Assembly: GCA_041476545.1 (NCBI GenBank)
Contig: JBGOTP010000003.1
Location: forward strand, 1-47,215
Source: Vicinamibacteria bacterium
GTDB lineage: Bacteria > Acidobacteriota > Vicinamibacteria > Vicinamibacterales > CAVVIG01
Length of the DNA stretch: 47,215 nucleotides
Direction of reading: 5' to 3'
This document shows, one piece after another, positions 1 to 47,215 of the stretch. A model generated the notes under the pieces. It had not been told where the DNA came from. It saw only the letters and a program-made list of their open reading frames with translations, and did not search any database. The translations under genes and the position numbers were made by a program. How positions within the stretch are numbered: position 1 is the first letter of the stretch; every line of letters begins with the position of its first letter.

Positions 1-796
1 AGACCGTCTCGCCGGTGAAGAGCTGGCGTCCGGTCAGGCACTCGTAGAGCACGCAGCCGAACGACCAGATGTCGGTGCGACGGTCGACGCTCTTGCCGCG
101 CGCCTGCTCGGGGCTCATGTAGGCGGCGGTGCCGAGGATCATTCCGACGCCGGTCATCTGGGCCGGCGTCGTGAGGGTCGGGGACATCGACAACCCACCT
201 GTCCCACCTGACCCACCCGGCCCCTCCGTCGCTTTGGCCAGTCCGAAGTCCAGCACCTTCACCGTGCCGTCGGGCCGCACTTTGACGTTGGCGGGCTTGA
301 GGTCGCGATGAACGATGCCCTGCTCGTGCGCCGCTTCGAGGGCGTCGGCGATCTGCTTCGCGATCGGCAGCGCTTCGTCGAGCGGGATTCCTGCTTGCCC
401 CGCCGAAGCGCCCGAGGCCCTTTGCCCTGCGATTCGTTGCGATAGATCTTCGCCCTCGACCAGTTCCATGACGAGCGCGCGCATGGCCGCCTGCCCTGAG
501 CCCGCCTGCCCTGAGCCCGCCTGCCCTGAGCTTGTCGAAGGGGTCGAAGGGCCGCTCTGGTGGATGCCGTAGATGGCGGCGATATTGGGGTGATTCAGGG
601 ACGCCAGCGTCTGCGCTTCGCGCGTGAACCGCGCCAGCCGATCGGGATCGTTGGCGAACGACTCCGGCAGGACCTTGATTGCGACGTCGCGATTGAGTGT
701 GGTGTCGCGCGCCCGATAGACCTCGCCCATCCCGCCGGCCCCCAGGGCAGAGAGAATCTCGTACGGGCCGAGGCGGGTGCCGGGGGTGAGGGTCAA
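1..796 (-). CDS. Hanks-type Ser/Thr protein kinase, 3' end truncated by the window edge (absent from the ORF track)
   Basis: My translation from TTG at 796 gives LTLTPGTRLGPYEILSALGAGGMGEVYRARD...VAIKVL...HRDLKPAN...DFGLAK...GTAAYMSPEQ...DIWSFG, i.e. the Gly loop, VAIK, HRD, DFG and SPE motifs. TATAAT lies on the minus strand at 816-811. Confidence 0.95.
   Translation of the reverse strand, partial: MTLTPGTRLGPYEILSALGAGGMGEVYRARDTTLNRDVAIKVLPESFANDPDRLARFTREAQTLASLNHPNIAAIYGIHQSGPSTPSTSSGQAGSGQAGSGQAAMRALVMELVEGEDLSQRIAGQRASGASAGQAGIPLDEALPIAKQIADALEAAHEQGIVHRDLKPANVKVRPDGTVKVLDFGLAKATEGPGGSGGTGGLSMSPTLTTPAQMTGVGMILGTAAYMSPEQARGKSVDRRTDIWSFGCVLYECLTGRQLFTGETV
194..229. repeat. 4 x 9-bp degenerate tandem repeat inside the kinase activation segment
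   Basis: cccacctgt/cccacctga/cccacccgg/cccctccgt; it encodes a Gly-rich stretch (EGPGGSGGTGG) after DFGLAKA. Confidence 0.7.
393..415 (+). repeat. Partial GCYTGCCCCGCCGAAGCG element, in frame in the kinase
   Basis: gcttgccccgccgaagcgcccga closely matches the minus-strand element gcctgccccgccgaagcgcgaga at 8893-8871. Confidence 0.7.
489..551 (+). repeat. Compound 63-bp element (GCCTGCCCTGAGCnn)3(GTCGAAGGG)2, in frame in the kinase
   Basis: Read directly from the sequence; it adds about 21 aa (PSTPSTSSGQAGSGQAGSGQA) between IYGIHQSG and AMRALVMELVEG. Confidence 0.9.
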
Positions 797-1144
797 CAGA
801 GTTCCTGCGGATTATATGGCAGAGCCTGGACACGAAGGTCGTCCACGGGAGGACTGCGAAGAATCTCGTCCAGCGGTCCGGTCAGCATGGACAGCGAGAC
901 GATCGCGGCGTCCAGTCGGCTGGTCGCGGTGCATACCTGGCTGGTCCTGATGTACAAATGGCATGACAGCGATCTTCAGGCCGGACACGTTGCGTGCACT
1001 CACGTAGAAGAAGTGGCGCCTGCGCGCCCGGCCGCGCCCCAGACACAGCTCGGCCACCCCCTGACACAGCACCGCCGTGACATAATCGCGCTGACACGAA
1101 GAGCGCACGCACGTCATTCCCACCGCCCTTCATACATCCGCCAT

Positions 1145-2251
1145 ATGACCGAAGGCGCAACGCTACGCACACGCATCTACGGCGCCTACGAGCGTCATGC
1201 GAAGGTGTGGGATGCGGCGTTCTTCGCCGGTGGCTTCGTCTTCGACGTCGTCGCGACGAGTCATGGTGTCGATCATCCGCTGTTAATCGTTCAGCAGGTG
1301 GTGTACCTGGGCGTCATCGGTGGGATTCTGTACGTGGACGTTCTGCGCGAGGCGCGACCCGAGGACACGACCTTCCCGCCACGACTCGAACGCCTGTGGT
1401 CGTACCGCAGTCTCGTGGTCCACTTCTGCCTCGGCACGCTGATGAATCTCTACTCGATCTTCTTCCTGATGAGCGCGTCGCCCTTCTCGTCCGTCGCGTT
1501 CGTCGCGCTGCTCTCCGGAGCCATCGTCGCCAACGAGCTCGAGGCCGTCCGGCGCCGCGGCGTCGACGTCAAGGTCGGGCTTTTTGCGATCTGCGTCTTC
1601 TGCTTCTGGTCCCTGATGATCCCGATCGTGGTCGGTCGCGTGGGGCTCCTGCCGTTTGTCGGCTCGTTTATCGGCACGCTTGGTTCCGTGGCCGCGTTCT
1701 ATGCCTTACTGCGACGTCGCCTGACTGCGACCGAGCTCAGTCTCCGGCTCGCCATGCCCGCCATCTCCGTGAGCCTCTGCTTCCTCGTGCTGTATCTCAT
1801 CGGCCTCATCCCGCCGGTTCCCATCGCCGCGAAGAGGCTCGGCGTGTACCACCGGGTCGAAAAGGTCGGCAACGACTACCTCTTGTCGCACGAACCGGTG
1901 GGATGGCGGTTCTGGCAGAAAGGGGATCAGACGTTCGTTGCCAGGCCAGGCGACAAGATCTACGTATTCGTGGCCGTGTTCTCGCCGGCCCGTTTCGACG
2001 ACACGGTGTTCGTGCGCTGGGAGCTGCGCGATCGGCGTGGCGAGTGGACAGTGGCCGACCGCCTCCCTCTCCACATCACCGGCGGGCGGCGCGACGGGTT
2101 TCGCGGATTCGTGAACAAGGAACGCTACTCCGAGGGCGACTGGCGCCTGACGCTCGAAACCCGGGATCGACGCGAAATCTCGCGCCTGTACTTCACCGTG
2201 ACGCGCGCCAATCCGGATCCGGCGCGCGTGTTCGTGGCCGACAGGTCCTAG
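1145..2251 (+). CDS. Multi-pass membrane protein with C-terminal DUF2914-like domain
   Basis: About 7-8 hydrophobic segments, then IPPVP...VFSPARF...ITGGRRDGFRG...GDWRL. The start was moved to ATG 1145 because the upstream part of ORF 560 is the kinase antisense shadow. Confidence 0.75.
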   Translation: MTEGATLRTRIYGAYERHAKVWDAAFFAGGFVFDVVATSHGVDHPLLIVQQVVYLGVIGGILYVDVLREARPEDTTFPPRLERLWSYRSLVVHFCLGTLMNLYSIFFLMSASPFSSVAFVALLSGAIVANELEAVRRRGVDVKVGLFAICVFCFWSLMIPIVVGRVGLLPFVGSFIGTLGSVAAFYALLRRRLTATELSLRLAMPAISVSLCFLVLYLIGLIPPVPIAAKRLGVYHRVEKVGNDYLLSHEPVGWRFWQKGDQTFVARPGDKIYVFVAVFSPARFDDTVFVRWELRDRRGEWTVADRLPLHITGGRRDGFRGFVNKERYSEGDWRLTLETRDRREISRLYFTVTRANPDPARVFVADRS

Positions 2252-2314
2252 CTTCTTCTCGCGAAACAGACCGGAAACAGAGCCCGCAACGCCATGGGCC
2301 CAAGGACCAGCGTG

Positions 2315-2320
2315 TATACT
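2315..2320 (+). promoter_or_regulatory. Putative -10 box (TATACT) 7 nt before the pyrK ATG; probable leaderless start
   Basis: gtgTATACTgccaggaATG, with no properly spaced SD downstream of the box. Confidence 0.55.
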
Positions 2321-2327
2321 GCCAGGA

Positions 2328-3140
2328 ATGCCCTTCGACGTCGCCGCGCGAGTGATGGCGAACACGCGGCTGTCGGCGGACTACAACGTGCTCGCGCTGT
2401 CCGCGCCCGCGATCGCCGCCGCCGCAGCACCCGGTCAGTTCGTGATGGTCAAGGCGGCAGCCGCGCACGACCCGCTCCTGCGCCGCCCGTTTTCGGTCTT
2501 CGAAGTGCTGCGTAACGCGGCCGGCACGCCAGTCGGCCTTTCGCTGCTCAATAAACGCATCGGCGTCTCGACCGGCCTCTTGTACGACGCGGAACCGGGA
2601 GCGACGGTCGCCTGCTTCGGACCTCTTGGAAAACCGTTCACCATCGTCGACCCGCCGACTGAAAGCTGGATGGTTGCCGGTGGCGTCGGCCTGGCGCCAT
2701 TTGCCGCGCTCGCCGAAGCGCTGCGCGCGCGCGCGGTAACTACGACGCTCTTCTACGGCGCCCGCACTGCGGGAGATCTCTTCCACCTGGATCTCTTTTG
2801 CGACATGGGCGTCGAACTCGTGCTCACCACCGAAGACGGCTCCGCCGGCGAGAAAGGCCGCGTCATCGCACCGCTCGATCGCCGCCTCGCCGCCCGCGAT
2901 CCGCGCGCGCCGCTGCTCATCCAGGCCTGCGGTCCGGAAGGCATGCTGGCCGCCTGCGCGAAGACGGCAGCTCAGCACCATCGGCCGTGCGAGGTCTCCG
3001 TCGAACGGATCATGGGCTGCGGGATGGGTGGCTGCTACAGCTGCGTCGTGCCGATGCGCAGCGACGATGGATCGTTTCATCATGTGCGATCGTGCATCGC
3101 CGGGCCGGTGCTGCCAGCGGATCGGATACTGTGGGATTAG
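2328..3140 (+). CDS. pyrK: Dihydroorotate dehydrogenase electron transfer subunit
   Basis: PGQFVM, LRRPFS, GPLGK, VAGGVG, CGP and the 2Fe-2S motif MGCGMGGCYSC...C; adjacent to pyrD. Confidence 0.95.
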   Translation: MPFDVAARVMANTRLSADYNVLALSAPAIAAAAAPGQFVMVKAAAAHDPLLRRPFSVFEVLRNAAGTPVGLSLLNKRIGVSTGLLYDAEPGATVACFGPLGKPFTIVDPPTESWMVAGGVGLAPFAALAEALRARAVTTTLFYGARTAGDLFHLDLFCDMGVELVLTTEDGSAGEKGRVIAPLDRRLAARDPRAPLLIQACGPEGMLAACAKTAAQHHRPCEVSVERIMGCGMGGCYSCVVPMRSDDGSFHHVRSCIAGPVLPADRILWD

Positions 3141-4081
3141 ATCTCTCCGTCCGAATCGGATCGCTCGCCCTCACCAACCCGCTCATCGCCGCAAGCGGCT
3201 GCTTCGGGTACGGTGTCGAATACGCCGACCTGATCGATCTCTCCTCTCTCGGCGCCATCGTCACCAAGGGACTGTTCCTCACCGCGCGCGAGGGTCACCC
3301 GGCCCCGCGGATCGTGGAAACCCCCGCCGGCATGCTCAACGCGATCGGCCTGCAGGGCATCGGCGCGCGACGGTTCGTGGCGGAAAAGCTGCCGGAGCTT
3401 CGCGCGCGGCGGGCCACGGTTATCGTCAACGTCTGTGGGACGACAATTGATGAGTACGCGGAGGTGTCGCGGATCCTCTCGGACGCGGAAGGCGTGGCCG
3501 CGATCGAGCTGAACATCTCCTGCCCCAATATCAAGGAAGGCGGCATTCAGTTCGGCTGCAGCCTCGACGGAACCTTCGCGGTCGTCAGCGCCGTTCGCAA
3601 GGTCACGCGACTACCCATCATGCCGAAGCTCACGCCGAACGTCACCGACGTCGCGTCGTTCGCCCGTGCATCCGAGGACGCGGGGGCCGATGCCGTGTCG
3701 CTCGTCAATACGTTTCTGGCCATGGTGATCGATGTCGAAACCCGGCGGCCGAGGATTTCGAATGGCGTCGGCGGGTTGAGTGGACCCGCCATCCGGCCGA
3801 TTGCGGTGCGCATGGTGCACGAGTGTCACGAGGCCGTGAAGATCCCGGTCGTGGGGATGGGCGGCATCATGGACGCCAGGGATGCGCTGGAGTTCGTGAT
3901 CGCGGGCGCCGCCGCGGTGCAAGTTGGCACGGCCAATTTCGTCGACCCGTTCATCTGGCCGAAACTCATCGACGGCATGCGCGACTACATGCAGCGCCAC
4001 GGCATCGCGCGCATTGCCGATCTCGTGGGCTCGATGGAGACCGACCCGGTGAAGAGTCCGGACACGTTATGGATCAACTGA
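3131..4081 (+). CDS. pyrD: Dihydroorotate dehydrogenase B, catalytic subunit
   Basis: NPLIAASGCFG, MLNAIGL, ELNISCPN, KLTPNV, GGLSGPAIRP, VQVGTA. The start is inferred at GTG 3131, overlapping pyrK. Confidence 0.95.
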   Translation: MGLDLSVRIGSLALTNPLIAASGCFGYGVEYADLIDLSSLGAIVTKGLFLTAREGHPAPRIVETPAGMLNAIGLQGIGARRFVAEKLPELRARRATVIVNVCGTTIDEYAEVSRILSDAEGVAAIELNISCPNIKEGGIQFGCSLDGTFAVVSAVRKVTRLPIMPKLTPNVTDVASFARASEDAGADAVSLVNTFLAMVIDVETRRPRISNGVGGLSGPAIRPIAVRMVHECHEAVKIPVVGMGGIMDARDALEFVIAGAAAVQVGTANFVDPFIWPKLIDGMRDYMQRHGIARIADLVGSMETDPVKSPDTLWIN

Positions 4082-4785
4082 TTGTCGCGCTCGATGTCGA
4101 TACGGCCACACAGGCGCGCGCCCTGGCCGACGACCTTCGCGGTGTCGCCGGTGGCTTCAAGGTTGGCAAACAGCTCTTCACCAGCCACGGTCCCTCGATC
4201 GTGGAGGAACTGGTGGGACGCGGGGACCGGGTGTTTCTCGACCTCAAGTTTCACGACATCCCCAATACCGTCGCTGGCGCGATCCGGTCGGCCACTCGGC
4301 TCGGTGCGTGGATGGTGAACGTGCACGCCTCGGGAGGACGCGAGATGATGCGCGCCGCTCGCGCGGCCGCCGACGAGGAAGGCGCGCGCCTGTCGAAGCC
4401 CGCGCCACTCGTGATCGCGGTCACGGTCCTGACGAGCCTGAGCGATGCCTCACTGGCGGAAACCGGCGTCTCGTCTTCCGTCGCGGCGCAGGTCGATCGC
4501 CTGGCCACACTCGCGAAGGAGGCGGGGCTCGATGGGGTCGTGGCTTCTCCCCATGAGATCGCACGCGTGCGCGCAACCTGCGGCAAGGCGTTCGTCATCG
4601 TCACGCCAGGAATCCGCGGCGCCTCGGACGAGAAAGGCGATCAGCAGCGGACCGCGACGGCCGCGGACGCGCTGGCCGCCGGAGCCAGCTACCTGGTCGT
4701 CGGCCGCCCGATCACGGCCGCGCCCAATCCGCGGGAAGCGGCCGAACGCATCGCAGCCGATTGCCGCGGATCGCGCGTCGCGTGA
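4069..4785 (+). CDS. pyrF: Orotidine-5'-phosphate decarboxylase
   Basis: MDQLIVALD, FKVG, FLDLKFHDIPNTV, VTVLTS, VTPGIR, LVVGRPI. Confidence 0.97.
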   Translation: MDQLIVALDVDTATQARALADDLRGVAGGFKVGKQLFTSHGPSIVEELVGRGDRVFLDLKFHDIPNTVAGAIRSATRLGAWMVNVHASGGREMMRAARAAADEEGARLSKPAPLVIAVTVLTSLSDASLAETGVSSSVAAQVDRLATLAKEAGLDGVVASPHEIARVRATCGKAFVIVTPGIRGASDEKGDQQRTATAADALAAGASYLVVGRPITAAPNPREAAERIAADCRGSRVA

Positions 4786-5048
4786 TCGCGATCACGCTCT
4801 ACTCCCGCCCCGGTTGTCACCTGTGCGATGAGATGAAAGCGGTCGTCGCGACCGTCGTCCAGTCGACGCCGGACGTGCCGGTAACGGTCGACGAGATAGA
4901 CATCTCGAGCGACCCCGCGCTCGAATCGCTCTACAGCCTCGAGATTCCGGTGCTCTTGATCAATGGGAAGAAAGCAGCGAAGTACAACATCACAGAGGGG
5001 AAATTGCGCCGCCTGTTGATAGCGAGGGCGGACCGGGGAGTTCGGTAG
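4782..5048 (+). CDS. Glutaredoxin-like protein (DUF836 type)
   Basis: ITLYSRPGCHLCD (CxxC) and EIPVLLING; GTGA overlap with the pyrF stop. Confidence 0.85.
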   Translation: MIAITLYSRPGCHLCDEMKAVVATVVQSTPDVPVTVDEIDISSDPALESLYSLEIPVLLINGKKAAKYNITEGKLRRLLIARADRGVR

Positions 5049-5081
5049 TCGGGGAATTGCGGAATCCGGCAATCGGGGAAT
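5034..5081. repeat. 6 x 8-bp degenerate tandem repeat (approx. CGGGGAAT)
   Basis: cggggagt/tcggtagt/cggggaat/tgcggaat/ccggcaat/cggggaat; contains the stop codon of the glutaredoxin-like gene. Confidence 0.8.
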
Positions 5082-5091
5082 CGCGCTTGCA

Positions 5092-5168
5092 CTCCCTGCC
5101 CACCCGGCCTGATCCACCTGCCCCGCCTGCCCGCCCGCCCTGCCCGCCCTACCTGCCCGACCAGCCCT
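5092..5168. repeat. Degenerate ~9-bp C-rich tandem array (approx. CCCACCTGC)
   Basis: cccacccgg, tccacctgc, cccgcctgc, cctgcccgc, cctacctgc, ccgaccagc; the array ends at the pal stop codon. Confidence 0.75.
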
Positions 5169-5784
5169 ATTTCGCTGACACGATGAAGTGTCCCCGGCGG
5201 TTCTGCTGCCAGCACGCCTCGGTCTCCTCGCCGCAGAACGGCTGTTCCTTCCCCTTGCTGATCACCGTGAGCCGCGTGGCCTGAATTCCCAGGCTGACGA
5301 GATACTGCTTCACCGCGTCGGCTCGACGCGACCCGAGCGCCAGGTTGTACTCCGAGCTCCCGCGTGAGTCGGCGTGCCCTTCGACGATCACCAGCGTGTT
5401 CGTCCACCTCTTCATCCAGTCCGCATTCTTCTGCAGCGGCGCCTTCGCATCCTCGCGGATCGTCGACTCATCGAGGTCGAAGAAGACGTCGTCCAGCGGC
5501 TTCTCCAGATTGAGCTGATCGAGCGACTTGCGCGCGAAGATCTGCTCTTCCGTGAGGGGTGCCGCTGCCGGCGCCGGGGTCGGAACCGGCGGCCGCGGCG
5601 GCGCGGGCGCTGGGGGCGGAGGTGTCACGGTCGGCCGTGGAGGGGGCGGCGGAGGGGCCGGCTGGACGATGACCGGGGGCGCTGCCGCGGCAACTTTCGG
5701 GGGTGCCTTGTGGCAGCCTGCGGCGGTCACGGCCAGCGCGACGCCGAGCGACACGAGAGAGACACAGTCACGAATGCGAATCAT
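5167..5784 (-). CDS. pal: Peptidoglycan-associated lipoprotein (OmpA-C family) with Pro-rich linker
   Basis: Lipobox-like TAAGC, then VFFDLD, VEGHADSRGSSEYNLALGSRRA, ISKGKEQP and QQNRR. Confidence 0.88.
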   Translation of the reverse strand: MIRIRDCVSLVSLGVALAVTAAGCHKAPPKVAAAAPPVIVQPAPPPPPPRPTVTPPPPAPAPPRPPVPTPAPAAAPLTEEQIFARKSLDQLNLEKPLDDVFFDLDESTIREDAKAPLQKNADWMKRWTNTLVIVEGHADSRGSSEYNLALGSRRADAVKQYLVSLGIQATRLTVISKGKEQPFCGEETEACWQQNRRGHFIVSAK

Positions 5785-5889
5785 GGAATCACTCTCCCAG
5801 GAGATGGGGGCAGCTTATAAGCCGCTTGATACGGTGTCAATCACTCAACCCACGGAGACTCCGGGAATTCGCACGGTACAATCCACCGC

Positions 5890-6642
5890 GTGGACCATCT
5901 CCTGCGTGCCACGGCTGAGGCCGAGGCGCGCCATTTCTGGTTCCAGGGCTTCCGGCTCTTTGTTGCGCCGCTGCTGCGCCAGAGCACGGAGGGCGTCTCG
6001 AACGTTCGGCTTCTGGATTGCGGGTGCGGCACGGGCGCAAACGCCGCGTGGCTCGGCCGGTTCGGCCGTGCCTACGGATTCGATGTGTCGGCCGTCGGCC
6101 TTCGCCTCGCCAGTGAAGCGGGCCGCCGGCGGCTCGTAAGGGCCTCGGTCACGGCGGTCCCCTTTGCGAGCGGCTCGTTCGACGTCGTCACCTCGTTCGA
6201 CGTGCTCTATTCGCTCAAATCGTCCGATGAGCAGGCGGCAGTCGCCGAGATGCACCGGTTGACCCGTCCGGGTGGCTTCATCATCGTGAACGTCGCCGCG
6301 ATGGAGTCGCTCGGTGGCGACCACTCCGTGCTCAGCCGGGAAGTCCGCCGGTACAGCCGGGAGAGTCTTCGGCGGCTGCTCACCGGCGCCGGCTTCTCCG
6401 TCGTACGCCTCACGTACACCAACGCCGTCCTGTTTCTTCCCATGTTCGTCAACCGCGCGCTCCAGCGCTGGCGCGGACTGTCGGTCGCTGACGAAGCCGC
6501 GGTCGGAGAAATTACCATCCCGCCCGCACCGCTCAACGCTCTGCTGACGGCTGCGCTTCGCATGGAGAGTCTGTGGCTGCGGGCGTTCGACAACCCGTTC
6601 GGCAGCTCGCTGCTGTGTCTCGCGCGGAAGCCGGCCTCTTAG
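5890..6642 (+). CDS. Class I SAM-dependent methyltransferase
   Basis: HFWF, LLDCGCGTG, PFASGSFDVV and RPGG. TACAAT (5877-5882) lies 7 nt before the GTG. Confidence 0.9.
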   Translation: MDHLLRATAEAEARHFWFQGFRLFVAPLLRQSTEGVSNVRLLDCGCGTGANAAWLGRFGRAYGFDVSAVGLRLASEAGRRRLVRASVTAVPFASGSFDVVTSFDVLYSLKSSDEQAAVAEMHRLTRPGGFIIVNVAAMESLGGDHSVLSREVRRYSRESLRRLLTGAGFSVVRLTYTNAVLFLPMFVNRALQRWRGLSVADEAAVGEITIPPAPLNALLTAALRMESLWLRAFDNPFGSSLLCLARKPAS

Positions 6643-8858
6643 TTCGGGCGAGTGCTGATCCGGCAATCGAAGACCTTCAGCCCCAGGTGGCGCCTGTCGG
6701 CCGTCCCCGATTTCCGGTCTGCCGGGATGTTCACCTGATCGGTTTCGATCGTGATGATCTGATCGAGGCGTTCGCGATCGCCGATGAGTGCTGCGGGCAG
6801 TTCGGCGCGGATCGAGAACGTCGCGCCCACGTCCTGCTGTGCCAGAATCCGGTCGCCGGCGCGAATCGTGACGTGGGACGGCCTGGAGAAGTCCTCTGTC
6901 ACCCCGTCGACGGTCAGCACGAGCGCCTGACCGGTGCCGCGCACGCGGAGGCTGCCGCGCTCGCTCATCCAGCGCCAGAGCCTCCCGGTGGCGCCGTCGT
7001 ACTCCCGCTCGTGCCAGCCCTCTCCGTACCCGAACACCACGCGCTCCGGCGGTTGCGCATCGAACTGCTCGATCGCCACGTCGCCGTGCGCGGCGATCGT
7101 CAAGACACCATAGTCCCCAGGCCCAGACAGCGCGCCGGCCTGGACCGTCAGCATCTGGAGAAAGAATCCTGGCGCAACGGTGGGCTGAGCGATCAATCGA
7201 CCGTCGATCGCAATGCTCAACGACGCGTCCCCATCTCGTGCGAAATTGCGTCCGCCGACCATCATCGTCACCGGCTCGGATCGCCGGCGCACCCACCCCT
7301 CACTCGGCGCGCGTCCCCGGCCGTACCGGCCGGTATCGGCGACACCCGCGGTTTCCGGCGTCAGCGCCCACCCCTCGCCGAGGTACCAGCCTGGCGAATC
7401 AAAAACGTACCAATCCATCTCGTTGGGCCGTACACCCCCAAGGAGCACCGGAAACGCGAGCGGCCATCGATACACCCGCGGCTGCTGATGATCGACGAGC
7501 GCGAGATCGCTCCGCAGGGGATCCGCGACAAACCAGACCGGCGCGCGTCCGCCTGCGTTCCAGTACTTCACAAACTCCAGCCACTCGTGCTTGGGCGGCG
7601 CCGGCAGCCGCTCGGAAAACGCGGGCATGTCCCCTGCCATCCACTCGATGGGCCGCCTCATGTCGAGTGCTTCGCGGCGATGCGTCGCGAGCACGGGAGG
7701 CGCGCCAAGAGTCGGACTCGATGCCCGCATATCCGTCAGCAGGCGAAACGCCGGCGCCTCCATGCCCGCGTACGCCTGGAGGCTCGGCACCGCCACGGCC
7801 ATATTGGCCGCCACGAGCACGACGACCACCGCGAGAGCGGCACGGCGGGGCAGAAGAGCCGCCCCTTGAACGGCCAGATAGGCCAGCGGAACCACAATGG
7901 GCAACGAGTACCGTGTCGTGACGGTCTCCTGAAACAGCAGATCGAAGACCAGATATGGTACGAATGCCGCCATCAGGATCCCGAGCGCCGGCCGCGATTC
8001 CCGCAGCAGGCGCACGACACCGATCGCCGCCAGCATGAGCGTGACACCGGCCAGGATCGGCGTGCCCCAGGGCGCGACGAACGCGCTGTTGAACGCCAGC
8101 AACAGCTGCCGCGGCGTGTGGGTCGTCCATAACATGGCGACGCCGGTGAAGTCTTCCGACCCCTGCGCCGACAGCGTCCGCCAGTAACCAAGAGGTCCTC
8201 CGGTGAGCCAGACGAGTGGCACGAACCACACGAGCCCGCCGGCGACGAGCGCCCCGAATGCCACCAGAACACCTTCAACGCGCTTGTGGCGCGGCCGCCT
8301 GGCTGCCATGACGACAATGAGCGGAACGGTCAGCCAGATCACCTGCGATCGAATCCCACTCGCCAGTCCGGCCAGGCACGCGGCTACCGCCAGGCCGCCG
8401 CCGCCCGTGGCCGAGAGCGCAAGCGCCTGCACGCCGAGCGCGGCCGCCAGGCCCGGCAGATCGCTCAGTGGACGCGCGGCGGTGAACCAGAAGAGCGGCG
8501 CCGTCGCCGTCAGCGCCGTTGCGAGCATCGGCCACTGGCCCGCTCGCGGATCGTGGCGGTCCGCATCCAGTCTGCGGAATATCGCCGCAAGCGCGAGGAC
8601 CGACAGCGTACCCGAGAGAATGCTCAACAGGCTGAGGGCAGAGACCTCGGACGGCACCACCGTCCTGAGGACTTTGGCCGCACCGATCACGAGAGGGTAG
8701 CCGGGCGGATGGGGCTGATGCTGCGCCACGTCGAAGTGCCGCACGCCGAGGGCGAAGTTGATCGAGTCGTGATCTTCGAGTGCTGTGGGAACGAAGGGCA
8801 GGTGCAGAAGAAGAAAGGCCGCTGCGATGACGCCGGCGACGCTGGAGGGGCGCCCCAC
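6639..8858 (-). CDS. Polytopic membrane protein, GT-C/PMT-like glycosyltransferase with C-terminal extracytoplasmic domain (start uncertain)
   Basis: EDHDSINFALGVRHFD...HQPHPPGYP after TM1, more than 10 TM segments, soluble C-terminus. The ORF extension to 8981 only translates the repeat and larE overlap. Confidence 0.7.
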   Translation of the reverse strand: MGRPSSVAGVIAAAFLLLHLPFVPTALEDHDSINFALGVRHFDVAQHQPHPPGYPLVIGAAKVLRTVVPSEVSALSLLSILSGTLSVLALAAIFRRLDADRHDPRAGQWPMLATALTATAPLFWFTAARPLSDLPGLAAALGVQALALSATGGGGLAVAACLAGLASGIRSQVIWLTVPLIVVMAARRPRHKRVEGVLVAFGALVAGGLVWFVPLVWLTGGPLGYWRTLSAQGSEDFTGVAMLWTTHTPRQLLLAFNSAFVAPWGTPILAGVTLMLAAIGVVRLLRESRPALGILMAAFVPYLVFDLLFQETVTTRYSLPIVVPLAYLAVQGAALLPRRAALAVVVVLVAANMAVAVPSLQAYAGMEAPAFRLLTDMRASSPTLGAPPVLATHRREALDMRRPIEWMAGDMPAFSERLPAPPKHEWLEFVKYWNAGGRAPVWFVADPLRSDLALVDHQQPRVYRWPLAFPVLLGGVRPNEMDWYVFDSPGWYLGEGWALTPETAGVADTGRYGRGRAPSEGWVRRRSEPVTMMVGGRNFARDGDASLSIAIDGRLIAQPTVAPGFFLQMLTVQAGALSGPGDYGVLTIAAHGDVAIEQFDAQPPERVVFGYGEGWHEREYDGATGRLWRWMSERGSLRVRGTGQALVLTVDGVTEDFSRPSHVTIRAGDRILAQQDVGATFSIRAELPAALIGDRERLDQIITIETDQVNIPADRKSGTADRRHLGLKVFDCRISTRPN

Positions 8859-8953
8859 CCGCCTACGCGCTCTCGCGCTTCGGCGGGGCAGGCTCCACGC
8901 TTTCGCGCTTCGGCGTGGCAGGCCCTTCGCTCGCGCGCGTGAGTGCGGCAGGC
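8858..8953 (-). repeat. Three GCCTGCC-headed hairpin units at 30-bp spacing forming the larE 3' end
   Basis: ggcaggc occurs on + at 8887, 8917 and 8947. The last unit is gcctgc-CCCGCC-gaa-GCGC-gaga-GCGC-gta-GGCGGG. Confidence 0.85.
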
Positions 8954-9762
8954 CCGACCACGCGCAACACCATGCCTTCATTCAGGCTACCGGTGCGGTA
9001 TCCCTGCACATCGATCGTGACGTAGCGATAGCCAACGGCCTTCAGCTCGCGCGCGATGGTATCGGCCATAACGGGCTCGAGGGCCCGCGGCAGCTCGGTG
9101 CGCGCAAGCTCGATGCGCGCGAGCTCGTCGTGATGCCGGACGCGACACACGCGGAACCCCAGCGCGCGCAGCGCCTGTTCGGCGCGCTCGATCATGCGCA
9201 GCTTTTCGTCCGTCACCTCGCTGTGATACGGGATGCGCGAGGACAGGCACGCCGACGCTGGCTCGTCCCAGGTCGGCAGCCCGGCGCGACGCGACAGCTC
9301 CCGGATTTCTTCCTTCCGCAGGCCGACTTCATCCAGCGGACTCCGGACGCCGAACTCGCGGGCGGCCTGACGTCCCGGCCGGTAATCACCTCGATCGTCG
9401 GCGTTGTTCCCGTCCACGACGGTCGCGTGACGATCCGCGGCGATGCGTGTCAGGTGCGAATACAGCTCGTGCTTGCAGTAGTAGCAGCGGTTGGTCGGAT
9501 TGGCGCGATACTCCGGCCGCTCGAGCTCGCTCGTCCGGATGATGTCGTGGTGCAGACCGAAGCGTTCCGCGATCTGCACGGCCATCCGGCGGTGGTGTTC
9601 GGGATAGCTGGGGCTGTCGGCGGTGACGGCGAACGCCCGGTCGCCAAGCGTATCGTGCGCCACGCAGGCGAGATACGCGCTGTCGACGCCGCCGCTATAG
9701 GCGATGACGACCGTGCCGATCGAGGAGAGGGTTTCGCGAAGCGCGATCTCCTTCTCGATCAT
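8863..9762 (-). CDS. larE: ATP-dependent sulfur transferase, LarE family (PP-loop)
   Basis: AYSGGVDS, NRCYYCK, DGNNADD, DYRPG, ACLSSRIPY, RVRHH, GYRTGSLN. Confidence 0.92.
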   Translation of the reverse strand: MIEKEIALRETLSSIGTVVIAYSGGVDSAYLACVAHDTLGDRAFAVTADSPSYPEHHRRMAVQIAERFGLHHDIIRTSELERPEYRANPTNRCYYCKHELYSHLTRIAADRHATVVDGNNADDRGDYRPGRQAAREFGVRSPLDEVGLRKEEIRELSRRAGLPTWDEPASACLSSRIPYHSEVTDEKLRMIERAEQALRALGFRVCRVRHHDELARIELARTELPRALEPVMADTIARELKAVGYRYVTIDVQGYRTGSLNEGMVLRVVGPAALTRASEGPATPKRESVEPAPPKRESA

Positions 9763-10007
9763 TCGTCGACGTCCTCATCCTCGTCGTCTTCGTCCTCGAC
9801 ATCCGCATCCTCGTCGTCTTCGTCCTCGTCGTCGTCTTCGTCCTCGTCCTCGTCCTCGTCGTCATCGTCGGCCAGATCGAGCTCGATCGGAGAGAGGCCC
9901 GTTATCTCCAGATTCGACCCGCAGTCGGGGCACGTCAGCTCATCGCCTTTGTCGACATCGAACTCATCGACTTCGATTTCGGCGTCGCATTCAGGGCAGG
10001 TGGCCAT
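9759..10007 (-). CDS. LysW-like zinc-ribbon protein with a long Asp/Glu tail
   Basis: MATCPECD...GDELTCPDCGSNLEI, followed by a run of about 35 mostly acidic residues; ATGA overlap with larE. Confidence 0.8.
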   Translation of the reverse strand: MATCPECDAEIEVDEFDVDKGDELTCPDCGSNLEITGLSPIELDLADDDDEDEDEDEDDDEDEDDEDADVEDEDDEDEDVDE

Positions 10008-10146
10008 AGTCTCGACACTCTCCAGGGGACGTTCGAGCGGGGTCTAGTCTGGCAATTGAGTCGAACACGTGCCAAAATCCGACCGAGCCGCGATTGTCAA
10101 TAGGACAGGCGAATTATAGCGACAAGGCGCGCGGGTCTGCAAACAC

Positions 10147-10866
10147 ATGACCAGTACTTCGGTGTCCGAAAAGACCGTCGTCATTGCCGACGACACCGCG
10201 TTTGTACGCGATCGCTTTCGCACGGCGCTCGAGGGCGCGGGTCACAAGGCGCTGACCGTGACGAGCGCGGAGGAACTGCTCGCGCGCGTCGGCGCCGATC
10301 TCGCGGACATCGACTTGATCGTGCTGGATCTCCGGCTGCCGGGCATCCCCGGCGTCGAGCTGGTGCGGGCGATTCGCAAGCTCGACAATGGCCGCGTGGC
10401 GATTCTGATCTTCAGCGGCACGATCGCGGGCGCGTCCGAAGTGCGCGAGCTCGCGGCGCTCGGTGTGGCCGGCTACGTGAATGAGTACAGCGCGGTGCAG
10501 CACATTCTTCCGTCGCTTGCGCCGCACCTGTTTCCCGACAACTTCAACCGCCGCAGCAGCCCGCGCGTGGTCCTCGGCATTCCCGTCCAGTACCGGTTCG
10601 GCAACACCATCGCCGCGGCGCTGACGCTCAATCTCAGCCACGGCGGCATTTCCATCCGCACCACCAGCCCGCTCGACAGCGGATCCACGATCAAAGTCCG
10701 CTTCCGGATGCCCGGGTCCAAGCGCGACATCGATGCCGAGGGCCGCGTTGCGTGGAGCGATCGCCGCGTCGGCATGGGGATCCAGTTCGAGACGGTCGAT
10801 CCGGCCAACCAGACCGTCATCGACAACTTCGTCGACGCGCACTTCTTTTCAAATCGCAAAGTTTAG
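10147..10866 (+). CDS. Response regulator receiver domain fused to PilZ domain
   Basis: REC motifs IADD and LDLRLP; PilZ motifs RRSSPR (RxxxR) and NLSHGG (D/NxSxxG), ending GMGIQF. Confidence 0.88.
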   Translation: MTSTSVSEKTVVIADDTAFVRDRFRTALEGAGHKALTVTSAEELLARVGADLADIDLIVLDLRLPGIPGVELVRAIRKLDNGRVAILIFSGTIAGASEVRELAALGVAGYVNEYSAVQHILPSLAPHLFPDNFNRRSSPRVVLGIPVQYRFGNTIAAALTLNLSHGGISIRTTSPLDSGSTIKVRFRMPGSKRDIDAEGRVAWSDRRVGMGIQFETVDPANQTVIDNFVDAHFFSNRKV

Positions 10867-10902
10867 ATCCAGATCCAAAGTACTCTCCAGAGGTTTTCAG
10901 TC

Positions 10903-12222
10903 ATGGAGCATTCGGTGGCCGGCATTCTCTGGCGTCTGGCCGGCGTTCTCGCGCTGGTCTTCGCCAACGGGTTCTTCGTGGCGGCCGAGTTCTCGATCGT
11001 CACCGTGCGCAAGACCCGCATCGACCAGTTGATCGCCGAGGGCCACGGCGGCGCGCGGGCCGTGCGCCGCGCCGTCACCGACCCGGACAGCTACATCGCG
11101 GCGACGCAGCTCGGCATCACCATGGCCAGCATCGGCCTGGGATGGATCGGCGAGCCCGCGCTGGCGTCGCTCGTCCAGCCGCTCGTCGGCTTCCTGCCCA
11201 TGGCGATTGCCGACGCGACCGCGCACAGCGTGGCCGTCGCGATCGCCTTTGCGCTGGTCACGGCCCTCCACATCACGCTCGGCGAACTGGCGCCCAAGAC
11301 CATCGCACTCGACCGTGCCGAGAGCACCGCGCTCATCGTCGTCAGACCGACCGAGCTGTTCATGAAGGTCTTCTGGCCGTTCATTCGTCTACTGAACGGC
11401 GTGGGACAGGCCATCGTGAAGATGCTGGGGATGACGTCGTCCGGCCAGGCACTCGTGCACTCGGAAGCAGAACTCAAGATGCTCGTCACCGCCAGCCAGG
11501 AGGCCGGGGTTATCGAGGAGCAGGAAGAGCAAATGCTCCACCGCGTCTTCGGCTTCGCGGACCTCACCGCGAGTCAGGTGATGGTGCCGCGAACCGAACT
11601 CGTGGGAATCGACGCGGACGCCTCGACGGAGAAGATTCTCGAGGTCGTGAGTCAGTCCGGCTACGCGAGGCTCCCCGTCTATCGCAAGAATCTCGACAAC
11701 GTCATCGGCATTCTGTACGTGACGGATCTCGTCCAGGCCCTGGCAGCGGGCGACCGGCGGATCCAATTGGCGTCGCTGGCGCGGGAGGCGCTCACGGTGC
11801 CGGAAACGCTCGGCGCCGACGACCTGCTCAACGCCATTCGCCGCCGCGGCGTGCGCGAGGCGCTGGTGATTGACGAGCACGGCGGCACGGCCGGTTTCGT
11901 GACCTTCGACTCGCTGATGGAACGCATCGTCGGCGATCTCGGTGGAACCGCTGGGGGCGGACGGATTTCGGTGCAGCCCGACGGATCGGCCGACATCGAG
12001 GGCCTGGCACTCGTCACCGACGTCAACGCGCAGTTCGGCCTCTCAATTGACGAGGAAACCTACACGACGATCGGCGGCTACGTGCTCGGCCGGATCGGGA
12101 AGCGCGCGCACGTGGGAGATACGATCGACGTTGCGGGCCGGAAGCTCCGCGTCACCGCGCTCGACGGACTGCGCGTGGCGAAGGTCTGGTTGTCGAAGCC
12201 GATCACGCCGGCTTCGCTTTGA
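10903..12222 (+). CDS. Hemolysin-family / CNNM-CBS-CorC membrane protein (TlyC-like)
   Basis: NGFFVAAEF, TQLGIT, HITLGELAPK, VMVPR, CBS pair, TIGGYV CorC domain. Confidence 0.93.
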   Translation: MEHSVAGILWRLAGVLALVFANGFFVAAEFSIVTVRKTRIDQLIAEGHGGARAVRRAVTDPDSYIAATQLGITMASIGLGWIGEPALASLVQPLVGFLPMAIADATAHSVAVAIAFALVTALHITLGELAPKTIALDRAESTALIVVRPTELFMKVFWPFIRLLNGVGQAIVKMLGMTSSGQALVHSEAELKMLVTASQEAGVIEEQEEQMLHRVFGFADLTASQVMVPRTELVGIDADASTEKILEVVSQSGYARLPVYRKNLDNVIGILYVTDLVQALAAGDRRIQLASLAREALTVPETLGADDLLNAIRRRGVREALVIDEHGGTAGFVTFDSLMERIVGDLGGTAGGGRISVQPDGSADIEGLALVTDVNAQFGLSIDEETYTTIGGYVLGRIGKRAHVGDTIDVAGRKLRVTALDGLRVAKVWLSKPITPASL

Positions 12223-12628
12223 GGACGCCGATCTGCACCAGCATCCCGGTGAAGTCGTAGATGCGCTGCTCGGCGGCAATGTGACCGTCCACGAGCGTGT
12301 AGAGCCGGACCAGACGCATCCGGAACCGCTTGCCCGTCGGCGGCATCTCCATGAAGCCGCCGAGATCCGTGCCGACAAGCGTCGACAGGATCGCCACGCG
12401 GTGGCCGTCGATGATCGGTTCCACGTCGTTCTCAATCGTGACGTCGGGAAACGCGTTGAACCACGCGCGATAGATGTCTTCGATCGCGGCGCGGCCGCGG
12501 ACCTTTCCCCCCAGTGGGCTGTCGAGCGTGCCCTCCGGCGCGTGATTCGCCCCGAGAGCCGCCACATCCCGCCGCGTGTAGGCGTCCTGATGACGTGCGA
12601 GGAGCGCGACCACTTCATCGCGGGTCAT
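12203..12628 (-). CDS. SnoaL-like / ester cyclase (NTF2 fold)
   Basis: MTRDEVVALL...AFPD...MPPTGKRF...DGHIAAEQRIYD; strong SD GGAGGGAGG upstream of ATG 12628. Confidence 0.85.
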   Translation of the reverse strand: MTRDEVVALLARHQDAYTRRDVAALGANHAPEGTLDSPLGGKVRGRAAIEDIYRAWFNAFPDVTIENDVEPIIDGHRVAILSTLVGTDLGGFMEMPPTGKRFRMRLVRLYTLVDGHIAAEQRIYDFTGMLVQIGVLKAKPA

Positions 12629-12645
12629 CGGCCTCCCTCCATCGA

Positions 12646-14811
12646 TTAGTCCGCGCGCAGCAGCCTGAGGGCATTGGCGACCACGATGATCGACGCACCG
12701 GTGTCGGCAAGCACCGCCATCCAGAGTGTCGCGACGCCGGCCACGGCGGCGACGACGAATGCGGCTTTCAAGACGATGGAAATCGCCAGGTTCGCCCTGA
12801 TGTTCCACAGCGTCGCACGGCTGAGGCGCAGGGCGTAGGGAATCTTCAGCAGATCGTCCGCCATCAATGCGACATCGGCCGTCTCGATCGCCACGTCGCT
12901 GCCCGCCGCGCCCATGACGATACCGAGATCGGCGGAGGCGAGCGCGGGGGCGTCGTTGATACCGTCGCCGACCATGGCTACCCGTCCGAACCGGCGGCGC
13001 AGGTCGTCGAGCGCGGCAACCTTGTCGTCCGGCATGAGTTCCGCGCGGACGTCGTCGATCCCCAGTTCGCCGGCAATCGCCTTGGCCGTCGCGCTGCTGT
13101 CGCCGGTGAGCATGACGACCGACGCGATCCCATGCTGGTGCAGCAGATCGATCGTATCGCGCGCGGTCACGCGGATCCGGTCGGCCACGGCGATGATGCC
13201 GACCGCCCGGCCTCCGCTCGCGACAAGCACCGGCGTACAGCCGCGCGCGCTGATTTCGTCGAGCTGGCGGTGCACGGCATCCGAACACAACCGGCGTTCT
13301 TCGAACAGTTGATGATTGCCCAGGATCACCTTCGTATCGCCGACTGACCCTTCGGCGCCTCGCCCCGTCAGCGACGACACGCCGGCTGCCGCGCGCACTT
13401 CGACGCCCGTGCGCAGGGCGTACTCGACAATCGCCTCGGCAATCGGATGCTCCGACCGCTGCTCGACCGACGCGGCCAGGGCGAGAACCTGGCTCGGCGT
13501 GATGGCGTCCTGCACGCCCTCCGGACTCTGCTCCCCCGCGAGGGCGATGACCTCCACCACTTCGGGCGTGCCGTTCGTGAGGGTGCCGGTCTTGTCGAAC
13601 GCGACGCACCGCACCTGGCTCGCGCGCTCGAGATGAATCCCTCCCTTGATGAGCACGCCCTTCCGCGCCGCGCCCGCAAGTGCGGCGACGACGGACACCG
13701 GGGTGGAGATGACGAGGGCGCAGGGGCACGACACCACGAGCAGGACGAGCGACCGGTAGAGCCACGCGTGCCAGTCGCCGCCGAACGCGAAGGGCGCCGC
13801 GATCGCGACGAGCACCGCAAGCCCGATCACCGCCGGTGTGTAGACCTGTCCGAAGCGTTCGATGAGCGTCTGCACAGGCGCCCGCTGCGCCTGGGCTCGC
13901 TCCACCAGGTGGATGATGCGCGCCAGCGTGCTGTCGCGCTGCAGGCGCGTGACGCGAACGTCCAGGGCACCTCGGCCGTTGATGCTGCCGGCGAACACTT
14001 CATCGCCCGGCTTCTTGTCGACGGGGATCGACTCCCCCGTCACGGTGGCCTGATTCACGGCGCTGACACCGGCGACCACCTCACCATCGAGCGACAGCCG
14101 TTCACCCGGCTTCACCAGGATGATGGCGCCCGGCTTGACGAGATCGACCGCCAGCATCCGATCGCCCGACGCGTCGCGGACGAGCACGTCCGGCGGCGTC
14201 AGCGCGATGAGCGCGCGCACGGCCGTTCGCGCGCGCTCCATCGTGCGCACTTCGAGCGTCTGCGCCACGGCGAACAGGAATACGACGGCGGCCCCCTCGG
14301 ACCACTGGCCGAGCACCACCGCCCCGGTGGCGGCCACGAGCATCAGCACGTTGATGTCGAGCGATCGCAGGCGCAGCGATCGCCACGCTTTGGGTGCGGT
14401 GAGCGGGAGTCCCGTCCCCAGCGCGACCGCGAACAAGGCGATCGGCAGAAACGTTGGACCGCCGAGCACCTGGGCCGCGAGGCCCGCCGCGAGCGCCGCG
14501 CCCGACGTACCGAGCAGGGCCTGGTGCGTCTTCCCCTCTGGGTCGCCGACGCTGAGCGGCTCCTCGTGCTCGAGCCACGCCCGCATGCCCGCGTCGGCCA
14601 CGGCGGCAGAAATGGCCGAGGCGGTCAGCTTCGCCGCGTCGTACTTGACGTGCAGCAGCCCGCCCATCAAGTCCGCCGAAAAGTCTTCGAGCCCCGGCAG
14701 ATGCTTGAACCGCCGCTGAATCAGCGCGACTTCCTCGCGGCAGTCCATCCCTTCAACTTTGAAGGTGGATTCAGCGTGCAGTTCGCAGACGGTGCAGACG
14801 GAGGCGGCCAC
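12646..14811 (-). CDS. Heavy-metal P1B-type ATPase (ZntA/CadA-like)
   Basis: HMA motif GMDCREE, TGES, CPC, DKTGT, SEHP, MLTGD, GDGINDAPA. Confidence 0.95.
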   Translation of the reverse strand: MAASVCTVCELHAESTFKVEGMDCREEVALIQRRFKHLPGLEDFSADLMGGLLHVKYDAAKLTASAISAAVADAGMRAWLEHEEPLSVGDPEGKTHQALLGTSGAALAAGLAAQVLGGPTFLPIALFAVALGTGLPLTAPKAWRSLRLRSLDINVLMLVAATGAVVLGQWSEGAAVVFLFAVAQTLEVRTMERARTAVRALIALTPPDVLVRDASGDRMLAVDLVKPGAIILVKPGERLSLDGEVVAGVSAVNQATVTGESIPVDKKPGDEVFAGSINGRGALDVRVTRLQRDSTLARIIHLVERAQAQRAPVQTLIERFGQVYTPAVIGLAVLVAIAAPFAFGGDWHAWLYRSLVLLVVSCPCALVISTPVSVVAALAGAARKGVLIKGGIHLERASQVRCVAFDKTGTLTNGTPEVVEVIALAGEQSPEGVQDAITPSQVLALAASVEQRSEHPIAEAIVEYALRTGVEVRAAAGVSSLTGRGAEGSVGDTKVILGNHQLFEERRLCSDAVHRQLDEISARGCTPVLVASGGRAVGIIAVADRIRVTARDTIDLLHQHGIASVVMLTGDSSATAKAIAGELGIDDVRAELMPDDKVAALDDLRRRFGRVAMVGDGINDAPALASADLGIVMGAAGSDVAIETADVALMADDLLKIPYALRLSRATLWNIRANLAISIVLKAAFVVAAVAGVATLWMAVLADTGASIIVVANALRLLRAD

Positions 14812-14853
14812 TATTTGAGTGTAACGCCGAATCGGAGGTTGGAGGTTGGAACC

Positions 14854-15324
14854 TCAAGTTGCGAGCGAAGCGAGCGCCGCGAACACCTTGTCGTAGTCCG
14901 GCTCGTTCCGGGCGTCCGCGAGCACTTCGCGGTGGCAGACCACGCCCTCCTTATCCACGACAAAGACCGCGCGCTTCGCGATCCCTTTGAGGCCAACCAT
15001 GTCCTCGTTGAAGACGCCGTAGTCCCGGATCGTCTGCTTGTTGAAGTCGCTCAGCAGCGGGAACGTCAGCTTCTCGTGGTCGTGAAACGCCTTCAGCGTG
15101 AAGAACGTGTCCACGCTGATGCCAAAGACGCGCGCGTTGGCGCCGTTGAACCTGGCAAGGCTGTCGCGGAACGTGCACATCTCCTTCGCGCACACCGAGC
15201 TGAACGCGGCGGGAAAGAACGCCAGCACGACGGGCGCGCCACGCTCGGCGCTGAGCGTCACCGGCTGGCGGTCGTGGTTGGTCAGGGTGAAGTCCGGAGC
15301 GGTCGATCCAATGTCTGCAGGCAT
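14854..15324 (-). CDS. Peroxiredoxin (AhpC/TSA family)
   Basis: APDFTL, FFPAAFSSVC (Pxxx[TS]xxC), GISVD, LLSDFN, KRAVFVVD. Confidence 0.9.
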   Translation of the reverse strand: MPADIGSTAPDFTLTNHDRQPVTLSAERGAPVVLAFFPAAFSSVCAKEMCTFRDSLARFNGANARVFGISVDTFFTLKAFHDHEKLTFPLLSDFNKQTIRDYGVFNEDMVGLKGIAKRAVFVVDKEGVVCHREVLADARNEPDYDKVFAALASLAT

Positions 15325-15407
15325 GAAGGGAAGCGCCTCCTTTTGTGCGCTCAGTCTACCGCAGCCCGCGGATCCACGGAACGGCCGCCGACGAGCGATG
15401 CAGATGG

Positions 15408-17597
15408 CTACTGCAACTTGCCGCCCGCGGTCCTGATCTGCGTCGTCAGATTTCGGATGACGTCGACGAGCACGTTTTCCTTGTCGGCCGCTTCCTGCCA
15501 GTTACCGGCCTCGATGGCTTCCCGCACGCCGGGAAGCGTCTTTGCCGCGTAGCCGGTGTAGAAGCCGGGCGCGTAGAACGCGTGCTCGAACCAGGGCCGG
15601 CGCGGCAGCCCGGTCTCGGCCAGCATCTTTCGCTCGCTTTGCATCAGGACAAGATTCAGCGCAGCGCGCTCGGCGTTCGTCTTCTTGAACAGACTGCCGT
15701 CCTGCGACGCCTTCGCAAATGCGTCGTCGTACTCCGTGGCAGCTTGATGGAGCGTCTGCAGGGCGTTGTCGAGCGGCGCGAAATCAAACGCTGGGGCTTT
15801 TGGCGCGTTCTTCGCCAGCTGCTCCACGTCGCGCGCATAGAACTCGAGCGTCTGCGAGAGGTTGGTGAACCGCAACGGCAAGAGATCAGCGTCGGCCAGA
15901 CGCATGACGGTGGTCGTAAAGGTCTGCGCGAACGTCCGGCCGTACGTGAAGTCGCCGTCCGAAAACTTCGTGTACCAGGTCGGATCGTCGTAGATGGAAT
16001 GATAGACGCCGCCCTGGCCACCCTCACCGCCGTAGCTCAACGCCAGCGTGGCGATGCCCAGGTGGTGAATGAACGGCGTGTAGTCGGATCCCGATCCGAG
16101 GGCGCCCAACCGGAAGTCGTCGCCGTCCTTGAGTGCACCGCGGCCACCGCCTCGCCCGCCGCCGCCATCCGACGACCCCTGCGCACGTTGTTCGAGCCGC
16201 TGATAGACCGACGTGTTCGTCACCGGATCAATGATGTCTTTGGCCACGTCATTGACGAAGCGCTCGAGCGAATGGCTCCCCGATAGAGAGAGGAACCCTT
16301 TGCTCGTCCCGTCGGAGGCGAGATACGCGACGGCCTTCACGGCGAGCTCGGTGGCGTGCGTTTCGGCCCATTCCGTCGAACCGAGCCACCCTTGTTCTTC
16401 ACCATCCCAGAAGGCGTAGACGATGGTGCGTTTGGGCCGCCAGCCTTGCTTCAGCAGCTCGCCGAGCGCGCGCGCTTCCTCGAGCTCGGCCGCCGCGCCC
16501 GACACAGGGTCGGCGGCGCCATTCACCCACGCATCGTAGTGGTTCGCGCGGATGATCCATTCGTCGGGGAACGTGCTGCCGGGAATCTTCACGACGACGT
16601 CGTAGGCCGGCACGACTTGATAGTTCGACTTCACGACGAGATGAACTCGCGCGGGTCCCGGGCCCACGTGATACGTGATCGGCAGCGCACCGCGCCACGG
16701 GGCCGGCGCCACAGGGCCCGCGAGCGCCGCGAGCAGCGGCTGCGCATCGCCGTACGACAGCGGCAGCGCGGGAATCTTCTGTAGCGTCTGCACCTGATTC
16801 CGTGGCAGACGCCGCGCGCCTGGCGTGGATCCCCAGCCGGGTGTCTCGGGATCGCCGCCGTAGTACTGCATGATCATGGCGCTGCCGCGCTGCACGCCCT
16901 GCTCCGGACGAAAGGCGCCCTTCGGATAGACGTCACCCTGGAAATACCCGTCGTCGCGCGGGTCCGAGTAGATGAGCGCGCCGACCGCGCCGTGATCGTT
17001 GGCCAGTTGCACCTTGATGCCGCGCCACCCGCCACCGTAGCGCGCGATTACGATCGCACCCTTCACGCTGATGCCCATGCGGTCCAGCTGCTGATAGTCT
17101 TCGAGCTCGCCGTTGTTCACGTACACGAGCGGTGCGGTGACGTCGCCGTCCGCGACATAGGCCAGATAGGTCGGCAGTTGCCCGGCCTGTCCCGACGTTG
17201 GATCCTCGGGGATGGCCGGCTCTTTCAGCCGCGCGACGTACGACGACGGTGCCACGAGTTCGACGACGCGCTCCTGCGGAGTCGAGAACAGTACGTCGAA
17301 CTGCTCGATTTGCGCGTCGAGCCCGTACGACCGCAAACGGCTTTGCAGCCAGAGCGCGTTCTGGTGCTGGCGCGGCGAACCCAGGTGGTGGGGCTCCGAT
17401 GCCAACTCCATCATGTTCGCCTTGATGTTCTCGGGAGTCGGAATCGCGCGGACCTTCTGCTCCCAGTCGAGCTCGACATCGGCGCTCGCCGGCGCATATC
17501 CCATGACGGAGCGTCCCTGCGCGCGGGGCAGCATGCCGCCAACGACGATCGCGAGCCCCACGAGCGACGATACGAGGCGAACGGGAGTGCCGTGCAC
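15408..17597 (-). CDS. M28 peptidase, glutamate carboxypeptidase II / transferrin-receptor-like
   Basis: Signal peptide, PA domain, NHYDAW, GAADP, WDGEE, GSTEW, GSGSDY, YHSIYD. SD AAGGAGG lies 6 nt before GTG 17597. Confidence 0.92.
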   Translation of the reverse strand: MHGTPVRLVSSLVGLAIVVGGMLPRAQGRSVMGYAPASADVELDWEQKVRAIPTPENIKANMMELASEPHHLGSPRQHQNALWLQSRLRSYGLDAQIEQFDVLFSTPQERVVELVAPSSYVARLKEPAIPEDPTSGQAGQLPTYLAYVADGDVTAPLVYVNNGELEDYQQLDRMGISVKGAIVIARYGGGWRGIKVQLANDHGAVGALIYSDPRDDGYFQGDVYPKGAFRPEQGVQRGSAMIMQYYGGDPETPGWGSTPGARRLPRNQVQTLQKIPALPLSYGDAQPLLAALAGPVAPAPWRGALPITYHVGPGPARVHLVVKSNYQVVPAYDVVVKIPGSTFPDEWIIRANHYDAWVNGAADPVSGAAAELEEARALGELLKQGWRPKRTIVYAFWDGEEQGWLGSTEWAETHATELAVKAVAYLASDGTSKGFLSLSGSHSLERFVNDVAKDIIDPVTNTSVYQRLEQRAQGSSDGGGGRGGGRGALKDGDDFRLGALGSGSDYTPFIHHLGIATLALSYGGEGGQGGVYHSIYDDPTWYTKFSDGDFTYGRTFAQTFTTTVMRLADADLLPLRFTNLSQTLEFYARDVEQLAKNAPKAPAFDFAPLDNALQTLHQAATEYDDAFAKASQDGSLFKKTNAERAALNLVLMQSERKMLAETGLPRRPWFEHAFYAPGFYTGYAAKTLPGVREAIEAGNWQEAADKENVLVDVIRNLTTQIRTAGGKLQ

Positions 17598-17655
17598 GTG
17601 GATCCTCCTTGGAAACAGTCTCGGTCGCGGGCAGTATACGTATATCCTTCCTGAC

Positions 17656-19479
17656 GTGTCTCCCAGATTGAACTGGCTCTGGCCGGTTCTGGTCGTTGCG
17701 CTCTTCTGCCTGCCGCTCTTCGCCCGTCTGGACGGCCTCGATCTTCGGGGCGACGAAGCGGCCCATTCCTTCTCGGTTGACCGAATCCTCGAGACCGGCG
17801 ACTGGCTGATCCCCAAGGGCAGTCCGGGCGAAGACGAGCCCTTCCTCGAAAAGCCCCCGCTGAAATTCTGGATCATCGCGGCGGGCATCCGGTCGGGGCT
17901 GTTGCCACACACCGACGTCGGACTGAGGTTCTGGGACGCATTGTTCGGCAGCGTCGCCTTCTTCTACGTCTTTCTCATCGGACGTCGACTCGCGGGCCCG
18001 GTGTGCGGCGCGACGGCGGTCCTCATTCTTTTCATCCATGAGCCGCTCTTATTCGATCACGGACTCCGCGGCAACAACATGGAAGCGGCGCTGGTCCTGT
18101 GCTATTGCGGCAGCTTCTATCACTATCTCGCCTGGACCGCCGACTCGACCCCGCGGCGCCGGTGGCATGCGATCGCGCTCGCCTTGTGCTTCACCCTCGG
18201 ATTCATGGTGAAGTTCGTCGCCGCGCTGTTTGTCCCCGCGGTTCTCGCGGTAGCGAGTCTCGCCGTTCCCTCCTATCGCGCGCGCGTGGCCCGCGACTGG
18301 CGCCTCTGGAGCGCCGTGAGCCTGCTCGCGCTGGCCCTTATCGCGCCGTGGTTTGCGTACGCGGACCATATGTTTGGTGCCAGGTTCTGGCACGTGATCT
18401 TCGGCGCGCACGTCTACACACGCCTGACGGCCGGGCTCGACCCCGCCCACGTGCAGTCGGGGGGGTACTACTTCTCTCAATTGACTGGCAGCTTGAAGCA
18501 CTCCGGCGCGCGGCTGCTCGCGGTGGCCGGCGGAATTCTGCTCCTGATCGAGACGATTCGGCGCCGATGGGCCGAGGGCTTCGTGATCCTGTTGTGGTTC
18601 GCGCTGCCATTCGGAGCGATCTCGCTCCTGACCTCTAAGCTGTACTACTACGCCGACCCTTTTCTTCCGCCGGTTGCCCTGGCGGGAGGGTACTTCATGA
18701 CGATCTGCTGGCTGTATTTCCCGCCGCGCATCCCACGTGTCGTGGATGACACGATTCAACGGGCGACAACGTGGGCACCCCGCGTGATGGCGGCCCGACA
18801 CTGGCTCGGCGCGCGGCTGCTTCTGCTCGGTATCGCAACAGCGGCCGGCGCGATCATGGCGTGGACCTTGACGTTCGGCTCGGCCCGTATCAGCATCGCC
18901 GGCACGGTCTGGCTGAGGAATTCGAACTTTCTTCGACCGTGGCTCGTTGTCCTTGCGTGCGGCGCACTTGCCTCGAGGTCCAGACAGGTCGGCCGTTTGC
19001 TGACGGTTCCACTGTTGATGACGTTACTGATGCCGCCCTTGCAGGGGTACCGCGAAACCCTGACACGCATCGCGGTCGAGAATCACCCGATGCGATCCGC
19101 GCGCGACTGCATCCAGCGCATTCGATCTGACGCCGGCAGCGGCCCGTCCGTCTGGCGCGGTCTGTACATCGCGGGGCCCGACAGCGCGTTCGGTCACGAA
19201 CTCTACTACTTCCGGGGTCTGCGTCCGTGGGAACGCGCGCAGACGCCCACGGACGAAACACTCCGCAAGTACCTCTACGACCCGTTGGAGCAGCGGCCGG
19301 TTCTGGTGGACGGCCCGCTCTATACGTCGTTCACGAAGCGCCTGGCCTCATCCGTCGTTCCCTCCGCGCGTGACTCGCGAGTCGATCCCGGCACGGTGAA
19401 GATCGACGACGTCCGCCTGCTGTTGCCGGGGGTATATGCCGTCTGCGGAGACACCCGCGCGAGCTCGACGCCGCGCTGA
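17656..19479 (+). CDS. ArnT/PMT-like (GT39/GT83) membrane glycosyltransferase, paralog 1
   Basis: DEA, ETGDWLIP, FLEKPPLKFW, SKLYYY and many TM segments. Start inferred at GTG 17656 by comparison with the paralog. Confidence 0.85.
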   Translation: MSPRLNWLWPVLVVALFCLPLFARLDGLDLRGDEAAHSFSVDRILETGDWLIPKGSPGEDEPFLEKPPLKFWIIAAGIRSGLLPHTDVGLRFWDALFGSVAFFYVFLIGRRLAGPVCGATAVLILFIHEPLLFDHGLRGNNMEAALVLCYCGSFYHYLAWTADSTPRRRWHAIALALCFTLGFMVKFVAALFVPAVLAVASLAVPSYRARVARDWRLWSAVSLLALALIAPWFAYADHMFGARFWHVIFGAHVYTRLTAGLDPAHVQSGGYYFSQLTGSLKHSGARLLAVAGGILLLIETIRRRWAEGFVILLWFALPFGAISLLTSKLYYYADPFLPPVALAGGYFMTICWLYFPPRIPRVVDDTIQRATTWAPRVMAARHWLGARLLLLGIATAAGAIMAWTLTFGSARISIAGTVWLRNSNFLRPWLVVLACGALASRSRQVGRLLTVPLLMTLLMPPLQGYRETLTRIAVENHPMRSARDCIQRIRSDAGSGPSVWRGLYIAGPDSAFGHELYYFRGLRPWERAQTPTDETLRKYLYDPLEQRPVLVDGPLYTSFTKRLASSVVPSARDSRVDPGTVKIDDVRLLLPGVYAVCGDTRASSTPR

Positions 19480-19536
19480 CGCTCGCGACGATCGTGGACC
19501 CTGCCGGCCGTTGAAGTTTGGAGGTATAGTCGACGC

Positions 19537-21390
19537 TTGGTCGCTCCTGACGGCGTTCGCCGGCTGACATGGCTCTGGCCGGTTCTGGTCGTTGCGCTCT
19601 TCTGCCTGCCGCTCTTCATCGGTCTCGACCACGTCGATCTTCGGGGCGACGAAGCCGCCCACTCGTTCACGTCCGAGCGCATTCTCGAAACCGGTGACTG
19701 GCTCATTCCGAGAACGAGTCCGGACGACACGCCCTTCCTCGAAAAACCACCGCTGAAGTTCTGGATCGTCGCGGCCGGCATTCGGCTGGGGCTGCCGCGC
19801 AACGAGTTCGGCCTGCGGTTCTGGGACGCGTTGTTTGGCGGCATCGCGTTCTTCTATGTCTTCCTCATCGGCCGCCGGCTCGCCGGCCCGGTGTGCGGCG
19901 CAGCGGCGGTCCTTGTCCTCTTCGTCCACGGACCACTGCTCGTCGAGCATGGACTGCGCGACAACGACATGGAGGCGGCACTGCTGCTGTGCTATTGCGG
20001 GGGCGTCTACCATTACCTCGCCTGGGCGTCATCGGAGCCGGCTTCGAAGGACCGGTGGCACGCAATCGCCGTCGGGTTGTACTTCGCCCTCGGGTTCATG
20101 GTGAAATTCGTCGCCGCGTTGTTTCTCCCGTTCGTGCTCGGCGTCGCGACCCTCACGATCCCCTCCTATCGTCGTCGTCTCCTTCGCGACTGGCGCCTGT
20201 GGGGCGCGGCAAAACTCCTGGCGCTGGTGCTCATTGCGCCCTGGTTCGCCTATGGGGCCTACAGGTTTGGTGCTGGCTTCTGGGGCACCATCTTCGGCAT
20301 CCACGTGTATGAGCGCCTGATCGGGGCGACGGGGCTCGACCCCACTCACGTGCATCCCTGGAACTTCTACTTCACTCAGCTGTACGACAACCTCGGCCGC
20401 TACGACACGTGGCCGCTCGCGCTTGCCGGTGGAATCCTGCTGGTTGTGGAAACGATTCGCCGCCGGTGGCGCGAAGGCGTCGTGCTGCTGCTGTGGTTCG
20501 CGCTGCCGCTCGGCGTGATCTCAATTGGCACGTCCAAGCTGTACCACTACGTCTATCCGTTTCTGCCGCCGCTGGCGCTGGCGGGAGGGTACCTGCTGGC
20601 CTTCTTGTGGCTGCACCTGCATCCGCTCGTTCGACGCCTGGTGGCCGGCATCGACGAGCGCGCGACGACCTGGGTGCCGCGCGTGATGGCGGCGGCACGG
20701 AGGCCCGTCCCGCGGCGGCTTCTTCTCACGATCGCCGCAGCGGCGGTCGCCATCGTCGCATGGACCATGGTCCGTGGTCCGATCCACGTCAGGCTGTCCA
20801 ACGGGGTGGTGCTGAAGAGCAGCGGCTTCTTCCGGCCGTGGATCGTCGCGGTCGTCTGTGGCATTCTCGCGGGAAAATCCAGGCAGGTCGGCCGCTTCCT
20901 GGGCGCATCGCTCCTCGTGCTCTTCCTGTCGCCCGTCGCGGAGTACCGTGTGATGATCGAGCGTCTGGCCGTGGAGAAGCATCCGCTGCGAACGGCGCGC
21001 AACTGCCTCGAGCGTGTTCGTTCGGAAAGCGCCGGCGCAACGCCCGGACGGGCCGTGTACGTCGCGGGGCCAGCCAGCGCGTTCGGTCACGGTCACTTCT
21101 ACTACTTTCGGACCCTGAGTGCGTGGGTCCCGCCGGCGGACTGGGTGAGCACGCCAACACCCGCGGACGACACACTCTCCACGTACCTCTACGATCCGTC
21201 CGGGCAGCGGCCGGTGCTGTTGGAAGACGTGCTCTACACGTCGTTCAAGAATCGGTTGGCCTCGGACGCCATCCCGTCCGCCCGCGAGTCAAGACCCGAG
21301 CCCGGCATGGTGAGACTCGACGACGCCCTCCTGCTCCTGCCGGGGCCGTACGCCGCGTGTGGAGCACGAGCACCCTCACGCAATCGCTGA
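19537..21390 (+). CDS. ArnT/PMT-like membrane glycosyltransferase, paralog 2
   Basis: Same motifs, and colinear with the upstream gene over its full length. Confidence 0.87.
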   Translation: MVAPDGVRRLTWLWPVLVVALFCLPLFIGLDHVDLRGDEAAHSFTSERILETGDWLIPRTSPDDTPFLEKPPLKFWIVAAGIRLGLPRNEFGLRFWDALFGGIAFFYVFLIGRRLAGPVCGAAAVLVLFVHGPLLVEHGLRDNDMEAALLLCYCGGVYHYLAWASSEPASKDRWHAIAVGLYFALGFMVKFVAALFLPFVLGVATLTIPSYRRRLLRDWRLWGAAKLLALVLIAPWFAYGAYRFGAGFWGTIFGIHVYERLIGATGLDPTHVHPWNFYFTQLYDNLGRYDTWPLALAGGILLVVETIRRRWREGVVLLLWFALPLGVISIGTSKLYHYVYPFLPPLALAGGYLLAFLWLHLHPLVRRLVAGIDERATTWVPRVMAAARRPVPRRLLLTIAAAAVAIVAWTMVRGPIHVRLSNGVVLKSSGFFRPWIVAVVCGILAGKSRQVGRFLGASLLVLFLSPVAEYRVMIERLAVEKHPLRTARNCLERVRSESAGATPGRAVYVAGPASAFGHGHFYYFRTLSAWVPPADWVSTPTPADDTLSTYLYDPSGQRPVLLEDVLYTSFKNRLASDAIPSARESRPEPGMVRLDDALLLLPGPYAACGARAPSRNR

Positions 21391-21554
21391 CTTTAGATCC
21401 CAGACTCCCGATCAGCGGGACGTGCGATTCACTGCGGCGGAGTGGCCTCGATCCGCTTCAGCGCTGAGTCGCCTCGTTTCGCAAACGGCCCGATCCACTA
21501 CACTGCATCGAGTTGCGCACGGACTGGCTGGTCTATGAAGGAGTGAGGTGTGTC

Positions 21555-22595
21555 ATGAGGCAGCCCTTGGCCGTCGTCTTGTTCGCTGCAGTGTTCGGCC
21601 TTGCATTCGCGCGGGCTCAGTCGCCGGGGCCTGGTGGATCGGTCGAACGGCTCGACCCAGCCTTGGACGACATCCTGGCAACCGACGCCAAGCTCGAGGT
21701 GATCCGGCAGGACTACTTCGGCGCGGCCGAAGGCCCGACGTGGTTCAGGGATGGCGCGGCCGGCTACCTGCTCTTCAGCGATATGGCGGCGAACAGAATC
21801 TACAAGTGGGATCCCGCGGTCAGGCAACTGTCGACGTTTCTCGAGAAGTCCGGTTTCAGCGGCACGGATATCACCGAGGTGCGGGCGCTCGACAACGGCC
21901 GGCTGATGGTCGCGTTACTGGGGTCGAACGGCCTCGCCCAGGACCATGAAGGCCGCCTGGTATTCTGTACCCACGGGAACCGTTCGATCATGCGGCTGGA
22001 GAAGGACGGGACACGCACGACGCTCGCCGATCGCTACGAGAGCAAACGGTTCAACGGCCCGAACGACCTGGTGGTGAAGTCGGATGGCTCGATCTATTTC
22101 ACCGACCTGGGGGCCGGCCTGAGGGGCGGCGCGGCCAGGAGCCCCGACAAGGAACTCGATTTCCAGGGCACCTTCCGTTGGAAACCCGACGGCACAGTAC
22201 AGTTGATTGCGAAGAACGGCGCCAACGGTATTGCATTCTCGCCGGACGAACGGTATCTATTCGTGACCGGCGGCGGCGGCATCATGCGTTACGAGCTGCG
22301 GCCCGACGGCACGCCGGGTGAGGGTCGCCTACATGTCGACATGCGAGGACAACCGCTCCGCGGCGGCGCCGACGGCATCCGCGTGGACCGTCGAGGCTAC
22401 ATGTTCAGTTCGGGCCCGGGCGGCGCATGGATCTCCGACGCCAGCGGCAAGCACATCGGCACCATCTACACCCCGGACAGGAACGCCACCGAAACGACCA
22501 CGAGCGTGGCCTTCGGCGACATCGACGGCAAGGGCCTCTATGTCACCGGCGTTCGAAGTCTCTACCACATCCGGATGAAGTCGTCAGCGCAGTAA
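21555..22595 (+). CDS. Secreted SMP-30/gluconolactonase family protein
   Basis: Signal peptide, EGPTW, LLFSD, GSNGL, FNGPND, IYFTD, NGIAFSPD, ADGIRVD. Confidence 0.9.
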   Translation: MRQPLAVVLFAAVFGLAFARAQSPGPGGSVERLDPALDDILATDAKLEVIRQDYFGAAEGPTWFRDGAAGYLLFSDMAANRIYKWDPAVRQLSTFLEKSGFSGTDITEVRALDNGRLMVALLGSNGLAQDHEGRLVFCTHGNRSIMRLEKDGTRTTLADRYESKRFNGPNDLVVKSDGSIYFTDLGAGLRGGAARSPDKELDFQGTFRWKPDGTVQLIAKNGANGIAFSPDERYLFVTGGGGIMRYELRPDGTPGEGRLHVDMRGQPLRGGADGIRVDRRGYMFSSGPGGAWISDASGKHIGTIYTPDRNATETTTSVAFGDIDGKGLYVTGVRSLYHIRMKSSAQ

Positions 22596-22617
22596 CGACG
22601 AGCATGGAGGCAAGATC

Positions 22618-23775
22618 ATGAGACGGACTGTCACGGGACTCGTGCGATTGGGCATCGCCGTCGCGGCGCTCAGCGTGACTCATGCCGTCTCTCGCGCGGA
22701 TCAAACGTCGAAGCTTGGTGGCGCTCCACGGGTTCCGCAGTTCCAGTTCGATCCGAGCTGGCCGAAGCAGCCGTTCCCGAACTACGAGATCATCGGCAAT
22801 GTCATCGGCTTGGCTATCGACGCCAAAGAGCACGTCTGGGTGCTCCATCGGCCCCAGATGGTGACCGAGCAGGAGCAAGGTGCCGCGTTCGGCCGGCCGG
22901 AGGCGCTCTGCTGCCGGCCGGCCAAGCCGGTCCTCGACATCGATCCGGCGGGCAACGTCGTTCAGGAGTGGGGCGGTCCGGGGGCCGGGTACACCTGGGT
23001 CAGCCAGGAACATGGCATCTTCGTCGATCATAAGGACAACGTCTGGATCGGGAGTCCCCAGGACTCGCACCTTCTGAAGTTCACACGCAACGGCATGTTC
23101 CTCATGCAGATTGGCGAGCCCGGCCACAAGGAGCCGACGAGCCGCGACCCGAAGATTCTGGGCGGACCTGCGCCGTTTGTCGACGCGACGACCAACGAGC
23201 TTTTCGTGGCGGACGGATACCGAAACCGCCGCGTCATCGTCTTCGACGCCGACACGGGGGCCTTCAAGCGCATGTGGGGCGCATACGGGAAGCCGCCGGA
23301 CGACTCCATTCCGTGGAAGTTCAACCCGGCTGGCACGGACGTCTCGCCATCGCCGCAGTTCCAGACGGTCACGGGTGTCGTGGTCAGCAGGGACAACCTC
23401 GTGTACGTGTCGGATCGCAGCAACAATCGCATCCAAGTCTTCCGGAAGGACGGCACCTTCGTGCGAGAGGGTTTCGTTCTGCCGAAAACGCCAAGAGGGA
23501 CAATCGATACGCTGGCGTTTTCGCCGGATCCCGAGCAGCGCTTCCTCTACGATGCCGACCCGCGCAACATGCGCATCTGGATTCTTCGACGCGCCGACCT
23601 TCACGTGCTGGGCTGGTTCGGCCACGGGGGACATCAGGCCGGCGGCTTCGTCTCGCCCGCCTACATCGTCGTTGACGCCAAGGGCAACCTGTACGTCGGC
23701 GAAGGCCAGGACGGCAAGCGCGTGCAGCGCTTTCTCTACAAAGGCATGGGCCCCGCGGCGAACGCGTTGAACTGA
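22618..23775 (+). CDS. Secreted NHL-repeat beta-propeller (peptidyl-alpha-hydroxyglycine lyase-like)
   Basis: Signal peptide, DPSWPK, EHGIFVD, FVADGYRNRRV, VSDRSNNRIQVF, DAKGNLYVGE. Confidence 0.85.
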   Translation: MRRTVTGLVRLGIAVAALSVTHAVSRADQTSKLGGAPRVPQFQFDPSWPKQPFPNYEIIGNVIGLAIDAKEHVWVLHRPQMVTEQEQGAAFGRPEALCCRPAKPVLDIDPAGNVVQEWGGPGAGYTWVSQEHGIFVDHKDNVWIGSPQDSHLLKFTRNGMFLMQIGEPGHKEPTSRDPKILGGPAPFVDATTNELFVADGYRNRRVIVFDADTGAFKRMWGAYGKPPDDSIPWKFNPAGTDVSPSPQFQTVTGVVVSRDNLVYVSDRSNNRIQVFRKDGTFVREGFVLPKTPRGTIDTLAFSPDPEQRFLYDADPRNMRIWILRRADLHVLGWFGHGGHQAGGFVSPAYIVVDAKGNLYVGEGQDGKRVQRFLYKGMGPAANALN

Positions 23776-23846
23776 ACGGCATTCGATCGCCCGGCTCGAT
23801 CCTGGCGTCAGAGACAGGGAGAAGGGAAGGGACGCGCAGGCGGCCG

Positions 23847-24290
23847 TCAGTGCGGGAGTGCGGGAGGGGCAACCTCTCGCGCGGCGTTCGTCGCGAGCAG
23901 ACCGGTGGCCAGCGTGACCAGGTCCTCGAGCCAGAGCGGTTTGAAGCGGAGCGTGACGCCAAGCGCGGTGAGTTCGCTCGAGACCGCCGGCGTCAGCGAA
24001 TAGTCCCCCGTCACGATCGCGACGGGCGTCATCGGGCCGCGCAGGCGTTGCTCCTGGGCGCGAAGCCGCTGGATGAACGTCAACCCGTCCATCGCCGGCA
24101 TATGAAGGTCGACAATGATCGCGTCGGCGGCGCGCTCTGAGGCTTCATTGAGCGCCATGCTCGCGTTCTGCACCGCGCAGACCTCATGACCTTCGAGGCG
24201 CAGCATCTGCGCGAACGTCATCCGCGTCAGCTCATCATCGTCGATGATGAGCACTCTGGCCGGCCGGCCCGTCATGACCATGGTTCCCAC
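23847..24290 (-). CDS. Single-domain response regulator
   Basis: VLIIDDD, IVDLHMPAMDG, IVTG, FKP. Confidence 0.9.
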   Translation of the reverse strand: MGTMVMTGRPARVLIIDDDELTRMTFAQMLRLEGHEVCAVQNASMALNEASERAADAIIVDLHMPAMDGLTFIQRLRAQEQRLRGPMTPVAIVTGDYSLTPAVSSELTALGVTLRFKPLWLEDLVTLATGLLATNAAREVAPPALPH

Positions 24291-24296
24291 CGCACG

Positions 24297-24731
24297 TCAG
24301 GACACCGTGCCATGGAGCACCCGGCGGGGACGATTTTCGGCAATTCCCCCGTAGAGAAGCAACGATACTGCCTGCAGCAAGCCGTGCGCGGTCACCGGCT
24401 TGTCGAGGAACGCCTCGTCTTCCCACAAGGCGCCTTTGTCGTCGAAGAGCTGGTCGCTGAATCCGGTCAGGTACAGGACCTTCACGTCGGGTTGTCGCTG
24501 GCGAACCCGTCGCGCCAGTTCGTCTCCAGTCATTCCCGGCATGCGGAGATCGGTCAGCAGCAGATCAAACGGACCCGCCGATTCAATCGCGGTGATGGCT
24601 TCCGACCCGCTGGCCGCGGTGTGTGTCTGATGCCCGGCGATCTGGAGCGTGCGCTCGACGAACTCGCGGATGGCGGGTTCATCGTCGACGATCAGCACGC
24701 GGGCGGATGCGGGATTCGATGGTTGAGTCAC
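24297..24731 (-). CDS. Single-domain response regulator
   Basis: VLIVDDE, LTDLRMPGMTG, YLTG, LDKP; GTGA overlap with the kinase stop. Confidence 0.92.
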   Translation of the reverse strand: MTQPSNPASARVLIVDDEPAIREFVERTLQIAGHQTHTAASGSEAITAIESAGPFDLLLTDLRMPGMTGDELARRVRQRQPDVKVLYLTGFSDQLFDDKGALWEDEAFLDKPVTAHGLLQAVSLLLYGGIAENRPRRVLHGTVS

Positions 24732-26803
24732 TCAGCAGGTCCTCCGGCTCCCACGCCGACTAGTTCGGCGGTGGAGCATTGGGTGATATCCGATGCGATA
24801 GGTAGTTGCAGTGTGAAGCAGGCGCCGTGGTCGGCTGTCGTGAGCGTCAGGCTTCCGCCGTGAGCCTCGGCGAGTCCCATGCCAATCGACAGACCGAGAC
24901 CCGTGCCCTGGCCGACGTCCTTCGTCGTGAAGAACGGTTCGAAGATGCGACCGGCGAGGTCCGCCGGCACGCCGGGTCCGTTGTCGGAGATTTCCGTGAA
25001 CACGGCGTTCCCCGATCTGCCGGTACGGACGCGGATGACCCCGGGCTTCCCCGTATCGCGGATGGCGTGCTCGGCGTTCGACATCAGATTCAGGACGATT
25101 TGTCGAATCTCTTCCCGGCTGCCGAGGACGAGCGGCACGTCTGCGGCGTACTCTTCTCGCAAGGTGATCCTGGAGGCCTGGAGGTCGAACGTCCTCACGG
25201 CGATTGTCGAACGCACAACCTCACTCAGATCGACCATCGAGCGTTCCAGAACGGAGCGGCGGACGAACGCGAGCAGGTTCCGGACGATCCTGGCAGCACG
25301 GTCCGCCTCCACCTGCACCCGTTCGAGGTCGTGCCTGACCTCCGGACGGTCTTCGTTTCGCAGCAGGAGCTCGGTGAACCCCATCACGGACTGCAGCGGA
25401 TTGTTCAGCTCGTGAGCGACACCGGCGACCAGTTCGCCCACCGCCGACAGCCGCTCGGTGCGAATCAACTGTTCCTTGAGGCGTCGCTCCTCCGAGATGT
25501 CCCGCTCCACTGAAACCAGATACGTTGGGCGTCCGTGACGATCCATCAGGGCGGCGACGGCCGCTGACACGGGAAATGTCGTGCCGTCCCGACGCGAGCG
25601 AGTCAGCGTCCCGCGCCACGTCGCGCCGCGCGTGACCACCGCCTGGATGTCCTCCGCGGACATGATCTGCCGCGCCGGCGGGTCTCCCGCGCGCATGGCC
25701 ATGAGGTCTTCGCGAGGTACGCCGATGGCCTGGCAGAACGCCAGATTCGCATGCCGGACGTGCCCGTCAGGGGTCAGGATGAGGATGAGATCCTGCGCCT
25801 GTTCGATCACCTGTGTCAGCAGACGCATCGTGCCGTCGGCCTGGTGCAGTTCCGACCGTTCGGCCGCGATCCTGGCGACGAGCAGCGGTAATACCGAGAC
25901 GAACGTGACCGCCGTCGACAGGTCGCGGAATCCCGTGACGTCGAACGGCGCAATGCGCCTCAGACCGAAGTCGACGAGGGGGACCATCGCCACAGCGGCG
26001 AAAATCACCCACGGCCTGGGGCGCGTGAGTTCCGGCGTATCCGGCGAAGACGGTTCGCCCTCCTCGTTGGCCGGCGCAACGCTGGCCGCCCAGGGATAGA
26101 AGGCGAACGGCAGAATCCAGGTGAAGTTGTACACGAACGCCGTGCGATAGAGTCCATGCCCCGCTTCAAAGTTGCTGAGCGTGAGCATCGCAAAACTGAC
26201 GAGCGCCCCGATCGCCAGGCGCCGGTACGTGCCGCGCCAGGGTGTCCTGCGCGCCACGAACGTGGCGGCGATCATGCCAAGCGCCACGAGACCCTGCTGG
26301 AGCTCAAACACGATCAGCAGGGGATTCGACGTCGCCGAGGCCGGTGCGGTCACAAAGAAGGAGTAGAGAAACCCCGTCACCACGGCCAGCCCCGCGATGT
26401 CGACCGCCGTTGTCGCCGTGAGCGGTTCTCTCGCACCGCGATGCGGCTGAGCGAGGAGCGCGAACAACGGCGCGATACCGCCGAAGAGGGCGAACACCGC
26501 GGGCCAGGCGAGCCACGTCTCCCGCCCGGATACCAGTTCATCCGCCGCCCACCCCGTCAGTCCGATGGCCGACATCATCAGGCCCATGCCGATCGTGGAC
26601 CAGAACAACCACTGACAGCCGCTCCATCGGTGCCGGCGCAGGACGATGACGACGACACCCGTCAGCGGAGGCACGAACAGGGCGACGGCGCGAAACCAGC
26701 CCAGTGTCGACGGCAGACCAGCCAGCAACATCCCCGCAATGGCGTAGCCGGCTGAATAGAGGACGCCGATCGCGAGCCAACCCATACCCTCCCTTTTCGG
26801 CAC
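24728..26803 (-). CDS. Membrane-bound PAS-domain sensor histidine kinase
   Basis: About 9 TM segments, a PAS/PAC domain, H box AHELNNPL, N box LNLMSNA, DNGPG, FEPFFTTK and GTGLGL. The start may be the ATG a few codons downstream. Confidence 0.93.
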   Translation of the reverse strand: MPKREGMGWLAIGVLYSAGYAIAGMLLAGLPSTLGWFRAVALFVPPLTGVVVIVLRRHRWSGCQWLFWSTIGMGLMMSAIGLTGWAADELVSGRETWLAWPAVFALFGGIAPLFALLAQPHRGAREPLTATTAVDIAGLAVVTGFLYSFFVTAPASATSNPLLIVFELQQGLVALGMIAATFVARRTPWRGTYRRLAIGALVSFAMLTLSNFEAGHGLYRTAFVYNFTWILPFAFYPWAASVAPANEEGEPSSPDTPELTRPRPWVIFAAVAMVPLVDFGLRRIAPFDVTGFRDLSTAVTFVSVLPLLVARIAAERSELHQADGTMRLLTQVIEQAQDLILILTPDGHVRHANLAFCQAIGVPREDLMAMRAGDPPARQIMSAEDIQAVVTRGATWRGTLTRSRRDGTTFPVSAAVAALMDRHGRPTYLVSVERDISEERRLKEQLIRTERLSAVGELVAGVAHELNNPLQSVMGFTELLLRNEDRPEVRHDLERVQVEADRAARIVRNLLAFVRRSVLERSMVDLSEVVRSTIAVRTFDLQASRITLREEYAADVPLVLGSREEIRQIVLNLMSNAEHAIRDTGKPGVIRVRTGRSGNAVFTEISDNGPGVPADLAGRIFEPFFTTKDVGQGTGLGLSIGMGLAEAHGGSLTLTTADHGACFTLQLPIASDITQCSTAELVGVGAGGPAE

Positions 26804-27010
26804 GAGCGGCTCTTCCCGGCACGAGCAGCCCTTCCGGACACGAGCCGCGACGCCCTCTGTGCGGGAATCCGACAGTTCGTGGCTCCCGCGATCTCAGAAT
26901 TGCGAGGTCCGTGTTCAGAATCGACCCACGCGGTTGTCCGGTGCCGGGGAAGGGGCGTGCAGTCGAGCGCAGATCTCGCGGGTACGCGGGTTGCGGGAGG
27001 CGCCTCCGGC

Positions 27011-27244
27011 ATGCTGCACTTCTTTTGCGCCGGTCCCGACCTCGTGCGATGGGAGCTGACGCTCGTCGACCAGGGCGGACCCTATCGACTGGCGCTCAAT
27101 CACGCCAACGGCGTGATTGTCGAGTACTTCCAGACCAGTTCACTGGCGCTTGTGCGTATCCACGAACTCGAGGAGCTGCTCGTTCGCGCTCGGGGCTTCA
27201 TGGAACCCGCACCGGATCCTGAACCCGCGCTGGCCAACTGCTGA
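27011..27244 (+). CDS. Small hypothetical protein (77 aa)
   Basis: SD GGGAGG upstream of ATG 27011, protein-like composition, and 10 nt before the next gene. Confidence 0.65.
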   Translation: MLHFFCAGPDLVRWELTLVDQGGPYRLALNHANGVIVEYFQTSSLALVRIHELEELLVRARGFMEPAPDPEPALANC

Positions 27245-27254
27245 CTCGACATCA

Positions 27255-27695
27255 ATGCAGTCGACCATTCTCATCATCGATGACAATGTCGTCCTGGCGC
27301 GCGCATTCGCGCGCGTGCTGACGCACGCAGGCTACCGCGTACACACCTGGCATTCGGCGGAAGACGGCCTTCGCCAGGCCAAGGTGCAGCCACCCGACGC
27401 CATCATCCTCGACCTGCAGATGCCGTTTGTGAACGGTGTGGGATTTCTCTACCGGCTGCGCGCCGACGCGACCCTTCGCGACACGCCGGTGATGGTCGTC
27501 ACGGGAGTGTCGCTCACCGAGCAGCGGGCCCTTGAGCTCCGCGAACTTGGCGCCGTGGTGCGGTCGAAACCGCTTGGCATTGACGCGCTTCTGTCGGAAA
27601 CCCAGGCGGTGCTGGCGGGGTCGCGTGTCACGCCACTCCCGGCGGAAACTGGATCTCGCATCAGCGGCGCCCAACCGCGCATCGGCCCGGCCTAG
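27255..27695 (+). CDS. Single-domain response regulator
   Basis: ILIIDDN, ILDLQMPFVNG, VVTG, SKP. Confidence 0.9.
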   Translation: MQSTILIIDDNVVLARAFARVLTHAGYRVHTWHSAEDGLRQAKVQPPDAIILDLQMPFVNGVGFLYRLRADATLRDTPVMVVTGVSLTEQRALELRELGAVVRSKPLGIDALLSETQAVLAGSRVTPLPAETGSRISGAQPRIGPA

Positions 27696-27719
27696 CAGCC
27701 TGCCAGACGCTCTCGGCGA

Positions 27720-29315
27720 CTACCTGTTCAATGCGCGCGCGGCCACGAAGGCTTCGATGGCCGCCTGGTCGGGTTTCGTGAACTGCACACCCGCCCGATA
27801 GCCGAGCGACCGGCCCGCCGCGCGCGGTTCGAACCGCGCCCACATGACCTTGCCCGTGCACGCGATCGGCGCCTCCGCCCCTGGCAACAGCACCTTCACA
27901 ACCTGGTTTGGCTTCACCGCGGATGACGACACGAGCTGGCATCCGCAGGCCGAGAGATCAACCAGAGTACCGACGTCCCCGTTGATCTGCACCTCAATCG
28001 GTTCATGAAACACATGCCGAACCGCGAGTCGAACAGGTCCCCATCCGTCCGCACTCGACGCCTGCGGAGAGAGAGTCGCGGACGGGGCCGCGGCTAGGCC
28101 TGGGGACGGCGCTGGTTCGGTCTGCGGTGACGACGCGTCGCTTCCGATGGTTCCGACGACGCCGGCGTGCGAGTCCGCCATCGAGCCTGGAGCGGCCGGC
28201 GTCGACGCCACCGGGCGCGGTTGCTCGGAGGATTTCAAGAGCTGTCGCGCGGCCTGCAGGTCGGAGGCGAGGGAGTCGCGTTCCCGTGCAAGAGACTCGA
28301 GTTGCGCGTCAAGGCCCTGGCGCGCGTGATCTGCATCCATGCGCGCTTCTTCCGCGTCCTTGCGCGTGTGTTCCGCGCGCAGCCGTTCCGCGTCGAGCAT
28401 TTCGAGACGAGATCCTGCCGCGACGAGGTCACGGCGCACCGCGTCAGCCTCGGCGCGGGCCGCGGCCAGTTCCTGTTGCAGCTCGCTCTGGCTCGCGGAG
28501 ATCCGCGCCTGGTTGCTGGCCGCGTTCGTCAGCTCCTGCTCCGCGTGCGCAATCGCTCGCCGGAGGTCGGCGCTGACCCCACGTTCCGCGTCGAGCAGCG
28601 ATTGTGTTTTCACGTTGTCGCGCTGGAGCGCCGCCGCCGTCTCGCGTTCCCGGACGAGGTTTGCTGTGAGGGCTTCCTGGGCCGTCCAGGCCTGCGCTTT
28701 TTCGCGCTCGAGCGTGGCCGACAGTGTCTGGGCGCGTTCGACAGCCAGACGCAGGTCGGCGCCGGCGGCGCGTTCGGCTTGCAGCTGCTGCTCGGTGGCG
28801 GCCGCGGCGCGTTCCATCGCCGCGCGCAGGTCGGCACTGACCGTGCGCTCGGCCTGCAACTGCCGCTCCGCGTCCAGGACCGCGCCGGCCGCGTCCGCTC
28901 GCTCGCGGGCGATCTCCCCTTCCAGATCTTCGCGGAGCGTCCGGGCCCGCGCAAGCTGCTCCTGTTCGAGGTTCGCGATCGCCTGTCGCCCCTGCTCAAC
29001 AACCCGGTGGAGCTCGGCGTTGGCGGCGCGCTCGTGGTCGATTGCCTCCTGCGCCACGGCTCGCGCGTGCGCAACCCCGGCGTCGGCCTCCAGCTTCGTG
29101 TCAAGGCACACCGTCAGCGCCGCCGCCTGTGCCTCCTCGGTGGCGACGCGTGCCAGCTCGACGATCAGTCCCTCGAGCGCCTCGCCACGCGCCGGGTCGG
29201 CGATCGCTGTTTCCAGCGCCGAAAGGCGGACCACAAGGGCATCTCGCAGGGAGTCGAGCTGCTGCTGAGCTCGGTCGGAAGTCGTATCGTGCAGCTTTTC
29301 AAGCAACGCATCCAT
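27720..29315 (-). CDS. Long coiled-coil protein with C-terminal PilZ domain
   Basis: About 350 aa of A/E/R/Q-rich helix, a P/S/A linker, then RLAVR (RxxxR), DLSACG (DxSxxG) and AGVQF. Confidence 0.8.
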   Translation of the reverse strand: MDALLEKLHDTTSDRAQQQLDSLRDALVVRLSALETAIADPARGEALEGLIVELARVATEEAQAAALTVCLDTKLEADAGVAHARAVAQEAIDHERAANAELHRVVEQGRQAIANLEQEQLARARTLREDLEGEIARERADAAGAVLDAERQLQAERTVSADLRAAMERAAAATEQQLQAERAAGADLRLAVERAQTLSATLEREKAQAWTAQEALTANLVRERETAAALQRDNVKTQSLLDAERGVSADLRRAIAHAEQELTNAASNQARISASQSELQQELAAARAEADAVRRDLVAAGSRLEMLDAERLRAEHTRKDAEEARMDADHARQGLDAQLESLARERDSLASDLQAARQLLKSSEQPRPVASTPAAPGSMADSHAGVVGTIGSDASSPQTEPAPSPGLAAAPSATLSPQASSADGWGPVRLAVRHVFHEPIEVQINGDVGTLVDLSACGCQLVSSSAVKPNQVVKVLLPGAEAPIACTGKVMWARFEPRAAGRSLGYRAGVQFTKPDQAAIEAFVAARALNR

Positions 29316-29428
29316 AAGAGAGATCTATCGCAAGAGTTATCGGCGCGGCGCCGATAAAAGTACCCGAAGCCGATAAGGTACTGAACAGACACGAGCGCCG
29401 CGCGCGACGCGCAGCGCCGGGCAACCAT

Positions 29429-30787
29429 ATGCACACGCCGGACGCGGACAGAAACGCCTTGCGCGACGATCACGTTCGAGAAAATACGAATTCGTCCGGA
29501 CCGGACAAACGACAGCAGCACCTGCTCGCTGCCGCCGAAGTCCTTCGGACGTGGGTGCATGGCCGTCGCGCCACATGGCCGAAGCCGTCATCTGGACCGA
29601 TCGCCAGTGCACGATCTGGTCCGACCACCGCGTCGGTCTCGCCATCTGGCTTCCTGCCACCTACAGCAGTCGCGTCCTCGCCGTCCGAAGCCGTCGGGGC
29701 ACCGCACGCGCCGCAGCCGGCGCGTGCGTCACGGTCCTCGCGACCGTTGTCCCTGTCGATCTTGCCGCCGCTCTCGTCCGGGACAGAGGATGCCATTCCG
29801 TCGGTGCCGGAGAACGCCAGGCCACAACAGGTGTCCTCCGCGGGCGGTCTTCGCCAATGGACCTGGCGTGCGTCAATCGCCGCATCGATCGTCGCCATTC
29901 TGGGAGTCACCGGATGGAAGGTGCGCATGAACTGGCCGGCGGAAGGGAAGCTGGCGTTGGCCCTTGCCAAGGGGACCGCGGTCCTCGAGTCCGTGCCGGC
30001 CGGTTCGGCGGTGTTCATCGATGGGACCGAGGCAGGCCGGACGCCGCTCATGACCGAGTTGACCCCCGGCCGTCATGCCGTCGAGTTCCGGCGCCGGAAC
30101 GCCACGCGCACGCTGAACATCGCGGTCGTGACAGGACGGTCCGTCGTCGGGCGCCTCGACTGGAGCGCGAAGCGTCCTGGGAGTCTGGAGATCCTGTCGG
30201 ATCCTGACGGGGCGGAGGTCACCGTCGACGGTGTGGCGCGCGGCGTCACGCCGCTGACCATCGATGACCTGAGCGCGGGTTCGCACGTGGTCGGGCTGAC
30301 CGGCCGTAGCGGCTCGCTGCAAAGGACCGTGGAAGTCGGGCCCGATCGCGTTGCCCAAATCGCTGAATCGATCCGCTCAGGGTGGGTGCACGTGTCCGCG
30401 CCGATTGATCTCGACATCGTGGACGGTACGCGGCCGGTTCAACTGGATGAACGGAATCAGGTGTTGCTGCGGTCTGGTGTGCACGATCTGCGGTTCGAAA
30501 ACACCCAGCTCGGCTACCGTGACCGGCGCAAGGTCGACGTCAAGGCCGGCGCGATCACGTCCATCTCGATCGTCCCGCCCGGATCGCCACTGACTGTCAG
30601 CGCGACCCTGCCGTCCGACGTGCTCGTTGATGGAGAACGCGTCGGCAACACGCCGCTGACGGATCACTATGTCGACCTCGGTCCTCGTCTCGTGACTGTC
30701 CGAAGCATCACCGGGGCCGAACGCCGCTTCACCATCACGGCCACGGTGAACCCCAGCCGACTCGCCGTGGATTTCTCGAAGCCGTGA
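29429..30787 (+). CDS. Single-pass membrane protein with PEGA repeats (start uncertain)
   Basis: Low-complexity N-terminus, one TM, then repeats SVPAGSAVFIDG..GRTPL / SDPDGAEVTVDG..GVTPL / VLVDG..GNTPL. Confidence 0.8.
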   Translation: MHTPDADRNALRDDHVRENTNSSGPDKRQQHLLAAAEVLRTWVHGRRATWPKPSSGPIASARSGPTTASVSPSGFLPPTAVASSPSEAVGAPHAPQPARASRSSRPLSLSILPPLSSGTEDAIPSVPENARPQQVSSAGGLRQWTWRASIAASIVAILGVTGWKVRMNWPAEGKLALALAKGTAVLESVPAGSAVFIDGTEAGRTPLMTELTPGRHAVEFRRRNATRTLNIAVVTGRSVVGRLDWSAKRPGSLEILSDPDGAEVTVDGVARGVTPLTIDDLSAGSHVVGLTGRSGSLQRTVEVGPDRVAQIAESIRSGWVHVSAPIDLDIVDGTRPVQLDERNQVLLRSGVHDLRFENTQLGYRDRRKVDVKAGAITSISIVPPGSPLTVSATLPSDVLVDGERVGNTPLTDHYVDLGPRLVTVRSITGAERRFTITATVNPSRLAVDFSKP

Positions 30788-30801
30788 AGTAAAGTAGACC
30801 G

Positions 30802-31377
30802 ATGGCCAGCCTGATTGAAGCCATCGGGATCAAACGGAAGATGTACTTCGAGTTCGAGGGCGCGCCCTTTCATTGCCTCGAGGTCGAGGTATCGAAGCCC
30901 ACGGCGCGGGGCGGTCAGACGCTCGTGCGCATCAAGATGCGCAATCTCCTCACGCGCGCCGTCTTCGACAAGACGTTCAAGGCCGGCGAGAAGTTCAAGG
31001 AGCCCGATCTGGCGATGGTGCCGGCATCGTACCTGTACTCCGGCGGCGACGGCCATAACTTCATGGATCAGGAAACGTTCGAGACGATCACCCTCGGACC
31101 GGATCTGGTGGGCGACGACCGACAGCTGCTTGTCGATAACCTGGTTGTGCAGATCCAGAAGTTCAACGGCAATCCGATTGGTCTGCAGTTTCCACCCCAC
31201 GTGGAGCTGACCGTCACCTCCACCGAGCCGGGCGCGCGAGGCGACACGGCCAGTGGCACTGTCACCAAACCGGCCGTGTTGGAAACAGGCCTCCAGATTC
31301 GTGTCCCCCTCTTCATCAAAGAAGGGGAGAAGGTCAAGGTTCACACCGAGACGCGGGAGTTCGCGGGAAGGGCCTGA
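30802..31377 (+). CDS. efpL: Elongation factor P family protein with EfpL/YeiP-type loop
   Basis: EF-P motifs FMDQETFE, PGARGDTA, KPAVLETG and VPLFI. The loop reads KPTARGG rather than PGKG. Confidence 0.8.
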   Translation: MASLIEAIGIKRKMYFEFEGAPFHCLEVEVSKPTARGGQTLVRIKMRNLLTRAVFDKTFKAGEKFKEPDLAMVPASYLYSGGDGHNFMDQETFETITLGPDLVGDDRQLLVDNLVVQIQKFNGNPIGLQFPPHVELTVTSTEPGARGDTASGTVTKPAVLETGLQIRVPLFIKEGEKVKVHTETREFAGRA

Positions 31378-31475
31378 ACACCGCGACATCCTCGGCTACG
31401 TATCCTTGCACTCTGCAGGTTCGCTGACTCGCCACAACGGCTGCGACGGTCCGCTGAAGGCGTGCGTCCACGAGG

Positions 31476-31530
31476 CCGCGCGCTCCACTACCAGGTAAAC
31501 GCGCCTCGACGCGGTAGAATGGAGCGCCGG
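31476..31530. other. Imperfect stem-loop upstream of the sORF and DAHP synthase
   Basis: gcgctcca-ctacc (31480-31492) pairs with ggtag-(aa)-tggagcgc (31513-31527); it overlaps a TAGAAT -10-like hexamer. Confidence 0.5.
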
Positions 31531-31562
31531 TGCCGTTGTGCCGGCCAAGAAGGAGGGACGTG

Positions 31563-31619
31563 ATGGGAAAAAGTACCGACATGAAGAAGGAAAAGAAAAA
31601 GCCGAAGAAGAAACGGTAA
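31563..31619 (+). CDS. 18-aa Lys-rich small ORF, MGKSTDMKKEKKKPKKKR
   Basis: SD AGGAGG at 31551-31556, 6 nt before the ATG; the TAA is 3 nt before the DAHP synthase ATG. Confidence 0.6.
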   Translation: MGKSTDMKKEKKKPKKKR

Positions 31620-31622
31620 CGG

Positions 31623-32693
31623 ATGTTCAAGCAGACCGATGACCTCCGCATCACGGAGGTCCGGCCCCTCATTCCGCCCGCGATTCTGCTCGACGAGATC
31701 CCGATCAGCGAACGGGCATCCAACGTCGTCGCCGATGCGCGGGCGGCGATTGCCCATGCGCTCGAGGGCCGTGATCCGCGGCTCGTCATCGTCGCCGGAC
31801 CGTGTTCCATTCATGATACGAAGGCGGCGATCGAGTACGCGGAACGGCTCCGGCGCCTGGCGGAGCGCTATGCGGACCACCTCATCGTGGTCATGCGCAG
31901 CTATTTCGAGAAGCCGCGCACCTCGGTCGGCTGGAAGGGGCTCATCAACGATCCCGATCTGGATGAAAGCTTCCACATCAACAAGGGGCTCCGGCAGGCC
32001 CGCCGGCTGCTGCTCGAGGTAAACGAGATGGGGCTGCCGACCGGGTCCGAGTTTCTCGATACGCAGATCCCCCAGCACATCGCGGACCTGACGTCCTGGG
32101 TGGCGATCGGTGCGCGGACGACCGAGAGCCAGGTCCATCGCGAGCTCGCCTCGGGTCTGTCCATGCCGGTCGGATTCAAGAACGGCACGGACGGGAATAC
32201 GCAGACCGCCATCGATGCGGTGCTCGCCGCGCGTTCGCCGCACTGGTTCCCGTCGGTCACCAAGCAGGGTGTCTCGGCCATCTTCCAGACGAAGGGAAAC
32301 GATACCTGCCATGTGATTCTGCGCGGCGGTACCAGTACCGGTCCGAATCACGAGGCCAGGCACGTGAGCGCCGTTTCCGCCGCACTCGAGGCCAGGGGGC
32401 TGCCCGACGCCGTGATGATCGACTGCTCGCACGGCAACAGCTTGAAGGACTATCGCAGGCAGGGCGAGGTGGCGTTGTCGATCTGCCAGCAGGTGGCTTC
32501 CGGATCGCGACAGATTTTTGGAGCCATGCTCGAGAGTCACCTGGTTGCGGGGCGGCAGGACTACGTGCCGGGCAAACCCGCGGTCTACGGCCAGAGCATC
32601 ACGGATGCCTGCATTTCACTGGAGCAAACCGAGCCACTGCTCGAACAGTTCGCGAAGGCCCAGCAGGCCCGGGGGGACGATGCCAAGCCCTGA
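31623..32693 (+). CDS. 3-deoxy-7-phosphoheptulonate (DAHP) synthase, class I-alpha (AroF/G/H type)
   Basis: DDLRI, GPCSIHD, YFEKPRTSVGWKGL, AIGARTTESQVHR, GFKNGT, DCSHGN, YGQSITDAC. Confidence 0.96.
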   Translation: MFKQTDDLRITEVRPLIPPAILLDEIPISERASNVVADARAAIAHALEGRDPRLVIVAGPCSIHDTKAAIEYAERLRRLAERYADHLIVVMRSYFEKPRTSVGWKGLINDPDLDESFHINKGLRQARRLLLEVNEMGLPTGSEFLDTQIPQHIADLTSWVAIGARTTESQVHRELASGLSMPVGFKNGTDGNTQTAIDAVLAARSPHWFPSVTKQGVSAIFQTKGNDTCHVILRGGTSTGPNHEARHVSAVSAALEARGLPDAVMIDCSHGNSLKDYRRQGEVALSICQQVASGSRQIFGAMLESHLVAGRQDYVPGKPAVYGQSITDACISLEQTEPLLEQFAKAQQARGDDAKP

Positions 32694-32722
32694 ACCTCGC
32701 AGGGCGATGGTCTTTGCCTGTG

Positions 32723-34687
32723 CTACGGCCTGGTCGACGCCGCCGGCCAGCTATTGCGCCACTGATCCTCGGCGCGTTTCAGGATCGCCGATGCGTCCCC
32801 CGACAGCAGGTAACGGCCCTGGACAAGGCGATCGGTCGCCTCGCGCGAGAGCTTGAGATACTCATCCGCCGACCGATAGCGCTCTTCGAGCGACCGCCGT
32901 GGGTCGTGCGCCGCCTCGCGCGCCGCGCGCGTCGTTGGAAACGGCACGGCTGAACCGAGCAGGTTCACGACGAGGCTCGATCCGCCTGTCGCCGGATTGC
33001 GGTAGTTCCACCCCGTGTAGGTCGCCACGGGCACGGCCACCTCCGGAAGACGGAGCCCAGCCTTGTCGTTTCCGTCTTCGTCCACCTGAGGGACGAGAAA
33101 CGGAATCGGCTTGCCGTCCTGGCGCCCCGCGGGAATCGTCTTCGGCGACCGCACGCCCGGAATGGCGGGAAACGCCACGAGCTCAACGGGCACCAACGTG
33201 CCGTCGGCCAGCTTCGGATACTGACTCGCCGGCGGCTCGACGCCCTGGCGCACCCACTGGTCCATCGCAACGAACAACGCACGCAGCGACCACCAGTAGT
33301 CGGTCGTGTTATACGGCTGCTGTCCCGTCACCGTTCGGGACGGAAACCGCCCGGGCGAATGCTGGGTGCCCGAGAAGTAGTACACGCGGACGTTCGCGGG
33401 AAGCGGCAGATCTTTCTTCCCGTCCGCCGTCGTCGTGATGAGCGGCGCGGCCCGTCCACCGCCCCAATGCTCGACCGACGAGTTGGTGAAGAAGATCTTC
33501 GGCTGGTTCAGGCGCGCGCGGTCGTTCTCCAGCAGCCCGTCGGTGCGTCCACTAATGGGATCGCGCTGGCTCGTCGCTGCAAACGGAAACGTCGTACCAG
33601 TGAACATCGCGAGGGCGTTCGGCGTGCCGAACCGCTTGTTCACATCCAGACGAGCCGCGCCGGCGATGTGCGCCATCACGGCATCGTAGACCTGTACGCC
33701 GTGTTCGTCCGTATTGAAGCCGTCGTAGAGGAAGGCGCGCAGGAAGCGTCCGCTTTGTGACGACCCGAAGGCATAGGCATAACGCGCCTTCGCGAGCGCA
33801 TCCGGTGCGTGCTTGATCCAGGACGTGACGTCGCGGAAGCCCGCGAGCCCGAGCCCGCTGATTGGCGGATCGGCAGCGCGATAGCTGATCTCATACATGC
33901 GCCCCGGTTCGAATCCGCCGGGCATCGACACGACGTTGCGCTCAATGCTCCACCGGCTGCGCGCGACGACTTCCGGCGGGCCGAACACCTCGTCCCGAAC
34001 GGTGAGGGTGGTGTCGGGCGCATTGGGATCGACCGCCGCGTACGCGAGCAAATCGGCGACCGTCTGGTTCGGTCGGCGATCGCAGGGCGTGAAGACAGCG
34101 CTCACCATCCCGGTCACGCCCTTGGCCTTGGGCAGGTCGACACCCATCACCCCGGCGCGGCGCCTGATGTCGGCTTCCCAGCCGACCCACACGAGGGTCA
34201 TTCCGCGATCGGTGAGGAATCCGTCGCCGAGATTGGGATCAGCGTCCGCGGCCGCAGCATTCTGAGCGCGCGCAGCGGCCGCTGCCGTCGGGCATGGACT
34301 CGCGGCATCGGTGCTGTCAACCGTGCTCGCGACACGACTGAATCGCATGGTGGTCTTTCGTCCACGGTTCACGACGTCCACCAACGCGACGCCGTTGGAC
34401 TTGGCCGCGTCCAGGGGTCGCATGATGTAGAGGTCCGCTGAGAACTCGACCTTCCCCTCGGTATTGACCGGCGCCTTGTCGATGTCGGCGATAACCCGGT
34501 TGCGGGGGTCCTTCGGATCGACGGCAAAGTGAACGATGCCAATGATCTTCTCGTAGCCGGACGTGCCGACCGCCGCACGCGTGATTACCTCGACGCGCGT
34601 GACCTCGGCGTTGGCAGTTGGCGCGGCGACGACCAGCGTCGCCAGGAGGAAGGCGGCGATTCGGACGAGTCCAGTCCTGAGCATCAT
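32723..34687 (-). CDS. Secreted alpha/beta-hydrolase-domain protein
   Basis: Signal peptide MMLRTGLVRIAAF...ANA, NRGRK, nucleophile motif GSSQSGRFLR, SGTQH, PQVDEDGND, DPRRSLEERY. The ORF-track N-extension is epimerase sequence. Confidence 0.82.
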   Translation of the reverse strand: MMLRTGLVRIAAFLLATLVVAAPTANAEVTRVEVITRAAVGTSGYEKIIGIVHFAVDPKDPRNRVIADIDKAPVNTEGKVEFSADLYIMRPLDAAKSNGVALVDVVNRGRKTTMRFSRVASTVDSTDAASPCPTAAAAARAQNAAAADADPNLGDGFLTDRGMTLVWVGWEADIRRRAGVMGVDLPKAKGVTGMVSAVFTPCDRRPNQTVADLLAYAAVDPNAPDTTLTVRDEVFGPPEVVARSRWSIERNVVSMPGGFEPGRMYEISYRAADPPISGLGLAGFRDVTSWIKHAPDALAKARYAYAFGSSQSGRFLRAFLYDGFNTDEHGVQVYDAVMAHIAGAARLDVNKRFGTPNALAMFTGTTFPFAATSQRDPISGRTDGLLENDRARLNQPKIFFTNSSVEHWGGGRAAPLITTTADGKKDLPLPANVRVYYFSGTQHSPGRFPSRTVTGQQPYNTTDYWWSLRALFVAMDQWVRQGVEPPASQYPKLADGTLVPVELVAFPAIPGVRSPKTIPAGRQDGKPIPFLVPQVDEDGNDKAGLRLPEVAVPVATYTGWNYRNPATGGSSLVVNLLGSAVPFPTTRAAREAAHDPRRSLEERYRSADEYLKLSREATDRLVQGRYLLSGDASAILKRAEDQWRNSWPAASTRP

Positions 34688-34725
34688 GCCGGGAGTATAC
34701 AATCCCGGCACCGGCCGGAGAAGGA

Positions 34726-35670
34726 TTACGCGAATGCGGGACTTTCGCTGCGGCACCACGCGAGTGTCCTCCGCAGTCCGTCTTCGAGGGACAACCACCG
34801 GTGAGTAGTCGAGAAGCGTCTTCGCCTTCGTGATGTCGGCCTGCGAGTTCATGACGTCGCCCTGCCGCGCGTCCTTGTAAATCGGCTCGAGGTTCGTCCC
34901 GACGCTGCGGTTCATGACGCGGAGGAGCTCGTTGAGCGAGATACGGGCGCCTGTGGCGATGTCGACCGTTTCACCCGCTGCCGCCGGCGCCGTGCAGGCG
35001 CGCAGCACGCCATCGACCACATTGGCCACATACGTGAAGTCGCGCGTCTGCTCGCCATCGCCGTAGATGGTCGGCCAGCGCCCTTCGAGCAGCGCGGTCG
35101 CAAAGAGCGAGATGACCCCCGAGTAGGGCGACCCCGGATCCTGGCGCGGCCCGAACACGTTGAAATAGCGAGTGGCCGTCGTCTCGAAGCCATAGAGGCT
35201 CGTAAACATCGGCAGTACGCGGTCCCAACGACCTTCTGGAGCGCGTAGGGCGTCAGCGGGCTGGGCGGCATGTCTTCGCGCTTGGGCTGCTCGGGCGCGT
35301 TGCCGTATTCGGCCGACGAGCTCGCGAAGACGAGGCGCCTGACGCCCGCGTCGCGCGCGGCCACCAGGACGTTGAGCGTCGCGGTGACGTTCGCGTGATT
35401 CGATTCGACAGGGTCCTTCACCGATCGCGGGACCGATGCGATGGCCGCCTCGTGCAACACGTAGTCGACGCCGGCGACCACACGCGTTCGCGACGGCCAG
35501 GTCGGTGAGGTCGCCTTCGATGAATTCCACGCCGGGAATATGCGCAAGGTTCCGGCGATGGCCCGTGCTCAGATTGTCGATGACACGGACCCGGTGATTG
35601 CGACCGACGAGCTCCTCCGCCAGATGCGATCCGATGAAGCCTGCGCCGCGGTGACAAGGTAGGAGGCCAT
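34726..35670 (-). pseudogene. Frameshifted NAD-dependent UDP-sugar 4-epimerase (extended SDR; WbpP/GalE/PelX-like)
   Basis: Reconstructed across frames as MASYLVT[G]GAGFIGSHL...HEAAIASVPRS...SSSAEYG...YALQK...RYFNVFGPRQDP...TRDFTYV...LEDGLRRTLAW, which needs four 1-nt indels (~35650, ~35488, ~35210, ~34794). Confidence 0.8.
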
Positions 35671-35673
35671 TCT

Positions 35674-36057
35674 CTAAACGTCCCGGTGCGGGTCTGTCGC
35701 CACGTAATGCTCGAGGACGCCGCGCACCAGTCTGAACTCCTCAACGAGCCGCTGTACGGCCGAATCGGCCTCGCTGAGGTGACCGGCGTCCAGGGCCGCT
35801 TTCAGCTCGAGCGCCAGGACGCGCATGCGGGCGGCGCCGACAGCCCCGCACGAACCAATGAGGTTGTGTGCAATGAAGTGCAACGTGGCCAGGTTCGCGT
35901 CGCTGATTGCGGCCGTGGCTTGAGTCAGAAACTTGTCGGTATCCTCGATAAACATGCCCACGATTTGTGGCAGGAGATCGCCTCCCTCGTCCTGGTGGCC
36001 GGCAAAAACCTCCAACGGCCTCATGTCGAACGTCGGGGTGCTCGTGCTCAAGGGCAT
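35674..36057 (-). CDS. Stand-alone Hpt (histidine phosphotransfer) protein
   Basis: All-helical ~127 aa with AHNLIGSCGAVGA, a variant of the HxLKGS motif. Confidence 0.8.
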   Translation of the reverse strand: MPLSTSTPTFDMRPLEVFAGHQDEGGDLLPQIVGMFIEDTDKFLTQATAAISDANLATLHFIAHNLIGSCGAVGAARMRVLALELKAALDAGHLSEADSAVQRLVEEFRLVRGVLEHYVATDPHRDV

Positions 36058-36322
36058 ATTCGATCTCGCTTGACGGTGAATCGTGAACCTGGCGGACTGA
36101 GCAATCGCCCAGCCAACCTCAGACACGCGGCAAACCGCCGGCAATTCCCTGGCGTACCTGTGCGGCCGGGAAGGCAGCGTGCGCCTACGGCCCATCGATG
36201 GACCTGGAGTGTGCCACCAGCGCTCACGTCCCCCGCACACTTCTGAGTCCTCGCGCGTCCCGCATCCGGCCCTGGCAGCCCTCAAACGGCCAGCTTGCGC
36301 AGGCGTGCGTGCCGCGCAACCT

Positions 36323-36362
36323 CAGTGTGCGGTGCGGCTTGGCCGCAGTGTGCGGTGTGGCT
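36323..36362. promoter_or_regulatory. 17-bp direct repeat at 23-bp spacing in the divergent promoter region
   Basis: cagtgtgcggtgcggct (36323) and cagtgtgcggtgtggct (36346), one mismatch. Confidence 0.5.
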
Positions 36363-36493
36363 GACCGCGTCTGGCGTGTGCAAGGCATCGCGCGAGGGTT
36401 CTGGGATGAGCGCCACGTGGCAGGGGAACAGCCTATGCAGCGTAGCTCGCGGCGGGGTGTGGCAACAGATCGTCTTTGGAGGACAACCAATCC

Positions 36494-36874
36494 ATGGGTG
36501 GCGAGCCCGTTTTGATCGTCGATGACAACGAGTTGAACCTGAAGATGACGCGTGCGTTGCTGACAAAAGCGGGCTACGACGTTCGAACGGCCTCGGACAG
36601 CTCGAGTGCGCTCGGCGCGCTCACGGCCTTCAAGCCGCGTCTGATCCTGATGGACATTCAGCTTCCTGGCGTCGATGGGCTGGAGTTGACCAGGGCGATC
36701 AAGAGCGACCCCGCGACTCAGGGCGTCAAAATCCTGGCCGTGACCGCCTACTCGTCGAAGGGAGACGAGGCGAAGGCGATGCTGGCTGGCTGCGACGGGT
36801 ATGTGACCAAACCGATCGATACGCGTGCGCTGCCCGGTATCGTGAGACGACATCTCGATGGGCCCGCCGCGTAA
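36494..36874 (+). CDS. Single-domain response regulator (DivK-like)
   Basis: VLIVDDNELN, LMDIQLPGVDG, AVTAY, AGCDGYVTKP; SD GGAGGA upstream. Confidence 0.92.
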   Translation: MGGEPVLIVDDNELNLKMTRALLTKAGYDVRTASDSSSALGALTAFKPRLILMDIQLPGVDGLELTRAIKSDPATQGVKILAVTAYSSKGDEAKAMLAGCDGYVTKPIDTRALPGIVRRHLDGPAA

Positions 36875-39800
36875 GACGCGTGTCCTCGCGTGGGTCTTGT
36901 TCCTCCTGTGTGCGAGCATCGAGGCCAAAGCCGAGGTGCCGTGGGCGGTGTACTACGCCGATCGCGCAGCGTCGCAGGAGTTCAGCGCGTTTCGCCTGCT
37001 CGTGCTCGACAGCGAGCATCACCCGCCCCTTGCCCCCCTGGCCGCAGACGGGAAGATCCTGCTCGGCTACATCAGCCTGGGCGAAGTCGAAAGCCACAAG
37101 CCGTACTTCGCCGCCATGCAGCGGGAGGGCATCCTGCTGCAGGAAAACGAGAACTGGAAGGGGAGCTTTTCTGTCGACGTCCGCGATCGCCGCTGGCCGG
37201 CGCGCGTTCTCGATCTCTTGATCCCGCAGATCCTCAACGCCGGCTTCGCGGGCGTGTTTCTCGATACCCTCGACAATCCAGCTCACCTCGAACGCACCGA
37301 CTCGAAGAAGTACGCCGGGATGACAGCCGCCGCCGCGGCTCTCGTTGGCGCGATACGCCGGCGCTACCCGACGATCCCGATCATGATGAACAGGGGCTAC
37401 GAGCTGTTGCCGCAAGTCGAGGCGGATATCGACTACGAGCTCGGCGAGTCCGTGTTCGCCGCCTACGATTTCCGGACCAAGCGCTACGCCGCCGTGCCTC
37501 CGGCGCAGTATCGGCAGCAGGTCCAGATGCTCAAGGCCGCCGGGCGGCGCCAGAAGACATTACAGGTCTTCACGCTCGACTACTGGAACCCCGCCGACGG
37601 CACTGGTGTCGAGCGGATTTACCAGGAGCAACGCAAGAACGGCTTCAGTCCCTACGTCGCGACGATCGACCTCGATCGCATCGTGCCGGAGCCCACGCGG
37701 ACCGCGCCGGAGCCCGCGCGGGGCCAGGCTGCCCTTGTGCCGCGCACGATTCTCGCCCTCTATGACAGTCGCTACGACGAGGACGTCCGGCGTCTCCCGA
37801 TTCATCAGATTACGGAAATGCCGCTGAACCACCTCGGTCTGCTCGTCCGGTATCACGACATCAACACACCCCTTCCGCCGCTCGCACAGATGCAGGACGT
37901 CCGCGGAGTCCTGACCTGGTTCCGCGACGATTCCATGTTGGACCCCCTGGGCTTTCTCACGTGGGCGACAGCCGCAATGGATGAGGGCAAGAAGTTCGTC
38001 GTGGTCGGAGACCCGAGCGCCACATTCGATCTCAAGAAACATCTGACGCCGCCGGCCGCGCTCGCCGGGTTCTGGTCGCGGCTCGGGCTGCGCAACGACG
38101 GCGAGTGGAAGACGATCACGTACGACTTGAAGATCGCCTACCGGGATCCGGCGATTGTCGAATTCGAGCGCCCGTTCGCGGGCGTCCTGCCGGGCTTTCC
38201 CAGGATGACGAAGATCGATCCCCTCACGACGTCGCACCTGGTGATTCGCAAGGGCGACGATCCGCGCAGCGACTCCGAATTGCTCGTCATCGGACCTCAC
38301 GGCGCGTATGTCGCGCCCGGATACCTGCATTTCTCGCGGACCGACGATTCGCCCCGCCGCCAGTGGTACGTCAACCCGTTCGAGTTCTTCCGGACGGCGT
38401 ACAGCACCGACGAGATACCGAAGCTGGATACCTCGACCATCTCCGGACGACGGATTTTTTACAGCCACGTCGACGGCGACGGCTGGAGGAACCTGACCGA
38501 GATCGCGCGATACAAACCGCGCAAAGCACTGTCGGCCGAGGTGATCCTCGAGGACGTCCTCAAAGCATTCCCCGACCTGCCCGTGACCGTCGCGCCGGTC
38601 GTGGCCGATCTCGACCCCGCCTGGAGCGGCACGAAGGAGAGTCTTCGCGTCGCGAAGGCCATATTCGCGTTGCCCAACGTCGAGGCGGGGACGCACACCT
38701 ACAGCCATCCGCTCGACTGGCAGGTGGCCGAGGCCGAGCCGCGCACGGCGTCGAACGCCGGCTTCCTGGCCCGTGTTCTCGCGTGGTTTGGCTACGGCGT
38801 GCAGGCCCAGGCGACCTCGGAGATCCGCACCGACCGGACCGATGTGGTGGTCACCAACAAACAACGGCTTGGCGCGCGCTCGTACAACACGCGTCCGTTC
38901 AGTCTGGATCTCGAGGTCCGCCAATCGATGGACTTCATCAACACGCTCCTGCCTCCTGGAAAGCGCGTCAAGATCCTGCAATGGTCCGGCAACACCTCGC
39001 CATCCGCGCGGGTCATCGCGGCGACGAGGGCGGCTGGTCTTCGGAACCTGAACGGCGGCGATACCCGCTTCGATCCGGAGTTCAAGTCGTACGGGTGGGT
39101 GTCCCCCTTGGGAAAACAGGTGGGAGACGAGCATCAGATCTACGCGTCCAATAGCAACGAGAACACGTATACGGACCTGTGGACCGACCGGTTTTTCGCC
39201 TTCCGGTATCTCGAGACCACCCTGAAGAACACGGAAAGCCCCATCCGCGTGAAGCCCCACAACGTGTACTTTCACATGTACTCGGGCGAGAAGCTGCCCG
39301 GTGCGCTCGCCGTGCTCGAGAACTATCGGTACGCCCGTGGCCAGGAGCTGGCCCCGGTGACCGCGTCCAACTATGCCGCCATCGTCGACGGATTCTTCAG
39401 CGCGCGGATCGTCAAGGTCGGCGATCGGCAATGGCGCATCGAGAACCGCGACGCGCTTCAAACGATCCGCTTCGATCGCAGCGCCGCCGTTTCGGTGGAC
39501 TTTTCCAAATCGAGCGGCGTCATCGGACAGCGGGTGTATCAGGGCAGCCTGTATGTGAGCCTGGACGCCGCCGATACGCGCCCGGTTGTGGCGCTGACCG
39601 ACGCGCCCGCGCAGGGACCCTACCTCAGTCATTCGAGGTGGCAGGTGTCACACCTGCAACGCCGTGGCGGTGGGTTCCTGTTCAGCACCCAAGGATTCGG
39701 CGCTGGCGAGTCGATCTGGAAGGTGGCGCCGAATCAACGCTTCGCGATTCGAGTCACCTCGCATAACGGCACCGCCTCGCAGAGCCTGCGATCGGACCGC

Positions 39801-39881
39801 GATGGCATCCTGTCGCTTCGAGTCGTCGGCGCGCCCGATGAGCTGGTGCAGGTGAGCGTCATCCCGGAGGACGCGCCGTGA
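36858..39881 (+). CDS. pelA: PelA-like bifunctional alpha-1,4-galactosaminidase (GH166/GH114-like) and deacetylase
   Basis: Signal peptide, WAVYY, GYISLGE, GVFLDTLD, NRGY, then SHVDGDGW, HTYSHP, LQWSGN, NLNGG, NENTYT and YFHMYS. Confidence 0.85.
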   Translation: MGPPRKTRVLAWVLFLLCASIEAKAEVPWAVYYADRAASQEFSAFRLLVLDSEHHPPLAPLAADGKILLGYISLGEVESHKPYFAAMQREGILLQENENWKGSFSVDVRDRRWPARVLDLLIPQILNAGFAGVFLDTLDNPAHLERTDSKKYAGMTAAAAALVGAIRRRYPTIPIMMNRGYELLPQVEADIDYELGESVFAAYDFRTKRYAAVPPAQYRQQVQMLKAAGRRQKTLQVFTLDYWNPADGTGVERIYQEQRKNGFSPYVATIDLDRIVPEPTRTAPEPARGQAALVPRTILALYDSRYDEDVRRLPIHQITEMPLNHLGLLVRYHDINTPLPPLAQMQDVRGVLTWFRDDSMLDPLGFLTWATAAMDEGKKFVVVGDPSATFDLKKHLTPPAALAGFWSRLGLRNDGEWKTITYDLKIAYRDPAIVEFERPFAGVLPGFPRMTKIDPLTTSHLVIRKGDDPRSDSELLVIGPHGAYVAPGYLHFSRTDDSPRRQWYVNPFEFFRTAYSTDEIPKLDTSTISGRRIFYSHVDGDGWRNLTEIARYKPRKALSAEVILEDVLKAFPDLPVTVAPVVADLDPAWSGTKESLRVAKAIFALPNVEAGTHTYSHPLDWQVAEAEPRTASNAGFLARVLAWFGYGVQAQATSEIRTDRTDVVVTNKQRLGARSYNTRPFSLDLEVRQSMDFINTLLPPGKRVKILQWSGNTSPSARVIAATRAAGLRNLNGGDTRFDPEFKSYGWVSPLGKQVGDEHQIYASNSNENTYTDLWTDRFFAFRYLETTLKNTESPIRVKPHNVYFHMYSGEKLPGALAVLENYRYARGQELAPVTASNYAAIVDGFFSARIVKVGDRQWRIENRDALQTIRFDRSAAVSVDFSKSSGVIGQRVYQGSLYVSLDAADTRPVVALTDAPAQGPYLSHSRWQVSHLQRRGGGFLFSTQGFGAGESIWKVAPNQRFAIRVTSHNGTASQSLRSDRDGILSLRVVGAPDELVQVSVIPEDAP

Positions 39882-42838
39882 GGCCCCGGCACTACATCAT
39901 CTTCGTCGGCCTGTTGATCGTGGGCCTCAGCGGCAGCCTGTTGCTCGTGGCGCGTGAGCCAGAGCTCGCGTTGATCGACTTGCGCGACAAGGAATTCGAC
40001 CGGGCGCTTGGGCGCTATGAACAGCGCCTGGCCTCGGGGGATGTCTCGGTGTCGGTCGTGATACCCCTCTGCCAGCTGTACCTGCAGTTCGGGAAAATCG
40101 ATGCCGCGGTGACGCTGATGGAGCGCTTCGTTCGCGACAACCCATCGAACCTCGATGCCGAGCGGCAGCTGGCGCGGTACTACCAGATGTCCCAGCGCGC
40201 GGAGGACTACCTTCGCGTGATGGAGCACCTCGTGACCCTCGATCCGAATCCGTCGGAAGCGACGCTGCGGGAGCTGTCGGACATCTACAACTTCAGGGGT
40301 GATCTTCCGCGGCAGATCCTGACGCTCCAGAACCTGATCCGCAGGTATCCGAAGGAGCCGCACGATCTGCTGGACCTGGCGAATCTCCAGGCGGCCCACG
40401 GGCAACTGGCGGAGGCAGCCGGGACGCTCGAGAAGCTCCAGGCGGCCCAACCTGACTCCACGCCGCTCGACACGTTTCACTTCCTCCTGAGCGTCCTCCT
40501 CGACTCCGGTCAAAGCGAGGAGGCGGATCGACGCGCACATCAGTGGCTCGTACACCATCCGGATCCGGACACCGCCGCGGGGTTCGCGTCGCTGATGAGC
40601 GGCAAGGGGCAGAAGGGAAAGGCGCTCGTACTGCTCGAGGCCTACGAGCCGAGCGCCGATACCAATCAAGCCGTGCTGATGGAGCTGACGCAACTGGAGG
40701 GGAGCAGCGGACAACAGGATCGTGCGCTCAAGCGACTGGACCGTCTCTTTGCCGCCAATCGGCTGCCCGATGGCGTGCTCGAGCCGTATCTCGATTTGCT
40801 GTTGTCCAGCCACCAGGTGTCCACCGCCCTGGACGTCACGGCTCACCGCGACATCCGGGCGCTGCCGCCATGGCTGCTGTCGAATCTGGCCGATGCGGCG
40901 GCGTCGAGCGCGCGGCGCGATGTGGCCGACTACCTCACGAGTTCCCTTGGCGAGGCCTACCTGAGCGGCCAGCCGCTGCTGGCCGCTCGTGTGGCGATCG
41001 CACGCGACGATCGGCGAACCGCCGTACGGCTGCTCGCGACCCTTGCGCTCGAACCCGACACGCCGGAGACGATGCTCGTCGATCTCGCCAATCTGTATTT
41101 GCAGACCAACGCCGCGGATGGTCTGACGCTGTTCGAGACCGTGCGCGATCGCCGACACTCAGCCGTCATTGACGCGCGCTGGGCGCTCATCGAAGCCAAG
41201 GCTGGTTCGGAGGCCAAGGTCACAGGTTGGCTCAAGAGCGCTGACGACCGCGTCCTCGCGGATGACCTCGTCGAGAGTCTGTACTTCACGGCTCAGGACA
41301 CCGGGAAGAAGACGCTGGCCGTCCTGGCCGCGGAGCGGCTCTACCGACGGCGCCGGACCGGCCCCAATCGCCTTCACCTCGCAACGGCGCTCGTGGCCGC
41401 CGGCAGGCCGATCGACGCGCTTCCGCATCTGCGCGAACTGAAGAGCGGGAATGCCGACGCCGAGCCGTTGTATCTCGAAGCCCTCACCGAGGCCGTCCGA
41501 CAGGGCGCGCCGCAGGACGAGCTGCGGACGTTCTGGACCCGCAAGCTCACCGCACCGAAACTGCCCGATGCCAAACGGCAGGAAATCGTGTACGCGCTGC
41601 TCGACCTCAAGGCGTACGACGCGGCCCTGCCGGCCCTCTTCGCTCTGGCCACCGTGCACGGGGACTCTTGGTTGTTTGCCGCGACCGAGACCGCCGTGAA
41701 GGCGGGCCGAAAGACGGACCTCATCGAGTTTCTGAAGGGTGAAGTGCGCCGACGGGATCTTCCGTTGGCGGACCGCGGCGTTCGCCTTCAGCTCCTGCGG
41801 GAACACGGTGGCGACGCTGTCGCGTTGCCCGACGTTCGTCAGTTCGCCGAGGCTGGCAGTTCGGAGTGGGTGTCGGCGTACGAAGAATCGCTGGCCGGAC
41901 TCGGGAGGAAGGCGGAACTCGCCGCGTTCTGGAAGGCGCGTTCGGCGCGCACGGATGTGAGCGCCTTGGACAAGCGCGGCATCGCGTTCCGCAGCCTCGA
42001 GGCGGGCGAAAAGAAACTCGCCGAGGGACTCTTCCTGGATCTGGCGCGGGACGCCCCCGCCGAGAGTCCAGATGTGGCGCAGCTCCTCTTCATCTGGGGG
42101 CCGCGGCCGACCCCGGCGTCGCTCGACTGGATCGAACGGCGCGCGCGCGCAGCTTCGGGGACCGAGCGGGAGGCCTGGATGCAGCACCTGCTCAACGCAG
42201 GGGCAACTCGGCGCGTTGTCGAGATTGGGCGCGGCGGTGAGGTCTCCGACGTGTATCTGCAGGCCCTGGCGGTCGTGGGAGACGGCGCGGGACTGTCGGC
42301 GGCGATCAGCACGCGGATGCAGGCGACCACCGCCCCGGCCGACCTCCGTCGCCTGGGTCGACTGGCGCTCGAACTGAACCAGACCGCGACTGCGCGCGCG
42401 GCGTTCACGAAGCTGGTGACAATGGCGCCCGCGGACGCGGAGGCGCACCGTCGTCTCGGCCTGCTCGCCTACGCCGAGTCGAACATGACCGCGGCGAGGC
42501 CGCATCTGGAATCCGCCCTCCGCGTCGCGCCACACGACTGGGAGAGCGAGTTCGCGTTGGCGGAGATTCTCGGCAGCGCCGGACAGTCGGCGCCGGCTCG
42601 CCAGCGCTACGCCAGCGCCGTGGCGGATCTCGACCGCGCGACGCCCCAAACGCTCCAGTCGAAGACCACGAGAGCCGTGGCGTTGTCCCGGTTGGGACGC
42701 GTGGACGAGGCGATCGCCGCCTTCGACGCGCTCCTCCGTGAGCAACCCGACAACAAACATCTCCGAGCCGACTATGCAGCCGTCCTGTTGCAGTCCGGCA
42801 GAAACGACGAGGGGCGCCGTGTTCTTGCCGCTCGCTAG
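39878..42838 (+). CDS. Large TPR-rich protein (PelB periplasmic-scaffold-like), no beta-barrel
   Basis: N-terminal hydrophobic segment, helical TPR-like repeats up to the C-terminus, GTGA coupling to pelA. Confidence 0.75.
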   Translation: MRPRHYIIFVGLLIVGLSGSLLLVAREPELALIDLRDKEFDRALGRYEQRLASGDVSVSVVIPLCQLYLQFGKIDAAVTLMERFVRDNPSNLDAERQLARYYQMSQRAEDYLRVMEHLVTLDPNPSEATLRELSDIYNFRGDLPRQILTLQNLIRRYPKEPHDLLDLANLQAAHGQLAEAAGTLEKLQAAQPDSTPLDTFHFLLSVLLDSGQSEEADRRAHQWLVHHPDPDTAAGFASLMSGKGQKGKALVLLEAYEPSADTNQAVLMELTQLEGSSGQQDRALKRLDRLFAANRLPDGVLEPYLDLLLSSHQVSTALDVTAHRDIRALPPWLLSNLADAAASSARRDVADYLTSSLGEAYLSGQPLLAARVAIARDDRRTAVRLLATLALEPDTPETMLVDLANLYLQTNAADGLTLFETVRDRRHSAVIDARWALIEAKAGSEAKVTGWLKSADDRVLADDLVESLYFTAQDTGKKTLAVLAAERLYRRRRTGPNRLHLATALVAAGRPIDALPHLRELKSGNADAEPLYLEALTEAVRQGAPQDELRTFWTRKLTAPKLPDAKRQEIVYALLDLKAYDAALPALFALATVHGDSWLFAATETAVKAGRKTDLIEFLKGEVRRRDLPLADRGVRLQLLREHGGDAVALPDVRQFAEAGSSEWVSAYEESLAGLGRKAELAAFWKARSARTDVSALDKRGIAFRSLEAGEKKLAEGLFLDLARDAPAESPDVAQLLFIWGPRPTPASLDWIERRARAASGTEREAWMQHLLNAGATRRVVEIGRGGEVSDVYLQALAVVGDGAGLSAAISTRMQATTAPADLRRLGRLALELNQTATARAAFTKLVTMAPADAEAHRRLGLLAYAESNMTAARPHLESALRVAPHDWESEFALAEILGSAGQSAPARQRYASAVADLDRATPQTLQSKTTRAVALSRLGRVDEAIAAFDALLREQPDNKHLRADYAAVLLQSGRNDEGRRVLAAR

Positions 42839-44195
42839 CCTCCTGGTGTCGACGCTCCTTGTCGCGGACCCCGTGTCGGTCCGCGCGCAGCCGACCGCCG
42901 GGGGGGGTACAGTCACACTGGACTGGTCGTCGCCGACGACCTTCACCACCGCCGTCGATGGTCGTGAGCTCCTCGTCCAATTCGGCCGTCCGCTGGAGCT
43001 TGGCGAGACGCCGCGGTTGGAAGATGCGTTGAAGGAGACGCTGTCCGGATGGATTGAAGCCGTCACCACCGGTTTCGATACGCTGCTGATACGCGCGGCG
43101 CGCGACGCCCGCTTCACGGTCACTGCCACCGGCCCACTCATCGTTATCGAGATGACTGTCGCGATCCGCACTGAGCAGGCCCCGCCGTCCCTCGACGACA
43201 CGCTGGCCGAGCGTCGGCTGGATCTACTCCGCGCGCAGCTGGCGATGGCCGAGGGACGCTGGACGCGCGCGGATCGGCTTCTTGCGACGGCCGTCGAGGG
43301 ACATCCGCAGGATCGCGAGGCGGCGGACTTGCGCGCGCAGGTGCGTGCGGACCAGGGCGGCAGGGCACGGGTCGACCTCGTCGTCAAGGACGTTCAACAC
43401 GCGCAGACCGAGCGCGTCAGCCGCGTCAGCACCCACGGATTTGTCGGCGGCTATCTTCGCATCGGCGGTGAGTTTGAGGATGACGAGGCGACGCGCCCTG
43501 GCTCCATCTACAGGCGTCAGCGCGCTGACGTGTACGTCCAGCAGGACTTCGACGCAGGTGGCGACCTGCGCATCTCAGGTTTTGGCACCCGGTCGAGTCT
43601 GGGCGGTGGGCTGCACTACGGCCAGCCTGACGCGACTGGCCGCACGCAGGTTCAGGTCGAGTACCGCCGTCCGTTCTGGGAGTTCGTGGAAGGGTTGCTG
43701 GGCGACGGCACCCGCGACCGGGTGGACATTCACCGGGACCAGCGGTTCGGGTCGCGCGTTTCGGGCCGCGTGACGGCGGCGTTCAATCGGTACGGCCTGG
43801 GCGGCGCAGCCGACGTCGCCCGCTCGATCGCCTTCGATGGCGGGCTGAACGTGATGCCTCGGCGATCCAATCCCGCCGTGGGTTTCGAATATGGTCTCGA
43901 CGTCGAGTCGCCACGCGGTGTCGTCGCCGTCACACTACCGCTCGTCAGCCGCGAAGTGCACGCGGGAAGCGGCACCGTGCAGGCCCGCTTTTCCAGGCAT
44001 CTCTCCGCGGACGCGACCGCCGGCTACGTCTGGGACAGACTGGGCGGACACGGTCCGTTCACGACGGCACGAATCAGGCTTGGCGGGCCACGCCGAGTCG
44101 CGTTCGAGCTGTCCTACGACCGCCGGCTCAACTCGGTGGCGACAGGCCAGATCGTCACGCGCACGGGCGGTTTCCTCAACTGGCGGTTCGACTGA
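42819..44195 (+). CDS. Putative outer-membrane beta-barrel (PelB porin-like) with short N-terminal beta domain and TPR-like helices
   Basis: Signal peptide from GTG 42819, alternating amphipathic G/R/Y-rich strands, and C-terminus GGFLNWRFD. Confidence 0.65.
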   Translation: MFLPLASLLVSTLLVADPVSVRAQPTAGGGTVTLDWSSPTTFTTAVDGRELLVQFGRPLELGETPRLEDALKETLSGWIEAVTTGFDTLLIRAARDARFTVTATGPLIVIEMTVAIRTEQAPPSLDDTLAERRLDLLRAQLAMAEGRWTRADRLLATAVEGHPQDREAADLRAQVRADQGGRARVDLVVKDVQHAQTERVSRVSTHGFVGGYLRIGGEFEDDEATRPGSIYRRQRADVYVQQDFDAGGDLRISGFGTRSSLGGGLHYGQPDATGRTQVQVEYRRPFWEFVEGLLGDGTRDRVDIHRDQRFGSRVSGRVTAAFNRYGLGGAADVARSIAFDGGLNVMPRRSNPAVGFEYGLDVESPRGVVAVTLPLVSREVHAGSGTVQARFSRHLSADATAGYVWDRLGGHGPFTTARIRLGGPRRVAFELSYDRRLNSVATGQIVTRTGGFLNWRFD

Positions 44196-45589
44196 TGAGC
44201 AAGCCCCTCGAGCCGCCGATGATCCTGGGCGTGCGCCGCTCGGCCATCCTCGAGGTCGTGCTCTATCTGACGGCGGCGCTCGTGCTGGATCAGTTTCTGT
44301 TCGAGGGCAACCGCTATCGCTCCGTGTCGCCGCATCCGTTCTGGCCCATCGTCCTGCTGACCGCGGTTCAGTACGGAACGACCGAGGCGGTCGTCGCCGC
44401 GGTCCTGGCGAGCGTGGCCCTGCTTGCCGGTCACATCCCCGAGCAATCGATCTCGCAGGATCAATACGAGTACGTGTTGATGCTCGTGCGCGAGCCCGTC
44501 ATGTGGTTCGTGGCGGCCATCGCGTTCGGAGAGCTGCGCATGCGGCACATACGCGAGCGGAGCGCGCTTCAGCTCGACCTCGGCGGCGCGTTGAAGCGCG
44601 AGCAGGATGTCAGCGAGGGGTACAGCCGGCTCACGGTGGTGAAGGACAACCTCGAGACGCGAATCGCCGGACAGTTGCGGAGCGCGATCACGATGTACCA
44701 GGCCGCGCGGAGCCTGGAAAAAATGGACCCGAGCGAGGTGCTGCTGAACGTTATGGACGTCGTGCGCATCATCATGAACCCGGAGAAGTTTTCGCTGTAC
44801 CTGCTGGAGAACGATGTCCTCGAGGTCTGCACCGGAGAGGGATGGACGTCGGACGAGTCGCTGAGCCGCATCTTCCGTCCCGATTCGCGCCTGTTTCACG
44901 AGGTGATTGCGCGACAGCGGGTGGTGTGCGGCGCCAATGAGGAGGACGAGAGGATCCTCGCCGGTGAAGGCATCCTCGCCGGCCCGCTGATGGATCGCGA
45001 AACCGGCCAGGTCATCGGCATGCTGAAGGTCGAGCGCATCGGTTTCTTCGAGCTGCACTTCAGCAATGTCCAGACGTTTGGCGTGCTCTGCGACTGGATC
45101 GCCGACGCCTACGTCAACGCGCGTCGTTTCCAGACGGCCGAGTCCGACTCGTTCGTGGATCCCGCCACCGGCCTCCTGTCGTATTCGTTGTTCGAGCGGC
45201 AGACCACGTACGTGCGTGCGCTCGGCGAGGGCCTGGGCTTCAGCCTGTCGACGCTGCTCGTGAGCGTGGACAACGAGGACGCCTTGACCGTCGAGGATCG
45301 CGCCCGGATGCCACGGGCTGCCGCGGCCGCGATCAGGCACGCCCTGCGCCAGACGGATCAGGTGTTCGACGGCAGTGGGTCGGGTCACTTCTGCTGCATC
45401 CTGATGCCGGGCACCAGCCGGGAGGAGGCCGCACGCGTTGGTGATCGCATCCTGTTCGACCTGAGCCAGATCGACGGCGACGCCAAATTCTCATACGTGA
45501 TACAGCACCTCGACCCGTCTCCACTGGGCCGCAACGATCCCACCCGCCTCGGTCCATCAGTTGACGACGTTCACTATGCAACCGCTTGA
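44195..45589 (+). CDS. pelD: PelD-like c-di-GMP receptor (TM, coiled coil, GAF, degenerate GGDEF)
   Basis: 4 TM segments with PHPFW..QYG, a GAF domain, DPATGL, I-site RQTD (RxxD), no GGDEF motif; TGATG coupling. Confidence 0.8.
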   Translation: MSKPLEPPMILGVRRSAILEVVLYLTAALVLDQFLFEGNRYRSVSPHPFWPIVLLTAVQYGTTEAVVAAVLASVALLAGHIPEQSISQDQYEYVLMLVREPVMWFVAAIAFGELRMRHIRERSALQLDLGGALKREQDVSEGYSRLTVVKDNLETRIAGQLRSAITMYQAARSLEKMDPSEVLLNVMDVVRIIMNPEKFSLYLLENDVLEVCTGEGWTSDESLSRIFRPDSRLFHEVIARQRVVCGANEEDERILAGEGILAGPLMDRETGQVIGMLKVERIGFFELHFSNVQTFGVLCDWIADAYVNARRFQTAESDSFVDPATGLLSYSLFERQTTYVRALGEGLGFSLSTLLVSVDNEDALTVEDRARMPRAAAAAIRHALRQTDQVFDGSGSGHFCCILMPGTSREEAARVGDRILFDLSQIDGDAKFSYVIQHLDPSPLGRNDPTRLGPSVDDVHYATA

Positions 45590-46610
45590 GGCGCCGGCCG
45601 CCACCGTCGTCGTCATCGGAGCGGCGTTGGCCGTCGATCTCGCCGCGCTTCTTGGAGCGACAGTCGGTGCGTGGCCGACGTGGCTGGCCCCCACCGTTCA
45701 CCTGTCGCTCGTCGCGGCCCTGGCGGCGTGGTCGTATGGCGTGCCCAGGTGCCGGGCTGACCTCCGGCTGCCGCTGCTGCTGACGATGATGACGGCGTTT
45801 CTCGGGCCGTTTGGGGCCGCAGGCGTCCTGCTGATGGTGGTCCTGGTCCGGGCGTACGGGAAATCCACGGAATCATTTGAGGTCTGGTTTGCGGCGCTGT
45901 TTCCCGATCAGGTCGAGCCGACAAACGGCCTCTGGCAGAACGTCCTGCTGTCCAATGCGCCGAACCCGGGCCGTGTGGGTGTGACGCCGTTTTCCGACAT
46001 TCTGTTTTTCGGCAGCCTCGCCCAGAAGCAGGATCTGATTTCGCTCATCTCCAAACAGTTCCGCCCCGCCTTCGCGCCGGTCCTTCGACTGGCCATCGAC
46101 GACTCGAACAACGGGATTCGCGTGCAGGCCGCGTCGGCGATCACCAAGATTGAAGACGGCTTCCTCCCGCGGACGCTGGAGCTCTCGGCCGCCGTCCAGG
46201 CGAATCCGGCCGATGCGTCGCTGCTGCTGAAACTTGCGCAGCTCCACGACGAGTACGTGAGCGCGGGGTTGCTCGATCCCGAGCGGGCGCGAGCGAGCCG
46301 GAGCCAGGCGCTGGCCGCGTACGCGGACTACCTGGCGCTGCGTCCCGACGACCTCGAGGCGCGGCTCTCGGCCGGACGGCTCCTCATCGCCGGAGGCCAA
46401 TATGAGGAGGCGGCTCGATGGGTCGAAGCCTCGCTTGAACAGAACGCCGACTCCGTGCCGCTGCGGCTGCTGTACATGGAGGCGCTGTTTCACCTCAATC
46501 GGTGGACGGACCTGAGGCGATTCGCGGCGTCGAGTCGCGCCACCTGCGGCGGCGACGCCGTCTCGCTCGAGGCGCACGAAACGGTGAAGCTGTGGGCGGG
46601 AGCGGCGTGA
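45576..46610 (+). CDS. pelE: PelE-like membrane protein with HEAT/TPR domain
   Basis: N-terminal TM segments (FLGPFG), LRLAIDD..NGIRVQAA HEAT-like motif, TPR-like helices; lies between pelD and pelF. Confidence 0.72.
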   Translation: MQPLEAPAATVVVIGAALAVDLAALLGATVGAWPTWLAPTVHLSLVAALAAWSYGVPRCRADLRLPLLLTMMTAFLGPFGAAGVLLMVVLVRAYGKSTESFEVWFAALFPDQVEPTNGLWQNVLLSNAPNPGRVGVTPFSDILFFGSLAQKQDLISLISKQFRPAFAPVLRLAIDDSNNGIRVQAASAITKIEDGFLPRTLELSAAVQANPADASLLLKLAQLHDEYVSAGLLDPERARASRSQALAAYADYLALRPDDLEARLSAGRLLIAGGQYEEAARWVEASLEQNADSVPLRLLYMEALFHLNRWTDLRRFAASSRATCGGDAVSLEAHETVKLWAGAA

Positions 46611-47215
46611 TGGCGAGAGCTGATGTCTGCCTGATCCTCGAAGGCACGTATCCCTATGTGACGGGCGGGGTGTCGAGCTGGACCCACGACCTCTTGCTGG
46701 CCCAGAAGGACTTGACGTTTCACCTCGTCACACTTCTTCCCGAGAACGCGAACCTGACCTATCGCTATCAGATCCCGACGAACGTCGTCGGCACGTCCAA
46801 CGTGTTCATTCAGAAGCTGCCAGCCGGCCGCTCCTCGATCAAGCGCGCGGGGGATCTCTTCGACGCGCTCCAGGGACCGCTGCTCCGGCTCCAGACCGGC
46901 GGCGGTCTGGATGATCTGCGCGGAATTCTCGAGGCACTGAAGCCGGTTCGAGACTCGGTGGGAAGCCAGCTCCTCCTCAATTCGCCGCGCGCCTGGAAGA
47001 TGCTGCTGAGCATGTACGGCGAGTCGGTGCCGAGCAGTTCGTTCCTCGATTTCTTCTGGAGCTGGAGGTCGCTCGTCGGCGGCCTGTACTCGGTCCTTCT
47101 CGGCGATCTTCCAGACGCCTCGGTTTACCACGCCGTGTGCACGGGGTACGCCGGCCTGCTGCTCGCGCGCGCGCACATAGAGACCGGGCGGCCGACGCTC
47201 CTCACCGAGCACGGC
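46610..47215 (+). CDS. pelF: PelF GT4 glycosyltransferase, truncated by the window edge (absent from the ORF track)
   Basis: My translation gives MARADVCLILEGTYPYVTGGVSSWTHDLL...FLDFFWSWRS...YHAVCTGYAG...LLTEHG; TGATG coupling. Confidence 0.93.
   Translation, partial: MARADVCLILEGTYPYVTGGVSSWTHDLLLAQKDLTFHLVTLLPENANLTYRYQIPTNVVGTSNVFIQKLPAGRSSIKRAGDLFDALQGPLLRLQTGGGLDDLRGILEALKPVRDSVGSQLLLNSPRAWKMLLSMYGESVPSSSFLDFFWSWRSLVGGLYSVLLGDLPDASVYHAVCTGYAGLLLARAHIETGRPTLLTEHG

Follow-up and report, generated by a model that had tools for sequence, protein, structure and literature searches.

A short GC-rich repeat inserted in frame in a loop of a Hanks-type kinase gene from a Vicinamibacteria bacterium

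REPIN/RAYT systems are among the closest counterparts of the repeat considered here, and REPINs are lineage-specific and present in high copy number. Rickettsia palindromic elements (RPEs) measure approximately 100-150 bp and are confined to Rickettsia. In-frame repeat inserts have usually been regarded as peculiar to Rickettsia and to a small number of species rich in REPs. The accessible part of the report by Di Nocera et al. (2013, PMC3733652) describes GTAG- and CGTC-tagged REPs as short GC-rich stem-loops that are often arranged as inverted dimers and occur in several phyla. According to the same part of PMC3733652, RPE DNA lies in frame in genes that stay open, REPs are sometimes located entirely within ORFs, with more than half of the intragenic inserts being dimers or groups, and REPs within other palindromes are on record. 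In-frame REP-type inserts are already known. As far as an open-access literature search reaches, however, cross-phylum identity, a kinase-loop hot spot and matched-stem self-nesting of such a repeat have not been described.

The present analysis concerns an insert at the beginning of a 47,215-nt stretch of DNA (hereafter the window, meaning the whole stretch analysed), which is contig C3 of a Vicinamibacteria draft genome, G000 (5.29 Mb in 576 contigs, 64% G+C, 96% complete).

The kinase insert and its unit

At 2..796, the minus strand of the window encodes the N-terminal part (265 codons) of a Hanks-type Ser/Thr kinase (PF00069, 148 bits; PknB alignment). The frame is open at the contig start, i.e. 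the C-terminal part lies beyond the contig edge; full-length relatives are approximately 900 aa long and carry PD40/TolB-type C-terminal domains. Both HRDLKPAN and DFG, the Hanks-type signature, are present in the translation, and the frame aligns with Mycobacterium tuberculosis PknB (E 5e-45). One close kinase match carries the label Acidobacteriota.

Tandem Repeats Finder detected two perfect arrays on the plus strand: an L array with a period of 15 (487..531; unit CCGCCTGCCCTGAGC, 3.0 identical copies, 100% matches) and an R array with a period of 9 (534..551; unit GTCGAAGGG, 2.0 identical copies, 100% matches). A previous reading made from the letters of this DNA (the sequence-only reading) had parsed the insert as three L arms followed by two R arms, and the sequence matches that parse exactly. 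Alignments with paralogs and with PknB delimited 21 extra codons (PSTPSTSSGQAGSGQAGSGQA, residues 83-103; 488..550, minus strand), in keeping with the earlier statement that arm lengths of 15 and 9 preserve the frame. In the PknB alignment, the insert falls between AVYDTGEA and YIVMEYV, before LVMEL of the window kinase. In an AlphaFold2 model made from 43 aligned kinases (mean pLDDT 82.4), residues 75-81 and 105-111 form strands that are separated by a coil (pLDDT by block 67 and 57). Because the alignment and the predicted strands and coil agree, we place the insert in the beta4-beta5 loop, ahead of the LVME strand, where the sequence-only reading had put it.

The innermost 24-bp unit (519..542, plus strand) has the form GCCTG-CCCTGAGC-TTG-TCGAAGGG and includes the 19-mer core that our scans of the genome and of sequence collections recovered across phyla. 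Positions 504..551 (plus strand) are the 48-bp equivalent of a dispersed L2R2 module, as revealed by comparison of seven loci (see below). The three L copies were recovered with 0 differences in contigs of runs X1, X2 and X4, and the two R copies with 0 differences in contigs of runs X2 and X4; these runs may include the source sample of the window genome. Among the contigs of four runs, none had another number of L or R copies at the kinase locus, where most of the aligned pieces were other kinases and contigs cannot prove absence.

The same kinase domain holds further extra DNA. A second in-frame insert (GQRASGASAGQAG; 393..430, minus strand) is located between helices aD and aE and, in our alignments, is without counterpart in PknB and most relatives. 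It belongs to another dispersed repeat type, also found in paralogs C413 and C1, and is an approximately 18/20-base reverse-complement match to a 30-bp x2.4 tandem repeat at window 8868-8938, close to the beginning of a minus-strand frame of 780 codons. A 9-bp x2.8 repeat (193..217, minus strand; Tandem Repeats Finder, alignment and AlphaFold2) lies in a Gly-rich activation-loop extension (GGSGGTGG), which has a pLDDT below 50 over residues 191-221. Elsewhere in the window, positions 5049-5168 contain a CCTGCCC-rich array that resembles the GQAG runs of other paralog loops, and positions 9766-9869 contain a 15/30-bp TCGTCC-type simple-repeat array.

Comparison of kinase paralogs confirmed the existence of the 24-bp unit: the loop of paralog C322, which carries GCCTGCCCTGAGC-CT-GGCAAAGGG, is exactly 24 nt longer than that of its empty sister at C266:4701-4760. 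Over the loop baseline, the gain is 48 nt in paralog C487a and 63 nt in the window kinase; in C487a, a consensus-like 24-mer sits between the spacer and the R box of an outer unit resembling that of C322. The unit had also been described as an imperfect hairpin. However, the 24-mer folds no better than its shuffles either as DNA (-1.7 kcal/mol, z +0.23, 107 of 200 shuffles equal or better) or as RNA (z +0.96), and we rejected it as a stable hairpin on these grounds. A 7-bp stem with tandem G.A pairs, also proposed for the 24-mer, was conjectural, and the folding programs did not support it.

Units in G000 mostly adjoin an inverted copy, and such doublets fold as long hairpins, with z scores of -4.85 (C94), -2.45, -2.19, -1.84, -1.13 and -0.37 for the six that were folded, four of them at z <= -1.8. 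L and R are thus more aptly regarded as a pair of boxes within a single arm of a larger palindrome. The window copy stands alone as such an arm: no inverted partner was detected across the window when up to 2 mismatches were allowed. In other genomes, a frequent context of the unit is CCGTTCG-unit followed by inverted unit-CGAACGG. The unit measures 24 nt, its two parts 15 and 9 nt, and only one of its six reading frames is closed; insertions therefore usually leave a gene readable.

Occurrence of the repeat within and beyond the genome

The motif is not unique to the kinase locus; uniqueness would have refuted the sequence-only reading. The exact 19-mer core CCCTGAGCTTGTCGAAGGG has three occurrences in the 5.29-Mb G000. 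The unit pattern matched five times with 0 mismatches in G000 versus 0 times in the reversed genome, and 14 versus 13 times with 1 mismatch; because the latter counts are nearly equal, context is needed to separate true copies from chance. A 13-mer with up to 2 mismatches gave a count of 3, which does not exceed the shuffles (mean 2.27). Approximately 13 units with at most 1 mismatch were judged real by context, so that the copy number in G000 is low. Eleven of these are inside long open frames with a GC3 of at least 0.72, the frames being judged by stop-to-stop length and GC3 without a gene caller. Nine of the eleven are read antisense as P/S/T/G-rich, PST(S/G)SG-type peptide, and the remaining two give PE.VE. 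in the sense direction; the doublet C94 lies between genes.

The G000 hosts include ClpA (in the D1-D2 linker), a HemW/HemN-like radical-SAM enzyme, the C-terminal propellers of kinases and the linker of a molybdo-enzyme. The hemW insert of G000, ADPSTSSGSPRAKSRGD, corresponds to a decayed version in the same-genus genome G001, and the loop is short in ten other genera. At the same hemW site in G002 (locus L194), a different small hairpin repeat with the core GGACCTGATAAGGTCC is present in three in-frame copies. The same-genus ortholog of clpA shows gaps of 18 nt and 9 nt opposite the unit, but the linker has diverged too far to provide a clean empty site.

Outside G000, scans with the exact 19-mer picked up at least 125 stretches in a one-genome-per-species collection and at least 126 among viral contigs. 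A scan of metagenomes with the 24-mer, four positions being left free, gave at least 122. These counts support the earlier proposal of a dispersed, REP-like, non-autonomous element. The titles of the records with the 19-mer name Bacteroidota, Cyanobacteria, Patescibacteria groups, Actinomycetota, Pseudomonadota, Chloroflexota, Acidobacteriota and others; among the named groups are Paludibacteraceae, Leptolyngbyaceae, Microbacterium, Sphingomonadaceae, Dehalococcoidia, Nitrospirota, NC10 and Binatia. A 57-nt query had no match in a plasmid collection, and no Rfam family reached its gathering score at the G000 loci of the repeat. Sub-threshold matches to RF02901 were obtained for 16 of 20 repeat loci from other phyla (best 34.9 versus a gathering score of 97 bits), and the RF02901 consensus pairs the same boxes, CUGAgCUUGcCGAAG with UUCGgCAAGcUCAg. 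A Pfam search with translations of unit arrays returned nothing above threshold, and the DNA and peptide strings of the unit gave no relevant match among the papers listed in the open-access literature search. Broader literature queries brought up general work on REPs, RPEs and MITEs only.

Seven loci share the arrangement L(15)-L(15)-R(9)-R(9), 48 bp in length: the window kinase, C487a, C266b, a G286 kinase from another family of the phylum, the intergenic metagenome loci L228 and L243, and the TypA locus L252. The inner R box ends ..CGAATGG in five of the seven loci, and the outer one reads G.CGAAGGG in all seven; an L-L-R pattern was present in 2 of 401 sampled genomes. Compared with the module, the window copy has identical R copies and one additional, identical 15-bp L copy. 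At L252, the module is in frame in the gene for a TypA GTPase (WND-PSAHSTGSGQAGSGQA-TKINIIDTPGH) in AT-rich surroundings, and the nearest named relatives of this TypA are from Patescibacteria. Among the best 120 TypA matches, 61 had the baseline segment and 59 a longer one, many reading PSTGSGQA, although the protein searches for TypA and for kinase relatives were biased towards matches sharing the insert's words. The two-level L-L-R-R form travels as a module; since it is common to at least seven loci, it reached the window kinase ready-made rather than being built there.

Two of these loci have further features. At L228, the module is directly beside an apparent tRNA gene end in AT-rich DNA. 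In C266b (G000 C266:1601-2114, locus L037), a frameshift adjoins the L2R2 module at a (GTGC)x3 run and tblastn split the gene into two frames, pointing to a pseudogene or to an assembly or sequencing slip.

The kinase loop, nesting and slippage

A tblastn search revealed 57 kinase HSPs in G000. The loop was covered in 42 kinase paralogs: the segment has the 60-nt baseline length in 23 of them, measures 48 nt in one and exceeds the baseline in 18; C266b is a nineteenth kinase with extra loop DNA, beyond these 42. The extra DNA belongs to five or more unrelated sequence types across the paralogs, several of which recur elsewhere (ABC ATPase linker, pirin, MsbA-like transporter and LeuRS). On G000 contigs C139, C36, C228, C208, C8, C210 and C166, for example, the repeat PPTR.ERSGEPRRSSPDISASEGG is in frame in kinase loops as well as in the linker of an ABC ATPase, a large oxidoreductase, a pirin-like protein and an MsbA-like transporter. 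A repeat of approximately 100 bp (..RLRPHRAE..GEVSASARAGGGAPAPLEE..) occupies the same kinase loop in G000 C1, C97, C68 and C440 and in L003 of the other-genus genome G013; the kinase rows that bear it form a starred clade within G000.

In a maximum-likelihood tree of 63 kinase domains, from which the insert columns had been dropped, the repeat type studied here needs at least three changes across starred branches, and the sister of the window kinase is an empty kinase of another genus (support 93/89). Monophyly of the eight bearers was rejected at a cost of 296.8 log-likelihood units (p-AU 2.3e-53), for a group that was chosen with the loops already known and that includes two divergent C228 rows; L022_1438, a C-terminal fragment, was excluded from this later test. 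DNA alignments of the paralogs showed that the insert is far better kept than its flanks. Neither a target-site duplication nor a target motif was seen when filled and empty paralogs were compared. Synteny did not yield an orthologous empty site, as four relatives gave no match to the membrane protein encoded next to the kinase (window 1145-2248).

It seems doubtful, on this evidence, that a single ancient kinase insertion was spread among paralogs by gene conversion in a loop that is no insertion target. In its favour, approximately 45 paralogs have short conserved blocks around the loop, and C487a and C266b share the module yet sit in different clades. However, high identity ends at the insert borders, the module also occurs in TypA and in intergenic DNA, units are also present in the single-copy genes hemW and clpA, and five unrelated repeat types are found at the same kinase loop. 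Some of the spread among the kinase paralogs may be due to gene conversion over short patches.

How the arms multiplied can be read from the diversity of the arrays. Kinase relatives (57 proteins, from the biased search) carry a single unit, L2R1, L1R2, L2R2, L3R3 or head-to-tail whole units, and differ by 9-, 15- and 24-nt steps. The (L,R) counts of 129 metagenome units were (1,1) in 112, (2,1) in eight, (1,2) in four and (2,2) in five. The L2R1, L1R2 and head-to-tail arrays in the relatives indicate that plain slippage also acts. In the metagenome collection, L211 consists of seven head-to-tail whole 23-24-nt units and is open in two frames, and L272 has five such units in AT-rich DNA.

Other arrays are organised as mirror images. 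Array L097 has six mirrored levels, namely CCCT/AGGG, CCTT/AAGG, TGGT/ACCA, TCCT/AGGA, CCTT/ACGG (partial) and CCCT/AGGG, with one spare R, and the middle level of array L135 is symmetrically truncated. A consensus inner unit is enclosed by outer stems of the ATCC/GGAT type or TTTC/GAAA in L086/87, L144 and L268 and in a composite shared by four viral contigs. In nested arrays, the inner unit is always between the outer L box and the outer R box. A strict parser reduced 417 cores to 23 distinct second-level composites, 12 of which have perfectly complementary outer stems. Among the 18 composites with non-consensus stems, seven were perfect versus a shuffle mean of 1.86, and 0 of 5000 shuffles reached seven; the other 11 are not perfectly complementary, and some are chance boxes from a loose parser. 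Mirrored compensatory stems are impossible by independent duplication of L and R, so that unit-within-unit organisation is real in the wider family. Both nesting and slippage act in the repeat family.

The window copy bears no such mark of nesting: every stem is CCCT/AGGG, and the counts are three L and two R. Because all of the stems are identical and the number of L copies does not equal that of R copies, self-nesting cannot be shown at this locus. The third L copy, which is identical to its neighbour and lacks an R partner, thus fits a local 15-bp tandem duplication. The sequence-only reading had explained the stacked arms by repeated insertion of the element into its own loop; self-nesting holds for the family, as judged from the mirrored complementary stems, but repeated self-insertion at this locus is not supported, since the L2R2 form was ready-made and the stems are identical. 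Three successive self-insertions followed by the loss of one R arm are accordingly improbable at this locus. Matched-stem nesting exists in the family, and C487a looks like a 24-mer set inside a C322-like outer unit. Nevertheless, L2R2 with the same internal signature was already complete on arrival, no difference separates the three L copies, even in the CC spacer, as would follow from a recent duplication, and an additional deletion would be needed to explain the two R copies. A counterpoint applies to nesting of the module itself, as L-L-R-R is equally makeable by two separate duplications (15 + 9 = 24).

We also regard it as unlikely that the insert was kept for a function, e.g. as a Ser/Thr-rich regulatory loop or an mRNA structure. 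The P/S/T-rich frame is used by 9 of the 11 intragenic G000 units, and a like peptide occurs in TypA of Patescibacteria relatives; however, selection against frames that contain stops or are hydrophobic would be expected to produce such a bias. The number of copies is free to vary among the kinase relatives, 24 of 42 kinase paralogs are without any insert, the mRNA segment with the insert folds no better than its shuffles (z +1.4 to +1.7), and AlphaFold2 gives a low-confidence coil. A purely local origin, in which a low-complexity coding stretch grew by replication slippage without any mobile repeat, is very improbable: both window arrays are perfect tandem repeats and the kinase relatives step by 9, 15 and 24 nt, but the identical 19-24-mer is found in unrelated genes, intergenic DNA, AT-rich genomes and viral contigs, and its presence as a GC-rich island in an AT-rich TypA gene rules out convergence at the peptide level.

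Proposed origin and comparison with known systems

We consider it fairly probable that the insert represents a single, unpaired copy of a tiny GC-rich repeat with a very wide distribution, which entered as a 48-bp module and then underwent a local L duplication. The unit comprises approximately 19-24 nt, made up of the L box CCCTGAGC, a 3-nt spacer and the R box TCGAAGGG, here preceded by a 5' GCCTG, and the usual structural form of the repeat is an inverted pair forming a long hairpin. The kinase would have received the 48-bp L-L-R-R form, which is best read as a unit centred in another unit, and a later local tandem duplication would have produced the third identical 15-bp L copy. Selection would retain only those insertions that fall in tolerant surface turns. 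Read antisense, the insert is a Pro/Ser/Thr/Gly/Gln/Ala coil between beta4 and beta5 and most likely a tolerated passenger of the kinase.

Movement of the repeat is possibly brought about by a single-strand transposase acting in trans or by phages, and the viral contigs with the repeat may offer a candidate vehicle, short of proof. A bolder interpretation, which we put forward tentatively, is that of a 19-24-nt mobile element that has crossed phyla, perhaps carried by phages, integrates preferentially into the middle of other copies of its kind, builds nested hairpin stacks and leaves coding inserts in kinases, TypA, HemW and ClpA, without a recognisable dedicated transposase. If this were true, the element would be among the smallest mobile sequences proposed, and it would make a tractable system for the study of short-DNA movement and of the lengthening of protein loops.

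Whatever its mode of spread, the tiny repeat has the same letters in a probable Acidobacteriota genome, in TypA genes of the Patescibacteria type and in viral contigs. Its inserts adorn beta-hairpin turns of conserved proteins, and it stacks in itself with matched stems. It also bears on the share of "low-complexity" sequence in bacterial proteins that is derived from repeats. On the practical side, the repeat breaks assemblies, seeds spurious ORFs and inflates the apparent diversity of kinase loops.

The repeat family resembles REPIN/RAYT systems in being non-autonomous and in forming inverted doublets that are long hairpins. It differs from them in its cross-phylum distribution, in its low copy number in G000 (approximately 13 units) and in the absence of a PF01797 gene. 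The sequence-only reading had suggested a RAYT or IS200-family Y1 transposase as a possible partner of the motif; a search for PF01797 (Y1 transposase) found none in the one genome searched, G000, a draft of 576 contigs and 96% completeness that may miss a gene, and the control was positive in 6 of 14 known genomes. REPs and REPINs are high-copy and mostly extragenic, whereas 11 of the approximately 13 units here lie in long open frames. Low copy number and a mostly intragenic location likewise separate the repeat from GTAG- and CGTC-tagged REPs, which it resembles in its small size, GC-richness, inverted dimers and spread over several phyla. Those REPs have a terminal GTAG or CGTC/TGTC tetranucleotide; the window unit begins with GCCTG and has no GTAG or CGTC tag, and a subset of copies elsewhere begins with (C/T)GTCA. 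Neither CTGAGC nor CGAAGG occurs in the text of PMC3733652.

With a 24-bp unit and no target-site duplication between filled and empty paralogs, the repeat also falls outside the definition of MITEs, which have terminal inverted repeats and a target-site duplication and measure 70-300 bp. RF02901 (AaHKsRNA41, Aggregatibacter sRNA 41) pairs its boxes alike, although it is an sRNA of one genus and the matches scored far below its gathering threshold. As in coding mini- or microsatellites, identical copies are arranged head to tail and their number varies among relatives; slippage would account for the third L copy, not for the origin of the unit.

The likeness to RPEs is that an in-frame insert leaves the gene open and adds peptide at tolerant places. 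By description only, RPEs differ in that the unit here measures 19-24 bp (48-63 bp as found), spans phyla, and occurs in viral contigs and nested arrays; the host of the window copy, moreover, is not Rickettsia. The closest parallel to the nested arrays is the REP within another palindrome, which is likewise a small palindromic repeat centred in a palindrome. In the cases on record in PMC3733652, the host palindrome has another sequence, whereas here the host is a further unit of the same superfamily, with up to six levels.

Follow-up and report, generated by a model that had tools for sequence, protein, structure and literature searches.

The Pel system of Pseudomonas aeruginosa is encoded by pelABCDEFG, and its PelB combines an anchor at the N-terminus, an array of TPRs and a 16-strand porin. 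The report on the P. aeruginosa PelBC complex (PDB 9h80) describes twelve PelC lipoproteins that form a ring essential for Pel export (PMC12141448). A pel locus on a plasmid of Azospirillum thermophilum (NZ_CP029356, RefSeq annotation) has PelB as two proteins of 1018 and 526 aa, a PelC of the GNA1162 family between the porin gene and pelD, and a pelA that is itself divided, with the hydrolase in a gene apart from the remainder. Outside Pel, BcsC (cellulose) and PgaA (PNAG) likewise join periplasmic TPRs to a 16-strand porin, as single chains that belong to other operons and serve other polymers. These TPR-porins are not known to have a PelC-like ring, and we know of no AMIN domain in either.

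Here we describe a gene cluster at the end of an acidobacterial contig that shares with P. aeruginosa the order A-B-D-E-F, the types of PelA, PelE, PelF and probably PelD, and a PelB with anchor, TPR array and 16-strand porin. It differs in that PelB is made of two polypeptides, of which the porin half carries a separate signal peptide as well as an AMIN-fold domain, no PelC was found, and the sequence similarity of PelB and PelD lies below detection. With a probability of about 80%, we read the cluster as a synthase-dependent Pel-type exopolysaccharide operon with a two-gene PelB-type exporter and without a recognisable pelC.

Results

Gene content of the locus

The window, that is the whole stretch of 47,215 nt analysed, is one whole contig. 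It ends in a translationally coupled operon on the plus strand, in which each gene shares 1 to 20 nt with the next:

36494..36874, +, receiver gene (stand-alone response regulator), first gene of the operon; PF00072 97 bits
36858..39881, +, pelA (periplasmic Pel hydrolase/deacetylase, 1007 aa); GH114 at residues 32-273, 77.5 bits
39878..42838, +, PelB N-terminal half (TPR protein, 986 aa); membrane anchor and long TPR array
42819..44195, +, PelB C-terminal half (porin protein, 458 aa); signal peptide, AMIN-fold domain, TPR-like helices and porin
44195..45589, +, pelD-like (putative inner-membrane c-di-GMP receptor, 464 aa); GAF_3 35.4 bits, three hydrophobic segments
45576..46610, +, pelE-like (inner-membrane TPR protein); two hydrophobic segments, TPR_19 32.2 bits
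46610..47215, +, 5' part of pelF (GT4 glycosyltransferase); NCBIfam PelF NF038011, stopped by the contig end

The six overlapping genes from pelA to pelF were all present where the initial annotation had placed them, and its proposal of an acidobacterial host agrees with the elongation factor P encoded in the genome, which is 82% identical to that of a MAG labelled Acidobacteria, a genome from the same order reaching 81%. The initial annotation had noted neither the receiver gene as a seventh member of the operon nor that the window is a complete contig. Two of the starts have alternatives: the porin gene could begin at ATG 42774, giving 473 aa, and the pelE-like ORF opens at TTG 45561, with its first ATG at 45576. 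The closest annotated relative of every gene is the Azospirillum thermophilum pel locus, at 27-57% identity.

PelA has a signal-peptide-like N-terminus (hydrophobic segment at residues 9-27) and matches the solved PelA structure (PDB 9cgy_A, E 8.2e-71) over about 600 residues (30-626), GH114/GH166-type hydrolase domain included. PelF, of which the N-terminal part is present, scores 116.2 bits over profile positions 1-206 only of NF038011, above the equivalog cut-off of 100, and 170 bits with DUF3492 (PF11997). Both matches bear out the original view that this is a Pel-type locus. The PelD-like and PelE-like proteins fit PelD and PelE in position and topology; they are 45% and 36% identical, respectively, to the Azospirillum proteins in the corresponding positions. 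The PelD-like protein gave no Pfam GGDEF match and no sequence match to the solved PelD structures in the PDB. An RxxD motif, which may be the I-site of a degenerate GGDEF domain, is kept in its C-terminal domain in 10 of 10 aligned sequences, two annotated PelDs among them.

It would be possible for such a locus to make a polymer other than Pel, the Pel names being labels of homology only. The low identity to canonical beta- and gammaproteobacterial Pel proteins (26% for PelA, 34-36% for PelF), the lack of a BLAST match at 1e-3 to those proteins for PelB or PelD, and an operon in which we recognised no genes for sugar-nucleotide synthesis or conversion are in line with this. We consider it unlikely, in view of the long PelA match, the PelF score above the cut-off and the order pelA-B-D-E-F-G, which is kept in relatives.

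The two PelB halves

Both middle ORFs carry an N-terminal hydrophobic segment of their own, as had been proposed: residues 4-27 of the TPR protein (nt 39887-39958; Kyte-Doolittle 2.67) and residues 1-21 of the porin protein (Kyte-Doolittle 1.95). The former looks uncleaved, consistent with the inner-membrane anchor suggested for this protein, which matches several TPR families (TPR_15 marginally, with 26.9 bits against a cut-off of 26.2). The porin protein consists of an AMIN-fold domain at residues 19-114 (nt 42873-43160), three TPR-like helices at residues 125-179 (nt 43191-43355) and, in an AF2 model with a pLDDT of 86.6, a predicted 16-strand porin at residues 182-456 (nt 43362-44186). The best Foldseek match of the porin model was P. 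aeruginosa PelB (9h80_M, E 4.6e-13, TM 0.66), followed by BcsC and then PgaA (9b8a, 6tzk, 4y25), so that the earlier suspicion of a beta-barrel is supported at the level of predicted structure. We found 21 stand-alone homologues of the porin half, and both halves are homologous over their full length, AMIN region included, to the two Azospirillum PelB proteins (34% identity for the TPR protein, 27% for the porin protein).

In the fused 1545-aa homologue P0025, residues 29-1050 align with the TPR protein (43% identity) and residues 1057-1545 with the porin protein; the two ORFs together therefore correspond to one PelB. Sequence searches against canonical PelB were negative or weak. The PelB barrel family PF24604 (B-barrel_PelB_C) had no match at E up to 10 in either half or in the homologues P0009, P0019 and P0025, and its score with the Azospirillum porin homologue (22.4 bits) was under the cut-off of 31. 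Neither half matched PelB sequences in the PDB, and a profile comparison with canonical PelB aligned only a TPR stretch, with a probability of 10%. Membership of the PelB family thus rests on fold, gene context and the fused homologues. Further fused PelB-like proteins of the same clade occur in Solibacteraceae, Terriglobia and Bryobacterales MAGs (L011-L014, L042-L044) and, besides P0025 itself, in L039 and L016. Their loci share with ours the pelA-B-D-E-F-G context and the absence of pelC, but encode PelB as a single polypeptide with no internal leader. The Solibacteraceae-type fused forms also lack the AMIN region, their matches beginning at query residues 119-146.

The PelB split is genuine and conserved

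The TPR and barrel ORFs lie in different frames, and contigs from three other sequencing runs (X3, X4 and X5) cross the junction region 42708-43310 without a gap. Indels were seen only as a compensating pair (42417 and 42422), confined to a single contig of depth 2. The division of PelB falls at the same site in eight further related loci (L010, L025, L035-L038, L048 and L049) and at the same residue in the complete Azospirillum RefSeq plasmid. A hydrophobic leader precedes the AMIN domain in 9 of the 10 split forms shown, the displayed part of the tenth (L025) being too short to judge, and is absent from both of the fused junctions shown (2/2). Moreover, stand-alone porin halves of 440-600 aa make up 87 of the best 150 cluster representatives. 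The separation into two ORFs is upheld by the different frames, the conserved split and the leader of the porin protein itself.

A frameshift introduced during sequencing or assembly, or a mutation that recently turned one fused PelB into a pseudogene, could in principle produce a similar picture, given that the porin frame stays open over 568 codons and shares sequence with the TPR gene at the latter's end, that fused relatives exist, and that a run of eight G lies at 42900-42907. The gap-free contigs of the other runs, the identical split site in relatives of 27-65% identity, the restriction of the signal-peptide-like leader to split forms and the many stand-alone representatives make such an origin extremely improbable. 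The concern about a frameshift artefact is thereby largely answered. The implied rarity of the arrangement, in turn, did not hold up, as the same split is found in a cultured Azospirillum and in the eight further loci, next to the abundant stand-alone porins. Fission of pelB was mentioned in a survey of 2020 (PMC7112194). The layout with a split PelB and no PelC is widespread in environmental bacteria rather than unique, and is not known to have been the subject of experimental work.

Absence of a recognisable pelC

PelC is a lipoprotein of about 170-220 aa with the CsgG/LpoB/GNA1162 fold, and its gene lies between pelB and pelD. Here the stop codon of the porin gene overlaps the start of pelD, which leaves no room for pelC between them. 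Among the related loci outside Azospirillum, all 23 that extend far enough likewise have pelD directly after the barrel gene; these comprise 9/9 loci of the genome set and 14 of the 16 metagenome loci, the remaining pair ending too early to tell. We searched with a PelC HMM built from 4 PelCs, whose 244-285 bits were obtained on its own training sequences and hence do not provide an independent control. At a limit of E 0.1, the related loci gave no match. In five whole genomes, including one that is 100% complete, the HMM gave scores of at most 23.6 bits, in long unrelated ORFs, none of PelC size. Its weak matches were a CsgG protein, a TPR regulator and a FlgO-like ORF. Accordingly, no recognisable pelC is present in the locus or in related loci, which agrees with the initial annotation, and the possibility it raised of a pelC just downstream is not borne out in the relatives. 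On this reading, export would be independent of PelC.

Export might instead still need a PelC-like lipoprotein whose gene lies at another place in the genome or has diverged beyond recognition, in which case only the gene order would depart from the canonical system. Sequence searches detect lipoproteins of the PelC type poorly: PF05643 gives the Azospirillum PelC 26.5 bits and misses the Paraburkholderia PelC. Furthermore, the host genome is 96% complete in 576 contigs, and Azospirillum, the closest cultured relative of the locus, retains PelC. The best HMM match in the host genome (E 0.0012) is an ORF on contig C143 encoding a CsgG-family protein (71 bits), which belongs to the same broad fold group as PelC. 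We nevertheless regard a hidden PelC as rather unlikely. No PelC-size match was found in the five genomes, including the 100% complete one in 20 contigs, the weak matches belong to other kinds of protein, and the conserved slot is empty in all 23 loci, which favours real loss over relocation in each.

The AMIN-fold domain of the porin half

Residues 19-114 of the porin half are modelled with a pLDDT of 91.3 and resemble AMIN domains. The model matched PilQ 3jc8 with a Z score of 12.5, residues 34-145 of AmiC 4bin with a Z score of 12.5 and an rmsd of 2.3 A, and PilQ B2 4aqz with a Z score of 10.0, compared with at most 7.9 for unrelated folds. AmiC 4bin was also the top Foldseek match (E 2.2e-3). 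The resemblance to the AMIN domains of AmiC and PilQ is one of fold, as a Pfam AMIN search of the porin half gave no match at E up to 10. The presence of the domain does not follow the loss of PelC: Azospirillum carries the domain as well as PelC, and the Solibacteraceae-type fused forms lack the two alike.

The end of the operon

The contig ends inside pelF, and neither the 3' half of this gene nor PelG (searched with PF16933 and the PelG of L010) was found in the assembly of the host. In related loci, pelG follows pelF (410-418 bits in L010, L012, L013 and L017), and PelG matches after pelF were also obtained in L025 and eight metagenome loci. In this host, pelG probably lies beyond the contig end. 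The empty searches would equally fit an operon that is incomplete or decaying in this host and truly lacks pelG. This is very unlikely, however, as contigs of runs X1 and X4 extend 921 and 266 nt, respectively, beyond the end of the window, the missing piece (about 2.3 kb) is shorter than the smallest contig kept (2519 nt), and all six visible genes are intact.

Discussion

Judged by the families to which the proteins belong, PelF would polymerise the sugar, PelD, PelE and PelG would form an inner-membrane core with PelD as a c-di-GMP switch, and PelA would trim and deacetylate the polymer in the periplasm. The TPR scaffold may be held in the inner membrane by its N-terminal anchor and the porin half secreted separately to the outer membrane, the two docking in the periplasm to yield a PelB-like conduit. 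By analogy with the TPR-porins BcsC and PgaA, the porin could work without a PelC ring. AMIN domains of AmiC and PilQ bind peptidoglycan, and the corresponding domain of the porin half might, by analogy, tie the porin to the cell wall polymer.

Members of the PelC-less clade often encode PelB as two proteins, and an AMIN-fold domain is frequent in it. We make a tentative wider proposal, which we hold at slightly less than even odds: a large, mostly environmental Pel clade exports a cationic polymer without a PelC ring, via a two-piece PelB whose AMIN domain pins the outer-membrane half to peptidoglycan. If so, PelC would be a proteobacterial add-on outside the core of Pel export, and surveys of diderm Pel systems seeded with PelC would have missed this clade. 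The first survey of pel loci in Gram-negative bacteria is reported to have taken PelC as its seed (PMC7112168), and loci without PelC would thus have been invisible to it. With a clade in which 23 of 23 loci lack PelC, the actual role of this lipoprotein becomes directly testable. Structural studies of the PelB scaffold could use the split junction as a natural division point. The locus also adds sediment Acidobacteriota to the carriers of Pel-type matrix genes. The advance is incremental, since all kinds of component are known and the layout is common.

The receiver gene, whose 3' end overlaps the start of pelA by 17 nt, suggests that an added phosphorelay may control the operon, and an ORF 77% identical to it lies upstream of pelA in L010.

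The pel operon of the window and its gene content

We place the locus among Pel systems, within which it falls into a distinct clade. That its layout, with PelB split into two genes and pelC missing, is a real, common and undescribed variant and no singular oddity is well supported by the analyses that follow. An uncharacterised Azospirillum locus is closest to the window clade, while the PelB and PelD of this clade lie beyond the sequence reach of the canonical Pel proteins. The window is the entire contig C3 of our assembly (576 contigs, 96% complete, smallest contig 2519 nt), and its last 10.7 kb hold seven + strand genes with mutual overlaps of 1 to 20 nt.

Genes in the last 10.7 kb of the window (coordinates, strand, gene)
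36494-36874, +, receiver, 126 aa
36858-39881, +, pelA, 1007 aa
39878-42838, +, TPR protein, 986 aa
42819-44195, +, porin protein, 458 aa; alternative ATG at 42774
44195-45589, +, pelD-like, 464 aa
45576-46610, +, pelE-like
46610-47215, +, 5' part of pelF, cut by the contig end

Searches with Pfam and NCBIfam models matched GH114 in PelA, TPRs in the second pel gene, GAF in PelD and TPR in PelE, and PelF matched DUF3492 and scored above the cut-off of the PelF equivalog model. PelA also matched the solved PelA 9cgy_A (E 8.2e-71). PelA and the porin protein each have a hydrophobic leader, the TPR protein has one strong N-terminal anchor, and PelD and PelE have three and two hydrophobic segments, respectively, a pattern that fits a Pel topology. 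With the PelA and PelF matches it bears out the initial annotation of a Pel-type operon.

PelA is a single ORF in the window; its hydrolase domain and the remainder are split or lie in separate frames in an Azospirillum locus (L019:1-3077), three loci of the Solibacteraceae/Terriglobia/Bryobacterales MAG type (L011-L013) and the locus of genome G378 (L025). In the related loci L017:22-2061, L038:6428-8266 and L039:6053-8263 the PelD ORFs exceed the usual length, and the C-terminal region of PelD is partially matched in them a second time; in L017 pelG is followed by a CBS-GGDEF gene.

The receiver gene overlaps the start of pelA and has a 77% identical counterpart upstream of pelA in L010, a locus from an Acidobacteria-labelled MAG; it was not found among the scanned upstream ORFs of L011-L013, L015, L016 and L025. 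A divergent ORF with an Hpt domain (35674-36285, - strand) lies upstream of the operon, and the two genes suggest phosphorelay control of pel. Further upstream, a 935-aa ORF (32723-35530, - strand) encodes the C-terminal portion of an NAD-dependent epimerase together with an Abhydrolase_10 domain and may represent two genes or a frame problem.

The end of the contig and pelG

Neither PF16933 nor the PelG of L010 found a match in our assembly. In L010, L012, L013 and L017, pelF is followed by pelG (410-418 bits), and a PelG match also lies 3' of pelF in L025 and in eight metagenome loci. The missing pelF-pelG piece would be about 2.3 kb, less than the smallest retained contig, and contigs of other runs reach 266 and 921 nt past the window end. 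The GT4 gene of another contig of our assembly (C545:1-2877) was a candidate for the lost 3' part of pelF, but we rejected it: it is 31% identical to the C-terminal half of L010 PelF, where the N-terminal halves of pelF in the window and L010 reach 83%, and an AMP-dependent ligase-like ORF comes next. Only the C-terminal half of this GT4 is present, at the start of C545, and it scores 98.6 bits with the PelF model; the ligase-like and asparagine-synthase-like ORFs come after it, and this is another polysaccharide locus.

Two genes make up one PelB

We compared both halves with fused PelB relatives. Residues 29-1050 of one of them, P0025 (1545 aa), align to the TPR protein with 43% identity, and residues 1057-1545 align, with 34% identity, to the porin protein starting at residue 17 of the latter. 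Alignment of fused relatives shows that the TPR and porin genes together add up to one PelB.

Such a split could be produced by a frameshift artefact, as the initial annotation recognised. Contigs of three sequencing runs, none of them one of the two possible source runs, cross the junction without gaps (X3, 42364-43212; X4, 42757-45047; X5, 42708-43310). Among the indels listed there is only one pair, at 42417 and 42422, which compensate each other and lie in a single depth-2 contig of run X1. PelB is split at the same residue in L010, which has 65-82% identity across the operon, in L025 from a 100% complete genome of the same taxonomic order as the window, in six metagenome loci (L035-L038, L048 and L049), and on a complete plasmid of Azospirillum thermophilum, where RefSeq annotates TPR proteins of 1018 aa and 526 aa. 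A hydrophobic, signal-peptide-like stretch directly precedes the AMIN domain in nine of ten split forms, the view of L025 being too short to judge, and both fused junctions viewed (L039 and L016) have no leader. Hence, given the gap-free contigs, the recurrence at the same residue, the leader in split forms and the stand-alone relatives in a profile search, the PelB split is real and an artefact is very unlikely.

The porin gene contains a G8 homopolymer (42900-42907) directly downstream of its leader, a place at which contigs of three other runs are free of indels.

The porin protein combines a barrel with an AMIN-fold domain

The 458-aa porin protein matched no Pfam family except, weakly, TPR, and no sequence in the PDB. 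Its AF2 model, built with 18 homologues (pLDDT 86.6), has four parts: the leader, a beta-sandwich (19-114), three helices (125-179) and a 16-strand barrel (182-456). Foldseek returned P. aeruginosa PelB of the PelBC complex first (9h80_M, E 4.6e-13), then BcsC and PgaA. The strands of the model and this best match confirm the earlier assignment of the second ORF as a beta-barrel.

Folded alone, the beta-sandwich reached a pLDDT of 91.3 and resembled the AMIN domains of PilQ (3jc8, Z 12.5) and AmiC (4bin residues 34-145, Z 12.5, rmsd 2.3 Å), as well as PilQ B2 (4aqz, Z 10.0). These matches are clearly higher than the next folds, small heat-shock and CS-domain, at Z 7.9 or less. Foldseek also placed AmiC first for the sandwich (E 2.2e-3), in weak agreement with an AMIN fold.

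The locus has no pelC

Canonical loci have pelC between pelB and pelD, as observed in Paraburkholderia (annotated LpoB), in Pseudoalteromonas and on both Azospirillum plasmids. In the window the stop codon of the porin gene and the start of pelD overlap, which leaves no slot for pelC. The barrel is followed directly by pelD in all nine of the window, L010-L014, L016, L017 and L025 (L015 stops at the barrel) and in 14 of 16 metagenome loci, L036 and L050 stopping too early. The absence of pelC from the locus, proposed from the window alone, thus holds for 23 of the 23 clade loci that reach that far.

We also searched for PelC elsewhere, including just downstream, where it had been thought it might lie. 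PF05643 was too insensitive as a PelC test (0 of 14 control genomes; 26.5 bits for Azospirillum PelC; Paraburkholderia PelC missed). We replaced it with alignment and a custom 4-sequence HMM. The four sequences used to build it score 244-285 bits, a result that does not serve as an independent control. In window-clade loci this HMM had no match with E of 0.1 or lower, and in five whole genomes (our own, G378 and those behind L010, L012 and L013) the best matches had 23.6 bits or less and were long ORFs. The weak matches that we checked were a CsgG-family protein, a winged-helix/TPR regulator and a FlgO-like ORF. No conserved gene follows pelG in L012 and L013. The ORFs found there were rejected as PelC analogues: they show no conservation from L012 to L013, match no Pfam family and are Arg-rich like wrong-frame ORFs. 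The best, though weak, PelC-HMM match of our own genome is an ORF (C143:1821-2735) that scores 71 bits as a CsgG-family member and is unlinked to pel.

PelC is generally weakly detectable by sequence, and a divergent analogue may be encoded elsewhere. Porin export without PelC is the simplest reading of the 23 pelC-less loci; BcsC and PgaA are TPR-porins that are not known to work with a PelC. The AMIN domain does not stand in for PelC, since Azospirillum has both and the fused forms of the Solibacteraceae type have neither.

A possible export route

Gene content, domain architecture, the conserved split and the equally conserved order without pelC are established, and from them we propose how export might proceed. 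Judging from their families, PelF, PelG, PelD and PelE would synthesise the polymer and pass it through the inner membrane under c-di-GMP control; RxxD, which we take to be the I-site, is conserved in all ten aligned PelD-position proteins. The polymer would be modified by PelA in the periplasm, where the anchored TPR protein would serve as a scaffold, and the secreted AMIN-TPR-porin would form the outer-membrane exit, again by family. The fused homologues suggest that the TPR and porin halves dock; a complex prediction with the C-terminal 227 residues of the TPR protein and porin residues 23-185 scored 0.24 (mark 0.32) and counts neither way. The AMIN domains of AmiC and PilQ bind peptidoglycan, and by analogy that of the porin protein may do so too.

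Distribution of the split form

We searched 1.84 billion cluster representatives with a profile, obtained 609 relatives with E of 1e-30 or lower, and sorted the best 150 by length. The AMIN region was scored as covered when the profile match started before position 50; the best-matched stretch alone was counted, so the numbers without AMIN are upper bounds.

Length classes among the best 150 of 609 relatives (length, number, number with AMIN region covered)
440-600 aa (stand-alone), 87, 79
>1200 aa (fused), 32, 16
601-1200 aa, 19, 10
<440 aa, 12, 0

The initial annotation had implied that the split is rare. This does not stand: 87 of the best 150 of 609 relatives are stand-alone, and Azospirillum shares the split residue. 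The ESM Atlas lists look-alikes of 490-519 aa in three clusters, whose 84 to 211 members come mostly from Pseudomonadota. A figure legend of PMC7112194 names pelB fission in 'aquatic thermophilic species', and a statement in PMC7112168 gives PelC as the seed of the earlier Gram-negative pel survey. Our limited literature searches, which leave absence from print unproven, turned up neither a publication that treats Pel in Acidobacteria nor one that describes an AMIN domain in PelB.

The porin gene was present in none of 40 relatives (two of the same genus). Within the phylum of the window, DUF3492 was present in 6 of 401 sampled genomes, and a pel locus in only one of the four DUF3492 genomes opened, G378; the pel locus is therefore rare and patchy there. 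The DUF3492 matches in the other three (G123, G129 and G140) are not pel loci, other pel genes being absent, so that DUF3492 alone is no marker of a pel locus. These DUF3492-GT4 genes have 26-28% identity to PelF, and one adjoins a GH114-like ORF.

The EF-P encoded in the window shares 86% identity with its counterpart in a same-genus genome, 82% with the one in the Acidobacteria-labelled MAG behind L010 and 81% with the one in G378, of the same order; these values lend indirect support to the Acidobacteriota host guessed earlier. The stretch is present in sediment metagenomes.

On a Paracoccus liaowanqingii plasmid (L022), hypothetical genes alone precede pelF, and the record start cuts the locus. 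On a Cereibacter azotoformans plasmid (L023), pelF-pelG are preceded by two short hypothetical genes and one annotated as 'polysaccharide biosynthesis/export family', with PelB and PelC unannotated; this is another non-canonical Pel export layout in a cultured bacterium.
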